Shown here piece after piece: positions 1 through 64,000 of a DNA stretch of 64,000 nt (positions are counted from its first letter, which is position 1; the number at the start of each line of letters is the position of its first letter). Below the pieces are notes generated by a model, which saw nothing but the letters and a program-made list of their open reading frames with translations, was not told the DNA's origin and made no database searches. The stretch comes from Mobula hypostoma. Its lineage: Eukaryota. A program made the position numbers and the translations under genes. The DNA lies in NCBI RefSeq assembly GCF_963921235.1, contig NC_086097.1, forward strand, positions 129,272,001 through 129,336,000, read 5' to 3'.

Positions 1-23
1 AGCAGCTACCCTAACCACTACCA

Positions 24-238
24 GCTGGTGGTGTAGTGGCACCCACACCGGACTTCGAGGCAAGTGTTCCCAGGTTCAGATCCAGCCACTTCCTTGCCCA
101 CTTTCTGTCCACACTGGGTCGAGTGTCGAGTGAGCAACTTGTCCTTATGAAAAACAGGCAAAGAAAACACGCTAAAAAATGGCTAGGATGTCGCCCATTG
201 CGCCACAAGTCGGAGAAAGGAACAGCAACAACAACAAC
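24..238 (+). mobile_element. tRNA-derived SINE with (AAC)n tail
   Basis: Pol III A-box-like TGGTGTAGTGG near 29-39, B-box-like GGTTCAGATCC near 73-83, and an AACAGCAACAACAACAAC tail ending at about 238. Confidence 0.75.
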
Positions 239-707
239 TCTAAGGATGTGATGCAGATCTTTAAACCAAAGCTGTCTGCCCCACAGTATGTCTCTTATTT
301 CCATTTCCTGCATTCCCAAAGGAACACACCACTGAAAGATGTATTCCGAAGACTGTAAAGCCTTTTGGGATATCTTGATATCCAGAAAGGTGCTACATTC
401 AAGTGCAAGTTCTTTGGAACTTATCTTCTTTCTACTTTTATTCCTTCCTAATGTATGACATGCTGTGACTTTACAGTATCACGTGCCTTATATTGTAACC
501 TTGCAGAATTTTTTGTTATTTAGGCCTCACTGAAGGATAGTTTGAACTATAATTTACAACGTCTAAGTTATCCTATTTCTTTCCTGAGTTGTAAAGGACT
601 CAGCACGATGCACCACAGAAACTGAAGGTGATTGTTCAGCGCTTTGGGCATAGTACACAATTCATGAGTTTGTGGCTGGTTTTGTGTCCCATTTCTGGCT
701 CTCTCAA

Positions 708-995
708 AGTTCAATGTTCAAAGCCAATTTATCATCAAAGCACTTATATATCACCATATCCTAGCTTGTGATTCATTTTATTGCAGGCATTTGAGGGAAA
801 TTAAAGAAATACAACAAAATTTATGAAAAACTGTAAATGACAAAAATGGACAACTAATGTGCAAAAGAAGACAAATTGTGGAAATAATAAAATAAAGTAA
901 ATAAATAATGCTGAATGGTGGAGTCCTTGAAAGTGAGTCTGTTGGTTGTGGAGTTAGTTTAGCATTGAGGTGAGTGAAGTTATCCATGCTGGTTC
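708..995 (-). mobile_element. 3' UTR fragment of a Rex1/Babar-type LINE or derivative
   Basis: Reverse-complement similarity to the 3' end at 12600-12862, with a (TTTGAA)-like tail. Confidence 0.55.
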
Positions 996-1139
996 AGAAA
1001 CTTCATGATTAACTGTTCTGTTTTGGCTCCATTTTCATTCTTACACTGAATGAGCAAGAATTGATCAGTCCCTATGAAATTTAATATTGAGTAATTGTGC
1101 TCTTTTGTAGCAAAAAGCTCCTTACCTTTCCCACTTATA

Positions 1140-1697
1140 GACAGAGAACAGTGCAGCTGAGGTATGGGCCTTTTGGCCCACAATGTGAGTGCTGAGCATG
1201 ATTTAAAATCAAATAAATCCCTTCTGCTTGCACGCAATCTATATCCCTCCAATCCATGCATATTCATGTACCTATCTAAAAGCCCCCAAAATGCCATTTT
1301 TGTGTCTGTTTCTACTACCACTGCTAGTAGTACATTCCAGGCACCTGCCACTCTGTGTGTAAAAAAAAAAGGGCCCTGAATATCCCTTTTAAACTTTTCC
1401 CTTTTTGCTTTACAGCTATACCCTCTAAATTTCAAGATTTCTACCTTGAGAAAATGACTCAGAATATCTACCCTATCTATAATTCTCTTAATTTTATACA
1501 TTTCTATCAGGTCTCCTCTTAGCCTCTGAAGCTCCGTGGAAAATAATCCGAGTTTATCCAAATCATTATTGCTCATACCCTCTAATCCTGTTGAACCTTT
1601 TCTGACCCTCTCCAAAGCTTCCTCATCTTTCCTGTAATGTGATGGCCAGAACCACATGCAATACTCAAATGTGCAGCCTAACCAAAGTAATATACGG
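1140..1697 (-). mobile_element. CR1 LINE 3' fragment (ORF2 C-terminus plus 3' UTR), decayed
   Basis: ORF 980-1657 encodes CR1 C-terminal motifs (LGLFSTELQRLRGDLIEMYKI, FFTHRVAGAWNVL). Confidence 0.9.
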
Positions 1698-2089
1698 TAT
1701 TGTTGTGAAAGTACAAATCTTACTTTCTTCCTTGAATGGCCCGACTGTGATTTTATGATTATCTTTCATTACACTGAGGACTATTTTTTTCCTCAATATC
1801 AGCCCCTGCCACAATCTGAAAAGCAGAAATCAGACATTCTCAGGGACTATAAATGTAATCTCTGGGATTCCTTCTCTTGGTAGAATTCCTTTTGTTAACA
1901 TTAATTTCCTTAGGATATGGGGATTTCTGGCAGGTCCAGCATTTGTTTCCTATTCCTTATTGCCCTGGAACTTAATTGGTTTGCTGGACCATTCCAGGGG
2001 CATCAAAGGCAGAATGGTTTCCTATAAGCAACATACATCAAAGTTGCTGGTGAACGCAGCAGGCCAAGCAGCATCTATAGGAAGAGGCG

Positions 2090-2127
2090 CAGTCGACGTT
2101 TCAGGCCGAGACCCTTCGTCAGGACTA
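2090..2127 (-). ncRNA. Second hammerhead motif copy on the inverted arm
   Basis: Exact reverse complement of 3085-3122. Confidence 0.8.
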
Positions 2128-2418
2128 ACTGAAGGAAGAGTGAGTAAGGGATTTGAAAGCCGGAGGGGGAGGGGGAGATGCAAAATGATAGGAGAAGACA
2201 GGAGGGGGAGGGATAGAGTCGAGAGCTGGACAGGTGATAGGCAAAAGGGGATACGAGAGGATCATGGGACAGGAGGCCTAGGGAGAAAGGTGGGGGGGGG
2301 TGACTCAGAGGATGGGCAAGAGGTATATTCAGAGGGACAGAGGGAGAAAAAGGAGAGTGAGAGAAAGAATGTGTGCATAAAAAGGAGTAACAGCTAGGGT
2401 ACGAGGGGGAGGTGGGGC

Positions 2419-2712
2419 CTAGCGGAAGTTAGAGAAGTCAACGTTCATGCCATCAGGTTGGAGGCTACCCAGACGGAATATAAGGTGTTGTTCCTCCAAC
2501 CTGAGTGTGGCTTCATCTTTACAGTAGAGGAGGCCGTGGATAGACATGTCAGAATGGGAATGGGATGTGGAATTAAAATGTGTGGCCACTGGGAGATCCT
2601 GCTTTCTCTGGCGGACAGAGCGTAGATGTTCAGCAAAGCGGTCTCCCAGTCTGCGTCGGGTCTCACCAATATATAAAAGGCCACATCGGGAGCACCGGAC
2701 GCAGTATATCAC
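2419..2712 (-). pseudogene. Penelope GIY-YIG endonuclease domain (5'-truncated, frame intact)
   Basis: IYCVRCSRCGLLYIGETRRRLGDRFAEHLRSV...VATHFN...EEQHLIFRLGSLQPDGMN matches the GIY-YIG pattern with the CxxC and His residues typical of Penelope-like elements. Confidence 0.93.
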
Positions 2713-3084
2713 CCCAGTCGACTCACCTTATATTCCGTCTGGGTAGCCTCCAACCTGATGGCATGAACATTGACTTCTCTAACTTCCGCTAGGCCCCACC
2801 TCCCCCTCGTACCCTAGCTGTTACTCCTTTTTATGCACACATTCTTTCTCTCACTCTCCTTTTTCTCCCTCTGTCCCTCTGAATATACCTCTTGCCCATC
2901 CTCTGGGTCACCCCCCCCCCATCTTTCTCCCTAGGCCTCCTGTCCCATGATCCTCTCGTATCCCCTTTTGCCTATCACCTGTCCAGCTCTCGGCTCTATC
3001 CCTCCCCCTCCTGTCTTCTCCTATCATTTTGCATCTCCCCCTCCCCCTCCGGCTTTCAAATCCCTTACTCACTCTTCCTTCAGT

Positions 3085-3122
3085 TAGTCCTGACGAAGGG
3101 TCTCGGCCTGAAACGTCGACTG
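3085..3122 (+). ncRNA. Minimal type I hammerhead ribozyme motif in Penelope 3' repeat
   Basis: TAGTC-CTGACGA-AGG-GTCTCGG-CCT-GAAAC-GTC-GACTG. Contains the core CUGANGA and GAAA, a GUC cleavage triplet, stem I TAGTC/GACTG, a short stem II and a palindromic ACGU in place of stem III. Confidence 0.8.
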
Positions 3123-3799
3123 CGCCTCTTCCTATAGATGCTGCTTGGCCTGCTGCGTTCACCAGCAACTTTGATGTATGTTGCTTGAATTTCCAGCATC
3201 TGCAGAATTCCTGTTGTTATGGTTTCCTATAACTTCAATTAAGTACTTCAGTTACCTGCTGTCAAAATGTTCATTTTATTAATGACATCTTGTTTTTTTC
3301 ATTTGCTACCTTCGTTAAATTATTATATTCCTACACTTTTGTTTATCTACTACTATTGTTAATTATATCTGCACTTGACCACCATAGTATAACTACATAA
3401 GCAAGTACTATCAAATATCTTTGGACTTACAGCTTTTACCAATGTTTTAAAATATTCAAGTAACTTCTTTTCTAGTTCACCATGAATAGCCTCACGTTTC
3501 TGTTCACTGAAATATATCCACCAGAGTTCTGCCCAGTCAGCTGATTTACAAATGTGTCTTTGTAATTGCTTTACTAATTGTACTTTTAATACCACTAGTT
3601 TGTATCAGAAATTTGAATTCATTGCTCACAATTGTATTTATATCAATAATGCTAAAAATATTGTTAATTATGGCTTCAGCAATGATCCATTTTGGAATTC
3701 TTCCAGGCATTCATTACAGTTTGTATACACCCCTGCTTGTCGTCATCTGTCCCTGAAGCAATATTCCTAACAGGCCGATAACTTGCCTTTCTTTGGGAA

Positions 3800-4160
3800 A
3801 TTTATTCTTGGCTAGAAATCAGAGAAAATTCTGGGTTCCTGTCCCACTGCGGAAACCTGAGTATGAAAATTCTAGACTCTTACAGAGGGAGCGTCAGGGG
3901 AGCTGTTTTGCAGATGTGATGATAAATTGAAGTGCCTACTGCATTCATAGTATCATCTTAGTAGAAAACTGCAGATCCTATCCTGCCATCCTGGCCAATA
4001 TTTATTTGCCGCTCAACATAACTGGTCACATTTCTCTTTATGGGCACTTGCTTTGTGCAAATGGGCTGCTGCATTTCCAACATTGTTTTCCATATCAGTG
4101 ATCACATTTCAAAAGTGTTTAGCAAAGGAATGTAGAAGATATCACATAAATATCTCTTCT
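3800..4160 (+). mobile_element. Ancient Deu-domain SINE remnant
   Basis: TCCTGGCCAATATTTAT...CTTGCTTTGTGCAAATGGGCTGCTGCATTTCC resembles the Deu domain; related copies occur elsewhere in the window. Confidence 0.6.
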
Positions 4161-5973
4161 CCTTAGGCTTTGATTTTAACCAGTTGTTTGTTATGTGGAA
4201 ACGTATGAACTGCAGCCTGAAAATCTATATCAAACACATCATTTGACATTCACTTGAGTCTGACATTATTCAATTACTAAATAAACTTCAAACTGGTCAT
4301 TATAAATCCATGATGACTCCCCTAATCAGCTCGATTACTCTGTGCATGGTCGTTCACACATTTCCTGTAAAGGGTTGTAGACTACCATTTCTTGTTTTCT
4401 CTTTCACACCTCAGTTCAGTAGTATTTACTTTTACAATTTCCAATCTTCATTCCTTGAAGTGAGAGTGCTTTCGAAGATCATGTCTAAAGAAAAGGTGCA
4501 CTCATTTATAATAATGGGGAGAACCTCCTGGACCCAAAGACTTTTCGGTATTTATCACAAACAATGTTTTCCTGTTTAGTGAGTTCATTATTGAATCATT
4601 ATTTATTCCCCTGGAATGTCAGAAGTTCAATTCAGTCAAACTAACCACAACCAACACATAGTTGTTTTTCACTGGTGAATTGGAAAACAGATTAATAAAA
4701 GTGAGAAGCTATTTCATTAATTGGCTCAACAAAGCAAAAAATAATAGCTTCATAAAATTATTTTCCTTATTTGTATTACTAAATTCTTACTTTAGTACAG
4801 CAACTGCAATATTATAACACAGTACATAAATCAATATATTTCATTCAATGATGTGTCATTTGTAAATCGGGTATTGATGAGGTGTTGACATAAAGCTAAT
4901 TAATCTGAAGCCTCACTGTAATATTCATATGTTTCCTTAATTATGTTGTTCATCTTTGTCCACAAACATTGGCAGACAGTTGCCACTGCAAGGATTATGA
5001 AGTGACAAAGCTGTAAGTATAACTTCCGTATATTAAGTAAAAAATAAATAAATATTCCTTCAACCCTGGTAAAGGCATAAAAATAATCCAAGAAATACTA
5101 GTAGTCTACTTCAATGGTGCTTTATTTCCCCAGCATAATGATTCCACATACTCATTAGGGGTACAGTAGTCCATCATTGTTTGATGGATTTGTTTGCAAA
5201 CAATATATTTTATCCCGTATTCCTAGGCTAGGACCAAACTCATAAATGATTATGCAAAGTTACATTTGCATTGGTAGGCAAGCAGGACAAAATGACATAC
5301 CAAATATATTGAGCCCATTGTAATTCTTTGATCATTTTAGGATTACATATTTCACTGAAGACTGAGGTCAAGAGAGAGAAAAATGCTGTTGCTTTTCTAA
5401 TAAAAACCACCATGTTATTTTCATAGATACATTTTGATCACCAGAAAAGCCAAGCTTTTCAGATTTGGAAAGATGTTTTTAACTATTTGAAAAAAAATAT
5501 TTTTACAGTTTAACAATACTTTGTAGTAAAATGAACATCTTTTGTATAGAATTTATGTGTAATTTATATTTTTCTTGCAAATGCTCTCTGTATATGGAGA
5601 TATGCCTGGGATGCTACTGCAATCAAGTTTGTTACTGCACCTGTGAATAAGTGTATTTGTGCATGTGACAATAAAATTTACTTTGATTTTGACAATACTT
5701 TTGGTTCTCTTCTCATCAACAGATTCCTATCTACTAAATTTAATGTTTGGAACCTTGGTTTGGTGGAGAATTTTTTTAAAAACTGTTCCAGTTTATAACA
5801 AATGGGCCAATCATAAGGTAAATATCCCTTCTAAAGTAACCTGACATCAAGAATATCAATATACTTAGACAGATTCAGACCCAACACAGCACAGGCAGAC
5901 CTTAATGGAAACAGTTGATGCTGGACTTTCACTATTCCCTGTTTCCTGCTGGTAGCTTATAGTAATAAGTTTA

Positions 5974-6908
5974 TAGTCATAGTCATAGTCATAGTCATAC
6001 CTTATTGATCCCGGGGGAAATTGGTTTTCGTTATAGTTGCACCATAAATAATAAATAATAATAGAACCATAAATAGTTAAATAGTAATATGTAAATTATG
6101 CCAGTAAATTATGAAATAAGTCCAGCACCAGCCTATTGGCTCAGGGTGTCTGACCCTCCAAGGGAGGAGTTGTAAAGTTTGATGGCCACAGGCAGGAATG
6201 ACTTCCTATGATGCTCTGTGCTGCATCTCGGTGGAATGAGTCTCTGGCTGAATGTACTCCTGTGCCCACCCAGTACATTATGTAGTGGATGGGAGACATT
6301 GACCAAGATGGCATGCAACTTAGACAGCATCCTCTTTTCAGACACCACTGTCAGAGAGTCCAGTTCCATCCCCACAACATCACTGGCCTTACGAATGAGT
6401 TCGTTGATTCTGTTGGTGTCTGCTACCCTCAGCCTGCTGCCCCAGCACACAACAGCAAACATGATAGCACTGGCCGCCACAGACTCGTACAACATCCTCA
6501 GCATCGTCCAGCAGATGTTAAAGGACCTCAGTCTCCTCAGGAAATAGAGACGGCTCTGACCCTTCTTGTAGACAGCCTCAGTGTTCTTTGACCAGTCCAG
6601 TTTATTGTCAATTAGTATTCCCAGGTATTTGTAATCCTCCACCATATCCACACTGACCCCCTGGAATAAAACAGGGGTCACCGGTACCTTAGCTCTCCTC
6701 AGGTCTACCACCAGCTCCTTAGTCTTTTTCACATCAAGCTGCAGATAATTCTGCTCACACCATGTGACAAAGTTTCCTACCGTAGCCCTGTACTCAGCCT
6801 CACCTCCCTTGCTGATGCAACCAACTATGGCAGAGTCATCCAAAAACTTCTGAAGCTGACAAGACTCTGTGCAGTAGTTGAAGTCCGAGGTGTAAATGGT
6901 GAAGAGAG
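5974..6908 (-). mobile_element. Rex1/Babar-type LINE, 5'-truncated (RT C-terminal half plus 3' UTR)
   Basis: 263-aa ORF with LQKFLDDSAIVGCI, KKTKELVVDLRR, YKYLG and KKGQSRLYFLRRLRSF; (TATGAC)n tail at 5974-5998. Confidence 0.88.
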
Positions 6909-7402
6909 ATACCAGCACAAACAAAGTTAGGAATTGCTCTCCAAATCAGCAACCACCAAATTAATGCAATGCTAATGTGGGGGTACTGAATTGTATTGCT
7001 CTCCAGAGGATATTTTCATAATGACTATCTATAGCAATGTAGCCAATCATAAATTTTCTGCCAGATTAATCCTTGAATTTTCAAATAGATAGAAAAAGTC
7101 AACTGAGGAAAAGCAAATATTGACATAACTCGCAGAACAGCACCTGAAAAAAGAAACCTTTCCTGACATAATCATGGAAACTCAGTAATAAAACAGAGGA
7201 CTGTGCTTGAATATTTAGAAGAATTTAATTCATGAAGATAATAATGTTTGTATGCATTACCGTGCAAAAATAGCATGAGAATGATGGTAATCAGCAAAGG
7301 AAGGGTTTGCAATTAAGTAGCATTTCTCATAACATCAGGATCTGTGAAGCATTTAACAATGAATAAAAAACCTTGAAATGTAGTCACAGTTGTAATATCG
7401 AG

Positions 7403-7700
7403 AATAGAATCAGATTCAGAATCAGAATCAGCTTTATTATCACCTGCATGTGACGTGAAATTTGTTAACTTAGCAGCAGCAGTTCAATGCGGTACATAAT
7501 CCAGCAGAGCAAGAGAAAAAAACAATAATAATAAATAAAATAAAACATAATAATAAACAAACAAGTAAATCAATTGAATAGGTTTTTAAAAATGTGCAAA
7601 AACAGAAATACTGTATATTAAAAAAAGTGAGGTAGTGTCCAAAGATTCAATGTCCATTTAGGAATCGGATGGCAGAGGGGAAGAAGCTGTTCCTGAATTA
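7403..7700 (-). mobile_element. Rex1/Babar-type LINE 3' end with (ATTCTG)n tail
   Basis: Same sequence family as 57794-58335, 61778-62021 and 24400-24908. Confidence 0.75.
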
Positions 7701-8429
7701 CAACAAATTACAACAGGATCTTTTACAAACTTTTAGAGTCTAACCTGGAAGAGACGCCTCGGCTAGAGTAGTACAACACTCTGAAATATGGCCTAGGTTA
7801 TGTGCGCAAGTGATGTTCTTTCTCCTTCCAGGATATCCTGCAGGTGAGGGGTTTGACCTCAACTTCATTCCAAGGAGCCACCCGAGACTTATTGTGCATC
7901 GTCATCTCAGCCAGGTTATTTAAAAGTCTAATATTAAACTAGTCGTCTGTATTCCAGTGGGTTATCTATTTTAGATGTGGAGTCTGAACTCATCAATATT
8001 ATTGTGCCCCATACTGAATGGTGATGAATGTCTTATCCGAAGTATTGCAGTTGATCAGTCCCAATCCCAACCCCACCTCTTGTTGGCCCACTCCTTTAAA
8101 TATCTCGCCAATTTTCCCTTAAACCTCTGTTCATGAATCTCCACTAACTCCCTGGGCAGTTCATACTATACCTATACTTTTACTGCTTCAAGTGATCACT
8201 CCTGTAAACCATGCTCATTAAGACAGTGGGAATTTGAATCCAAATTTGTAAATAGTAAAGAGGATGGAGATGCTCTGGAAAGAACAAGAGGAATCAAATG
8301 TGATTGATTGGGTTACTGATGTTGACAGCATTTTGTGGAGCAAGCTCCTAGAAATAGGAGATGTGCTTGGTTTCGTTTTTTTGCTCCTATATTCAATGTC
8401 ATGCAAGAGTCACAGATTGTCACTATGGA

Positions 8430-8800
8430 CTTGTGGGGAGACTAATGTACCAATAATCAAAACAACCAACAGGTCAGAACTAGGAAATTATAAATCCATT
8501 ATCTTGACTCTAGTTATAGGCAAATCGCTGGAGGGCATCATTAGAGATAGTCTGTGTGACCACCTGGACAGGCAAGGAGTCATTAGAGACACTCTCATCA
8601 TGGCTTCTGAAAAGGATATTTATGGCTCAGCAACCTGATTTGATTATCCAGAGGAAATTACTTGGTTGTGGAATGAAGGTGCCCTGTTGGTACTGGTATT
8701 TGGAATTTCCTAATGTTCACTCTAGGTTACTTTTTGAGATTGAGACATATCCAGGATTATATTATGACTTGATTTTATTCCAATTAGTAGAAGTGGTCAT
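8430..8800 (+). mobile_element. Old CR1 RT fragment
   Basis: Translation NVPIIK...GNYKSIILTLVIGKSLEGIIRD resembles CR1 NVTPLFK...GNYRPVSLTSVVGK. Confidence 0.7.
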
Positions 8801-9584
8801 TAATATGTTTATGTATAGAGAATGGTCATTGTGTTCCTCAGGAATAGGTTTTAAGATCAGGCAAGGTCTAGAGGAAGGACCCATTTCCCTTAGCACAGAG
8901 GTCAGTAAGTTATTAGAAGTGAGTTCGGGGTTTGTTTTACCATGGAGGTGGAGGTGAGCTCTGGAACTGACAACCTGAAAGAATTTTGAGGCACTGACTC
9001 TCTTCAGATAGAAAGGGGCTGGATGTACATGTGAAGAGCTACCCGTCTCATCAGAGTACAATACAGGAGGCTATTCAGCCCTATGACTGTGTGACAGTCC
9101 ATGTGAAAGGCAATCTATTTGTTTCTTTTACACCCGTGTTTTCCTCAATATTTCTGCAATATCATTTTTACTTTCAATTATTCAACCAACATATATAATT
9201 CGAAGACAAACCATACATTCTGTGAATTACTCTTTCTTCATTGCTTTGGGTCCTTTTGGAAATCATCTTAAATCTGTGCCTTCTTGTTATTATTACTTCA
9301 GCTGCACAAAACAGGTTGCATTTCTTCATGTCACTTAAACCCCTTTGGATTTTAAACATGTTGCTCATGTTGCTCCATTCAAATATTAATAATAATATTC
9401 ATTATCTTGTAAATCTTGTGCTTAAATCATGTTGGTGTGTAGCCTGCGCTCTCTTTTGGGATGTCGATTATGGGGCTCCGTTGTAGTTTCAATATATGTT
9501 TAGATTTTTCCCTGGAATCTTTTGGTAAATGTTTTCAACATAAAGTAATTTTGAAACCATAATTTTTGTATCAGTAATGTACTT

Positions 9585-9940
9585 TTCTTTATTCATTCAA
9601 GGGATTTGGGCTTTGGAGACTGAGTTACCATTAATGTGTCCATCCCTAATTGCATCTGAGAAAGTGGTGACGAGCTGCAATCTTGAATCACTCCAGCCCT
9701 TGGGGTTTGGGTATACCCACAATGGTGTTGGGGAGAGAGAGTTTCAGGATTCTGAGCTGGTGGTGGTCAATGAATGGTGATATATTTCAAAGTCAGGGTG
9801 ATATGTGACTTGAAGAGCAACTTTCAGATGGTGGTGAACCCATGTTTTTGCTGCATTTGTCCTTCTAGCTGGTAGAGATCATGGTCTGGAAGTTGAGTTA
9901 CTGCAGTGCATCCTGTAGGTGATACAGACCGCTGTACCAT
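9585..9940 (-). mobile_element. Old CR1-type LINE 3' end
   Basis: Reverse-complement similarity to 22900-23230 (CACCAC...AATTAGGGA...AAT motif). Confidence 0.5.
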
Positions 9941-11061
9941 CATTGCACCAGTACACAACCTCCCAGTCTCTCCTCCCTTATGCCACAAACCCAGAGAGGG
10001 GACCTATACACCAGTATTTACAGTATTCCTTTCTCCCTCATGGGATTCCTTAGCTTTAACTGCATTTATACCATTTGCCTCAACTGCTCCTGTGGGTAAC
10101 AAATTCTGCATTCTAATTCCTCTCTGGGGAAAAGAAACTTTCCTTGGATATTACTGGATTTATAGCATCTATGGTCCTTTGAATGTTACAATATGATTGC
10201 AGCAATAATTGTATTTGTAACTTAGTATTTATACATCTTTAACACTGAGGATTAATTTCACTGGAGTGCCAAATCATTTTCCACAATCACTTGAACCTTT
10301 GGAGAAATTGTCGATCTATAACCAGTGGCTTCACATGGATTAAAATTAAAACAAAATGTTACTACAGATTGGGATCACGCAAGAAGATTTTTGATTCTAA
10401 GCAAAAAAAAAGTGGAAGTCAAACCAAATTAAACATATAATTTCACAGACAAATAGGGTTATAAAGCACAGAAACAGGCCATTTAGCTAATATTGTCCAT
10501 GCTGACCTTACTGAGCTAGTCAGTCCAGATTTTTTGTCTGTAATGCTGGTGTTTAGTTATATTATTCCTTGGAAGAATCTGGAAGGAAGATGAAGATAAG
10601 AGCTCAGGCAGCCTTTGCCTAGATAGCACCACAGCCTTTGGCTCTTCACCATCAAATCTTGGCCCACACCAGCTCCCATGATCAAGCCTCAAACTCCCAA
10701 TTATGGCCTTGTCCTCCCACCCACCTAACTCTGACTCTCACCCAGCAGATAGTTAAGACCCACCCACATCTTAAACCCATGCTCAAATATTAATCTTAAA
10801 CTGCAGATGCTGGAAATATAAATAGAAAATACCTGAGGTACTTGAGTATTTGCAGTAGCTGCAGAGGGAGAAAAAATGTTAACATGTCAAATAATGAACT
10901 CTACTTCAGGTTTTATAACATAAGTGGTGGAATTTTATTACAGAAGCTACTGATTGGTACGTGCAGTGTAGTTTCCAACTAAAGTTAAACTGTCTTGATT
11001 CCTCTGGATGTGTGGTTCAGTTGTTCCTCAAGGCAGCAAGGCAGACCTAGTATTATCCAAC

Positions 11062-11185
11062 CAACACACACAAAATATACTGGTGGAATGCAGCAGGCTA
11101 GGTAGCATCTATAGGAAGAGGTACAGTTGACATTTCGGGCCAAGACCCTTCGTCAGGACTAACTGAAAGAAGAGATAGTAAGAGT
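11062..11185 (-). mobile_element. Penelope 3' repeat fragment with variant hammerhead motif (11124-11161)
   Basis: Similar to 2030-2150; minus strand reads TAGTCCTGACGAAGGGTCTTGGCCCGAAATGTCAACTG. Confidence 0.8.
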
Positions 11186-11189
11186 ATTG

Positions 11190-12862
11190 TCCAGTGGTTT
11201 ACAATCATTTTAATCAAATTCAATCAATCTATACAATATCTCGGCCACTGTGCCTTACTGCAACCTCCTTCACGAAGTTCGGGACTGGTGACCCAGGAAA
11301 GTACAAGAGGTTCAGGTCTGACCTCCGGAAAGCTATCTCACATGCACAGTGGCAATTCCAGACTAAACTTGATTGACAGAAGGATGCTTGACAGCTGCAG
11401 CAGGGCCTGAATGCCATCATCTCATTCAAAGCAAACCCAAGCAACAGAAGTGACAAGAAGGTTTTTCTCAAAGCCTTTTATGCTCACCTTGACTTGACAG
11501 AACCTGGAGGCACCTTCATAAATTCCCACACCACCTGACGACCCTATGATCTTAGTATGATTTTAGAAGCCAACATGAGAACATCATTCAGGAAGGTGAA
11601 CCTGTGGAAAGCATCTGGCCCAGACGGTGTACCTGGCCAAATCCTGCAGACCTATGATCATCATGTACAAGGGGTGATTGATACGTTTTTGGCCTAAGGT
11701 GGAAGGAGTCAATTTTAGAAAACCTAGCACATTTATTTTTCAACATAGTCCCCTCCTACATTTACACATTTAGTCCAGCGGTCGTGCAGCAGACGGGTCC
11801 CTTCTTTGTAGAAGTTGGCATCTTGGACCTCCAGAAAGTGGTCCACAGCAGGGGTGATTGATAAGTTTGTGGCCTAAGGTAGAAGGAGATGAGTTATTAA
11901 CTTCAAACTTTCTGTATAATCACTCAAAGAGTTGAACTGCATGTGCATGTAATGAGAGCTGTATGACTCATCTCCTCCTACCTTAGGCCACCAACTTATC
12001 AATCACCCTTGCTGTGGACCAGTTTCTGGAGGTCCAGGACTCCAACTTCTAAAAAGAAGGGATCCGTATGCTCCATGACCGCTGGACTAGGTATGTAAAT
12101 GTAGGAGGGGAATATGTTGAAAAATAAATGTGCTAGGTTTTCTAAAATTGATTCCTTCTACCTTAGGCCACAAACTTATCAATCACCCCGTGTAAGTGCC
12201 GCCACAAAGAAGGCACAACAATGCCTCTACTCTCTCAGAAGTTTGCGCAATTTTGACACGTCATCTAAAATTTTGAAAACTTCTATTGGTGCACAGTAGA
12301 GAGTTCTGTATATTGATCGGCTACATCACGGCCTGGTTTGGAAACACTAATACCTAAGAATGAAAACGTCTACAAAAGGTGGTAGATATAACCCAGTCCC
12401 TGCAGGAAAATCCCTCTCCACCACTGAGCACATCTACAAGGATTGCCGTCACAAAAAGGCAGCATCCATCAGGGGCACTTGCCATTGGGAAAGAGGTACG
12501 GGAGCCTTATGTCCCACACCACCAGGTTCAGGAACGGTTCAACCATCAGGCTTCTGAACTAGTGTGGATAACTTCATTCACCTCAACTCTGAACTGAATC
12601 CATAACTTATGAACTCACCTTCAAGACTCTACAACTCATGTTCTCAGTATTATTCATTGATTTAATTGTTAGTTTGTTTAATTACAGTTTGATTTATTTT
12701 GTACATTGGTTGTTTGTCAGCCTTTGTGTGTAGTTTTTAATTGATTCTATTATATTTCTTTGTTTTATTATGAATGCCTGCAAGAAAAATAATCTCAGGG
12801 TTGTATATGGTGACACACTGTATATGTACTTTGATAATAAATTTACTTTGAAATTTGAACTT
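11190..12862 (+). mobile_element. Rex1/Babar-type LINE, decayed and internally deleted, interrupted by a mariner MITE
   Basis: Translations GDPGKYKRFRSDLRKAI, KASGPDGVPG and KKAQQCLYSLRSLRNF; 3' UTR ends AATAAATTTACTTTGAAATTTGAACTTT. Confidence 0.75.
11668..12192. mobile_element. Tc1/mariner-type palindromic MITE
   Basis: Flanked by TA (11666-67 and 12193-94). Termini CAAGGGGTGATTGAT / ATCAATCACCCCGTG. Inverted arms of about 230 bp. Confidence 0.9.
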
Positions 12863-13179
12863 TCTTCCTCTCAAGCTACCCTCTTTTTCCTACAATGTCT
12901 GTGTCAGAGACTTTTGGGTGTGACGAGAAGAGGAGGGTGGGCAGAAGGGGAAGTTTTGAAAAGTCATCTCGGATACAGTGGCAGATACAAAGGTATAGGC
13001 ACAAGGTAACAGAGGATTAAGAGTTAGATCTCTTTTAAGACTCACCTGCACCAGCCATTTGCCACACCCTCCCCCCCCCCCGAGTATTGCTCCATACTCT
13101 GACATTTCTCAACACAATAATTGCCTGAAGGTCCCTACTATCTTCCTGCGATTAAACAAATGGCACGGGATGAAGGTTA

Positions 13180-13566
13180 CGGATGTGAGTGTTTATGTAT
13201 AAATTTGACAATAAAAATGGGTGTAGGTGTAATGCACCTGTGCGAATTAGTGGAATGTATGTGTCCACATGTGTACACTTGTGTGTTTGTTCCTCTGTGC
13301 ATGGGTATATGGGCTTGTGTGTGTTCACACCTTTTGTGTGCTTCTGTGCATGTGAATGCCTGCATTACTGTGCATGTGTGTTGGTGCATATCTTTGCATC
13401 CGGACATATGAATTCCTGTGTGTGTGTGTGTTTCTGTATGTGAATGTGTGTGCTGGTTCTAAGTTTGTATGCATCTTTGTTCACATCTGCATGTCTCTGT
13501 GCGTGTGTGAACTTCAGCACAAGTGCCCATGCCTCTGTGTATGTATGTGCATGTTTCAGTATGTAT
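13180..13566. repeat. Degenerate (GT)n-rich low-complexity tract
   Basis: Dense TGTG/TGCA/TGTA repeats. Confidence 0.85.
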
Positions 13567-14585
13567 AAGGTTGTGGGGAAGCTGGGGAGTTGCCTAGAAG
13601 CACCTTTGAACTGGAAACTCACTAGTTACAAACCATGTTGTTTGTTAAAAGCATATTGTGTGACACTGCATCATTTATATGGCAGTGACAGTGAGACTGT
13701 AATATATGTGCTGCTGCAACAAAATTAGATGACATGCTGATATCCTTCTGGTTTATTTCATTTACACTGGAAACTTGCATGTTGATGCCTCATATTAAAA
13801 TGGATGTCAATTTACTTATTTAGCCATTTAATTTTTGTTTGTAGATTCTGTATTTAACAGATAACCATTTGCTACAATATTTCCCAAACACCTAAATGGA
13901 AGTCATTACAGGTAATCCATTAATTTCCATGAAAATGTCATGAATAACTGTAACAGACATAATGTGCATTTCTAATAATTCATCATGTCATTTGCTGTCA
14001 TTAATATAAATTCACAAGCATTAAATGAATCTTTTCTAGTTACTGGTTATTCATTATGAGAAATGAAGTGGGCAGTTCATCAAAGTCCATGAAAACAAAC
14101 CAACTTTCAGCTATTTTCATCACAAGCAGCGCTTGTACATTTATAAACCATTGAAGTTTGAAAATGACGACTATGCGCATTTACAAGAAGATTCTTTCAA
14201 ATGCAACTTCATTCTCTTCAATTTAAGATTTTCACTTCAATGGAATTTATTCTACCATATGGTCATAATAAAAGCACAACATTTAAAAATAACCCAGGTT
14301 CCAAAGTGAGCCATGAAAGTGATGGAAATTAATAATTATGTGTGCAAAGTTTCTATCACTGTTTTATTAGGGGATATATTAACCCATTCTGAGTAATGTA
14401 TTGTGCAGGATCAAAACTAAGCCCCATCTCCCGTTCCCCCACTGCCTTGAATCTCAGCCCACTGTGCCCTCATCCCTCTTGCACAAATCTCACGAGCTCT
14501 CCACATCGTGGAGTTTAGTGCAATGATTTAAGGAACAACAGGTCCTTTGTCAGCACAGTATAAAGTAAACAATGCTCCATCCCAT

Positions 14586-14700
14586 CACAAACAAGAGAAA
14601 ATCTGCAGATGCTGGAAATCCAAGCAACACACACAAAGTGCTGGAGGAACTCAGCAGGCCAGGCAGCATCTATGGAAAAGAGTACAGTCCACGTTTTGGG
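14586..14700 (-). mobile_element. Penelope 3' repeat fragment
   Basis: CTGCAGATGCTGGAAATCCAAGCAACACACACAAAGTGCTGGAGGAACTCAGCAGGCCAGGCAGCATC, related to the reverse complement of 3130-3215. Confidence 0.8.
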
Positions 14701-14819
14701 CAGAGAACATCTAAGTATAGATGGAGCCCATTGAGAAGAGACTGGTTTGCACGACAGACTGAGTAACATCTAGTTATTCGTGACTTTTAACATGCTTTGA
14801 CTGTCTATTACATTCAGAG

Positions 14820-15470
14820 ATATTTGAAAGCTATTAAATCTTTCAAAATGTTGTTATTAGGTGGAGATACTTAAGGATGAAATTCCAGAGATGAGGTCAT
14901 CATTATTCCTAGAGGTGGAGCAATTAAATTTAAGGATTCTCAGAAAGTCAGAGGAGATTGCAGATATAGGGAGTGGAGAGATCATGGAAGGATTTGAAAA
15001 TAAAAGTAAGAATTTTTAAATCAATGCATTGATTAATGAATGTTGCACAGGCTAGTATGCCCTTGGTGAAGGGTGAACACAAACAACACGGTTTATGGAC
15101 ATCAAAGTGAGAGGAACTGCTCGCCATTGGATAGAAATGGACAACAAAGGCAGGGGAGAGAGCTTCAGCAGCAGTTGAACTGAACAAAAGCTGGACTCAG
15201 GCAACTTTATAGTGGAGGAAAGCAGCACTATTTATGATGCTGTGAGTCCGTGATCTGACACTACTCACTGGCTTAGGTAGGACACCCATTGCTTTAGTGT
15301 GCTGCCTGAGAAAAGGATGCAGTCAGTGGCTGAGGAATGGAATATTTGTGGATACCAAATGTCGGAAACTTCTGCTCAAAATATTCTCACTGTTTTATCA
15401 CTTAGAGATGGTGGAGTGGTCAATGAAGTTGGTACCCTGTGCTGTCCACTTTGGTATGCACTTTGTGCAT
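14820..15470 (-). mobile_element. Old L2-type LINE C-terminal fragment
   Basis: Minus-strand IDLKILTFIFKSFHDLSTPYICNLL resembles the L2 IxFKILxLxFKxLHGLAPxYLxxLL motif; related sequence at 36500-36860. Confidence 0.65.
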
Positions 15471-15699
15471 GTGAGCTTTGGTATCTTTCAAGGACTGTTG
15501 CCGAGAGAAGTGTCCTTTGAAAAGTTCTGTCATCCAAGAATATGTATGTCAACACTGACCTATGTTGTCTGTCTGAAGGTGAAAGAAGCCATAAACTTTT
15601 ATTGGTTTATTTAATCACATGACACATTGGCAATGGAAGCATTTATTGCACATCCCTCATCGTCCACAATCTGAGAAAGTGCCCTTAGGATCAGTGTTC

Positions 15700-15990
15700 C
15701 ACAATTCCATCTGTTGGTTCAATAAGCCCCTTGGGTAGAAGATACAAAAGCCTGATAGCATGTACCACCAGGCTCAAGGACAGTGTTTAACCCGCTGTTA
15801 TAAAACTATTGAACGGACTTCTTGTACGCTAAGATGGAATCTGAACCTCAATCTATCTTACTGACTACCAGTACTGCACTCTTCCCTAGTATTTCCTTGA
15901 TGTACTGATGTCATGAAATGATCCGTATGGAATGTGTGCAAATCAAGTTTTTCCATGTACCTCAGTATATGTGACTATAATAAACTATGG
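15700..15990 (+). mobile_element. Rex1/Babar-type 3' fragment
   Basis: GTACCACCAGGCTCAAGGACAG...GCTGTTATAA; same family as 46615-47045 and the minus-strand copies at 29945-30850. Confidence 0.65.
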
Positions 15991-16979
15991 ACTATCATAT
16001 CTATTACTGAAAGAAAATCAACTAGCATACCCATTGCTGAAAGTTAACAATAGACTAAGGTGATATATTCTTAATTTTTTTGTCCCAACTGTTGTCATAA
16101 AAAAAAGTCCTGCTTGCCAAGTCCTGTGTCATACTTTGTATTCGTTGTGGTCCTGTGGCTGGACCTTGTAACAAGAAAAGGTTCTGATCTTGTACCATCA
16201 TTACCCCAGCACCACAATCCAAGTGGAATATCAATACCTCTACTACAAACCATAGAAATTACAAACAGAAGGGCAAAAACTCGGTATGCATCATATTATG
16301 CCGATGGTCAGGTGAAAATTGAGTACCATCACTCATGCCAAATTTTATTGATCATGGTGATTTGCAGTTATATAATTGGTGTTTGTCCACTGGGGATCCC
16401 CCACCAACACCACCACTCCTACTGCTCATCCATTGAGACTCCCAACTCCTGCTACTCATCCATTGGGTCCCCCATCCCAGCAGCCCCACTGCCTGCTAGC
16501 AGCAGCTTTCTGATCGGCTTCAGTGTCAGAGAAGGGCAAGTACGTTTGGAATTATGTGATGAAGCAATTAAACACCGAGTGGTGTGAGTGGTGTGAAACC
16601 AACTGGTATCTGCTTATCTCCAAATGAGTCAGGGTTCACTATTAAAACTTTTGTTTCTGGTCACCTCCACTGCCTCTGTTCCACCCTGAGCTCCAGGGCC
16701 TTCATAAATCCATCCTTGGACCCATCATCTGATATTGTGTACCAGCGTAATGTGTCTCATTCATTTCAGGATAAGATGTATTTCAGTAATTTATGACTCA
16801 AAATTTCTTCCTTTTGCCCCATGTATAACAAACAATCCATATTCCTCCCCTTAATCCTTCCTTTGCTTCTGTTCTCAGTCCCGTTTCAATTGCTTGCTTT
16901 CAGTATCATATATCTATTGAAGATTTTTGGAATACCAAATGTATGTTAATTTTCTTAATAATTTTGGTGTCTGATAGTT

Positions 16980-17350
16980 CATTGTTTGATGCTGGCAGAG
17001 GATTCGATGGTTCTAATATATGTTGTGAATAACAGTACAGGCAGAACAATGTGCACTGTGGCATAGTTCACTCGCATTATGAAGGCAATCAACACTAGAG
17101 ATGACAGAGGCCTGAATTTGGAGCAGCACATGAAGCACTGGATTTTTCGACCTGAGTTGGTGCCAGAGTAGGTTTGGAACATGGATTGCTCTGTGCAGCC
17201 AATGAAAAAGCATAACTGGTGACAATGTGAGTGCCTGTGGTTACACCTTTGGTTTGGAAAAAGTGAGAGGAGCCAAAAGAGATGTTCTTGAGGACAAGCA
17301 CAAGTTCTGCCCGATGGAAGAGAGTGTTGATGAGTGTTGCTCGGGTCTGT
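16980..17350 (-). mobile_element. Old Penelope RT fragment
   Basis: AELVLVLKNISFGSSHFFQTKGVTTGTHIVTSYA resembles Penelope RT LVLTLNNFSF..F.QTKGVAMGT..GPSYA. Confidence 0.7.
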
Positions 17351-17643
17351 TTTCCCAAAAGAAATGGTTTTGTGTGTTTATACGGGCTGCCTTTGGAATA
17401 GACAACAAAAAGGCACATTGTAGAAGAACTCAACCAGCCAAGCAACTTCTGTGGAAAGAGAAACAAGTCAATGTTATAGGTTGGAGACCAAGGGGAGGGT
17501 AGGATGTGGGAAGGATTACAGTTTTCAAAACAGGGTAAGGCAGGAGCAGGTGAGTGAGATGTAGTACAAAAGACTAAATATTAGTGTTAAAGGAGAAAGA
17601 GTACTGTCCAGAAGGGAGTATTTCATTGAAACAAGGCAAGAAA

Positions 17644-18075
17644 AACACATAAACACAAGGAAGTCTGCAGATGCTGGAAATCCAAAGCAACACACACAAA
17701 GTGCTGGAGGAACTCAACAGGTCAGGCAGCATCTATAGAAATGAATAAACAATCGACGTTTCAAGCCAAGACCCTTCTTCAGAACTGAGAAAAAAGGGAG
17801 AAGATACCAGAATAAATGGTGGGGGAATTGGAAGGAGGCTAGCTAGAAGGTGATTGGTGAAGCCAAGTGGGTGGGAAAGGTAAAGGGCTGGAGAAGAAGG
17901 AAGCTGATAGGAGAAGAGAGTGGACCGTAGGAGAAAGGAAGGGACCCGTGTGAATTGACGGGCAGATAAGAAAAGGTGAAAGGCAGAATGGGGAATAAAA
18001 GAAGAAAAATACATAAGAATATTGCAAAATTCAATGTTCATTCCATAAGGTTAAAAAGCGCCTAGACAGAAGATG
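17644..18075 (-). mobile_element. Penelope 3' repeat (older subfamily) with decayed hammerhead motif near 17753-17786
   Basis: Homologous to 52105-52500 and to the reverse complement of 40520-40835. Confidence 0.8.
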
Positions 18076-19347
18076 ACAACTTGGATACCATATGCTGCCC
18101 AGTAGTATACCTTTAAGAGGACAGTGTTGCTGAACATGGAAATGAGAGCAGGTGAATGCTTCTACCTTTTCCCTTGCCATATTTCACTGTTCCCAGGAAG
18201 CTAAAGCCACCATCAATTCATTTATAAGCATCAAGGGGCTCATTTCCAGGTCATTAAGCTCATTAATGAGCTTGCTCGAGCTGGACTGCAACAAAAGGAA
18301 AGAAATTACCACCTTGCTGAAATTAGGATTTCTTCCTACATTTTTCCTCCTGGATTTCTGACAAAAAACAACATTGTCCTAGAAAAAAGAGAACTTCTAC
18401 TTCTGATGATTAAAGTAGACATCATTAGGTAGAAGGGCTCTGGAGTACTTTTACTTTTAATTATTCCTCTTGCCTTGTTAACCTTGTAGAATGAAGGTTA
18501 TGTTTTAACATATAATTCAGTAAAACTATGTGAAGTGATAGAAGGGAATATATTCTTAAAGGAGTAAAATTTTTCCAAATAATGGTTGAGTGCAATAGGA
18601 ATTTTTAGGATGAATTGTAGCTGTATTTTGAGACTTTTTGAAATATGTTTGTGAAGGTTCTGGTGTTGGTTGCAAGAAATTGGAAAATGCTTGGTCATTG
18701 GTCAACAAAGGAAGAAAATTAAACATACCCCAGCAGGATCTAGTGAATTGCTGAAGAGATTCAGCTTGGGAAGAATGATTTGCACCATTCCACTGAGCCT
18801 GCTGCCCACGCCATTGATCTTTGTGGGTGTTTATATGGATCAGCAGTAACATCAACGTGAGTGAAAAGGGCAGGTCATATGGGAAATGAAGGTATAGCAG
18901 TGGCAAAGTGCTGCTTGGTGGAGCAGAGAAGGAGTAATTCAGCCTTTTCTCACTCTGTATAGCTTGCTGCTACAGTCTCCAGTTACCAACCCCTCCCATT
19001 AATGAAACAGAAGGCTCTCCCTTTCCTTCAATTTTAGTCAGTGTGAATGTTAACTGACAGCCAAAAATCCAACCATATTCTTCAGTTTTCATTTTCTCCT
19101 GGGACTGCAATTTATCTTTCAATTGTGATTGAAAAGACGTTTTCACACAGACACGTACTGGAAATCTAGTAATCCGTCATAACAATAACTGAAACTGTGG
19201 ACATCACAATTATTGCAGCATTTGATAAAGATTGTCCATTGCAGTTCACACCTCACTAAGGATGTGGCTATGTACCACTCCCGAGGTTAGGCTTGGCATT
19301 CTGATGACGTTCTGAGGGCATGTTATACTGTCAGAAACACTATCTTT

Positions 19348-22305
19348 CCATAAAACCATGAGATATGGGAGCAAAATTAGGTCATTAGGCCTATCGAGGC
19401 TGCTCTGTGATTTCATCATGGCTGATCCAATTCTCCTCTCAGCCCCAACCTCCTGCCTTCAACACTTATCCCTTCATGCCCTGACGAAACGTGAATCTAT
19501 CAATCTCTGCCTTAAATATACATAAAGACTTGGCCTCCACAGCTACCTATGGCAAAGAATTCCACAGATTCACCACTCTCTGGCTAAAGAAGTATCTCCT
19601 CATCTCTGTTCTAAAAGGATGCCCTCTATTCTCAGGCAGTGTCCTCTGGTCTTGGACTCTCCACATTCACTCATCAAGGCTTTTCATCATTCGATGGGTT
19701 TCAATGAGGTCTCCCCTTATTCTTCTGAATTCCAGTGCATATAGGCCTGGAGCCATCAAACACTTTTCATATGACAAGCCAGTCAATCCTGTAATCACTT
19801 TTATGAACCTCCTTTGAACCCGCTCCAGTTTCAGCACATCCTTTCTATGACAAGGGGCCAAGACTGCTCACAATACTCCAAGTGAGGCCTCACCGGTGCT
19901 TTATAAAGTCTCAACATTACACCTTTGCTTTTATATTCTAGTCCTCTTAAAATGAATGCTAAGATCACATTTGCCTTTCTCAACACAGACTCAACTTGCA
20001 AATTAACCTTTAGGGATTCCTGCACAAGGACTCCCAAGACCCTTCGCACCTCAGTTTTTTGTATTTTCTCTCCATTTAGAAAATAGTCAACTCTTTCATT
20101 TCTTCTACCAAAGTGCATGACCATACACCTCCTGACACTATTCCATCGGCTATTTCTGTGCCCATTCTACTAATCTGTCTGTCCTTCTATAGTATCTTTA
20201 CTTCCTCAAAATTACCTGGCCCTCCACCTATCTTCACATCATCTGCAAACTTAGCAACAAAGCAATCAATTCCATCATCCAAATCATTGACATATAACAC
20301 AAAAAGTGTCGGTCCCAACACAGACTTCTGTCACCAGCAGCCAACCAGAAAAGGCTCCCTTTATTCCTACTCTTTGCTTCCTGCCAATCAGCCACTGCTT
20401 TATCCATGCTAGAATTGTTTTGTAATACCATGGGCTCGTAGCTTGTTAAGCAGCTTCATGTGTGGCACCTTGTCAAAGGCGTTCCGAAAATCCAAGTACA
20501 CGACATCAACTGATTCTCCTTTGTCTATCCTGCTTGTTACTTCTTCAAATAATTCCAACAGATTTGTCAGGCAAGATTTTCCCTTGAGGAAACCATGCTG
20601 ACTACAGCCTATTTTATCATGTGCCTCCAAGTACCCTGAGACATTATCCTTAATAACCAACTCCAACACATTCCCACCCACTGACATCAGACTAACTGGC
20701 CTATAATTTCCTTTCTTCTGCCTCTTTCCCTTCTTGAAGAGCGGAGTGACATTTGCAATTTTCCAGTCTCCTGGAACCATTCCAGAATATAGTGATTCTT
20801 GAAAGATCATTAAAAATGCCTCCACAATCTCTTTCTATATCCACCCTTACCTCTCTTTTACACTTTATGTATCTGAGGAAACTTTTGGTATCCATTTTAA
20901 TATTTCTGGTTAGCTTAGTTTCTTATTCCATCTTTACCTTCTTAATTACTTTTTTAGTTGTCTTTTGTTGGTTTTTAAAAGTTTCCCAACCCTCTAACTT
21001 CCCACTAATTTTTGCTGTATTATATGCCCTCCCTTTGGCGTATACTGTATGTTGGTTTTGACTTCACTTGTTAGCCACAGTCAAGTCATCTCGCCTTTAG
21101 AATACTTCTGCTTCTTTGGGCTGTATATATCCTGTGCCTTCCGAATTGCTTCCAGATATTCCATCCATTGCTGCTCTGCCATCATTCCTACCAGTGTTCT
21201 TTTCCAATCAAATCTGGCCATCTCCTCTCTCATGCCTCCGTCATTCCTGTTACTCCACTGTAATACTGATACATCTGGCTTCGGCTTCTCCTTCTCAAAT
21301 TTCAGGGTTAATTCAATCATAATATGATCACATTCTCCTAAGGGTTCTTTTACCTTAAGCTCTCTAAACAATTCTGGTTGATTTCCTAATCATCGCACAA
21401 CACCCAATCCAGAATAGATGGTCCCTAGTGGACTCAACCACAAGCTGTTCAAAAAGGACATCTTGTAGACACTATGGAAATCCAGGAATCCTCCTGGAAT
21501 CCAGCACCAACCTGATTTTCCCAAACTACCTGCATATTCAAATCCCCCATGACTATTGTAATATTGCCCATTTGGCATGCATTTTCTATCTCCCATTGTA
21601 ATTTGTAGACGACATCCTTACTACTGTTTGGGAGTCTGTATATAATTCCCATCAGTTATTTTTGCCCTTGTAGATCCTAAGCTCTATCCACAACGATTCA
21701 ACATCTTCCAACTGTATGTCACCTCTTTCTAATGAGTCGATTTCATTTTTTACCAACAGAGCAATACCATCCCTTCTGCCTTCTTGCCTGTCTTTCCAAT
21801 ACAATGTGTATCCTTGGATATTAAGCTCCCAGCCATAATCTTCTTTCAGCCATGAGTCAGTGATGCCTACAACATCATACATGCCGATTTGCAACTGTAC
21901 TACAAGTTCATCTACCTTATTTTGTATGTAGCGTGCGTTCAAGTACAACAGCTTCTGTCCTGTTTTCACCCTTTTTGATTTTGTCTGTCTTTTAAGTTGC
22001 AACTCATCTTGTTGCCTGCTTTTTGTTCTATCAACAGCCTCTCCTCATTGCATATTGCCTCTGTTTGTTAACCAGATACCTCATCTTCAAAACTATCATT
22101 CGCCCTTCCTATGATACTTCTTGCATTGAAATAAACACAGGAGAGGACACTAGTCACACCATGCTCAACCTTTTGATTCCTAACTTTGTCGGAGGTCTTA
22201 CCAACATCTGCCTCCATAACCTCTCCACCAACTGTTCTGGCGCTCTAGTTCCCATCCCCCTGCAGCTCTAGTTTAAACCCCACTGTGCAGCATTAACAAA
22301 CCTTT
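19348..22305 (-). mobile_element. CR1 LINE: end of ORF1 plus decayed ORF2 (APE endonuclease and RT) with an internal deletion
   Basis: LYLNARYIQNKVDEL...DVVGITDSWL (APE); DWKIANVTPLFKKG...NYRPVSL...SQHGFLKGKSCLTNLL...VYLDFRNAFDKVPH (RT); RPHLEYC; ORF1 ends GLN* near 22268. Multiple frameshifts and stops. Confidence 0.95.
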
Positions 22306-22409
22306 CAGATGTTATCTGCTCCCTTAGGCTGAATGAATAATCCCATCTAGAACAAGTGTAGGAGAGTTCTCCCGAGTGACCTGACCAATATTCATTCCTT
22401 GTTAAAAGT

Positions 22410-22590
22410 ATGTGAACAGTATTTAAAAAACAATTTGGACAGTTACAGTACATGGAAAGGAAAGGTTTAAAGGGATATGAATCAAATGTGGACAAGTGGG
22501 ACTATTTTAGCTGGGAATCTTAGTTGGCAGAATCACCTGGGCTGAAAGGGCTGTTTCTGTGCTGTATGACTCTATGGCCCTATGATTCTG
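22410..22590 (+). mobile_element. CR1 3' end
   Basis: TTTAAAAAACAATTTGGACAG...GGGCTGAAAGGGCTGTTTCTGTGCTGTATGACTCTATG tail. Confidence 0.75.
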
Positions 22591-23989
22591 TAACCGATTG
22601 TCTATTTTCGCTGTGGGAGCTTGCTGTGCACAAACTAGACTTCATTTTTCCCATATTGCTGTAGCATTAACACTTCACTGGCTGTTGTGAACACATAGCA
22701 GGAATAGCAATTTACTGGGAAGCTCCATTGTGAGAGTTGGCCTGCATCACTTCGGGAACCCCAGTGCTCTGAGGGGCTCATTTGAAGGAAGCATTGCAAT
22801 ATGAACTTTGCTGCTAGGTTAATTCAGCAGAAGTATAAATAATCTGAGATTAGTTCAGTGGTCGTTGGCACACCACAGGCATTCTGAACAGACTGGGGTG
22901 TTTAGTGGCATTTAGAGCGTTGTCTTGGTAGATGCTAATCCCACAGAACCTCACGTGCCTGCATCTGAGAAGGACAAGGGCTGAAGATATGTGGGAATGC
23001 CTTCTCTGTAGATTCTCCTCAAATTTACACACTAGCCTGACTTGGAACTGTATTGCCTTCTTTTATCATCACAGGGTCTAAATCCTGGAATGTCCCCAAT
23101 GGACAGCCCTGTGGAAGCATATTCACCAGATTCAAGAAGCCAACTCACCACCACCTCCTCCAGGTTAAATTAGGGAGAGGAAATAAATTCTGGCTCTACC
23201 AGTGATGACTGGATTCAAATGAATGAGTAAATAAATAAATAACAAAATCTTTCGTTGTCTGTAGAAAGGGGCTGAAGAAGTAGTTAACAGACCATTTTTA
23301 TGTTAAATGTTAGATAAAGATTTTATAAGTATATAAAGTACCAAACCTCTCTCTGCAAGCAGATAAGTACAGGGTCACGTTATAGGATTTTCTTGTGAAA
23401 AAGATGAATGAAGACGTCGTTAAATTAGATATTCATCCATTTAAGCATTTAAATTCTGAAGATTATGAACCGAATGAGCTTTCTTTCATGAGTTCCTACA
23501 TGCCAATATGCTTATCCTAATACAAAGTTCAAAACCCCCTTCAGAGACGGAAGTACACAACACAGACTCACACAGCAGTGTCGCACAGGGAGAATGTTGG
23601 CAAGTTTTTCAACTGGGATGTTAAATAAAAGCCCTGGTCTCAGTGACGGTTTGCAAGTTCATGGAAAGACTTTAACAGAGGCATGTTTAGTCTATGCCAA
23701 CTCCATGTGAGAGAAATCCAGTTAGGACTACTCCACCAAATGCTAATCCTCTCAAATATTTATCCATCAGTCACTCTCTTGTACGCGACAATCACACATG
23801 TACCTCCACAATCAGTCCTGGTTGTAATTCCAGACATTTGCTGCATAAAATTTATTCCTTATGCTTTTATTTGCCATTTCCTTTTGTTTGATGTCCCTTG
23901 ATGTTTGACCCTTCCACAAATGAGAACAGTTTCTTCATGATTTTAAATACCTTTATTTGATCTCCTTGCAATGTCCCTCATCTAGGTTG

Positions 23990-24270
23990 TCTCCTGACCG
24001 AGGGCGCTGTCTGTGAGAAGCTCCCCCTGTGATCATGTGGCTGTCCTTTGGCTGCCCTAATTTCCTCCCATATTACAAAGACATTTAGGTGGCTATAAAT
24101 TGCCCCTTATCATATGGGCGTGTGGAAGGATCAAAGGATAGGGGTTGTTGATGGAATTGTGGGGAGAGTTTAAAATATGGTATTAGTGTAGAATTGGTGT
24201 AAATGTATGTAATGGATGTACAGGGATGTCGCTGAGCCAAAGGGCAATTTCTGCCTGTATTTCTCTTGAT
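23990..24270 (+). mobile_element. Decayed V-SINE
   Basis: V-domain-like GCTGTCTGTGAG...TTTCCTCCCA...AAAGAC...AAATTGCCCC. Confidence 0.55.
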
Positions 24271-24399
24271 ACCCATCAGACATGTTTCTGATCCTACATC
24301 AATTCTACCTTCATAGACCTGTAGAATTGACAATACAATGAACCTAGAGAAAGTCATGTGCCAGTTGTATTCTCTGCATTATCAATAATAACTAGCCAT

Positions 24400-24908
24400 T
24401 TCTACAGATGTACTGTGGAGAGCATTCTAACTGGCTGCATCACCATCCGGTGTGGGGGGTGGGGGGCACGGCATTGCACAGGAGGGAAATAAACTGCAGG
24501 AAGTTGTAAACTCAGTCAGCTCCATCATGGGCACTAGCCTCTCCAGTATCCAGGGCACCTTCAAGAAGGTGGCGTCCATCATTAAGGATTTCCACCACCC
24601 TGGACATGCTCGCTGTTCATTACTGCCATCAAGGAGGAGGTACAGGAGACTGAAGCACGCATTCAACATTTCAGAACTAGCTTCTCCCTCTCTGCCATCG
24701 GATTTCTGAATGGACATTGAACTCATGAACACACCTCACTACTTTTTCTCTTTCTTTTTGCACTACCCATGTCATTTTACTTTTTAAATACATATATTCC
24801 CCCGTTATAATTCACAGCTTTTATTATTATCTATTGAAATGTACTGCTCCCAAATAACAACAATTTCACAACATATGCCAGTGATAGTAAATGTGATTAT
24901 GATTCTGA
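24400..24908 (+). mobile_element. Rex1/Babar-type 3' fragment
   Basis: LQEVVNSVSSIMGTSLSSIQ...KVASIIKDFHHPGH...LLPSRRRYR; ATTCTG tail. Confidence 0.8.
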
Positions 24909-25984
24909 TAATAAAATATATTTTGGGAATAAAATAGATTGGCAATAAATACTGTCTATGAAATGATGCCCACAACCTGAAGTAAAGAGAATAAGCAAAA
25001 AATCATGCAGGCGATGAACTTGGAACAAGTCAGGGTGACTGCATACAAAAGTACACAACTCAATCATTGGAGAAATCCACCAACGTCTCCCCTTCACCTC
25101 CCACATCATGTCCATGAAAACCACACCACCTGCCCAAGTGAATGTCCAGTGAGCTGGCCTCCTCTGATCTCTCAGGTCACTGAGGATGGATGCCCTGCCT
25201 TACAAGCAAATAAAGTGCTTTGTGCTTACACCCCCTTTGGTTACCACAGCATTTATCTTCCCTAAGTATTAATTCAATACAATAATCAACATGATCTGAA
25301 CACTGGGCTTTAAAGGGAAATATGGAGCGATGAGAGGAGAGGCCAGAAGGTTAGAAAAGGTTTTGGAGAAAAGGGTGTCCCCCAGCACTGAAGAGAAAAG
25401 AGGTGTCAATATTGAAGTTGAGCTTATTGTCATATGCACAAGTGCATGTAGGTGCTGGTGCAATGAGAAACTTAATTTTGGCGGCATCACAGGCACATAG
25501 CATCAGGTACTTAACATTCACAAGAAAAACATGGATTTTACATAATTATACGAGAAGGAAGACAATTAAAACTAGCAAAGCCCACAGTGGTGCCAGGTTA
25601 TCAAAGTGCTGATAAAGTTGCTGCTCTGAGGTAATAATTAGAGTTGTGAAGGCTGGTCTCAGAGGAATGCCAGGACACCAGTTGGAATGGTGGGTAGAGC
25701 ATTATTTAAGCCTACAATGATCTACCATTGAATAATTGTCATGGCACAGAAGGATGCCATTCAGTCCATCATGATTGTGCCACCTCCTTGTGGATCAGTA
25801 TTGGCAGTCCCATTTCGTTGCTCTTTCCCCAGTACCTTGCAGCTTCAACCCAGATGAACAATCTCAATGCAAAACAGCTGTCAATTTCCCTCCACCGATG
25901 TTGTCTGACCCGCTGAGTACCTCACAAGCTCTTTTCTCGCTCCTGTAAATTATTCTTTCCACTGTGCTTATTAGCATCATTATT

Positions 25985-26275
25985 AGTATCATAGGCTCTT
26001 GAATGAAAGGGAATAACTACATTCAACTTCACTTGCCCCATCATTGAAATGCCTTCACAACCAATGATTTCACTTTCAAGGACTCTTTATCTCATTATCT
26101 CATGTTCTCATTATTTATTGCTATTTATTTATGTTACAATTTGTAACATAAATAAATAGCAATTTACTTATGTGCACAATTTGTTGTCTTCCGGTTGATC
26201 TTTCATTGTTCCTGTAATATAGATTTACCATTCCATAGATTTGCTGGGTATGCCCACAAGAAAATGAATCTCTAT
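25985..26275 (+). mobile_element. Rex1/Babar-type 3' UTR fragment containing a perfect palindrome
   Basis: Similar to 12545-12800. Confidence 0.6.
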
Positions 26276-28519
26276 TGTGACTCTTTCCACTTACCTCAAA
26301 AGAAGTGAGTTCTCCTTACTTCCCTGCTAGTCACAGACACCAATACTTACTCCAGATCAGCAGCTAATGGAGGAATTATTTGCATTACATATATTTCAAG
26401 TTTTATAAAATATCAAGTGTTATGATGTGCACCCATCTAAGCCAGCTTTCGAGGTTTAGACGCTGTAACTCCCCGGAATATGGATAGCTGGCATTACACC
26501 TTTAAAGATTCAGGACAATCCCGCTAATTGGCAATCATGTTTTTAGTGCCAAGGACTGAGCACTTAAGGAGTACCTGAACTGAGGTTCGGTGCTCAATTG
26601 TAACACTACTCGTGATTTCCTCTAGTGTTTGTTCTGTGCTCAGATTCCTGATCCAGTTTGAAACCGTGTATTGAACCAAGCCTCGGATACTCCAGCAGTT
26701 GGGTTCCCAGCCATTCTCATCGAGGACTTTCGCCGCAGCAAAAGAATTGCACGGTTGTTCTATTTGCTTTATCGCAAGGTTGTGGCTGCATTTGCATGGA
26801 AATTAATGGAACATTTTAAAATAGCAAAGTCTGAAACCCTGACGCCAAAAAAAAAATTAGTCTCAGAATGTTCCAATTGCAGGGTATTTTTATTAATTCG
26901 AAGGAGAGCACTTTCTGCTGACCTGTACAAATATTTAATTACATGCGGTGTCAATAACAACTGATGGCTGACAGTATAAACATTTTAGTTGCAACCGCCT
27001 AAAGCTTGACTGTACATTACTTATTAACAAGATGTGGGCTGCGGCAATTATAACGTTTTCTACTAATGTCGCTATTTACTGAGTCACACGAGTAGGTTGT
27101 GGCTCACAATACACTTAGGCTGGCACTGGGCATGCTGTGTGATTTAGCACACATTGCTTAAAAGAAAATGCTTAGAATGCAGCTTAAAACCTTGAGGCAT
27201 AACCCTGACATTGGAATAACGAGGGATCCTATTGTTTTTGAGAATTAAAAGAAAACTATATGTGTATATATTTATAAATACAGTTTATAAATATACATAC
27301 ATATATATTTATATATACAGTATATATGTGTGTGTCTGTGTGTGTGTGAAGCATTTATATGTACTATATATTACACAATACATACAGTATTCACAACTTA
27401 CTTAGCAGTTTTGATTATTGTTTATAGATATGCTGAGCCAAGAATTAAACGATAGCCTTGAGGCAGCATAATTATTTACATATCATTATCAGCATGTTCC
27501 TAATTGCTTGAAGTAATATCGACGTTGCTGGATTTAAACAAATTTCTTGATATTTGTGTGGTGAATTGGATTCTTCTTTCTGCGTGCAGGATTGTCAGAG
27601 TGGAGTTTTGTTGATTTGTGATTTATTGCGGGAAACCAGTCATTGTCTGCACCAGGATAATGTAGTCCAGAGTGATATGTTTTGATTTGTGTTAATGCCT
27701 ATTAGAAATCCTACCTTTGTTTGATGTAAATAAAAGCACAATGTGACGGGAAGTTTGCATCAGTGTAACCTGAATCCATCTATTTATTTTATATGTGTTT
27801 TATCCAATAAGAAGATTGCCACACCCAGCCAAGGACTTTGCAATTCTTCTGCAGTCTGTACATACAAACTGATGTCAAGATAGGCATTGAAATTGGTTTA
27901 TTGGTCACACAAATATGCAGATACACTGATAAGCTTTGGTTTGAGTGCCATCCAGACATAATTACATTGGGGTAGTAAAAAGAAAACAGAACTGAGACTA
28001 TGGTGTTGCAGTTACTAAGAAAGTGCAGTGCAGACAGACAAATAATATTCAGGGGCCATGATGAAATAGACAGGGAATCAACAGTTCATACTTAGCTTAT
28101 GTATAATCAAACAATTGAATGAAATCCTTCCTCAACTTTTCAGGCTCCATCAAATATTAGCATTGTGATTGAATCATGAGGGCATGGTGAGATGAACTCA
28201 GAATTCACTCTGAGGCTAGTAATTACAATGCAATCTTTTCTGCTTCTTCAAAGCTAGGTGCCCAGTAGCTATAGCCCTTTTGACACCTTTCATCCTTCAG
28301 GATCCTGCACCAACATTTAGCTCAGAGTGAGGTCAAAGGTGAAAGAGGATAAGTTCTGACTTTGCTCTCTAATTACTGAGACTTAGACATAGAAGCAGGC
28401 CCTTCTGCCCATCATGTCAACACTGACCGACATTTCTGCACATCCACAGATCCCACTTTAGAGATAAAACTTCCTCGGCATGATTTCATTCATTATTCCA
28501 TATTTTAAAGCCAGCATTG

Positions 28520-28790
28520 ACCTCAGTGGGGAAACCCTTTACCTTTGAAGGTTTAAGTCCCACATGGGTTCAAAAATCTAGGCTGCTGCTCCATCGAGGA
28601 AGTGCTAGACTGTCTTTCAGAATGGGTACAAAACTGAAACTGTGTCTACTTGCCTAGCCTTGGGAAAACAATGTTATTGCATAATTTTGGAGAAAGGAAG
28701 ATTTATTCTTTCCACCTTGGTCAGTGCATCCTTTGACAAAAGCTGGTTTAGAAATCTTAATTTAAGTGCCATGCTTGTGTGTGCAACACA
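28520..28790 (+). mobile_element. Deu-domain SINE remnant
   Basis: GGTTTAAGTCCCAC...AATCTAGGCTG head, similar to 3830-3930. Confidence 0.45.
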
Positions 28791-29139
28791 ATCAAACTTC
28801 TTAACCAAATCATTCAACCTGATTTGTGTAGCTTTGAAATGAATCCTCCTTAATCAGGGCCCAATGCTCATTTTGACTTGGCCTGTCTTCCTTTCTCCAA
28901 AAGCACTTACTTCAATAATTCAGCCCTTCTTTCCCTTTGCATCTCTAAGGTCAAGGCAACAGTCCGACAATAAGATAAGACAGAATGGTTGATAAAATGA
29001 AAATGAGTCTACCAAATGGGTTACGCACTTCCTGAGAATAAAATAAAAACAAGTGCTGAAAATGTGATATAATGCTGGAAAGAAAAACATCCATAGCTCC
29101 ATTGTCCCTCAACTTTTACTCCAGGTTTGCTATCAGTAG

Positions 29140-29730
29140 CTCATGTTCCATTGTTTCCAATGAGATTCTGCCTCCCTTTTCAGCATTCCCTTCATAATTC
29201 CCAGAGTCAGCTCTTCCATCCCTCCAAGAACTCTCCTTCAGATAGCACCTTCCTGTGCACTGCTGGATATGCAACACTGAATACTTTACCTTATTCCTTC
29301 CGAGCAGCATGGGGAGCAAACAGTCCTTCCAGGTGAGCAACTTGCACTTTTTACAGTCTGCTGCCCTGCTCTTGATGCTCGCAGTTGCACGCAGGGTGCA
29401 TCTCCACTCGAACACAAAATGAGCTTCAACTTCCATTTGTCTGTCAGTTTAGTTCTGCGCTCCCACTCTCACACTGATCTACATATATCTCTTTCACTTT
29501 CTACAGTGTTTGAATTATGTCAGGGAAAGCTGGACATGTAACACCTCACCTTCTGTCTGCACACACTGCAGCTTGCCAGACTTAATATCAAATTCAACAA
29601 TTTTAGATGACCAGCATTTCCTGTCCGAATGACGAGTGGCCGGTTCGCTGTAGATTATCTATCTATAAAAGCAACTAAGTTTTTCTGTCTCCACACCTAC
29701 TGCTGGGCATTTCCAGCATTCTGCTTTTGG
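29140..29730 (+). mobile_element. Old Penelope fragment (endonuclease region and 3' repeat)
   Basis: AAACAGTCCTTCCAGGTGAG and CACCTCACCTTCTG...AATTCAACAATTTTAGATGA are homologous to 39915-40835 and 52105-53050. Confidence 0.6.
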
Positions 29731-29944
29731 TTTCAGGTTTCAGCAAAAGCTCTGACCTGCATTTCACAGCTTTTACTTCTCCTTCAGACTGTGTTCTCGC
29801 CCATGCTGAAAGCATTAATCTATTAATCAAATAGCTCTGTAAACTAAGCCTCGCCCTATCAGAGAAATTTGCTTTATCCCATCCATCTCTCCCCACCTTC
29901 TGTGACACTTGAAAGTGACCCCTTTTCTCTCTTAAATGGGGAAA

Positions 29945-30850
29945 CTTGTAAATTGACTTATTATTGTCACATGTACCAAGATGTGGTGATGAAATTTTTT
30001 TTTGCATGCCATCGATTCATCACATCAGTAAATTGAGGTAGTTCATGGGAAGAGCAATAACAGAATGCAGAAGGAAGTGTTAGAGTTACAGAGAAAGTAC
30101 AGTGCAGACAGAAACTAAGTTGTAAGGACAATACAAGGTAGATTTAGCAGTCAAGAGTCCAGTTTAGTCAAGAGCTCTGTTCATTTGTCTTCTAACAGCA
30201 GGATAGAGGCTGTACTTGAGCCTGGTGATGCTTATCTTTAAGCTTTGGTATTGTCTGCCCAATGAAAGTGGGGAGAAAGAAGAATGCCCAGGGTGGGAGT
30301 GATCTGTAAGCTGACTGCTTTACTAAGTCTATGGGAAGTCCAGACATCCTCCAAGGAGGGGAGGCTGTTTTCTTTGTGATGCATTAACTGTTTCTCTCTC
30401 CACAGATGCTGTCTGATCCACTGAGTGTTACCAGTACAGTCCAGCATGCTACAAGGATGAAGTCCATCTCCCAATGGACTGGGGGAGAAGTGGGAGAGGA
30501 ATGACACCTCGGCACAAAGAGGCACAATGATAGGGAGGTGACAGGAGGTGACCTCTCTCATTACACCCAGTACACACAAAGTGACTCTCCCTACCCAACC
30601 AAATGGTAATTGGTTTATTTTTGTCACATGTTCCAAAGTACAGTGAAAAACCTTTAATTTGCATGCCGTATATTCAGAACATTCCAAAACATTAGTACAG
30701 CAACGCAGTACAAAACGAAAAGCAATAACAAAACAGAATGTAGTGTTACAGTTGTAGAGATGAGGAGTGCAGGTAGAAAATAAGGTGCAAGGATTAAGAT
30801 GAGAGAGACTGAGCGATCACAATTTCATCTTTATTATACAAGATTAAGAA
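29945..30850 (-). mobile_element. Two Rex1/Babar-type 3' fragments with a small Penelope piece between them
   Basis: TTTATT.TTGTCACATG..CCAAG motif at about 29958 and 30614; reverse-complement similarity to 46615-47045. Confidence 0.6.
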
Positions 30851-31080
30851 TCCTCCTTAATGCCAATAAGTAAGAAAGAAAGGAGTACAGAAGGCATATA
30901 ATAATCTCTCATGTCATCCTTTCAACATCTAGCCTCAACGATTGGAGCAACTTAATGGCTGAATCCCTGTTCATTATGAACGTTTGCAAAGAACTTTCTG
31001 TGTTGCTCTGATGTGTGGGGATTCTCAATCCATTGGGAAGGGAGAAGAACTGGAGGCATCCCTGCCAGACACTTTATAGA

Positions 31081-31412
31081 TGTCAAGAAACGTAGAGGAG
31101 GCTTGACACAAAAGCAGAACAACAGACACAATTCAGCAGTGAATGATAACTTTTATAATAGATTGCAAACTAACAAGCCATGAGGGGCCACAAGACAAGA
31201 GAGAAGTGAAACTAAACACAACAGGCAACAAGACAAACTTCAGGAAGTGAGAGTGAATGTGAAGAGCAACTAGTTGAGGCCAGCAGCTTCAATGATTGAA
31301 CCAGGACTGTGGATGAGAACTGGGGTTAAATAAGCTGCATTTGAAGAGTCTGCAATGAGTGGCAGGTAATCCTGTCAGCTGAGCAGAGACTGGGAAGTGC
31401 CTGCACTCAGCA
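31081..31412 (-). repeat. 3' LTR of the Gypsy remnant
   Basis: Bounded by TG (31081) and CA (31412); polypurine tract AGGGGTGGGG on the minus strand at about 31419-31428. Confidence 0.65.
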
Positions 31413-33090
31413 GGAGCACCCCACCCCTGGCGGTCCTTGATGGCCCAGGACAAGCCAGATGGGTCAAGTGGAAATCATTGACGAACGATGGATCCAAGAT
31501 GTAATGGGATGGCAAGCAAGCACCTCTCCTCTGGGCTGTATCCTTCGCAGTTCATCTGGTACTGCACACCCTGTCCTCGATGATGTGAATCCATCAACCA
31601 GTGACTGGACCACCTTCCACCATCCCTGGTTCTGGAGGTGTAAGCTCAGCTGGGGTAAGTGGTCCATGGACAATGGGCTTGAGGCAGGACATGAGGAAGA
31701 TGGGTGTAATCCTGAGGGATGGTGGCAGCTGGAGACAGTAAGTGACTGGATTGATGTGATGGGTGACCTTGACCAATGAACCAGGGCAAGAGCTTGCAGG
31801 GGTAAGAGCGCAGAGGTAAATCTCAGCCAGACACATTCCCCAGCCTGGCTGGGTGCCGATGACGGTTGTCCTGTTGACAGCAGGTGCAGTTGGCCTCCCA
31901 CGCCCTCCTTCACACATTCCAGAAGTGGTGAACCAGGGACCTAGCAGATGGGACCTCCACCATTTGTTCCTTCACGGGGAATAACAGGGATTGGTAGCCT
32001 TGGAGCACTCCAAAGGGTGACACACCTGTGGCAGAGGAGTTGTGCAGAGTGTGGGACAGCTCAACCCAGAGCAGATACTCATTCCATATGGAAAGGTTAG
32101 AGGTGGCGAATCATCACAGAAACTTCTCCACTTGCTGATTGACCCTTCTGCCTGACCGATAGCCAGAGGATAAACTCACTGAGTTGTAGAAGGCTTGCCA
32201 GAAACGGGAGATGAATTGTTGGGGCCCCCGTGCAACACAATATCCTGAAGGAAGCTGTAGAGGTAAACTACATGTTAGAGAACCAGGTCTGCTGGCTCAG
32301 CAGCTGATGGAAACTTGGGGAAGGCAATGAATTGGGCCACTTTGGGGAACTGGTCCACCGCTGTTATGATCACATAAGAAGGTAGCAAACCCATGATGAA
32401 ATCCATGGTGATGTGGGACCACGTGTGTCGAGGGACCGGTAGGGGCCACAGGAGCCCAGAGGACCACTGGTTACAGGAATTGGATCCTAGATACTGAGGA
32501 CAAACAGCAACAAACTCACATATATCTGCAATCATGGTGTGCTACTAGAACAGGCATCACAGAAAGTCAAGAGACCATAGTGCTCCTGAATGGCTGAATG
32601 GCTGAATGGCCGGAGAGGCTGGAGAGGGGTGAGGCGAGGGCCCACTGGAGTGCATCAGAGCAGTTGTCCGCTGTGTCGCCTGAAGCAGGGTTATGCTGTA
32701 GGACCTGTTGGATCTGGTCCTCAAGGTCCCAGGTGATCGGGAAAAGGATCTTCAAGGATGGAGTGATAGACTGATATCTCCATTACAGCAGTGTCAAACT
32801 GCCATGCAGGATGTCTACTTTGTGTTTTGGAACCAGGTCGGTCGGAGATGGTGAAGTTGAACTGTTCAAAGAGGGCCTGGCAAGCCTGACATGCATTGAG
32901 TCAGCAGGTCTGAAGTATGGATAGGAGGTTCTGGTGATCCATCCAGATCCAGATAGTATTTCCCCTTCAGCCAATGTCGCTGTTCCTCCAAGACCTATTT
33001 AATAGCGAAGAGCTCATGTTCTCCTACTCCATAACAGTGCTGTGTAAGGTTGAACTTGTGTGAGAAGAAGACACAAAGGTGTGTCTTCAT
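31081..33090 (-). mobile_element. Gypsy/Ty3 chromovirus (sushi/Tf-like) remnant: RNase H, integrase, chromodomain and 3' LTR
   Basis: Minus-strand YGVGEHELFAIK*VLEEQRHWLKG (RNase H); GLLWPLPVPRHTWSHITMDFIMGLLPS...VDQFPK (integrase); INPVTYCLQLPPSLRITPIFLMSCLKP (GPY/F module). Heavily frameshifted. Confidence 0.92.
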
Positions 33091-33639
33091 GTCCACTCCT
33101 CAATGAGTGAGGTTGGCCAGGCACATGTGTCAGATAGAGTAGGGTTTGAACCAACAATGTTCATATGTAAAGGCAAGAGTAGTACTACTGCAAATGCTTG
33201 GCAAAGTCATTTAACGAAAATAAATATTCTGTTTTGGAAATAAAACAGTTTAGTTTTCTTTATGATCATACTGTTTCGATGAAAATGCTCACAGATTATT
33301 ATAAAAGCACCTGCAGCTAATATCAGAAAGAATCATGTTAGTTTCTAACTCTATTTTTAATTAACCATGTTGCATTTGACATCAGTTAGCAAGAACACTT
33401 TCCTAGCTATTAGTTTATATTGGATTTAGTTCCTTCTAATACAGAAAAAATCTACTAACGTTAGTTTGAGTTAACTCATGCACACTTTTAAGTGAGCAAT
33501 ATCGCTGGTGCTTATATTGCTAAATTGTTTGCTGTAATATTGGAGAAAGGTTTTTGAAAGTTGGGTTTCTTACTTCCAGTCATTGTCTTTCTCACAGTGT
33601 CTGCTCTTTAAATCTACTTCTCTGCTTTGTTTTCCTGAT

Positions 33640-33980
33640 TTATTTACATTCTGTTCTTCTCTCCTTCCTTTCACGCTCCTCTTCCTCTCCCTCTTTTTCA
33701 TACTCGCCACCTCCTTCATTCCTTCTTGTGCTCTCTGACACTTTCACTTCCACTAATGTTGCTTTCTCTCCCACACACACTTTATCACTATTCTCATTCA
33801 TGTTCTCTGTTGTTCTTACGCTTTCTCTCTCTCTCCATCACTCACAAACATCTCTCATACCATCTCATCCTTACAGACTCATACATAATCTCTATCACTC
33901 ATTATTCTCTCCCTCATCCTTCAGACTCTCTCTAATGCAGGCTCTCTCACACACATATTATTCCCTCTCTTGTTCTCATT
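33640..33980. repeat. CT/CA-rich low-complexity tract
   Basis: Pyrimidine-rich degenerate microsatellite. Confidence 0.75.
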
Positions 33981-34080
33981 TCCATGGCTTGAATGCAAAG
34001 CTCTAGTTTGATGCTTGATTGCGGTTTTGAGAAAGTGCTGTACAATCAGAGGTACCATGTATCATAAAATGGTGCAATGT

Positions 34081-34480
34081 TTAAGATTCAAAATATATTT
34101 ATTATCAAAATATGTATACATTAGACAACCTTGAGATTTGTCTCCTTACAGGCAGCCATGAAACCAAAAAGAACCAATAAAAACGAATACCATCATACAC
34201 CCTAAATGCAGAGAAAAAGCCAAATCATGCAAACAATAAACATAAGTAAGTAGTGTTCTGAACTGTAGTCCACAGACAGTCCATCCCCAGACCTTCAGTT
34301 CTGCACAGAGCTGAGTAAACATCGCAGACCAGTGAGATGAACTAGCCCATCCTTGCCTCGGGCCCCAACATCCTAATTATTTCAATCTGGCCCAGTGTCT
34401 AAATCATTGTCTAAACATCGGGCTCAGTTGCTTTAGTAAATTCTGGGGACTGTACCCCGCAGCCTCGATGCGGCCTGTAC
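34081..34480 (-). mobile_element. Non-autonomous Rex1-like 3' fragment
   Basis: TTTATTATCAAA...ACAACCTTGAGATT motif shared with 708-995. Confidence 0.5.
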
Positions 34481-35880
34481 TCATCATTATCATCATCAGG
34501 TGCCGTGCCCAGTTTGAGCTTTGACTGCCATGGCCCACACACTCCTGTTTTGTGTCAAGTGGATCAATTCATTGGTATTCATTTCCAGTTCTCTGGCTGC
34601 TGTTTCCTTCATCATTTGTTTTTGCCTTCCTCTTGCTTTCTTCCCTTCAATCTTTTCCATAATTACCATGCATTCTGACTCCTCTTTCCTAATCACATGT
34701 CCAATGAAGTTACATTGCCTTTTCATGATCTCATACATTATTCCTCTTTTTCTGTTTGCTCTATTCACGACATCCTCGTTAGAAATTCTTTTCGTCCATG
34801 ATATTCTTTGCACCCTCCTCAAAAACCACATCTCTGCTGCTTCAATTCGTTTCCTCATGTTACTAGATATTGTCCAACATTCTGAGCCATATAACATAAC
34901 TGGATAAACGTAACATTCAGTACTCTGAGGCTGGTTGTCATGCCTAGTTTAGTATTGGTCAGTATATTCTTCATTCTCTTAAAGGTGCCTTTTGCCATCC
35001 CTATTCTTCTTTTGATGTCCATGTCGCACCTGCCATCTGATGTTACCCAGCTTCCTAAGTAGCAAAAGTTCTGTACTTGTTTTATGTCTTCCCCATTTAT
35101 TCTCAGCCTGCAGTTAGGATTCTCCTTCTTTTTGGATATCACCATATATTCTGTCTTTTTGCAATTGACAGACCCATTTTTGCACTTCCTTAAACAATTA
35201 CATCAATTAAGTTTTGTAGTTCTTCCTCCATACTTGCAATTAACACAGTGTCATCTGCATATCTGAAATTATTGATGTTTTCACCGCCAACTTTGATTCC
35301 CAAGATGTCTGTTATTTTTTGTAATATTGTTTCACTGTACAGATTAATTAAATCGGGGAGAAAGCACACCCTTGTCAAACGCCTCTCTTGACATTCATAA
35401 ACTGACTCACTTCTCCATCTATTCTTACAGCGGCAGTTTGTTCCCGGTACGGATTTCTGATTAGGCGGAGGTCTTCCGAATCTAGATCTAGAGTTTTCTG
35501 TAATATTTCAAATAACTTATTGTGCTTCACTTTATCAAATGCTTTTGTGTAGTTGATAAAACAAACAAATCTTTTTGCACTTGAATATCTCATTCTGATA
35601 GTATCCTTAACATCAATATTGCATTTCTTGTACCTTTGCCTTTCACAAAACCACATTATTCTTTACCTGTTTCAGCTTGTATCTTACTTTTAGCTCTTGT
35701 CATCAAAATTCTTAGAAGTATCTTGGTGTTATGACTCATTAAACTTATGGTCCTATGTAATTCACATTCTATTGCTCCTGGTTTCTTGCAGAGAGTGATA
35801 AGTACTGATTTTTTCATCTCTTCTGTTATTATTCCAGTCTCATAAATGTCATTGATTAAATCAGTAAGTTTTTCCAATTA
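34481..35880 (-). mobile_element. RTE-clade LINE, 5'-truncated RT with frameshifts
   Basis: CELHRTISLMSH..K, CFINYTKAFDKVKH, FRYADDTVL, FCYLGS and LYGSECWT...RIEAAEMWFLRR; (TGA)n tail at 34481-34498. Confidence 0.93.
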
Positions 35881-35909
35881 CTGGACTCAACCTTTCCAAT
35901 TCAGCCAAA

Positions 35910-36190
35910 TTGGGGCAGTTGATAGAGCCACTGCCTCACAGAGCCAGAGACCTGGGTTCAGTCCTGACCTTAGCTGCTGTCTGTGTGGAGTTTGCATGTT
36001 CTTTCTGTGTGGGATTCCTCTGGATGCTCACATTCCCCACCTCATCCCACAACACAGTATGGGTTGGTAGGTTAATTAACCACTGTAAATTGCCCCTAAT
36101 GTATTACAGAGTAGTAGGATCTGGGTATAGATAATGAAAATATGGGAGAATTAAAAAATGTATGGCGTTAATGTAAGGTAACTGAACATG
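35910..36190 (+). mobile_element. V-SINE (tRNA head plus V domain)
   Basis: GCCTCACAG..CCAGAGACCTGGGTTCAGTCCTGACC...GTCTGTGTGGAGTTTGCATGTTC. Confidence 0.75.
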
Positions 36191-36900
36191 GAGGTTATGC
36201 TCTGACGCAGGCAGTCTCATCCTGAAACATTGACTGTTTACTTGTTTCCATAGATCCTGCCTGACCTGCTGAGTTCCTCCAGCATCCAGAATCTGCAGAA
36301 TCTCTTGTGTTCATAATTGAACATAGATAATTGATGCTCAGTGCAGACTCGGTGGGCAGAAGAGTTTGTTTCTGTGCTATATCTCTCTGTGACTCCCTGA
36401 TTCGATGATGTGAAATCAAATCCCTGTCTGTACTCTCAAGTGGATGTAAGGTCCTAAATTTCTTTTTGCACTCTGTGATAGAATTTGATTAAAGATAAAG
36501 CTTTATTACACCCTTTGGCATTTTCACAGAAAAATCATCAAAAAATGGGATTTCCGCTGCATCATGACAGTGGACCTGCAAAAGTTTGACCAAAGAAGTA
36601 GAAAACTAGGGAGGTAGATCACAGCTTAGCACCAGGGCAGTAGTTGACACGGCCACTAGCACGGCAAGCACTGACTGGAGCAGTCTCAATTTCTCAAAAA
36701 AAACTGTAAGGCTCATGAGATTTCAGAGATAGGAGAGGATAAGATCACAGATCTGAAAGCAATTTTTAAAACAAGGATATGACTTGGCTAGGAGTCAGTG
36801 TAGGTCAGCAAGCACAGTGGCAATAAGCAATACACTGGCAAAAATCCGTTGAAGTTTGTGTATATTTTGCAGCCAGGTCAAAGACCGCACTCAGTCTAGA

Positions 36901-36982
36901 CAAGGGGTTCCCAACCTGGGTACCACGGACCCCTCGCTTAATGGTAGGGGTCCATGGCATAAGAAAGGTTTGTAATCTCTTG
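36901..36982. mobile_element. Short hAT/Charlie-like MITE (~80 bp)
   Basis: Terminus AGGGGTTCCCAACCT; same family as 58826-58906 in the opposite orientation. Confidence 0.7.
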
Positions 36983-37984
36983 ACTTAGAACTTCCACCCT
37001 TGCCTTTTTGCAAGAAGTAGAAGCAAATGAAAGTTCAGAAGTAAACAGCACAGTACCCAATATGAAATTCTATTCCATCCGCTTAAGCAAAGAGATTTAT
37101 ACCTTAAATCAACTGTTCTTCTTATGGGTTAAATAATAATGAAAATATATAAATATTGCAAGGCAGCAGATAATAGCACTGGGACAGGTGCTTTGGAGAA
37201 AAATGTTGATTTCTTGGGGGCTTTATTAGCTTGCCGTCTGCACAGCAGTTGAGAAAAGGCTGAAGCCAGCCAGACACAGCTGACAGGGCCAACAGCTGCT
37301 GTTTTGGCTTGATTTTGCTTTCTATTGCCGCACATTATAAGATTACCCAAGCTCATGCAGCTCGAGCTGGCCAAATCTTTGCGAGCAGTTTTGCCAACAG
37401 TGATTCCCTCACCTGAATGGTTCAAAATGAGACTCCTCACTCAGTGTTGTGGCCTTCCACGGTGCAAAAAATGGAATAGTTATTCACAAGCCTCTGCGGC
37501 ATCAGGTTATTGACATGTCACTCCAATAAGTTATTTGCTGTCACATACGTTGCTTGATATTTTCTCTGTTGCTGGGGAGAGCTCATTGCTAGAATTTTGG
37601 TTCAGTAGGCTAAGCATTTTAAACTACGGGTCTTCATTTCATAAATGTCAGAAATAATATTAGACGATTTCTTTAATATGGAAAGAAAATCATTTCAGGA
37701 AATCTAGTATTCCCTGACATTATTAACTGAGTAATAGCCCATTGATTTCTATTTTCACTGACACCATTCAATTATATATCTTTGTTTTAGAACTTGAGGT
37801 ATGGATGTGATGTCTCATTCCACACCATGAAACTCAGCTTGTTTAGGCCTTCCCTAATATTCTCGACCAAGATGGAAGTTTGAGGTAGGCCGCCTGCCTA
37901 TTCCAGAGCGTGATGCTTCAGAACTTCTGCTTGGAGCTCACTATATCTTCAGGTTGCAAATAGAAAGGGTTAACTTCCTCTAGT

Positions 37985-38527
37985 TCTCTACGTCCGGATG
38001 CAGTCAGAAAGAAGGCATCCAAGTTTGTAGCTCAACTTGATGAGGAGATTGAATGAGGTTCGGTATTCAGCAAAGATTCCCACAAATTTCAATATATGTA
38101 CAGGGGAGAGCGCTCTGACGCAACCTGGTATGGAAGGTCCAATACACAAGAGGTTGATGAGGGTTGTAGACTCTGCCATCTCCATCACAAGCTCAACGCA
38201 TCCCGACCATCAAGGACATCTTCAAGGATCTCTTCCTCAAGAAGATGGCACCCATCACAGAGGACCCTCACCATCCTCTCACGGATACGATCATGGAGGA
38301 GGCACAGAGGCCTGAAGACTCAACATTCAGTGATTCAGAAACACCCTTGTCCCCTCCACCATCAGATTTCTGAACAGTCCATAAAATCCATGACATCTAC
38401 CTTTTTTTTTGCACTATTTGCTTCCTTCTGAAATGCTTTTGTAATCTTATGTCTTTGCACTTTCTTGCTGCCACAAAACAGCAAATTCCACATCATATAA
38501 GTCAGTGATAATAAATCAGATTCTGAA
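37985..38527 (+). mobile_element. Rex1/Babar-type 3' fragment
   Basis: Homologous to 62430-62988; ends GTGATAATAAATCAGATTCTGA. Confidence 0.7.
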
Positions 38528-38713
38528 GTTACTGCAGTCGTGTGGGCTAGCCTGAGCCAGTCGAACCCACTGCATCACATTGGGTTCAGTCACCAAGCTT
38601 AAAGTGTAAAAATGAAACAAGTGTGCCTGAGAGATTTTCATAAAGCGAACCCCTTTATTGTAATACAAGCTTGCAGCAATCCATTGTGAACACACCAACC
38701 CACCAAACTATAT

Positions 38714-39000
38714 GGCACCATGGTAGCAGGGCAGTTAACGTGACGCCATTACAGCTTGGGGGGAGGGGTCAGAGATCAGAGTTCAATTACGATGCCATCT
38801 GTAAGGAGTCTGTATGTCCTCCCCACGGAATGCTCCAGTTTTCTCCCACAGTCCGGAGGCATACTGGGTAGGTTAAATGGTCATTGTAATTTGTCCCATG
38901 ATTAGGTTCGGTTTACATTGGAATTGGCTGGGGTTGCTGGTGCAGTGTGGCTCAGAGGGTCAGAAGGGCATTCTCCGCACTGTATCACTAAATAAATAAG
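38714..39000 (+). mobile_element. V-SINE
   Basis: GGCACCATGGTAGCAGGGCAGTT head, GAGTTCAATT B-box, V domain and AATAAATAA tail; paralog at 45716-46000. Confidence 0.8.
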
Positions 39001-39524
39001 CAAATGATACCTAACATGCTCGTACTGTACATCAATTAATCTCTGCAAGCAAGGGTAAAAGAATGCATGTTTTGTGACTCAGGCTGTGTACCACCATCAC
39101 TGGATTATTGAGCATGGTCGAGGGGAAAGAACCTTAGGGATTCCAATGCAAAAGGGGGAGATTTAGCCCATTACACATCGTCATATAGTCACACAGAAAC
39201 AGCTCTTCAGGGTATCTGGTCCATGTTGACCAAGATACCCATCCAAGCTAGTTCCATTTGCCAGCTTTTGGCCCAGAGCCTTCAAACTTTTTCCCATCTA
39301 TATACCTGCCCAACTGACTTTTAAAAGCTGTTATTACTCCTGCTTCAACTCATTCCATAGTCTCCACCACCCTCTGTGTGGGGAAAGTTGTAGTTTTATA
39401 AATCAGTACGGAGACCCTACCTCAGTTCTCAACAGTGGACATTAAGAGGCTTTTAAATAAACACATGAGTGAGCAGGGAATTGATAGATGTGGTTCAAGT
39501 GCAGGCAGAAGACAATTAGTTTCA

Positions 39525-39714
39525 CACATTAAAGTTGCTGGTGAACGCAGCAGGCCAGGCAGCATCTCTAGGAAGAGGTACAGTCGACGTTTCAGGCCGA
39601 GACCCTACGTCGACTGTACCTCTTCCTAGAGATGCTGCCTGGCCTGCTGCGTTCACCAGCAACTTTGATGTGTGTTGCTTGAATTTCCAGCGTCTGCAGA
39701 ATTCCTGTCGTTTG
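39525..39714. mobile_element. Miniature fold-back Penelope insertion with 15-bp TSD, inside a CR1 3' end
   Basis: Arms 39523-39590 and 39607-39674 differ by one mismatch; AGACAATTAGTTTCA occurs at 39510-39524 and 39715-39729. Confidence 0.93.
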
Positions 39715-39914
39715 AGACAATTAGTTTCATTTGGTATCATGTTCAGCATTGTGGACTGAAGGGTCTGTTCTATGTTCTGTGTTCTGTATTCTGTTATGTT
39801 TCCCTATCACACATAGAGAATGCAGCCATGTTAGAAGTGACATATTTAAGATGACTAAACTATATGACTATTCATATTTAAGATGACTTGACTATATGTC
39901 TTCCCACCCTGTCT

Positions 39915-40835
39915 CTCCTGTAAAAATGCTAATCCCTTTTCTCGATTCCTTTACCTCCAGTGCATCTGTTCCCAGGATGAGGGTTTCCTTTCTAGGACAT
40001 TAGAGATGTCTTCCTTCTTCAAAGAATGCCTCCACCTCTGTTGATGCTGCCCTCAACCACATATCCTCCATCACCTGGACATCCATGCTCACCCCATTTT
40101 CCTGCCACCTTAACAGGGAGAGAGTTCTTCCAGTCCTCAGCTACCTCCCCATGAGCCTCCCCACCTGACACATCATTCTTCGCTATTTCCGCAAACTTCC
40201 AACGGATCCTACCACCAATCACAACTTTACCTCTGCTCCCCCCACCCACCCGCCCATTCCCCGCTTTCTGCAGAGATCGCTCTCTCCATGGTCTCCTTGT
40301 TCATTCATCCCTGCCCACTAATCTACCACCTGGCGTTTATCCCTGTAAACAGCCTAAAAGCTACATCTGGCCCTTCACCTCCATTCAGAGCCTCAAACAG
40401 TCCTTCCAGGTGAGTCAACACTTCACCTCCTAATCTGCTGGGGTTGTCTATTGTATCCATTCCCATTCTGACATCTTATGTCATGCTGAAACAACCCTCA
40501 GGGTGGAGTAGCAACAACTTGTATTCCATCTGGTCAGCCTCCAATTTGATGGCACGGATATCGATTCCACCTCCCGATAGAAAAAATTCTCTCTCCTTCC
40601 CCTCTCCTCCCTCTCCCAGACCTCTTACCTCTTCTCACCTGCTTATCACCTGCCCCTAGTGCCCCTTTTCCTTCTCTTTCTCCGATGCTCCACTCTCCTC
40701 TGCTACCAGATTTCTTCTTCTCCAGCCCTTTACCTTTCCCACCCACCTGGCTTCACCTATCACCTACTAGCTATCCTCCTTCCCGTTCCTCCAGCCTTTT
40801 ATTCTGGAATTTTCCCCCTTCCTTTCCTTTTTTGT
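39915..40835 (+). mobile_element. Penelope fragment (RT C-terminus, partly deleted endonuclease, 3' repeat), decayed
   Basis: Reverse-complement homology to 52105-53050 and to 2419-2560. Confidence 0.8.
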
Positions 40836-40869
40836 TTTGAATCTCACACACACAGATTATAGTTTATAA

Positions 40870-41990
40870 AACCATAAGATATAGAAGCAGAATTAGGCCA
40901 TTCATTCCACCAAATCAACTCTGCCATTCAATCATGAAGAAATTCTCCTATTCCAAATTTTAAAATGAAATCCCTTTATTCTGAAGCTGTAGTTCTGCTT
41001 CCCAGACTTTACTGCTAATAGAAACATCCTCTCAATATCCATTCTATCCGGGGGTTTCAACATTCAGTAGATTTAAATGAGGTCCCTCCCTATTCTTCTG
41101 AACTCTACTGAGTATGGGCCCAGGGCCATCAAACACTTCTCAAACATTAAGTCTTTCATTCCTTGGATTATTGTTGTGAACCCCCTCCGAACAATCTCCA
41201 AAGCTAGCATATCTTTTCTTCAATATGGGTCCCAAAATTGCTTACATTATAACAAATATGGTCTGACCAATGCCTTATAGATTAGATTATGAGGACGCGC
41301 AGTCCTCTTTTATTGCCAGTTAGTAATGCATACATTAAGAAATGATACAATGTTCCTCCAGAATGATATCACAGAAACACAAGACAAATTAAGACTGAAA
41401 AACTGACAAAAACCAGATAATTATAACATATAGTTACAACAGTGCAAAGCAATACCTTAATTTGATAAAGAACAGACCATGGGCACGGTAAAAAAAAGTC
41501 TCAAAGTCTCTCGAAAGTCCCATCATCTCACACAGACGGTAGAAGGGAGAAACTCCAAGCACCGCAAATTTGCCGATGCAGTACCCTGGAAGCACCCGAC
41601 CACAGCCGACTGTTGAGTCTGTCCGAAAACTTCGAGCCTCCGACCAGCTCTCCTACACCAAGCACCGAGCACCATCTCTGCCGAGCACTTCTACCCCGGC
41701 CCCGGCAACAGGCAATAGGCAAAGCCGAGGATTTAGAGCCTTCTCCTCCGGAGATTCTCAATCGCACAGTAGTAGCGGCAGCGAAGCAGACATTTCAGAA
41801 GTTTCTCCAGATGTTCCTCCGTGTTTCTCACGTCTGTCTCCATCAAATCAGGATTGTGCACGGCCCCTATTTAACAAATACGATATCATTTCGGAGCGGC
41901 CGCGTGCACTGCATCGCACTGCCATCTTCTCCACCCCTCCAAGGCCTCATTACTACATCCTTGCTTTTATTTTCTAGTTTTTATAAAGGT
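40870..41990 (-). mobile_element. CR1 3' fragment interrupted by an insertion at 41281-41940
   Basis: Homologous to 19355-19945; CR1 sequence resumes at about 41941. Confidence 0.8.
41281..41940 (-). mobile_element. GC/CpG-rich non-autonomous retroelement (~660 bp)
   Basis: Cleanly interrupts CR1. Minus-strand 5' end GGAGAAGATGGCAG; 3' AATAAAAG followed by a TAATC-type tail. Confidence 0.65.
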
Positions 41991-42159
41991 TAATAGTATT
42001 TTATCAAAATAGAACTAACGTATTGGAATGAGCAGCCAGTGAGGATCCTGTAAACATTGGGAATGCCTCATTCGCCTGAATCTCCTCCTCAGGAATTGGA
42101 GATGCTGCTGTGCTTTCTTGACTAAAGAGGTGATGTTGAGGGACCCAGTGAAATCAACA

Positions 42160-42570
42160 TTCTCCCTGTTTCCTTAAGGTGCTCCGACTTCTTCCATATC
42201 CCATGGATGTGTAGGTTGGTAGGTTACTGGCTGCCATAAGTCACCTCTACTGTGTGAGTGAGTGCTAGAATCTTGGATGAGTTGATGGGAACATGTGTAA
42301 ATGGGTGCTCGATGGTTGGTTCAGACTTGGTTGGCCAAAGGCCTGTTTCCGTGTTGTATGATGCAATGCACTGGCAGAATCATTTTCAAACACATATTAG
42401 GTGAATTCTCCGCAGTGACCAGGCCCCACGTCCTTGTAATGTGAGAGGAAACCAGAACACCATGAAAAGCCCATTTGGTAACAGGGGAAACATGCAAACG
42501 CCACACAGACAGCAGTGGAACAGATTGAACCTGGGTCACTGGAGCTGTAAGGCAGCAGCTGCAGTAGCTG
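42160..42570. mobile_element. Two V-SINE copies, tail to tail (+ ~42160-42360, - ~42395-42570)
   Basis: V-domain motifs on both strands; minus-strand B-box GGTTCAATCTG. Confidence 0.65.
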
Positions 42571-43680
42571 TGTCTCCATCAGCATCCCCGTCATCACCGT
42601 AGTATATGTGGGAACTTGCTGGGCAAAATGTCATTGTCACACCTCCTACCTCCCACTCTGTTGTAAAAACTACACACACTATTCTGTGGGCCAGTTTACA
42701 GAAACAGATCATCATACATGCATTACTTCATCATGTACTTACAAACATGAATTTCTACTTTATCAGTGAACAATTAACCCATACTTTAGAGTCAGACTTT
42801 TCTCTTTAATTCAGAATAAAGAACATTTCAGACAAAAGTAGCTCATTGGCTGGAAAGCAGGTTGGGATGTGCCCAGGTTGTAAATACGCAATAGAAATTA
42901 TTTTATTTTCTTATTTGAACGTAGCACTTACAGTATGACAAACTTTGCTTTCTGTACAGGCAGCCAAAAATTCCCGCCCACATTTTCCACATGACAGCAG
43001 TTGAGTGCTGAGACTTGACACAGACAGTCTGTTGGCACACACTATTGTTCTCTTGCTCGGAACCATCAGCAAGCATGATAAAACAATAATAATAGCCTGC
43101 TCACTAAGGTGCATTTCACTTAAACAGATTACACAAACATCTGTTCAATTCTCATCAGAAGCCCATGGCCTAGTTCTCAGTTGCTTCATTACCAAGGGAG
43201 TGTGCTGCTTGTGCAGGGTCTTTAAACGCAGAGCTGTATTTACAGCTTGATTGAAATTAGCTGTTTCTGATTCCCCCGTGGGGAGTCAAGGATGTCCGAC
43301 TGTCTGCGGCCTGCTGTGTACTCTTGGTCAACTTTCCCAGTTTTTATCCAGTACTCAGTATACGATGGCCTGGGATTTTACTGGTTCGAGGAAATGAGTT
43401 TTGGTTTTGGCTCCCTCATTGCCTGCTGTGGCACTGGGTTAGTGTTCTTACCCCAAATTGGAAAGCTGTAGTTCAAGTCCTGCTCTGGAGACATGATTAT
43501 GAATAGCTGGGTTAATGTCCCAGTGCAATACAGTGGGATTTAAGGACGTAGAACATGGAACAGCACAACACAGGAAAAGGCTCTTTGGCCCACAATATTA
43601 TGCTGAAATAATTAAGTTATTGACACTAAATCCCTCTGTCTGTGCATGGTCCATATCCCTCCATTCTCTATATAGTCATG

Positions 43681-44183
43681 CTGTACTGTGCAAAAGCCAT
43701 AGGCACCTATATATAGCTGTAATTATTCTATGTATTGGACTGTACTGCCGCCATAAAGAAAAAAACATGACATATGTGAGTGATAATAAACCTGATTCTG
43801 GTGTGGGTTTCTATTCTGAACTGAGAATGGGAAGGGTGTAGGGAGAGGGGAATCATGGTTGGGATAAGGGGAAGGGAGAGGGGAGGGAGCGGGAAGTATC
43901 AGAGAGATATTCTGTAATGATCAATAAACCAATTGTTTAGAATCAACTGACATTGCCTGGTGTCTCAAGGTTGGGTGAGCCTACTCCCACGCTACCCCTC
44001 TCCCCGGCCCCGGCACTCCACCTATCCCAAACCCCTCCCATGGCGCTCAGCCTCACCGTTCCCACCAACCTTTGCTCCCACCAGATTTACAGACTTGCTC
44101 TGTCCACTCCACATTGACAAGTACAGAACTGTGCAGAAGTCCTAGTACCCTAGATATATGCCTGAGACTTCTGCACAGTACTG
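43681..44183. mobile_element. Composite Tc1-like MITE
   Basis: TIR-like CTGTACTGTGCAAAAGCCATAGGCA at 43681 and TGCCTGAGACTTCTGCACAGTACTG+TA at 44159-44185; a third TIR copy starts at 44124. Confidence 0.7.
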
Positions 44184-44436
44184 TATCCAAAAGATCTTAA
44201 ATGCCTCTATCGTATCTGCCTCCACCACCACCACCCAAGCAGCATATTCCAGGAACCCAGCACTCTCTGTGTGAAAAAAAACTTGTCCATATATCTCTTT
44301 TGAACTTTTCCCGTCTCACCTTAAATGCATGCCTTTTGGTACTAGACATTTCAACCCAAAGGAAAATATCATATCTGCTCCTCATACTTGTATAAAATCC
44401 CCTCAGCTTTCACTGCTCCAGAGAAAACAACACAAC

Positions 44437-44535
44437 TTAGTTCTGATGAAGGGTCTCAGCCTGAAATGTTGACTCACTTGCTTAGATGCTGCCTGACTTG
44501 CTGAGTTCCTCCAGCATTCTTGTGTTCTTCTTGTG
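44437..44535 (+). mobile_element. Penelope 3' repeat fragment starting at a hammerhead motif
   Basis: TAGTTCTGATGAAGGGTCTCAGCCTGAAATGTTGACT followed by AGATGCTGCCTGACTTGCTGAGTTCCTCCAGCA. Confidence 0.75.
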
Positions 44536-45715
44536 TTTACCTAGCTTGTCCAACTTCTTCTTATAGCGCATAATTTGAGGACCCCTTAGAACCTGTCCAT
44601 ACAACGATGCATGCAGTCAATGAATGCACTTTGAGGTCAGCTTCCAAAATCTACTTCTGCATTTGGCATGAATATGAGGATAATTTGATATCTTTTGCTG
44701 AGACATTAATCTGAGCTCATATTTATTTACTTTGGTGTCTGTAACAAAGCACATCTGGCATGACTTTGAAAAAAAGCAGCAGAATTACCCTGCTTGAATG
44801 ACATTGGAGGGGTGTGAACCTTAATAAAAAAAATCATTTACATCACTAAATGCAAGCCCTAACTTTCTGCACTGAGCTTAATTTGTTGATACAATATAAA
44901 TGCAGCAAATTCCTGTTCAGGGAGAGGTTGAGGTTAGCCACTGATGTCTCAGGTTTAATGTTGGTGCACTGCAAATCTCCCAGCAATTGGCAGTAATTTG
45001 CAACTCGTAACATATCTGCTGCAAAAGTCGCTGACTTGCTTATTGATAATAGAATAGCACTAAATTGGAATTAATCTCCTCACAAATTCTGAACAAATAT
45101 TTATGCTTGTGCAAGTCTGACACTGTGAGCCAATTGCCAGTTCAGTTGTGAACGCAGTTTGCTAATTTACTTGCTTGCACTGGTGGTCATTTTATGCACT
45201 AACTTCTGTACTGCAGATGTAACTGAAGCACAATTCATTTGTACTTGCTTCTATTAAAGTACAAAATGCAGTTTTAGAATACAATAACTCATGATCAATA
45301 GTCAATGCCTCCACAAATTGTCACTGGAGTTTCTTCATGGTGATAATCATAAATATGCAATTAGTCACACAGCAAGTAACAGGCCGAGGCTATTCAGCCC
45401 CTCGGGAGTTTTCCATCATTCTATTAGACAATGGCTGTCCTGTATCCCACCTTCTTTCCCCACACTGGGTGCACATTCCGTGATAACTTAGAGGCAAAAC
45501 AGATTGGAATCTGGAGCTAAAAAAACAAGCCACTGGAGGAACTTACTAAGTCAGGCAGCACGTATAGAAAGATACGGACATCCGACGCGAAAGGTCGAGA
45601 CCCTGCATCTAATTAGTCCAGGCGAAGGGTCTCAGCCAAAATACTGATGGTTCATTTCACTCCACAGATGATGCCTGATCCTTTGATAACCCAAACTAGC
45701 AAAAACAACATTAGA

Positions 45716-46000
45716 CAGCACAGTAGCTTAGTAGTTAGCACAATGCTTTACAGTACAGGCGAGCGCGCTTCGATTTCCGCCGCTACCTGTAAGGAGTTTG
45801 TATGTTCTTCCCTTGACTGCGTGTGTTTCCTCTGGGTGCTCTGGTTTCCTCCCACAGTCCAAAGGCATACAGGTTGGTAGGTTAATTAACCATTGAAAAT
45901 TGTCCCATAATTAGGCTAAGGTTTAAATTGTGGGATTGCTGAGCTGAGTGGCTCGAAGTACTGGAAGGGCCTATTCCGCACTGTACTTCAATAAATAATA
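45716..46000 (+). mobile_element. V-SINE
   Basis: CAGTAGCTTAGTAGTTAGCAC head; GTAAGGAGTTTGTATGTTCTTCCC...GGTTTCCTCCCACAGTCCAAAG V domain; AATAAATAA tail. Confidence 0.85.
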
Positions 46001-46614
46001 TCAAGATTTCAAATGACACTTCAATATCTAGAGTCTTCTGAAAGAAGAAGACTTTAATGTTTTGTACTCTTTGTGTGAAAGAACTATTTCTAATTGCAAC
46101 CAAAGAAAGCCTGACTCTGGTTTGAAGATGGTGCCCTTGTGTTTGGATCCCTGAACTAATCCGTAATTTCACCCATTTCCAAAGGCAGCTTTAGGCACTT
46201 CCTTATTAGAATTTCCTACCTCAGCCTCCTTGACTAACAACTAAAGAATGCCATAGGACATAGAACAGCACAGTACAGGCACTTGGGCCCACAATGTTGT
46301 GCCAAACATTTAATCTACTCTGATGCCCCTGTAACAGTTTTTGCTCTGGGAGCTGAGTGAAGCAGCAACTGAATTTGTTCATTTTCTTTGTGGAGACAAT
46401 CATGTGTTACTATTTTAAAGGAATACTGAAAATGGAGAGAGATGCAGAATGGATGCTTTGAATAATGCAGAAATGCACTCTGGCCACAATGGAAAACAAG
46501 TTAATCATCTTCCCCATTTAAGTTACCTTCTTGAGCCTCAGCAACTGCCAAAACAAACCTTACTTTACTCTGCTAAAACAATATAAGCTGTAACTAATAA
46601 CGATTGTGAGGCCA

Positions 46615-47045
46615 AATGAGATTTATTTCCCCTCCATGGACTCTGTCTACACTGCTTTCCACCTCAGAAAAGCAGCCAACATAATCAAAAAACACCACCC
46701 ACCATGGATATTTTCTCTTCTCCCCCCTCCCATCAGGAAGATAAAAGGCCTGAAAGCATGTACTACCAGACTCAAGGACAGATTCTATCCTGCTGTTATA
46801 AGATTATTGAATGGACCTTGTACGACAAGATGGATTCCTGATCTTGTTGTCTGCCTTCACTGTACTTCTCTGTTACTGTAACACTATTTTCTGCATTTTG
46901 TTATTGTTTTTTTCTTTGTACCGTACTACCTTGATATATTGATATGGTGAAATGATCTGTGTGGATGGCATATACAGTAAAACAAAGCTTTTCGTTGCAT
47001 CTCAGTACATGTGACAATGGAAAACCAATTTCCAATTACCAAATC
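46615..47045 (+). mobile_element. Rex1/Babar-type 3' fragment
   Basis: LRKAANIIK...LKACTTRLKDRFYPAVIRLLN. Confidence 0.75.
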
Positions 47046-47099
47046 AGCTATGGACCCAGCTTGAATTTTTTTCCAATGGTATCATCCACTTCACACTCA

Positions 47100-47465
47100 G
47101 AACATTGATAGTTACCCTACAGTAAATGACGAATTTAGGTACTGTAGGAACTTCAGAAGTCAAATTGCACACAACAAGCTCCCACACACAGATATGTGAT
47201 AACAAACAGATACCTATTGTACTTACTTAAAAGCAAAACACTGAATCTGAAACAAAGAGAGGAAGTGCTGGAAACACTCAACAAGTCAAACGGCATATGT
47301 GGAGAAAGAAACGTGATTAACTTTTCAAGTCTTTCCTCAGATTTCTGAATACTTCCAGCACTTTTTGGTTTTGTTTTACTCTATTTTAATGATGTCAAAG
47401 TTGGAATAAGCATATTACCCAGAATACTGCCAATAAGCCCCTAGTTTTGTAACTGTGCCATAGAA
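47100..47465 (-). mobile_element. Deu-domain SINE remnant with a small Penelope-derived insertion (~47232-47378)
   Basis: CAAATTGCACACAACAAGCTCCCACA resembles the reverse complement of the Deu motif. Confidence 0.5.
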
Positions 47466-48689
47466 TGTATTTGTTCTAAAATATTTCATTGTGAATCTGT
47501 TGGAACCAAGTAGTGCAGAGAGAAACACTTCACCCTGAAGCAAAGGGTGAACCGGGACAAGTGAGTAGGTGTGGACAAGTTAGACTTTACTGCATGCAAC
47601 ATTTTCCGCTTGACTTCACTGCCACTGATTATAGCCACCGAGGCAGAGTTAATAAGAGAGCAAAGCTGGCTGTCAGGGCCGATTAGTGAGCACAAGGAGA
47701 TCGAACAAGGGAAGAATGCAGTCATTATTATTTATGGTCATTAACGGGGTTGAGTTCAGTCTTTCAGTGTCATACCTGAGATGCAGAAAAGTGTGCAACA
47801 ACAGAATATGCCAATAGCTGGCAAGCTTAACCCATGTTTACTTTGGCACATGCGGTGCTGCAATGAAGTTGTTTGTAAATATACTGCTGACTAGATTGTC
47901 AATCTGCAAATATTCATTTGCAGGGATATACTTTTCCCCAGCAAGTTGCCAATGAGCTGTGTTGGTCACGACACATTTCTTTCCACCATTATGTGTGTGC
48001 TTTCATTAGTCTCAACTGGCTGTCAGTTCCCCTTAGGAAGAACCACACCATTAGAGAAAGGAAGAAGTCAATCTGAATGGTGCTATCAGAACATCCCAAT
48101 GCTCCCAACATATTGTGAAAAGTAGCCAATAGCATCATCCAATTTTGCATCAGCTACCATAAGTAGCATAATAACCATAATTTAGATTAAATATTGGCTT
48201 GGGCAAGAGGAAGAGCTCCCCTGCTCCTCTTCAGTAGAGTGCCCTGGGATCTATTAGATCCAATTGTAAAGGCAAACAGTATAATGGCTCACTGGAGCAT
48301 CAACACATCTGATAATCTGCACTCCCTCCACAGTGCATTACATTCAAAGGGTCACAGCACAGAAACAGACCCTATTGCCCACTACATTCATGCTGGAGTT
48401 CTTTCCCATCCACCCATCTACATTAATCCCATTTTCCCAGCCCACATAGGTCTGTATCCTTGTATGATTTGCCTAGTTAAGTGCCTCCCCAAATACCGAG
48501 AGATCGTGTTTGATTCCTTCACTTCCTCTGGCAGCACATTCTAGATATCAACCACAATCTATTTAAAGCAATGTTTCCCTCAGATCCTCCTTTAAAACTT
48601 TTTGCTTTCATCTTAAAACTATCAACTCTTGTTTTTGATAATATCAACTTTGGGATAAATATTCTTACAATCGATCCTATCTTACTCAC

Positions 48690-48860
48690 TGCCTATCATG
48701 CCACTGTCATTTAGGACAGTAATAAAGGTCCTCCATCTCAGTCTGTCCTTGGCCATCTTCTATACTGTGCCCCAGGTGTGATTCAGGGTCCTCATTTCTG
48801 CCTCCACGGTATGTTGCCAAATTGCCTTTAGTCTTCCGCATTTCCTCTGCCCAACAGGGG
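48690..48860 (-). mobile_element. Short RTE-type 3' fragment inside a CR1 remnant (48350-48990)
   Basis: Minus-strand ...TGGGGCACAGTATAGAAGATGGCCAAGGACAGACTGAGATGGAGG... resembles an RTE C-terminus; (TAAG)-like tail. Confidence 0.55.
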
Positions 48861-48997
48861 TTAAATATCCTATCCATGCCACTAATAATTTTATATATCC
48901 TTTCAGGGCATTTCTCTGTTTCCTTCACTCCAGGGAAAGCAATCTCACTCCATCTAATCTCTACCCATAACCAAACTCATTCAATTCACACAGCATC

Positions 48998-50057
48998 TAG
49001 CATGGATAAAACAGTGGCAGATTGGCAGAAGTCAAAGAGTGGGAGTAAAGGGAGCCTTTTCTGGCTGGCTGCCAGTGACCAGTGGTGCTCCACAGGGGTC
49101 TGTATTGGGACCGATCCCTTTTATGTTATATGTCAATGATTTGGATGATGGAATTGATGGCTCTGTTGCAAAGTTTGCAGGCAATATGAAGATAGGTGGA
49201 GAGACAGCTATTTTTGAGGAAATAGAGAGGCTACGGAAGGACTTAGATAGATTGACAGAAAGGGCAAAGAAATAGATAGAGTACAGTGTTGGGAAGTGCA
49301 TGTCATGCACTTTTCATCGAAGAAATGAAAGGATTGATTAATTTCTAAATGAAGAGAAAATACCAAAAAAAACTCAGGTGTAAAGGGACTTGGGATTCCT
49401 TGTGCAGGATTCCCTAAAAGTTCATTTGCAGGTTGAGTCTGTAGTGAGGATGGCAAATGTATTGTTAGCATTCATTTCAAGAGGACTAGAATATAAAAGC
49501 AAGGATGTAACATTGAGACTTTATAAAGCACTGGCAAGGCCTCACTTGGAGCAGTTTTGTGCCCCTTAGAAAGGATTTGCTGAAACTAGAAAGGGTTCAA
49601 AGGAGGTTGACGAAAATGATTCAAAGATTAAATGGCTTGTCATAGGAAGAGTGTTTGATGGTTCAGGGCCTGTATTCACTAGAATTCTGAAGAACGAGGG
49701 GTGACCTCATTGAAGCCCATCAAATGGTGAAAGGCCTTTATAGAGTGGACATGGAGAGGATGCTCCCTATGGTGGGAGAGTCTAAGACCAGAAGTCACAG
49801 CCTCAGATAGAGGAGTGTCCTTTTAGAACGGAGACGAGCAGGAATTTTTTTAGCCATAGAGTGGTGAATCTGTGGAATTCTTTGCCACAAGCCGCTGTGG
49901 AGGCCAAGTCTTTATGTATATTTAAGGCAGGGGTTGATATATTCTTGACTGGTCAGGGCATGAAGGGATACGGAGAAAAGGCAGGAGACTGGGGAGCAGA
50001 CTCAATGGGCTAAATGGCCTAATTCTGCTCCTATATCTTATGGTCTTGCGGTCTTAT
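48998..50057 (+). mobile_element. CR1 LINE 3' third (RT C-terminus plus 3' UTR)
   Basis: FSGWLPVTSGAPQGSVLGPIPFMLYVNDLDDGIDGSVAKFAG; same subfamily as 19348-20410; TCTTATGGTCTT tail. Confidence 0.92.
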
Positions 50058-50350
50058 GAATTTCTTCTGCACTCTCTCCAGTGAAGCCACATCTTTCCAA
50101 CAGAAGTCCAAGCACACAATACTCTAATTGTGGTCTAACCAGTGTTTTGTACAGTTGCAATATAATGACCCAGCTTTTATATACTATGCCCTGATCTGTG
50201 AAGGCAAGCATGCTATATATCTTCATCACCACCCTATCTACTGTGTTGCACTTTCTGGGAACTATAGACTTGACTGCATCAACTCTCTTTAATGCACTAA
50301 CATTTATTGCACTGTATATGTCCTTAATGCCATGTCAGCTTAGATTCTCT
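50058..50350 (-). mobile_element. CR1 fragment (continuation of 48350-48990)
   Basis: LQLYKTLVRPQLEYCV. Confidence 0.75.
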
Positions 50351-51519
50351 GGAGCACAACATTTGACATTAAGAGATAAGTGATAAAAAGAATATTGATT
50401 ACTACTGCAGCTTAATTGAAAATATGTTTAGTGATGGCCTATAGTCATTTGTGGAAATGGCTTAATTTTATATATAATAACCAGGCAAATCATAATTTTC
50501 TCACATTTTTATACCTGATGCAAGTGCTGCTAATGATCTGCAAAATATGGCCTTTGTTTACATTGACTGATAAATTGGATGAGTTCCAATATACAAAAGA
50601 AAAACCAGCATTTTTCTTATTTAGTATCTCAGTGATCATGTGTCCTGCTGATGCATGTAGACTGATCTATGCTTCAGTTTTATTCAGCCTTTTGATTTGA
50701 TGATACATCATGAAAGAGTTCCTACTTGTAGGGCTCCGAATGGTCTTTAAATAAACTTCGGCTTGGATTGCATACGATTGAAGGGAGATGGTTGTTATTA
50801 AACTGGCTTTTTATCTGCAGCCACACCCTGGCTGATTGATTTTTGCAGCAATGCCCGTTGCAGAATTTTATTCTTGAATTTACATTGCACAACTGGCATT
50901 CAGTGTCACTTCTCTGGATTCGCACATATTTTAACTACTATATTGCTCTCCCAGGTAACACGCCGTTTAACTACTAATCCCCTCTGTCTGGGAAACTTCC
51001 CTAGCCTACATGTGGAAAGAACCGGCAGCTACTTTTCATTGCTTCACAGAGGAGGGATGCAAGAGACTGCAGATGTTGGAGTTTGGAGCAACACAAAAAG
51101 TGCCAGAGGAACTCAGGTTCAGATAATGGGTCATGACTCAACACGTCAATTGTCCATTTCCGTCCACAGATGCCGTCTGACCCCTTGAGTTCCTCCAGTG
51201 CCTTTTGTGTTGTTCTTTGCTTTACAACAGTGAATACACTTCAGAAATAGTTCAAAGTTGCAAAGTATTTTGGGAGATATTAGGACCAAGAAAGAAACTA
51301 CAGAAATGCAAACCATTTCCTCTTTGTTATAACCAGCTGGACTGAGCCGGATGATGGAGAGGGGCAGAAAGAATGGCTAGGAAGCCCTTCATACGACATA
51401 CGGTTGCTTACTAATGTTGTGGAGAAGAGGTTGATCTATGGGTGAATTTGTTTCTCTTTAAAAAAAAAGAAAGGGTACTATATTAGTAAAGTGTCGGCTC
51501 ATTCTTAGTGTCTAAAGAG

Positions 51520-51900
51520 ATCACACTGCTATTTAAGAGAGTTGAGAGGGACAGAGGGGAATCCAGGGAATTATAGACCAGTTATCTTAACATCTGTTGT
51601 CGGAAAACTACTTGAGTCTATAATTAAGGGTGAAATGAATGAACACCTTAAAGATTTTCAGCTGATGAGAGAGAGCCAGCCTGGATTTGCAAAGGGCAGG
51701 TCACACCTGACAAAACTCTTCAAGAGTTTTCTTCAAAATTTCTTTGAAATTTTTTCAAGAGGTGACTAAAGTACTGGATAGGGGAATGTACATGAATGTT
51801 ATTTATAGGGACTTCCAGAAGGCATTTGATAAAGTCCCTGATAAAGGAATGTTAGATCAGGCAACTGGTAGAACTAAAGGCAGATTTTAAGTCTGGTGAA
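51520..51900 (+). mobile_element. CR1 RT fragment
   Basis: PGNYRPVILTSVVGKLLESIIK...SQPGFAKGRSHLT; DFQKAFDKVP. Confidence 0.85.
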
Positions 51901-52104
51901 GGAGTTGGCTGATCAGCCGGAGACAATGTAGGGATAATGGGAAGTCATCACCATAGGGATAATGAGGAAGCGACAGAGATGAACAGCGTGTTGCATTGAT
52001 TTATTTACAGACAACTTATCCAATGGGATACAAATAGGAATAGACAAGGTAGAAATATTGGAAGCATTTCTGTTGGCTGAGGGGTTTGCAATCAGTTTAA
52101 ACTT

Positions 52105-53050
52105 AGAGCAACACACATAAAATTCTGGGGGAACTCTATAGGCTAAGCAACATCGATGTTTCAGGCTGAGACCCCGCTTCAGGACTGGAAAGAAAGGGAG
52201 CAGTCGCCAGAATAAAAAGGTGGAGGAACGGGAAGGGGGACATCTAGAAGGTGATAGGTGAAGCCAGGTGAGTAGGAAAGGTAAAGGGCTGGAGAGGAAG
52301 GAATCTGCTAGGAAAGGAGAGTGGACCACAGGAGAAACGGAAGAAGGAGAGAATCCAGGGGGAAGTGATAGGCAGGTGAGAAGAGGAAAAAATCCAGAGT
52401 GGGGAATCGAAGAAGGGGAGAGGGGGAAGGAAATTTTTTTTACCAGAAAAAGAAATCGATATTCATACCATCAAGTTAGGGGCTCCTCAGATGGAATATA
52501 AGGTATTCCTCCTCCACCCTGTGTGTGGCTTCATCATGGCACAAGAGGAGGCCATGAACTGACATGTCGGTACAAGAATAAAAATCAGAAATAAAATGTT
52601 TGGACATGGGGAAGTTCTGCTTTTGGCGGATGGAGTGGAAGTGCTCAACAACGCAGTCCCCCAATTTACGAAGGGTCTCACCAATGTCGAGGAGATGCGT
52701 TGGGAGCACTGGGCACAATAGACGACCCCAGCAGATTCACAGGTGAAATGTGAATTCAGCTGGAAGGAATTTTTGGGGGCCCTGAATGAAGAGGAGGTGA
52801 ATGGACAGGGGTAGCAATTTGGACACTTGCAGGGATAAGTGCTGGGAGGGAGATTAGTGAGGAGGGACAAATAGACAAGGGATTATGAAGGAGAGATCCC
52901 TGTAGGAAGTGGAGAGAGGGTTGGAGGTAAAGATATGCTTGGTGGTAGGGGCCCTTTGGATATAGCAGAAGTTGCTGAGAACAATGTGTTGGCTGTGGAG
53001 GCTCATGGGGTCGTAGGTAACTATAAGAGCTTCGATCCTGGTGCTGGTGA
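52105..53050 (-). mobile_element. Penelope fragment (GIY-YIG region plus 3' repeat), decayed
   Basis: HFTCESAGVVYCAQCS / IGETLRKLGDCVVEHFHSI / EEEYLIFHL; decayed hammerhead motif near 52152-52188. Confidence 0.88.
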
Positions 53051-53858
53051 AGTAAAAAGCACTTCTATTCCATGTTGTAGAAGCATAGTTGTCCATTCTG
53101 CACATAGCAATTTCTGGATCAAATCGCAATCTTAAAGCTGAGGCTGTAAAGATCTTTGTTATCCACAGGAAGTAGGCACTGCGAGAAAAGAGCTGGTTTA
53201 AGGAGTTAGGTCAAAGATCATCCACAATATTATTGAATGGAGGAAAAGCCTTGAGGGGCTAGCCAGTTTATTCCTTTTCCTATACTCCATTGCAATATAG
53301 GGCAGCAAACAGCGGTTGGCAGGGTTAAAAAGAATGTGCGTCAGTTTTGTTAAATGCATTAAGATGACAGACCCACCGTGACTATTGAACCCAAAACTTT
53401 GTCAATAATTGTGCACTATCATCTAAAAATCTTGTTAGTCTTTTCTCTATAATGCCAAAGAAATCTTTTCACGGACATTTTACAAAATAAGGGATAGTGA
53501 TTGTTAATCTTTGGGTAATATCCCTGTAAGAATTACATCTTTTATTTTGTTCTTTTCCGAATGTCATTTTGATGTTGAATTAAAGATGGTTCCAGGGTTG
53601 TAAGATGTAGGGTTGCATCAGCACAAAGTGGCAAACTAGGTTTGAACCCTCTGTAAATTGTTTTACAATTATCCGGTGAGCTTCAATAGACACTGGCCAT
53701 TCTTACAATCCAAAGATACATAAAGGAAGGTCTTCAAATGTAGCTGCCTGAGCATGTTATTTGGACATAGTGTTTGCCTGAGGGCTGGTTAAAGGCCAGG
53801 ACATTTACAAAAGCGGACCCTCATCTACATAACAAATGTTCACAGTCAGGCGCACGCA

Positions 53859-53859
<1 letters not shown>

Positions 53860-53905
<46 letters not shown>

Positions 53906-54295
53906 ACATCCTCACACTTATTCAATTGGTGATACACTAACATAAGCACACTCACATTCTCACCAATGTAAACCACTCACACACTACAAAAAATGCACGA
54001 ACTTTAAAACAGTATACATGCTCACACTCACACTCACTCACACTTATTCACTCATTCATGCTCATACGACGATTATCATGGTCTTGCACTCATACCTCCA
54101 TACCCATGAACAAACACATATGCTCACTCAGACTCACACACAGTTGCAAGTACTCACACTAATGCATACTCAATAATCTCACAAATTTACATGTACATGC
54201 ACACGCACACACACACACACACACAACACACATACAACTTAGCATATACACACCAATGTCTCACGCATGTATACATTCTCACATTCACACACCCT
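53860..54295. repeat. (CA)n microsatellite with degenerate CA-rich flank
   Basis: Pure (CA)n at about 53860-53900 and 54205-54224. Confidence 0.95.
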
Positions 54296-54582
54296 GAGCC
54301 ATTAAAAGTCTCTATTTTAAAAAACGTAGAAGTGCCAATGCGTAATAGCAACTGCTAGCTCAACTGAAAGTTAATTTAGAATAACCTATTTGTTAATTGC
54401 ATTGAACCCTATTCGGCTTGTTTAATGCACTCAGAGCCCACAGGTACATTGTGCTAAATTTGTCGTAAGACTGGGAGGTAATTAATGGAGTAAGGCACCG
54501 GTAGCTTTGAGACAGAGATTAAAATGCAAGTTCTGAGATGCTGTGCACACTCCCAGGAGTTAACCACAATGGTTTATTTTCA

Positions 54583-54584
<2 letters not shown>

Positions 54585-54616
<32 letters not shown>

Positions 54617-54635
54617 TTCCCTACTCCCCCTCTCT

Positions 54636-54674
<39 letters not shown>

Positions 54675-54735
54675 CCTCCCTCTGTCTGTCTGTCTATCTG
54701 TCTCTCTCTCTACTTCTCTTTCTCTCTCTCTGTCT
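54585..54735. repeat. (CT)n microsatellite
   Basis: Long interrupted CT tract. Confidence 0.95.
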
Positions 54736-56089
54736 CCTTCTATCCCCTGTTAAGCAACTGGCTGTTGCTCTAATCGGCTGCCAAACTTGGGATATCCCAA
54801 TCAACCCTCTGGCATCTGTCGTTGATCAGTAGAGAAAAGTTTCCAAGCAGCGGCATGAAAATATCCTTCCACCTGCTGGCAAACTGCAAACGCTTCTGGC
54901 TCCCTGTGGGCTGCGGATCTGTCGGGGAGTTATGGTAGGTGACCCCCTAAGGCTCTCTGCTGGGCTCCTTCCAAAAAAAAATGTTGCTTAACGAAAAGGT
55001 GCACATAGCGCTCATTGAGATGTGCTCTCAACAGCAACCTGCCCAGGCCACTGTCAGAGCTGTTCCCTTGCAGACACACACAGCAAGGCAGCCCAGGCTT
55101 ACCCTCTGCCATTGGTTTCCCAAGAACCGTGGGAGGATCTAAACCTGACGACCTTCGGGCTTTTATAACAGCAAAGAAGCATTTTGAGAATTAGCCAATT
55201 GTTTTCCAGACAGCCTCAGCCTGGCTCCTAATTGACAGTAACTGGGGCGTGTGATATCCCAAGCATTTTCTAGTACATTTAAACATACATTTTTCTAATC
55301 TATTTGCTTCTATGTACAGAACTGAACAGCAAAGGAAAGCAAGTGGAAAGTCTGTCAGCTGTAATTGTTTATTGAGCCCGCAGGCTTGCATGCCCAAAAA
55401 TATGATAAAAGTGGAATTTATTGTTTATTCAGGGCAGAAGGAGATGACAGTTAGATGTATTTTTGTTCAGTTTTCAAAGTACAATAATTGCAATCCCCTC
55501 AAACATTTGGAGTAAAATTTTTACCTGATTGAAAATAATCTGCAAAGTTATGGACAATGGGACTGATGGACTGCCTTGTTGGGAGCTGGAAGCCGATTGC
55601 CCTGCTGAGAGTAGATGGGCTGAATGGCCTATTCCTGGCAATGTCTGTGATTGATGAAATGTATCCAGTCACAGATAAAGTCAGAATTGCTTAGTATTAG
55701 TTCTGTGCATATTCCTTACGGAAAAAAAAGTTAAGATCAAATCAATAGCACGTGATAGTTAGGAAGTGGCTAACTATCAAATGCTTGCTACATTATGGTG
55801 ATGAGAGTAATTCTAGTCTGGTTCAGGTTAAAGGAAAATAGTTGTAACTGTTGGACACTAGCCTGCACATTATAATAAAGTTCAAAGCTTCCTTTTCTAC
55901 TTGGTGTCCACTGTGACTCAAATGTGTCGTCCTTTTGCCATTGGATCAGGAGTTTATGGGAACTTCCTGCTGTAGTAATTGAAGTTTCAGGGTGGCATTG
56001 AGGTGGTGCTGGAGAGATGCCGTTTTCTGGATGTGACGTTAAAGGAAGAATTTCCACCTTTTTCCTCCGAGGTTGGGTGGGACTACAAC

Positions 56090-56350
56090 ATGGGCTAAGG
56101 GGGAAAGGTGAAAAGTTTAAGGGGAACATGAGGATAAAATTCTTCACTCAGAGGGTGTGGAATGAGCTGCCTGCACAAGTGGTACATGCCAGCTTTATTT
56201 CAACATTTAAAAGAAGTTTAGATGTGAGAGGTGTGGAGGGTATGGCCTCATGCATGTCGATGGGAATAGGCAGTTTAAATGGCTCAGCATGACTAGAAGG
56301 GCCAAAGGGATTGTTTCTATGCTGTGCTTTTCTATGGCTCTATGACTCTA
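56090..56350 (+). mobile_element. CR1 3' end
   Basis: HGLRGKGEKFKGNMRIKFFTQRVWNELP; CTATGGCTCTATGACTCTA tail. Confidence 0.85.
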
Positions 56351-57793
56351 CAATCTGCTCTCTCAAATTGACATAAAAGGTGATGTTATTTCATTATGTG
56401 GAAGAAGAGCTGAGGGGTACCCCCCCACCCGAAGTGTTTCTCATAGCCATGGGCATACGACAGAATAGGTTGAAGTTATCATGCAGCTGTTGTACAAGTT
56501 GTCCACCATACTTTGTACATTACAATGTTGACTGTAATTCAAATGCACAGTGCTTTACATTATGTCTATTTGCAATGGTACTAATTTAAAATTTTTCGTT
56601 AAATTATCCACTACATTTGTATTAAAAAATACACATTTTCTGGGTGGGGCAAATGAGAAACAAGCATAACTCAGATTTAAAGTTGATGGCCCAACAGCAT
56701 TGTTTCTCGTTGCCTGAATATTGGTTTGAAGTTGCCAGGCCTGGTTTCTCCTGCAGTGTTAGTGTCCTCTAGTGTGCAATGAATGGTGTGTGTTTTCAAC
56801 AGGGATTTGGAGAATTGCAGTGAAAAGTGTTGTAGGGGTAAATTTTCTAATCATGCTGATATCTCTGAGCTTCAATTCACTCAAAGCTTACTTTGTATTT
56901 TTCAGTAGCGAATTTTAAAAGCAGTACAAAATCATCTACCTTAAACCAGTCAACAAGGTGTTAAAAGCAGACATTAGTGGAAAGGGGAGAGAAACTATGC
57001 TCAGTTGAAAATTTTGGGAAAGTTAACATTTAAGGGAAATGGAGGGACAACTGTTCTGATCTTGGAAATCCATGCCAAAGGTCAAGTGACTTTTGATACA
57101 ATCAGGCTTCTGTCTACGGGAGAATTATGAGGAGCTCTGTGCAAAAGGGAATACTGCTCTCAGTCCTGTGACATTAGGCAACTGGATTGTGGGAGTACTG
57201 GTGTGAGTTGGTTCTGAACTGACTGCTTGGCCTTTGTCGCACATTGTTCCCCACAGAGCAGCGATCCTCCAAGAAGACAATTAGTTACAAGCTACACCTA
57301 ACTGTGCTGGTTACCTCCATTGTGTGTGCCCTCCTGACTACTAGGACAGGGAGCAAAAGATGGCACAATTCATCATCTTGGGGCAATCCTTATTAAACCA
57401 GTTGCCTGGGATTGTCATCAGTTTTGGTTCTTGATATTAGAGTGGGTACATCCAATCAGACTTTATTTGCCAATGCTAATATCGGTATTTTGCCAAGGCT
57501 TCTACCATTCTCTCTATTTCCTATTCATCTCAATGCTATGCTGTTGTTTCATGCATAATTTTTTGTAGTGTATTTGGGTTCCTCTTGTACCATATGGTAG
57601 GGTATTACATAGCTCAGTTTGACTAGGGACATCAGGAAAGCTTATCTATTTATAGTGGCAGCTGACTCTCAAATGAACATGAAGCACGGTGCATTCAACG
57701 TTGCAATAGTTCGTCTCATGTCATAATTCCTTAAGCTAGGAGTGAAGGCACCAAACTTAAAGTAACAATTTCACATAACGGCTAATATATTTT

Positions 57794-58335
57794 AGAATCA
57801 GAATCGGAATCAGGTTTAATATTACTGGCATCTGTCGCGAAACTTGTTATCTTTGCGGCAGCAGTACAATGAAATACGTAATAAATAAATATAGAGAAAA
57901 AATGAGTTACATTAAGTATATATGTGTCTATTAAATAGTTAAGTTAAAATATGTAGTGCAATGAAAACCAGAAATAATAAAGTAGAGAGGCAGTGCTAAT
58001 GGGTCCAATGTCCATTTAGAAATCAGATGGCAGAGCGGAAGAAGCTGTTCCTGAATTGCTGAGTGAGTGCCTTCAGGCTTCTGTACCTCCTTCCTGATTG
58101 TCACAGTGTGAAGAGGGAATGTCCTGGGTGGTGGGGATCCTTAACGATGGACACGGCCTTCTTAAGGCACCCTCCCTTGGATACTCCAAAGGCTAGTACC
58201 CATGATGAGGCTGACTAATTTTACAAGTTCCTGCAACTTACTTGGATCTTGTGCAGTAGATCTCCTCCCCCCCCCCCCCACCCCATAGCAGACAATGATG
58301 TAGCCAGTCAGAATGCTTTCTACAGTACATTTGTC
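57794..58335 (-). mobile_element. Rex1/Babar-type 3' fragment
   Basis: Reverse-complement homology to 24400-24908; (ATTCTG)n tail. Confidence 0.8.
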
Positions 58336-58825
58336 GCCGCTTTCAGGTGATGCACAAACTAAAATGAATATAACATAGAATTAGTGACAATTGTCGCTAT
58401 TGACTTTCTTTCATTAATATGAGTCTGAGAAAGCATTCAAGGCTATGAACCCAATATTGTCTGTTGTTTTACATTACATAATGCTCTCATGGTTTGCGTT
58501 GATGCCTCAGTTTCATTCCTCCCATTTCCTTTTCATTTGCTTTGTCAGCAACAACAACTTAGATTCATACATCACCTTTCAAGAAAGTGGCCTTGATTGT
58601 GGGAGGGATATCAGATTGAAGGCTCAACTCAAGATGAAATGGAGCCTAGTGCTTGGAGCCACCTTGCAAAAGTTCAGACAGCCAGAGGAGTGGAAAGCAG
58701 AGCACCAAAGAAAACCTAACACTTTCTAGCATCTAACTGGAGTGCTCTCATCCAGAAACAGATGCCAGACAAGTCGCAGGATAAGTCAGGGGCAGTGGAG
58801 AAGGCAAGCTAGATAACACAGAGAT

Positions 58826-58906
58826 CAGGCGTTCCCATCCTTTTTTATGCCATGGAGACCTAACCATTAACCGAGGAGTCCATGGACCCCAGGTTGGCAA
58901 CCCCTA
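58826..58906. mobile_element. Short hAT/Charlie-like MITE
   Basis: Termini CAGGCGTTCCCATCCT / AGGTTGGCAACCCCTA. Confidence 0.7.
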
Positions 58907-60119
58907 GGTGTTGTAGACCTGCATATTATTGGCATACATGTGGAATTATTTATTTGAATGGTGGCATTTTTCCCTTCCTTTCTCTTCTTGCCTTCCCCCG
59001 GAATGCATAGGGCTTTCTATCTCAGCCAACTCTTCCGAGGGCACATTCCGACTTACAACCAATCTCTTGGTGAAGGCATCTGCTTTTATAGTGATCATCT
59101 TCATTTTACAATGTCTATTTTCAGACCCACTCATTGCCAGGACACCTCCATTGCCCTCTCCAAAGTTAAACCATCTCTTTAATATGAAGCGTGCAATGAC
59201 CCAAGAGCTCAAGCCTGAGTATCCATCTCCCAGCTTCACGTAAAAGTAAGAACCATTTGTCTTCAAGAGGTGAAGATTCATTTGTTGGTTCCTGAGGCAA
59301 GCATCTTTCATTGACACAATCTTTGGTCTCTCATTGGCTTTAATTTCCTTCGTCAGTCTCATCAAGCTTTCTCCTTGGACACTTCGCATTATCACTGTAA
59401 ATCTCACGACGTGGGAATAGGATATGACGAACTTAAATATTTTTATTACAAGAACAAGAGCAATGCAAGTTCAGATGATAAAAATCTCAGAGGCAGTCTT
59501 TCAGCTGAGCATATCGATGTTCAGGTTCTTTTGATGTGCACTGCTGTTTTGTTTTGACTACACATGTACTAAGAGGCCAGTGGCTATGAGTCGGTGCCCT
59601 AACCCTGCTGAACCTGAGTCCCTCTGGCAGAGGCAGCTGGAGACCTGTTGAATTAGCCAAGTGCTTCATTATCTCACATTTCTGGATAGATTGCTCCAGG
59701 TAGAAAAATTCCTAAACAAAAGTAAATGCTTTTTTTCTGCACTGCCTTGAAGTTTGTTTTGGCCTCTCTGTTACAGTCACAGTATGGGAGGGCACTGCTC
59801 TTCATATATAGCCTGCAGTTGTGCACAATCTCCATTTACTTAAAACAGTTTGGCATCACATAGCTGTTGATAGCAGAGTGTGAGTTAAAATGTCCAACCC
59901 TTAGGCATTTTAGGCTTGCATTTTTGGAGGGTGTGGGATAAACACAAGAGCCAGTGATTTTGGCTCATAAGTGTACAGGCAGTAGCACAATCACAGCTCC
60001 AAGCAGGCGATTAGAAAATCATTCCATAAGGAGTCCTTAATGATAAAAGGCTTCTGTTCTGACCTCTCCCATACTACAACATTTCCAAAATAGTTCGCTG
60101 GCTATAAAAGTCTGCGTTC

Positions 60120-60435
60120 AAAGATTAAAGATCTCTTTTAAAGATTAGCTTTATTTGTCACATGTACATCAAAACATACAGTGAGCTTCGTCATTTTGCG
60201 TGAAATCAAATCAGCAAGGATTGTGCTAGGCAGCCAGCAAGTGTTGCCACGCTTGTGCAAAAACTCACTAACCCTAATCATGCACCTTTGGCACGTGAGA
60301 AGAAATTGGAGAACTCAGAGGGAACCTGTGCAGTCACGGGGAGAATGTACAAGCTCCTTACCGAGGGCGGCAGGAACTAAACCCTGATCCATGAACACTG
60401 TAAGGCAGTTCACTAACCACTACATACAGTGTCAC
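60120..60435 (-). mobile_element. V-SINE variant with Rex1-like tail
   Basis: CAGTCACGGGGAGAATGTACAAGCTCCTTAC is the reverse complement of a V domain; TTTATTTGTCACATG 3' motif. Confidence 0.65.
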
Positions 60436-61007
60436 CCTGCAATGGCACTGAAGAGATGCAAATCCTTCTTCTAATGGATTTTGCATTTTAATCTATTTAT
60501 CAACATTTAGATGGTAAGACTTTGAGTCTTCCCCTTTCAATCATGGATCCATTTTGGAGTTTTAGTGTTTAGGTGGTGCTATTTGAGAGGTTGACGGTCC
60601 TACTCAAAAGTTGATACTCGATACCCTATTCATCTGGTTGGAGAGGTTTTATTGAGGATGGATCTCCCGGTCTTGAAGCAATGACATTTGGGATGGACCA
60701 ATCAGAAGGATGGATGGAAAGGCTTGCTCTCTGGCTCTAATCCTGGCCTGTACCACACTCCTGACCCCACAGCATCTTAAGCATTTCATGCCTACAGAGC
60801 TCCCAACTAACCTCTGCTGCAGCTCTTTCACAGGCTACAGCAGGCTTGTAGACACCTCAACATGCATCTGCACCTGCTCAAACACCAACAACTCAGAATT
60901 TATCAATGATTCAAATGAAAACTCTCACCATGGTAAGATTTCAGGCAATATTTAAACCCCAAATCCATTTTTAATCCTCATGCTCTTTGAAAGACAGACT
61001 TAAGTTT

Positions 61008-61650
61008 CCATAAGACCATAAGACACAGGAGCAGAATTAGACCATCTGGTCCATCAAGTCCGTTTTGCCATTCAATCATGGCTGATTTTTACTTCAACAC
61101 CACTCTCCCACCTTCTCCCCCATAACCAATAACCTCCTTACCAATCAGGAGCCTATCAATCTCTGCCCGAAATTCATTCAATGATGTACCATAGATTCAC
61201 CACCTTCTAGAACATAGCATAGTACAGGCCCTTCAGCCCACAATGTTGTGCCAACTCTTTAACCTACTCCAAAATTAATCTAACCCTTCCTTCCTATATG
61301 ATTCTCTATATTTCTTTCATCCGTGTGCCTATGCAAGAGTCTTTTAATGTATCTTCCTCTATCACCTTCCCTGGCAGTGTATTCCACACACCCACCGCTC
61401 TCTGTGTGAGAAAAAAACCTTCCTCAGACACCTAGCTGAAGAAATTCCTACTTACCTCAGTTTTACGGGGATCTTCCTCCATTCTGATCCTGTACCCTTT
61501 GATCCTAGAGTCTCCTACTAATAGAAATATCCTCTCCATGTCCAGGTTATTGAGGCCTTTCAGTACCCAATGGATTTCAATGAAATCCCTCCTCATCCTA
61601 CCGAACTCCATCAAGTAGAAGCCCAGAGTATAGAACTGAGGGTCGGATTT
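61008..61650 (-). mobile_element. CR1 3' fragment with a nested second CR1 3' end (~61209-61430)
   Basis: LGFYLMEFGRMRRDFIEIH...SRNFFS; two different CR1 tails. Confidence 0.8.
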
Positions 61651-61654
61651 CAAC

Positions 61655-62988
61655 ACAATCATACCCTCAGTTCTAATCAAAAATCTCCAAACCTGGGCCT
61701 CTGTACCTCCCTCTGAAACTGAATCCTTGTCTTCTTCACTGGGACACCATAGCCTGTGTGGATTGGAAATAACATCAGAATCGGGTTTATTATCACCAGC
61801 ATGTGTTGTGAAATTTGTGAATGTAGCAGCAGCAGTTCAATACAATACATGATAATATAGAAAGCAGAAAAAAATAAATAAGTAAATCAATCACAGTAAG
61901 TATATATATATATTAGATTAAAAATAGTGCAAGACAAAAATAATACATATTAAAAAAGTGAGGTACTGCTCATGGGTTCAATGTCCATTTAGGAATTGTA
62001 TGGCAGAGGGGAAGGAGCTGTACATCTCCTCTTCGCTGATGATCAACACTGGCACACAGCAAGGATGTATGCTTAGCCCACAGCTCTACTCTCTTTATAC
62101 CCATGACCATGTGGCTAGCACAGCTGAATTGTCATCAATGTTTGCCAACGACACAACTGTTGCAGGCAGAATTTCAGACGGTGACGAGGAGGGATACCAG
62201 AGTGAGATAGATCAGCTGGTTGAGTGGTGTCACAACAACAACCTTGTACTCAACGTTAGTAATTCGAAGGAATTGATTGTGGACTTCATGAAGGGGAAGT
62301 CAAGGGAACACGTGCCAGTCCTCATCAAGGTATCAGATGTGGGATGGATGAGCAGTTTCAAGATCGTGGGTGTCAACATCTCTGAGGATCTATTTTGGAC
62401 CAAACATATTGATGCAATTTCAAAGAAAACATGACAGTGGCTATAATTCATTAGAAGATTGGGGAGAATTGGTATGTCACCTAAAGGCACTACAAATTTC
62501 TGCAGATATGCCGTGGAGAGCATTCTAACTGATTGCATTACCATCTGGCATGAAGGGGCCACTGCACAGGATCACAAAAAGCTTCAGAAAGTTGTAAGCT
62601 CAGCCAGCTCCATCATGGGCACTAGTCTCCCAAGCATCCAAAGCACCTTCTAAGGGTGATGTCTCAAAAAGGCAGCATCCATCATTCAGGATATGTCCTC
62701 TTCTCATTGCAACCATCAAGGAGGAGATACAGGAGCATGAAAACACACACACTGCATTTCAGGAACACATTCTTCCGCTCCGCCATCAGATATCTGAACA
62801 GACAATGAACTCATGAACACCTCCTTGGTATTTTTTCTCCTTGTTTTGCACTACTTATTTAATTAAATAGTTATATATACTTCGTATTGTAATCTACGAT
62901 TTTTATTACTATATACGTATTGCGATGTACTGCTGCCACAAAACAACAAATTTCACAGCATATCCTAGTGATATTAAGCCTAATTCTT
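61655..62988 (+). mobile_element. Rex1/Babar-type LINE RT fragment interrupted by an antisense 3' end (61778-62021)
   Basis: INTGTQQGCMLSPQLYSLYTHD...FANDTTVAGRI...LNVSNSKELIVDF; stops and frameshifts present. Confidence 0.88.
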
Positions 62989-63529
62989 GTGGGTCTCCTC
63001 TGGTCCTTCTTCAGAGCCAACACATCTTTGCTTGTGGATACTGGTCCAAAGATTACTCAAATTATTCTAAATATGATCTGTCCAATGCCTTATAAAGCCT
63101 TGTAAGTCCCTTTGCAACTCCAATTTCTGGATTTTATCCCCAGTTAGTCTGTATTTTCTTTCCTCTTGAGTACATAACCCCACACTTCCCTACTCTGAGT
63201 TCCATCTTCCACTCCTTTGCTCATTCTACCAACCTGTTCAAGTCATTGTGCAGACTCCCTGCCTCTGTGACACAACCTGTCCCTCCACCTCTTTTGGCAT
63301 CATCTTGGGTCTGCACCAGTACATTCAAACTAGAGCATGTAAGTCCAATGTAATTGTTTCACCTTTGTAGGCAATGACCATGATGAGAGGGTTGAGATCA
63401 TTCAGTGTACTGAGTCAGGAGAGAAGTCTTGTGGAAAGTCACAAGTCAGAGAATCAGTACTTTTCTCTCCCTTCATATGGAACAGGATGCACATTTAACC
63501 CCATTTCAAAATGACAGGTACACAAGAAA

Positions 63530-63890
63530 ATATCTTGCATTTCTCCAGGACGATCCCAGAGTGTTTCATAGCCAATGAACTCTTGTGATTTAGGAAATGT
63601 GACTGTCAATTTGTGCACAGCAAGATCCCATATAATCATGATGATTGAGAGATAAATATTTGTGTCCAGGTCATCAGGGAGAACTCTGCCCGTTCTTTCT
63701 AATATTCCCCCAACTCTTATTCAAAATAATCCCATGAGATCACATACATTGCCTTGGTTTACTCTTTTATGTTTGCACGAGTTCCAAATAAAATCATCAG
63801 TGTGTCATGGGGTTTTCATTTTGTCATTTTTCTCAGCTTCTTCCTTGTGTTGTCAACTCACTCAGAGCTCCAGTGATGAATGCCTCCTCT
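63530..63890 (-). mobile_element. Deu-domain SINE remnant
   Basis: CAATTTGTGCACAGCAAGATCCCA...GATAAATATTTGTGTCCAGG resembles the reverse complement of the Deu domain. Confidence 0.65.
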
Positions 63891-64000
63891 CAGGTGCTAG
63901 AGGATATTAAACAAGCATCAAAACCAATGCAGAGTTTCAACCCTGAAACATTGACAATTCCTTCCACCACAGACATTGCTCATCCCTCTGAGCTCCTCCA

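Follow-up and report, generated by a model that had tools for sequence, protein, structure and literature searches.

Penelope-like retroelements are already known for inverted structures. In Arkhipova et al. 2013 (PMC3846280), the structure called typical combines a unit and the inverted repeat next to it with a 31-bp tail on one end and a duplication of 9 bp; flies and fish show it as well, and self-priming is proposed as its origin. According to Craig et al. 2021 (PMC8557442), a linker of the form CX2-5CxxC is the mark of the Neptune and Nematis clades and is absent from Penelope/Poseidon. Frangieh et al. 2024 (PMC11167929) report that purified Anolis Poseidon protein cleaves both strands of the target and extends them, begins synthesis by its reverse transcriptase (RT) at two sites between which the tail lies, favors AT-rich DNA and is predicted to dimerize. 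In PMC11167929 and PMC3846280, the formation of inverted structures by these elements is still called unresolved. In Drosophila, siRNAs match the inverted regions of rearranged Penelope copies (PMC3681739); thus, the idea of long dsRNA from such a locus, which the original prediction raised for the insertion treated below, is already in print.

Our analysis of a 64-kb stretch of the genome of the ray Mobula hypostoma (the window, within which all positions are counted) centers on an insertion that consists of two 5′-truncated 3′ ends of one Penelope-like family placed head to head (Table 1). The anatomy given in the original prediction, a Penelope insertion with near-perfect inverted arms of ~460 bp, a ~236-bp loop and a perfect 14-bp target-site duplication (TSD), was recovered throughout: the 3′ ends are indeed those of a Penelope-like retroelement; the arms (2026–2487 versus 2724–3186) are 98.9% complementary over 463 columns, with four substitutions (2219/2993, 2290/2922, 2305/2906 and 2442/2769) plus a discrepancy of 1 nt within a run of G/C; the loop measures 236 nt; and the flanking 14-nt direct repeat is perfect, whereas none of the random pairs of 40-nt windows drawn as a control, up to 20,000 in number, had a 14-mer in common. 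The last 2 nt of the left TSD copy also match the element, which places the arm boundary at 2026–2028. The direct copy comprises the last 22 endonuclease codons, the 3′ region, the hammerhead motif and the tail. The predicted CAC microhomology at the head-to-head junction was likewise found, in that sequencing contigs of the family fit the minus-strand arm through 2726 and then diverge (100 contigs in run X1 and 78 in X7), and the plus-strand arm starts at 2724. Family contigs continue into the tail sequence before 2026 (164 in X1, 143 in X7 and 49 in X10). When folded as RNA, the 1,191-nt insert forms ~535 pairs at ~-1,085 kcal/mol on either strand, a consequence of the inverted repeat that has no bearing on transcription. 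Beyond the first description, the window shows a tail of 32–34 nt (3185/87–3218) on the right arm alone, a hammerhead motif in each arm and a second two-armed insertion.

Table 1. Features of the two-armed insertion and further copies of its family in the window
Feature	Position	Strand	Basis or remark
Left TSD copy, 14 bp	2014–2027	+	Direct repeat search; organism B and C contigs stop fitting at 2027
Inverted 5′-truncated copy of element 3′ end, 699 nt, tail-less, loop included	2028–2726	-	
Putative minimal type I hammerhead motif, inverted copy	2089–2128	-	Motif scan
Open N-terminally truncated GIY-YIG frame, 101 aa and stop	2419–2724	-	CxxC between two core motifs
Loop, 236 nt, GIY-YIG coding, unique to inverted copy	2488–2723	-	
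CAC microhomology common to both copies, head-to-head junction	2724–2726	none	
Direct 5′-truncated copy of element 3′ end, 495 nt	2724–3218	+	
Putative minimal type I hammerhead motif, direct copy	3084–3123	+	Motif scan
Tail, 32 nt (34 nt counted from 3185), right arm only	3187–3218	+	
Right TSD copy, 14 bp	3219–3232	+	
Single-arm copy, same superfamily, tail-less	11049–11193		Probable TSD (11–15 nt)
Short copy of family 3′ end	14586–14706	-	No TSD found
Single-arm copy, same superfamily, tailed	17638–18016		Probable TSD (11–15 nt)
Single-arm copy, same superfamily, tailed	36179–36324		Probable TSD (11–15 nt)
Second two-armed insertion	39510–39729	none	15-bp TSD; tail-less inverted arm 39525–39606; tailed direct arm 39607–39714
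Older decayed copy, related subfamily	39836–40830	+	Reaches linker and RT thumb region upstream
Short copy of family 3′ end	44437–44516	+	No TSD found
Older decayed copy, related subfamily	52100–53108	-	Reaches linker and RT thumb region upstream

This layout, head to head with a short tail on one side, is already described for the class, and the insertion is no new kind of element. It shares with the inverted-repeat Penelope-like insertions of PMC3846280 and PMC8557442 a head-to-head inverted 5′-truncated copy adjoining the 5′ end, a tail at one end only (30–40 bp there, 32–34 nt here), a TSD around the whole unit (8–10 bp in Adineta, 14 bp here), a hammerhead motif in the repeats and a GIY-YIG domain at the C terminus; it differs in that both copies are short and lack RT or a tandem repeat, the longer of the two is the inverted copy, and the junction has a 236-nt loop and 3-nt microhomology rather than a palindrome. 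With Anolis Poseidon in vitro (PMC11167929), it shares an AT-rich target and would have in common two start sites that bound the tail downstream of the hammerhead, and nicking and extension of both strands; in contrast, Poseidon belongs to another clade, its start is an AC-rich stem loop whereas the sense strand here is GU-rich at both ends, and a complete two-armed product is not described in the parts of that paper covered.

Given a described layout, this single insertion matters little in itself. Its value is as clean material, with long polarisable arms, a sharp TSD and apparent empty sites in relatives. In L1 twin priming, too, both nicks prime, an inverted 5′ part is joined by microhomology and one TSD bounds the insert; there, however, synthesis from the second primer begins further upstream in one and the same RNA, which leaves the arms without overlap, and the 3′ end is poly(A). 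Here both arms start in the 3′ region of the element, ~460 nt are present twice and there is no poly(A) tail, and an inversion of the L1 type was rejected on these grounds. The contrast with LINE twin priming drawn in the original prediction is thus correct as to the overlapping arms, but is no surprise in a class for which the layout is described. A MITE or fold-back DNA transposon was also discarded, as the right end extends 32–34 nt beyond the inverted repeat and the sequence is that of a retroelement 3′ end.

The open GIY-YIG frame expected on the antisense arm and loop does surpass the Pfam cut-off, in truncated form: over 2422–2724 of the minus strand (101 aa) it scores 25.4 bits against GIY-YIG (PF01541), for a cut-off of 22.6. 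With no start codon ahead of the motif and no RT, this frame is a fragment. It contains VIYCVRCSRCGLLYIG followed by histidines, which corresponds to the two cysteines between the core motifs (CCHH) in the definition of the class. The insertion as a whole has neither RT nor start codon and, going by its coding content, is a dead fragment. Among 105 longer candidates, the endonuclease fragment matched 29 relatives, the best of which come from M. hypostoma itself (94%) and Hypanus sabinus (89%). In the closest, P0001 (94% identity over 101 aa), RT motifs are followed by a C-X4-C-X2-C linker, and the linker in turn by the same endonuclease; the linker pattern was matched in 14 of the 29 relatives, and RT motifs were recognized upstream by eye in P0001–P0004 and P0023. 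In a profile scan of five relatives, RVT_1 scored in just two: P0023, where it stayed below the cut-off, and the seemingly chimeric P0007. The linker and RT of the relatives sit upstream of the truncation point, and both are absent from the insertion at 2028–3218. Judged from the linker of its relatives, the family would be of the Neptune/Nematis type, a designation that does not tell Neptune from Nematis, and the Penelope/Poseidon clade in the narrow sense was set aside because the closest relatives carry the CX2-5CxxC linker. Relative to Neptune (or Nematis), the insertion lacks the linker and RT, and it does not lie in a microsatellite. Copies of the family abound: contig depth sums to millions over the arm and to ~10 in the flank, a figure that is not a copy number; pattern scans for it in metagenome contigs and prokaryote genome contigs returned nothing. 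The element endonuclease also lies in four ray/skate gene models (P0003, P0005, P0026 and P0029), which are named as a kinase-domain protein, mucin-2, a neuromedin-U receptor and ABHD14A and are probably annotation chimeras or exonised copies.

The motif in the direct copy is composed of stem I, a CUGACGA core, stem II, GAAA and a loopless stem III, and in both arms the hammerhead core and the stem I pairing are present 60–100 nt from the 3′ end of the arm. We take it to be a minimal type I hammerhead, a reading that draws on PMC6155905. Each arm thus read carries a minimal hammerhead motif, of which cleavage is a prediction. An Rfam search had no match at the gathering score in the 64-kb window, and near the insertion gave a single chance match, to McaS (E 5.9), with no hammerhead. 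Folded alone, the hammerhead stretch has an unremarkable energy (z 0.18) and adopts no catalytic fold, nor does it as a dimer; these foldings neither support nor refute activity. A bioRxiv preprint on retrozymes contains nothing on inverted insertions.

Further copies of the family in the window allow the anatomy to be compared. In the second two-armed insertion the arms are identical at 65 of 66 positions, the junction has no strict overlap but merely a 4-nt match after one mismatch, and neither arm has a whole hammerhead motif because the turn falls inside it. Over the 66 shared positions, arms differ at 0–1 sites within an insertion and at 5–6 between insertions, which suggests that both arms of an insertion come from one source or subfamily. 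The 3′ ends of the family fall into two groups ~32–40 nt apart, one tail-less (the left arms at 2 and 39 kb and the copies at 11 and 52 kb) and the other tailed (the right arms at 2 and 39 kb and the copies at 14, 17 and 36 kb). A search of six single-arm copies found TSDs for three (11, 17 and 36 kb), each with one mismatch, where those of 11 nt could be chance, and none for the copies at 14, 44 and 52 kb. Since TSD-bounded single arms include both a tail-less (11 kb) and tailed (17 and 36 kb) ones, both 3′ ends appear also to be used alone. Two-armed insertions make up two of the five TSD-bounded copies found in the window, whose TSDs span 11–15 nt and are 71–80% AT. The two older decayed copies have translations ~40% identical to P0001. 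Separately, a contig joint leading from 2128 on the minus arm to 2727 on the plus arm was seen in one contig each of organisms A and B; this is probably another head-to-head junction elsewhere, in both organisms, within 3 nt of the plus-arm start.

The age and reality of the insertion were examined by comparing contigs of 4 of the 24 listed runs over 1000–2770. In organism A (X1, possibly the source sample of the window), a 550-nt contig fits 1503–2052 with zero differences; it extends 25 nt across the left junction, for a bridge threshold of 31 nt, and passes the end of the TSD unbroken, as expected without an empty allele, in contigs that drop variants. In organism B, a 3,756-nt contig fits 1038–2027 with 11 substitutions and 2 gaps in 990 nt, after which come 2,766 letters with no fit to the insert, and in organism C a 213-nt contig fits 1898–2027 and then runs on for 83 more letters. 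Both depart from the window where the TSD ends, at 2027, as an empty site would, a judgement made from the position of the break. The word share of organism B (0.66) is near the sum of the 0.42 expected from both flanks and the 0.19–0.20 seen in runs of other organisms. Together with the contig ends, this indicates that the insertion is probably younger than the A–B split, in keeping with the recent insertion that had been predicted, and makes it a likely lineage marker between the two organisms. The flanks of A and B diverge by 1.1% (95% interval 0.55–2.0%) and the arms by 0.87% in substitutions (0.24–2.2%); had the arms been identical at the A–B split, 5.1 substitutions would be expected between them and 4 are seen, so that its age would be close to that of the split, and lower if the templates supplied the differences. 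Run X10, guessed to be RNA, leaves parts of the left flank without cover and gives no evidence either way on expression.

Both arms, read 5′ to 3′ from each end of the target, are antisense to the element, and hence match the expectation for two first-strand cDNAs. We consider it fairly probable that the locus records one integration event of an endonuclease-bearing Penelope-like element that was primed from both strands, and we infer the order of events and the number of templates. In such an event the GIY-YIG endonuclease would nick the two strands of an AT-rich target 14 nt apart, as the TSD suggests; the bottom-strand 3′ end would prime cDNA at a distal start site, giving the tailed arm, and a second cDNA, primed by the top-strand 3′ end at a proximal start site that lies 32–34 nt further in, would become the tail-less inverted arm. 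The templates may have been two RNAs of one source or two tandem repeats within one RNA; both cDNAs would terminate early (at 495 and 699 nt), and their 3′ ends would pair via CAC/GTG, with repair filling in. The two groups of 3′ ends, tailed and tail-less, the AT-richness of all five TSDs and the ability of the Anolis Poseidon protein to cut and extend both strands from two tail-bounding start sites are consistent with this, as is the observation that all five differences between the arms look derived on the inverted arm, which suits separate templates better than copying of one arm from the other. Against it stand several points: no intermediate was seen, and the mechanism is carried over from a different clade; the Poseidon start site is an AC-rich RNA, in contrast to the GU-rich sense strand at both ends here; microhomology of 3 nt is weak, and strict overlap is absent from the junction at 39.5 kb; and the one-sidedness of the differences is post hoc and not significant at this locus (4 of 4 substitutions, two-sided p = 0.125). 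Of the origins offered in the original prediction, two priming events fit this anatomy, but a cDNA template switch alone does not. With the loop on the left only and the tail on the right only, neither arm is a plain copy of the other; on sequence grounds, self-priming fold-back as the sole mechanism would thereby be excluded.

The main rival to priming from both strands is instead a combination, which we regard as somewhat unlikely: the 699-nt tail-less top-strand cDNA folds its terminal CAC onto the GTG at 2485–2487 and copies itself, and a second short cDNA adds the tail and closes the gap. That GTG does lie on the same strand as the terminal CAC, the arms within an insertion are near-identical, and the folding predicts a loop on the tail-less arm, as seen in 2 of 2 insertions and not required by double priming. 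Self-priming has, moreover, been proposed for the class, and Arkhipova et al. 2013 (PMC3846280) interpret junctions of this kind as the outcome of self-priming with an antisense template; the published copies there, however, have a short inverted arm and a long direct copy, which is the opposite polarity. Folding back would still require a second priming event for the tail and predicts arms that are identical at birth and change later on both sides, whereas the differences look derived on the inverted arm in 5 of 5 cases here and in 1 of 1 at 39.5 kb. That the hairpin was already part of a donor locus or a donor RNA and got copied whole, or that two separate insertions occurred at one site, appears improbable. 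The class can move host DNA between repeats as a unit (PMC3846280), the family is very abundant by summed contig depth, and the 2128–2727 joint in X1 and X7 uses nearly the same plus-strand start; but a single TSD bounds the whole insert, no second copy of the exact junction occurs among the matches listed, and the arms share minority alleles at 2067, 2088, 2160, 2161, 2221 and 2384, six sites at which much or most of the family differs from both arms, making two independent insertions unlikely. It is highly improbable that the hairpin is an assembly or read artefact such as a fold-back chimera: none of the 32 contig pieces listed, of ~285,500, crosses the 2723/2724 junction, and the 25 nt by which the X1 contig crosses the left junction come from what may be the source sample, but the arms differ at five places and each has unique sequence, that contig fits 1503–2052 exactly, the TSD ends precisely where the contigs of two relatives depart, and the same layout recurs in the second insertion and in the literature. 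A genome-wide count of such insertions could separate priming from both strands from folding back.

The polarity of the arm differences offers a weak lead in this direction, not a result. At 2219 and 2442 the left arm holds a rare allele (~2% of the depth in X1); at 2290 the loose-end consensus and P0001 side with the right arm, as do the codons and frame of P0001 at 2305 and the G/C run; and at 39.5 kb, too, the one difference falls on the inverted arm. Hence 6 of 6 differences in the two insertions of the window look derived on the inverted arm (p ~0.03, post hoc), three of these six calls depending on a single relative or on a consensus that is noisy. As an explanation, a signature of ADAR or deaminase was dropped, the four substitutions being transitions of mixed direction. 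It is conceivable, if rather doubtful, that the arms are copied from two templates, either two RNAs carried by an enzyme dimer or a pair of tandem repeats within one RNA, with the tail-less inverted arm systematically the more diverged. Were this true genome-wide, young two-armed insertions of ray genomes would directly record double priming and could settle how the class builds inverted structures. In the literature covered, which leaves out subscription papers, no title or opening of an abstract suggests a genome-wide test of arm polarity or work on this ray family.

The rest of the window also bears the marks of mobile elements. A Pfam scan of 74 of the 143 frames of at least 78 aa matched five (RVT_1 twice, SH3_Tf2-1, ALKBH8_N and UCH_UBL1), presumably all mobile-element remains, and no host exon was identified among the 74, a scan that short exons would escape. 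Four long frames, at 6136–6945 (-), 20412–20834 (-), 61928–62431 (+) and 31597–31971 (-), look like remains of LINE/LTR retroelements, and their Pfam matches are ALKBH8_N, RVT_1 twice and SH3_Tf2-1. Two 1-kb repeat copies in opposite orientation (19443–20413 and 48996–49994) are 79% identical and lie 29 kb apart; a frame in the first matches UCH_UBL1, just under the cut-off. Finally, a 529-bp palindrome at 11666–12194, which is 85% self-complementary, contains two internal repeats, has TA at both ends and lies inside another repeat, is what we take to be a mariner-type miniature fold-back element.

Follow-up and report, generated by a model that had tools for sequence, protein, structure and literature searches.

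A minimal hammerhead motif in a two-armed Penelope-like insertion of Mobula hypostoma as a probable passenger of retrotransposition

The hammerhead motif at positions 3085–3122 (forward strand) of the 64,000-nucleotide stretch of Mobula hypostoma DNA analysed here, referred to as the window, is very probably a passenger copy of a known minimal hammerhead, carried by a truncated, two-armed insertion of a Penelope-like element (PLE) whose fold-back is predicted to keep the motif inactive in read-through RNA. The motif, its palindrome, the dimer model and the inverted arrangement are already published (PMC4209133; PMC8557442). The ribozyme's job, if it has any, would be performed in the RNA of the active parent element and not at the window locus, and there it would probably be a weak cutter assisted by dimerization or by protein.

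Sequence and structure place the motif in the minimal type I class, with a cut predicted after C3117. On the forward strand, stem I (3085–3089/3118–3122, TAGTC/GACTG) comprises five base pairs with an outer U·G pair and encloses the core segment CUGACGA (CTGACGA in the DNA; 3090–3096), a 3-bp stem II (3098–3100/3107–3109) and the core segments GAAA (3110–3113) and GTC (3115–3117), while the palindrome ACGU (ACGT in the DNA; 3113–3116) leaves helix III with neither stem nor loop. The coordinates given for the core, stem I and palindrome in a first-pass annotation all proved exact on re-checking, as did its report of an identical motif on the reverse strand of the inverted arm at 2090–2127, the reverse complement of which matches letter for letter. 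Its assignment to the minimal type I hammerheads of PLEs, a kind thought to need dimers (PMC4209133), is also supported, the motif having the core CUGANGA, GAAA and UH, palindromic positions 15.1–16.1, a 5-bp helix I and a 3-bp helix II. A structural descriptor matched 63 times in 862,800 bases from regions picked for holding the element, and not once in three block shuffles or in the reversed sequence; the exact motif pattern occurs 45,139 times genome-wide, against none for a control pattern. With the descriptor and genome-pattern controls both empty, the occurrence of the motif is not due to chance. In the covariance-model search suggested as a check, Rfam scans of 1–8000 and 3040–3170 returned no hammerhead family at E ≤ 10.

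The 3-bp stem II as first drawn, closed by an A–U pair, is possible in the window copy but differs from the original register of the family. In the subfamily of the window copy, and in 58 of the 87 sampled copies that span the motif, position 3109 is U and the typical G10.1–C11.1 pair is absent; the stem of the window copy closes with G·U or A–U at equal energy, which makes the register of A3097 ambiguous here. A C at 3109, facing A3097 and leaving it unpaired, is present in 29 of the 87 copies, where it is tied to alleles of older subfamilies, and in six of ten copies of an older family (1,074 genome matches, with ten of 30 loci aligned). This C, in both the older alleles and the older family, shows that the original stem II is GGG/CCC with A3097 unpaired, as in PMC4209133.

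The insertion that carries the motif (2014–3232) is young, 5′-truncated and composed of two head-to-head arms. Arm B (2724–3218, forward strand), itself a 5′-truncated copy, contains the last GIY-YIG codons with the stop codon that ends this domain (2790–2792), a pyrimidine-rich 3′ region, the hammerhead and a 32-nt tail (3187–3218) found in this arm only. Arm A (2026–2727, reverse strand) is a longer 5′-truncated copy that has no tail and retains 102 open C-terminal codons (2419–2727, reverse strand) encoding a GIY-YIG endonuclease domain (PF01541, E = 1.8e-5, above the cut-off). A 14-bp target-site duplication flanks the insertion on the left (2014–2027, forward strand, the last two nucleotides being common to the end of arm A) and on the right (3219–3232, forward strand). 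The arms align over 463 nt at 98.9% identity, with four substitutions and one indel, and their motifs are 995 nt apart; since the arms are young, the identity of the two motifs needs no selection. The insertion would have formed through target-primed reverse transcription at each of the two target ends, with initiation at two internal sites bounding the tail and joining of the arms through the 3-nt microhomology present at their junction (2724–2726). In one contig of a relative, the right flank apparently passes at 3220 into 464 nt of sequence unlike the tail, which is the pattern expected of an empty site. A second contig ends too near the site to inform on an orthologous insertion. Contigs of relatives, presumably derived from RNA, include the element at the family level without the unique flank, and so say nothing about expression.

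The window holds further traces of the family. A second two-armed insertion (39510–39729), with a 15-bp target duplication (39510–39524 and 39715–39729), has arms that start at the equivalents of 3097 and 3113, and neither includes the whole core. Older copies of the end of the pseudo-LTR (pLTR) or of the GIY-YIG region, 71–83% identical, are found at 11059–11182, 14590–14706, 17652–17786 (reverse strand), 44443 (forward strand) and 52451–52740 (reverse strand), and the one at 17782 still matches the hammerhead descriptor. Another small repeat structure, made of direct and inverted repeats of 29–39 nt, lies at 11670–12000.

An anchor just downstream of the motif has 85,789 matches genome-wide. 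The motif is placed in the pLTR, 293 nt after the GIY-YIG stop and before the tail, and is repeated before the open reading frame (ORF) in partial tandems, the tail running on into the ORF's beginning at 396 places. The long ORF has its first ATG some 138 nt past the predicted cut site, and the motif is therefore wholly non-coding. In longer copies only, the same ORF encodes a reverse transcriptase upstream of the endonuclease, lost from the window copy; RVT_1 was matched in L089 with an E value of 5.7e-6 and 26.6 bits, below the cut-off of 29.6, and translations contain a YIDD motif. The C-terminal GIY-YIG domain, the partial tandems, the inverted truncated partner and a tail of 30–40 bp mark the element as an endonuclease-positive PLE. 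Family 3′ ends fall into two clusters, at about 3181–3189 and at 3212–3218 or just beyond. Longer copies also carry the linker CKRNKCYTC (CX4CX2C) before the endonuclease, and a CX2-5CxxC linker between reverse transcriptase and endonuclease is a mark of Neptune/Nematis (PMC8557442; PMC3846280); this linker points to Neptune/Nematis and not to Poseidon.

Several rearranged copies and divergent cores were also encountered. Four tail–ORF junctions spaced by 310 bp form a short tandem array at G000:C2:157816728–157817686, which may carry repeated hammerheads like a retrozyme. Two distant copies, at L005:850–900 and in L021 (G000:C1, near 0.40 and 1.82 Mb), have in common a junction that links an inverted N-terminal part of the ORF to the C-terminal part, a hint of either a duplication or the amplification of a rearranged subfamily. 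Cores resembling a hammerhead, but with an AGCT palindrome and a different stem II (L264, L267, L269 and L271), are perhaps relics of other lineages; a separate AGCT-palindrome lineage was rejected, with 11 matches, mostly decayed copies, against one in the control, and no compensatory covariation was found in that comparison.

The first-pass annotation had proposed a self-limiting RNA switch, in which competition between trans-dimerization and fold-back would set cleavage in host intronic RNA. An intact, identical motif kept in both arms, tens of thousands of compatible partner motifs in the genome and the weak cleavage of minimal hammerheads as dimers (PMC4209133) are what such a control could draw upon, but it is highly improbable. 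The predicted energies, which are nearest-neighbour equilibrium values ignoring tertiary contacts and proteins, leave no real contest, with −80.2 kcal/mol for the 38-bp sense/antisense duplex against −10.9 or −8.7 kcal/mol for a catalytic-type dimer. The hairpin of the whole insertion reaches −1091 kcal/mol in a predicted fold that pairs all 38 nt with 2090–2127, and a monomer with stems I and II (−5.6 kcal/mol) is predicted to prefer an inactive rod in which 3092–3095 pair with 3114–3117 (−11.7 kcal/mol). The duplex could be opened by helicases, by editing or by bound proteins; a gap of about 70 kcal/mol is too large for the switch to be supported. Moreover, because the arms diverge, the antisense arm would be made first on either strand, and about 360 bp could pair before the ribozyme emerges.

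The two-armed inverted arrangement is, in addition, a routine insertion product. In samples taken within the initial 27 Mb of a single contig, 72 copies have a complete ribozyme; a full antisense hammerhead lies at most 4.5 kb upstream in 35 of these, with an identity of at least 85% in 29, a same-strand motif lies nearby in 12 of the 72, and among the first 100 exact matches close neighbours diverge in nine cases, converge in two and share a strand in two. Both dual hammerhead motifs on opposite strands (PMC4209133) and inverted truncated partners with a one-sided tail (PMC8557442; PMC3846280) have been described. The identity of young arms needs no selection, and the core shows none among genomic copies, as detailed below. 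Nor did a crude screen of ORFs, covering the window and 40 kb upstream of it, identify a host exon family; 491 unmasked ORFs were ranked and 27 scanned with Pfam, returning RVT_1, an ALKBH8_N match in a repeat and three matches below the cut-off. A 95-codon hydrophobic, GC-rich frame about 9 kb before the window (L107:1107–1391) has no Pfam or convincing PDB match.

The annotation's statement that RNA from either strand carries one monomer together with its antisense copy holds for read-through transcripts, but would fail for any transcript that begins within the pLTR, where the element's own start may lie. Such an RNA would contain a free monomer and no antisense arm, which counts against burial of the motif by fold-back. 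The positions at which family copies begin are informative in this respect. Their 5′ ends peak at 3080–3099, with a hazard of 0.016 and 0.018 per nucleotide (samples of n = 100 and n = 95) against 0.0012–0.0013 in 2725–3039, and a family-wide hot zone coincides with the 5′ edge of stem I (3083–3093, forward strand), where 45 of 194 copies start (hazard of 0.027 per nucleotide against 0.008 on either side, p < 1e-4). The peak is present in both tail classes (16 of 82 tailed and 29 of 112 tailless copies) and persists when each locus contributes a single arm (40 of 135 at risk). Among the 45 junctions, 30 join an antisense arm, nine abut the target duplication and six are unassigned; several use microhomology to stem I or GTC/GAC. 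By eye, short copies of the older family also tend to start at the hot zone.

Reverse-transcriptase stalling at the hairpin was rejected as the cause of this pile-up, because ends would be expected at 3123 or later and few are found there. A spliced template was likewise rejected: two donor–acceptor junction patterns gave no matches, and upstream of the 45 junctions there is neither element sequence in the sense orientation nor a common 9-mer. In contigs of relatives, no GT–AG joint was seen among the 15 listed of 161 joints. PLEs are known to retain introns, and an intron is compatible with the missing spliced copies. The stretch just before stem I (3066–3083), at the place where the intron of the D. 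virilis Penelope element ends, is branch-point-like, pyrimidine-rich and CAG-ended; some copies have TACTAAC there, and pyrimidines followed by CAG are likewise present in the older family. In L035 and L096 (reverse strand), which start at the equivalent of 3126 and lie 2.8 Mb apart, the 30-nt upstream flanks are nearly the same, reflecting either a repeated target or a duplication, and in L040, L045 and L104 a short fragment of the end of the tail lies inverted at the 5′ junction, suggesting priming from both target ends.

It is likely that the templates are uncleaved RNAs starting near the 5′ edge of stem I, run-off being the simplest reading, with annealing of cDNA through stem I or the GTC/GAC repeat as a real alternative for the inverted junctions. 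The sequence TTAGTCC at 3084–3090, within the hot zone, is taken here to be initiator-like, with A at 3086. If a start site at about A3086 were active in the pLTR, each arm would fire a short, outward, hammerhead-first transcript without an antisense arm, and such RNAs could dimerize in trans, with loss of the leading 32 nt. The hot-zone starts, in both tail classes and with one arm per locus, the nine that abut the target duplication directly, the initiator-like sequence and the tendency of the older family agree with this. It is nonetheless unlikely at the insertion studied, given that cDNA annealing at the 30 junctions with an antisense arm, several with microhomology, could make the peak, that no clear cap-derived extra G is seen at the 45 junctions, and that most such copies are probably silenced. 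In the Penelope element of D. virilis, moreover, the start precedes by 46 nt an intron whose end lies at helix I (PMC2377424; PMC4209133). For the Anolis element, uncleaved RNA is the main template (PMC11167929).

Starts at the cut site itself are rare in the sample (two of 194 at 3118). Genome-wide, raw counts of 536 at 3118, 287 at 3122 and 103 at 3112 become roughly 1,370, 740 and 550 after hand correction for flank composition and CpG decay at rates from spanning copies, an excess of about two-fold at 3118. By eye, about one third of 100 listed 3118 junctions have the letters that microhomology to the element itself would give (CAG 16, CCT 10, CGA 7), and the controls at 3122 and 3112 also include such junctions; the excess is no more than suggestive of some cleavage in parent RNA. 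A tentative picture, less likely than not, is that the element RNA starts at stem I, where a cap-proximal ribozyme would cut off a 32-nt capped leader, and that the copies form a fossil map of both RNA forms. If so, most short copies would represent run-off at the uncut end (3083–3093), and the approximately 1% at the cut site would record cleavage in vivo.

Preferential conservation of the core among genomic copies, which the first-pass annotation had set as a test, is not seen for decay after insertion. Of 194 copies (one duplicate having been dropped from 195), the 87 that span the motif were anchored outside it; with flank sites of subfamily-level variation set aside, non-CpG changes affect 13 of 870 core positions and 76 of 4176 flank positions (p = 0.57). 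Core changes at the flank rate indicate that inserted copies decay neutrally, and the motif is intact in 53 of the 87. Between subfamilies, changes occur at one of 38 positions in the motif and at nine of 57 in the flanks (p = 0.047); with the test restricted to the 11 positions of the strict core, the difference is not significant (p = 0.34). The single motif change is C to U at 11.1, with pairing kept. In the older family, the majority sequence of the motif departs at N7, at 11.1, at the outer base of stem I and at CpG sites alone, and upstream flanks are about 55% alike. As far as these sequence comparisons go, the motif is likely to be under selection in parent elements, with the subfamily test marginal.

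What is selected might not be catalysis. The motif may have ceased to be a working ribozyme even in the parent and be kept as a protein-binding, priming or promoter signal: younger subfamilies replaced the G10.1–C11.1 pair and still expanded (58 of 87 copies), the monomer is predicted to prefer a misfold, and insertion of the Anolis element in vitro needs no cleavage, nor do RNA-seq ends fall at its cleavage site (PMC11167929). This possibility has some weight but is the less probable one, considering that neither subfamilies nor families differ in the strict core while N7 varies, as catalysis would demand, that copies starting at the cut site are in mild excess and that, given its protein, the ribozyme of Anolis does cut (PMC11167929). 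It concerns the family, and is compatible with the passenger origin preferred for the window locus.

As one dead copy of a described motif, the window locus matters little. The family, on the other hand, is a good test bed for the question of what PLE hammerheads do in vivo (PMC4209133; PMC8557442; PMC11167929), as the stopping points of reverse transcription are preserved in over 85,000 young copies. The accumulation of 5′ ends at stem I provides a sharp prediction for cap and cleavage mapping. With approximately four in ten ribozyme-complete copies having a close antisense partner, the family, where transcribed, would also yield double-stranded RNA in large amounts. In a literature search limited mostly to openly available papers, no paper was found on PLE ribozymes of sharks or rays, on antisense control of such hammerhead motifs or on 5′ ends of PLE copies at stem I.

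Domesticated intronic hammerheads are canonical and single-copy. The motif described here, in contrast, is minimal, high-copy, young and neutrally decaying, with no Rfam match, and has in common with those of the amniote RECK and CTCL introns a type I architecture in vertebrate non-coding DNA (PMC6155905). A much closer likeness is found in the minimal hammerheads of metazoan PLEs (Cervera and De la Pena, 2014; PMC4209133), which are also type I motifs without helix III, with palindromic positions 15.2–16.2, a helix I of 4–5 bp, an unpaired base before stem II and a location in the pLTR, and which likewise occur as thousands of mostly solitary copies and as dual motifs on opposite strands. The two differ as follows: opposite-strand pairs lie 100–700 bp apart in that report against 995 nt here, stem II has 3 bp against 7–8 bp in Schistosoma, position 11.1 is U in the window subfamily instead of the typical C, and at least 45,139 exact, homogeneous copies compare with 2,000–9,000 reported for other genomes (PMC4209133). 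With Poseidon of Anolis carolinensis (Frangieh et al., 2024; PMC11167929), the family has in common two clusters of 3′ ends about 33 nt apart that bound the tail, a hammerhead just upstream and, probably, uncleaved RNA as the main template, the ORF starting at stem II in that element and about 138 nt past the cut site in the present one. Finally, the 5′ truncation, head-to-head inverted copy, one-end tail of 30–40 bp, target duplication, microhomology junction and C-terminal GIY-YIG domain are those of canonical endonuclease-positive PLE units (Craig et al., 2021; PMC8557442; Arkhipova et al., 2013; PMC3846280), from which the window insertion differs in nothing of kind.

What the first reader, a model, noticed from the sequence alone, without database searches (positions are those of the whole stretch)
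39510..39729. 190-bp Penelope hairpin whose inversion junction sits at the ribozyme cleavage site
Seen: 15-bp TSD and 68-bp arms with one mismatch. The sense arm begins at ACGTC|GACTG (39607), five nt before the predicted cleavage position, and the antisense arm stops inside stem II (GAGACCCT, 39606). Inference: the ribozyme, by cleavage or by its structure, sets the end of the reverse-transcribed template, generating miniature non-coding fold-back elements about the size of a pre-miRNA hairpin. The five extra nt mean the match to a cleaved 5' end is not exact.
Basis: partly seen in the sequence, partly recalled or inferred. Interest (0 to 1): 0.72.

Follow-up and report, generated by a model that had tools for sequence, protein, structure and literature searches.

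The report
Penelope hairpin joined past ribozyme cut
This 190-base DNA hairpin is one of thousands of stub insertions of a Penelope-type jumping gene whose copies mostly end about 30 bases before the predicted cut site of the element's small ribozyme motif rather than at it, likely because the copying enzyme runs off an RNA end lying there, which would give a testable clue to how these poorly understood elements copy themselves.

Summary
The anatomy is right: 15-bp target duplication, 190-bp insert, 68-bp arms with one mismatch. It is a stub of a Neptune-type Penelope-like element (26,203 exact copies of its 3' tail): inverted 5'-truncated arm, sense arm, 40-nt tail, a described layout. The cleavage idea is mostly unsupported. 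One arm runs 21 nt and the other 5 nt past the predicted scissile bond, and the join lies on a 4-nt CGTC match between two parts of the hammerhead. This junction type recurs 87 times, with unrelated flanks in the 30 examined. In 195 copies picked by their tail, breakpoints are far from uniform but peak at the 5' edge of helix I (67 of 211 ends in 10 nt), not at the cut (8 ends in 6 nt, p=0.14). Genome-wide counts agree and leave room for a small cut-site class (2-4 times its neighbours). Best reading: two cDNAs primed from both target nicks run off an RNA end near helix I and are joined by microhomology; the RNA end is inferred. The scan found this same pattern several times before, in this genome and others.

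The parts
39510..39524 (+). left copy of 15-bp target-site duplication (last 2 nt also match the start of the inverted arm)
39525..39606 (-). inverted, 5'-truncated arm of the Penelope-like terminal repeat (element positions 690 to 609); starts at the inner of the family's two start zones (about 686-704)
39586..39606 (-). hammerhead helix II, GAAA and GUC on the inverted arm; the arm runs 21 nt past the predicted scissile bond (39586|39585) and stops before the CUGACGA core
   Evidence: sequence against the intact sibling copy
39607..39611 (+). junction ACGTC; CGTC is shared by both arms (4-nt microhomology); predicted scissile bond follows 39611
39607..39714 (+). sense arm (element positions 625 to 732), ending at the family's 3' end
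39675..39714 (+). 40-nt unpaired tail present on one arm only
   Evidence: tail described in PMC8557442 and PMC11167929
39715..39729 (+). right copy of the target-site duplication
2014..3232 (+). larger sibling insertion with the same layout (14-bp duplication, 698-nt inverted arm, 495-nt sense arm, intact hammerhead motif at 3084-3122); used as reference

Best explanation
This is a single insertion of a Neptune-type Penelope-like retrotransposon, likely made when both nicked ends of the target primed reverse transcription at the element's two start zones and the two short cDNAs were joined head to head on a 4-nt match inside the hammerhead motif. Shown: the 15-bp duplication, the two arms starting about 40 nt apart (the tail), the family identity, the microhomology, the independent recurrence of the junction, and the family-wide pile-up of arm ends at the 5' edge of helix I, about 30 nt upstream of the predicted cut. 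Inferred: each target strand primed its own cDNA; the template was uncut at the scissile bond where the arms cross it; the pile-up marks a 5' end of a short linear RNA (transcription start or processed end) that the enzyme runs off. The hairpin is a by-product, has no complete ribozyme and shows no sign of spreading as a unit.
For: Family: RT and GIY-YIG domains, DKG motif and C-x4-C-x2-C linker in a long copy; 26,203 exact tail copies. Layout: 80 of 195 tail-anchored copies carry a short adjacent inverted arm, mostly starting at 686-704; duplications of 12-15 bp in 83 of 94 called. Joining: 44 of those 80 junctions overlap by 1-14 nt, 11 are blunt, 25 have inserted bases. The same junction occurs 87 times (83 with T, 4 with A); of 30 fetched, flanks were unrelated, 23 had their own duplication, and the tail was on one arm in 17, on the other in 12, unclear in 1. 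Hotspot: sense-arm end rate per 1000 copy-bases 33.8 at 596-601, 15.6 at 602-609, 11.6 at 583-595, against 3.6 at 628-632, 2.0-3.7 elsewhere downstream and 0.8-1.5 upstream of 560; 47 of 80 inverted arms end at 583-609. Genome-wide 'arm starts exactly here' counts, raw: 2,916 at 599, 1,256 at 600, 651 at 594, 354 at 622, 525 at 630, 167 at 632, 167 at 642. RNA end rather than constant block: in 5 of 30 tandem loci an arm ends at 582-598 and is preceded by sequence from just downstream of the tail, as after a jump within the 5' part of a transcript; heads of full-length tandems stop at 560-609 in only 2 of 14 against 73 of 152 solo arms (p=0.022). In vitro the anole element cuts and extends both strands, starts at two sites bounding the tail, and does not need ribozyme cleavage (PMC11167929).
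Against: No raw RNA reads were available, so the RNA end is not seen. No extra G before position 599 (3 of 19 non-inverted loci), so no cap signature. The hotspot is broad (about 565-609), not one base. Full-length tandem heads mostly extend far upstream of the supposed RNA start (12 of 14), which needs a second, longer or circular template class. Counts at 598-600 are inflated by an older related family (only 11 of 30 loci at 598 and 24 of 30 at 599 were this subfamily; 600 not checked) and the count at 584 by subfamily variants. The cut position is 1.7 to 4 times its neighbours after correction, and this junction type (87) exceeds two control microhomology junctions away from the cut (18 and 7), though those controls have weaker partner positions and longer patterns. 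The tandem-head comparison rests on 14 loci.
Confidence: 0.6

Rival explanations
1. The folded, protein-bound hammerhead or the pyrimidine-rich stretch in front of it stalls the enzyme on a long RNA, so arms end at the 5' edge of helix I with no RNA end there.
For: The peak (598-599) coincides with the 5' strand of helix I (597-601). The anole hammerhead folds and cleaves only with the element's protein (PMC11167929).
Against: A helix met from the 3' side would be expected to stop the enzyme at its 3' foot (about 634), where ends are rare (reasoning from general knowledge). Heads of full-length tandems pass the same motif with few stops (2 of 14).
Confidence: 0.17
2. The hotspot reflects splicing: the bases before helix I read as a branch point, pyrimidine tract and two AG acceptors (593-595 and 597-599), and splicing intermediates or bound splicing factors end the copyable template.
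For: In Drosophila virilis Penelope the intron's 3' end maps to the 5' end of helix I (PMC4209133; intron position in PMC2377424). Ends also cluster at 583-586, next to the putative branch A.
Against: Non-inverted copies abut the target duplication with no shared upstream exon. No AG-ended skip to these acceptors was among the 15 joints listed on contigs (158 more were not shown). The splice signals are read by eye.
Confidence: 0.1
3. [quoted passage not shown]
For: 83 of 87 sibling junctions have T there and are compatible with an arm starting exactly at the cut. The count at the cut (525) is above 622 (354), 632 (167) and 642 (167); 17 of 30 fetched loci at the cut are breakpoints without a 3-4 nt overlap.
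Against: The other arm crosses the bond by 21 nt, so at least one template was uncut or rejoined. The A variant occurs 4 times in 87, more than a 0.3-1% substitution rate would give (p 0.0001-0.012, rates assumed), so this copy likely read to 625. 10 of 30 loci at the cut are GAC/GACT microhomology joins and 3 are not breakpoints. In the unbiased sample the cut is not enriched (p=0.14). Minimal metazoan hammerheads cleave poorly (PMC4209133); no anole reads began or ended at the cut (PMC11167929).
Confidence: 0.1
4. The hairpin is a non-autonomous miniature element (MITE- or retrozyme-like) that spreads as a unit.
For: The same junction recurs 87 times.
Against: Among 30 fetched, the tail switches arms (17 vs 12), outer ends and subfamily letters vary, and both arms usually share their copy's own variants. 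The insert lacks the catalytic core. 87 is tiny against 26,203 tail copies.
Confidence: 0.03

Closest known systems
Endonuclease-positive Penelope-like elements, Neptune type (Craig et al. 2021, PMC8557442; passages read)
   Same: RT plus C-terminal GIY-YIG, DKG motif, CX2-5CxxC linker; heavy 5' truncation; adjacent inverted 5'-truncated copy; 30-40 bp tail on one end; partial tandems.
   Different: The passages read give no distribution of truncation or inversion points and no hotspot at the hammerhead.
Inverted pLTR insertions of Adineta vaga Penelope (Arkhipova et al. 2013, PMC3846280; first 2 of 5 parts read)
   Same: Inverted terminal repeat overlapping the direct one, 31-bp tail, target duplication, microhomology at 5' junctions.
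   Different: Few copies, 8-10 bp duplications; here tens of thousands of copies, 12-15 bp duplications, and stubs made of the terminal repeat alone.
Anole Poseidon element PAc (Frangieh et al. 2024, PMC11167929; first 2 of 4 parts read)
   Same: Two internal start sites bounding the tail, both target strands cut and extended, uncut RNA as main template, hammerhead about 100 nt upstream of the start sites.
   Different: Different clade; in the parts read the joining of two cDNAs and the 5' end points of genomic copies are not addressed.
Minimal hammerheads of metazoan PLEs (Cervera and de la Pena 2014, PMC4209133; first 2 of 4 parts read)
   Same: Type I motif, 5-bp helix I, palindromic ACGU in place of helix III, extra base before helix II; the paper notes pairs of motifs on opposite strands 100-700 bp apart in Schistosoma.
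   Different: This insert holds only the 3' part of the motif; activity of the family's motif was not tested.
Twin priming of L1 (recalled, no paper read)
   Same: Second target strand primes its own cDNA; the two are joined by microhomology into a 5' inversion.
   Different: L1 arms cover successive parts of the RNA; here both arms copy the same stretch from two starts 40 nt apart, giving a near-perfect hairpin.
Non-LTR retrozymes (bioRxiv 10.64898/2026.07.22.740005; first part and passages read)
   Same: Short non-coding PLE-derived sequences tied to a type I hammerhead.
   Different: Retrozymes are head-to-tail arrays with a whole hammerhead per unit; this is one head-to-head insert with none.

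Membership tests
EN+ Penelope-like element | Parent element encodes RT with C-terminal GIY-YIG endonuclease | tested here: met
   Copy L080 shares the 3' end (97-98% to the window sibling) and gives RVT_1 E 1.7e-5 and GIY-YIG E 4.3e-4, both just under Pfam's curated cut-offs
EN+ Penelope-like element | Terminal repeat formed by partial tandems, overlapping the start of the unit | tested here: met
   385 exact tandem junctions; 20 of 30 fetched continue into the unit, about 3.5 kb long
EN+ Penelope-like element | Adjacent inverted 5'-truncated copy and one-sided 30-40 bp tail | tested here: met
   This locus (40-nt tail) and 80 of 195 copies
Neptune clade | CX2-5CxxC motif in the RT-EN linker | tested here: met
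   C-x4-C-x2-C before the GIY-YIG domain in the translation; definition. Nematis shares a reduced linker.
Neptune clade | Phylogenetic placement of RT among Neptune elements | not tested
   No reference set fetched and no tree built
Minimal type I hammerhead (family motif) | CUGANGA and GAAA boxes, helices I and II, palindromic helix III remnant | tested here: met
   By eye in intact copies; no Rfam hit
Minimal type I hammerhead (this insert) | Complete catalytic core within 39525-39714 | tested here: not met
   No CUGANGA on either strand
Minimal type I hammerhead (family motif) | Self-cleavage after GUC | not testable with these tools
   Needs an RNA assay
Non-LTR retrozyme | Head-to-tail units each with a whole hammerhead | tested here: not met
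   Single head-to-head insert without the core
MITE-like self-propagating element | Many copies of one fixed unit with the same ends | tested here: not met
   87 same-junction copies vary in outer ends and in which arm bears the tail
pre-miRNA or siRNA hairpin | Transcribed and processed into small RNAs | not testable with these tools
   No raw or small-RNA reads were offered

The most novel reading that the evidence does not exclude
The tens of thousands of stubs are a fossil map of the element's RNAs: a short linear RNA that starts at the foot of hammerhead helix I is copied twice, from both nicked target ends, into hairpins; a minor set of ends at the scissile bond records real ribozyme cleavage in the germ line; and full-length tandems, which ignore the hotspot, come from ribozyme-made circles or multimers.
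Probability: 0.25. Interest if true: 0.68.

Novelty: new member of a known kind. Interest (0 to 1): 0.4.

Why it matters
How Penelope-like elements make their inverted ends and what their hammerhead does are open questions (PMC8557442, PMC11167929). This locus alone is an ordinary stub, but the family statistics make both questions testable: they predict an RNA end or stop 30 nt upstream of the cut, two cDNAs per insertion, and at most a small share of cut-defined ends. Scaling 74 of 195 to 26,203 tail copies suggests roughly 10,000 short near-perfect hairpins in this genome, a possible source of double-stranded RNA (untested).

Tried and rejected
Rfam scan of the window: no hammerhead match. 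Sequencing-run search: no RNA holder listed, contigs only; contigs laid on a tandem copy and on this locus showed no usable start, end, splice or empty-site information, and the flanks of this locus were not covered. First DNA search was biased to copies spanning the whole query and was not used for counts. Cap-G signature: not seen before 599 (3 of 19). Count at 584 (595) discarded: 14 of 20 fetched loci were subfamily variants, not breakpoints. Count at 598 (10,200) used only after scaling by 11 of 30. Eight apparent sense ends at 334-350, read as artefacts of a reference indel (one, L311, has a duplication and may be real), were counted as long copies; inverted arms that start far from the junction or belong to long copies were not counted. 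Self-propagating mini-element: rejected. Supplements of PMC11167929: three text files searched, no hits for the terms; its figure S2, which maps genomic copy ends, could not be seen and may bear on whether the hotspot is already visible in print. Supplements of the bioRxiv preprint are closed. Paper searches for the hotspot listed nothing describing it; only titles and abstract starts were seen for most hits, and subscription papers are not searched.

Full report
Observation. The RNA fold is far beyond shuffles (z -21.9). The window holds a larger insertion of the same layout at 2014-3232 and several older copies. Element positions below are counted on a working reference taken from that sibling: helix I 5' strand 597-601, CUGACGA 602-608, helix II 609-621, GAAAC 622-626, predicted cut 629|630, 3' end about 730. 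The finding's inverted arm covers 690 to 609 and its sense arm 625 to 732. Both therefore cross the predicted cut, by 21 and 5 nt. The four bases CGTC at the join also continue the inverted arm, because the core's GACG and the CGUC before the cut are complementary. The insert has no catalytic core on either strand.

What it is. The 33-nt tail has 26,203 exact matches in the 3.48-Gb genome. [quoted passage not shown] 385 exact tandem junctions exist, and 20 of 30 fetched continue into a unit of about 3.5 kb. An inverted 5'-truncated copy, a one-sided 30-40 bp tail and a target duplication are the described structure of such insertions (PMC8557442; PMC3846280 parts 1-2).

Test of the cleavage idea, sample. 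I took the 100 listed places of one tail pattern and the 95 new places among the 100 listed for a second, chosen without regard to 5' ends, and mapped arm ends. 131 sense arms end within the last 370 nt and 80 have a short adjacent inverted arm. Of these 211 ends, 67 fall in 596-605 and 8 in 626-631, against 36 in the 45 flanking bases (p 1e-25 and 0.14). The sense-arm end rate per 1000 copy-bases is 33.8 at 596-601, 15.6 at 602-609, 11.6 at 583-595, 3.6 at 628-632 and 0.8-1.5 upstream of 560. 162 of 195 sense arms read at least 4 nt through the cut; in 65 of 74 miniature hairpins at least one arm does, in 45 both. Of 80 junctions 44 overlap by 1-14 nt, 11 are blunt and 25 have inserted bases.

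Test of the cleavage idea, genome-wide. Patterns of three non-element letters followed by 23 element letters count arms that start at one base. Raw counts: 651 at 594, 10,200 at 598, 2,916 at 599, 1,256 at 600, 354 at 622, 525 at 630, 167 at 632, 167 at 642. Checks on 30 loci each showed an older related family in 19 of 30 at 598 and 6 of 30 at 599, non-breakpoints in 3 of 30 at 630 and 10 of 30 at 642; 600, 622 and 632 were not checked. Corrected for these shares and for pattern conservation: about 800, 4,600, 2,900, 410, 700, 240 and 170 at 594, 598, 599, 622, 630, 632 and 642. So the cut position is a quarter of 599 but 1.7 to 4 times its neighbours; 10 of its 30 loci are GAC or GACT microhomology joins and 17 are not. 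A minor cut-defined class is possible but not shown.

This junction. The same join occurs 87 times, 83 with T and 4 with A at the first base. The 30 fetched have unrelated flanks, 23 their own duplication, and the tail on either arm (17, 12, 1 unclear), so they arose separately. Two control joins on other microhomologies away from the cut occur 18 and 7 times; their partner ends are in cooler positions and the patterns longer, so the excess of 87 is modest and not decisive. Four A variants exceed what an assumed 0.3-1% substitution rate gives, so this copy most likely read to 625 on RNA that was not cut there.

Mechanism. Each strand of the insert begins with the target duplication followed by antisense sequence, from about 730 on one strand and about 695 on the other. 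That fits the anole element in vitro, which cuts and extends both target strands, starts at two sites bounding the tail and works without ribozyme cleavage (PMC11167929 parts 1-2). I infer two cDNAs joined by microhomology. For the hotspot I favour an RNA 5' end near helix I: five of 30 tandem loci show an arm ending at 582-598 preceded by sequence from just downstream of the tail, and heads of full-length tandems stop at 560-609 in 2 of 14 cases against 73 of 152 solo arms (p=0.022), which a constant block would not give. Against it, no cap G was seen (3 of 19), the zone is broad, and long tandem heads need longer or circular templates, as proposed in PMC4209133 (part 2). A structural stall and a splice-site origin remain rivals; in D. 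virilis the intron ends at the 5' end of helix I. No RNA data could decide. Hairpin-derived siRNAs were suggested for D. virilis Penelope (PMC3136932 passages) but are untested here.

Novelty. The structure is known. A hotspot of ends at helix I was not found in paper searches (listings only for most), and a supplementary figure of PMC11167929 that could show it was not visible. Earlier notes of this scan report the same pattern in this genome and others; they are unchecked AI notes, seen after my reading was set down, and are not counted as support. The twin-priming comparison and the promoter and splice-signal readings are recalled knowledge.

Verdict. Observation confirmed, interpretation partly supported: the hammerhead region does shape where copies end, but at its front edge and not mainly at the cut. 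New member of a known kind; interest 0.4.

Noticed in passing
window 2014-3232: Larger fold-back insertion of the same family with a 14-bp duplication; both arms share private letters (99% complementary), as expected if one RNA or one event made both.
   Followed up: partly
L157, L159, L174, L179, L180: Short tandem stubs in which a copy ending at 582-598 is preceded by 76-310 nt from just downstream of the tail and another terminal repeat; they look like template jumps within the 5' part of a transcript.
   Followed up: partly
L186, L187, L188: Three separate loci share a join of an arm ending at 599 and an arm starting exactly at 630 with one extra A between them; a candidate for run-off at two RNA ends, one of them the predicted cut.
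   Followed up: no
element positions 570-599 (window 3058-3087): The stretch before helix I reads both as initiator-like CA/TA steps (570, 583, 594, 598) and as a branch point, pyrimidine tract and two AG acceptors; arm ends cluster near these steps.
   Followed up: partly
L405, L406, L409 and others; window 14585-14706, 17652-17786, 36202-36285, 44437-44517: An older related family shares the hammerhead core and a pyrimidine tract ending in AG right before it, but differs on both sides.
   Followed up: no
window 11666-12194: 232-bp inverted repeat, 91% complementary, 65-nt spacer, unrelated to the Penelope family and inserted in a LINE-like fragment; looks like a DNA-transposon remnant.
   Followed up: no
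window 39841-39901: Two 29-nt direct copies 32 nt apart, 90% alike, about 110 nt downstream of the insertion.
   Followed up: no
window 40114-40830: Older decayed fragment of a related Penelope-like 3' region (endonuclease end and pyrimidine-rich 3' part) about 400 nt from the finding.
   Followed up: no
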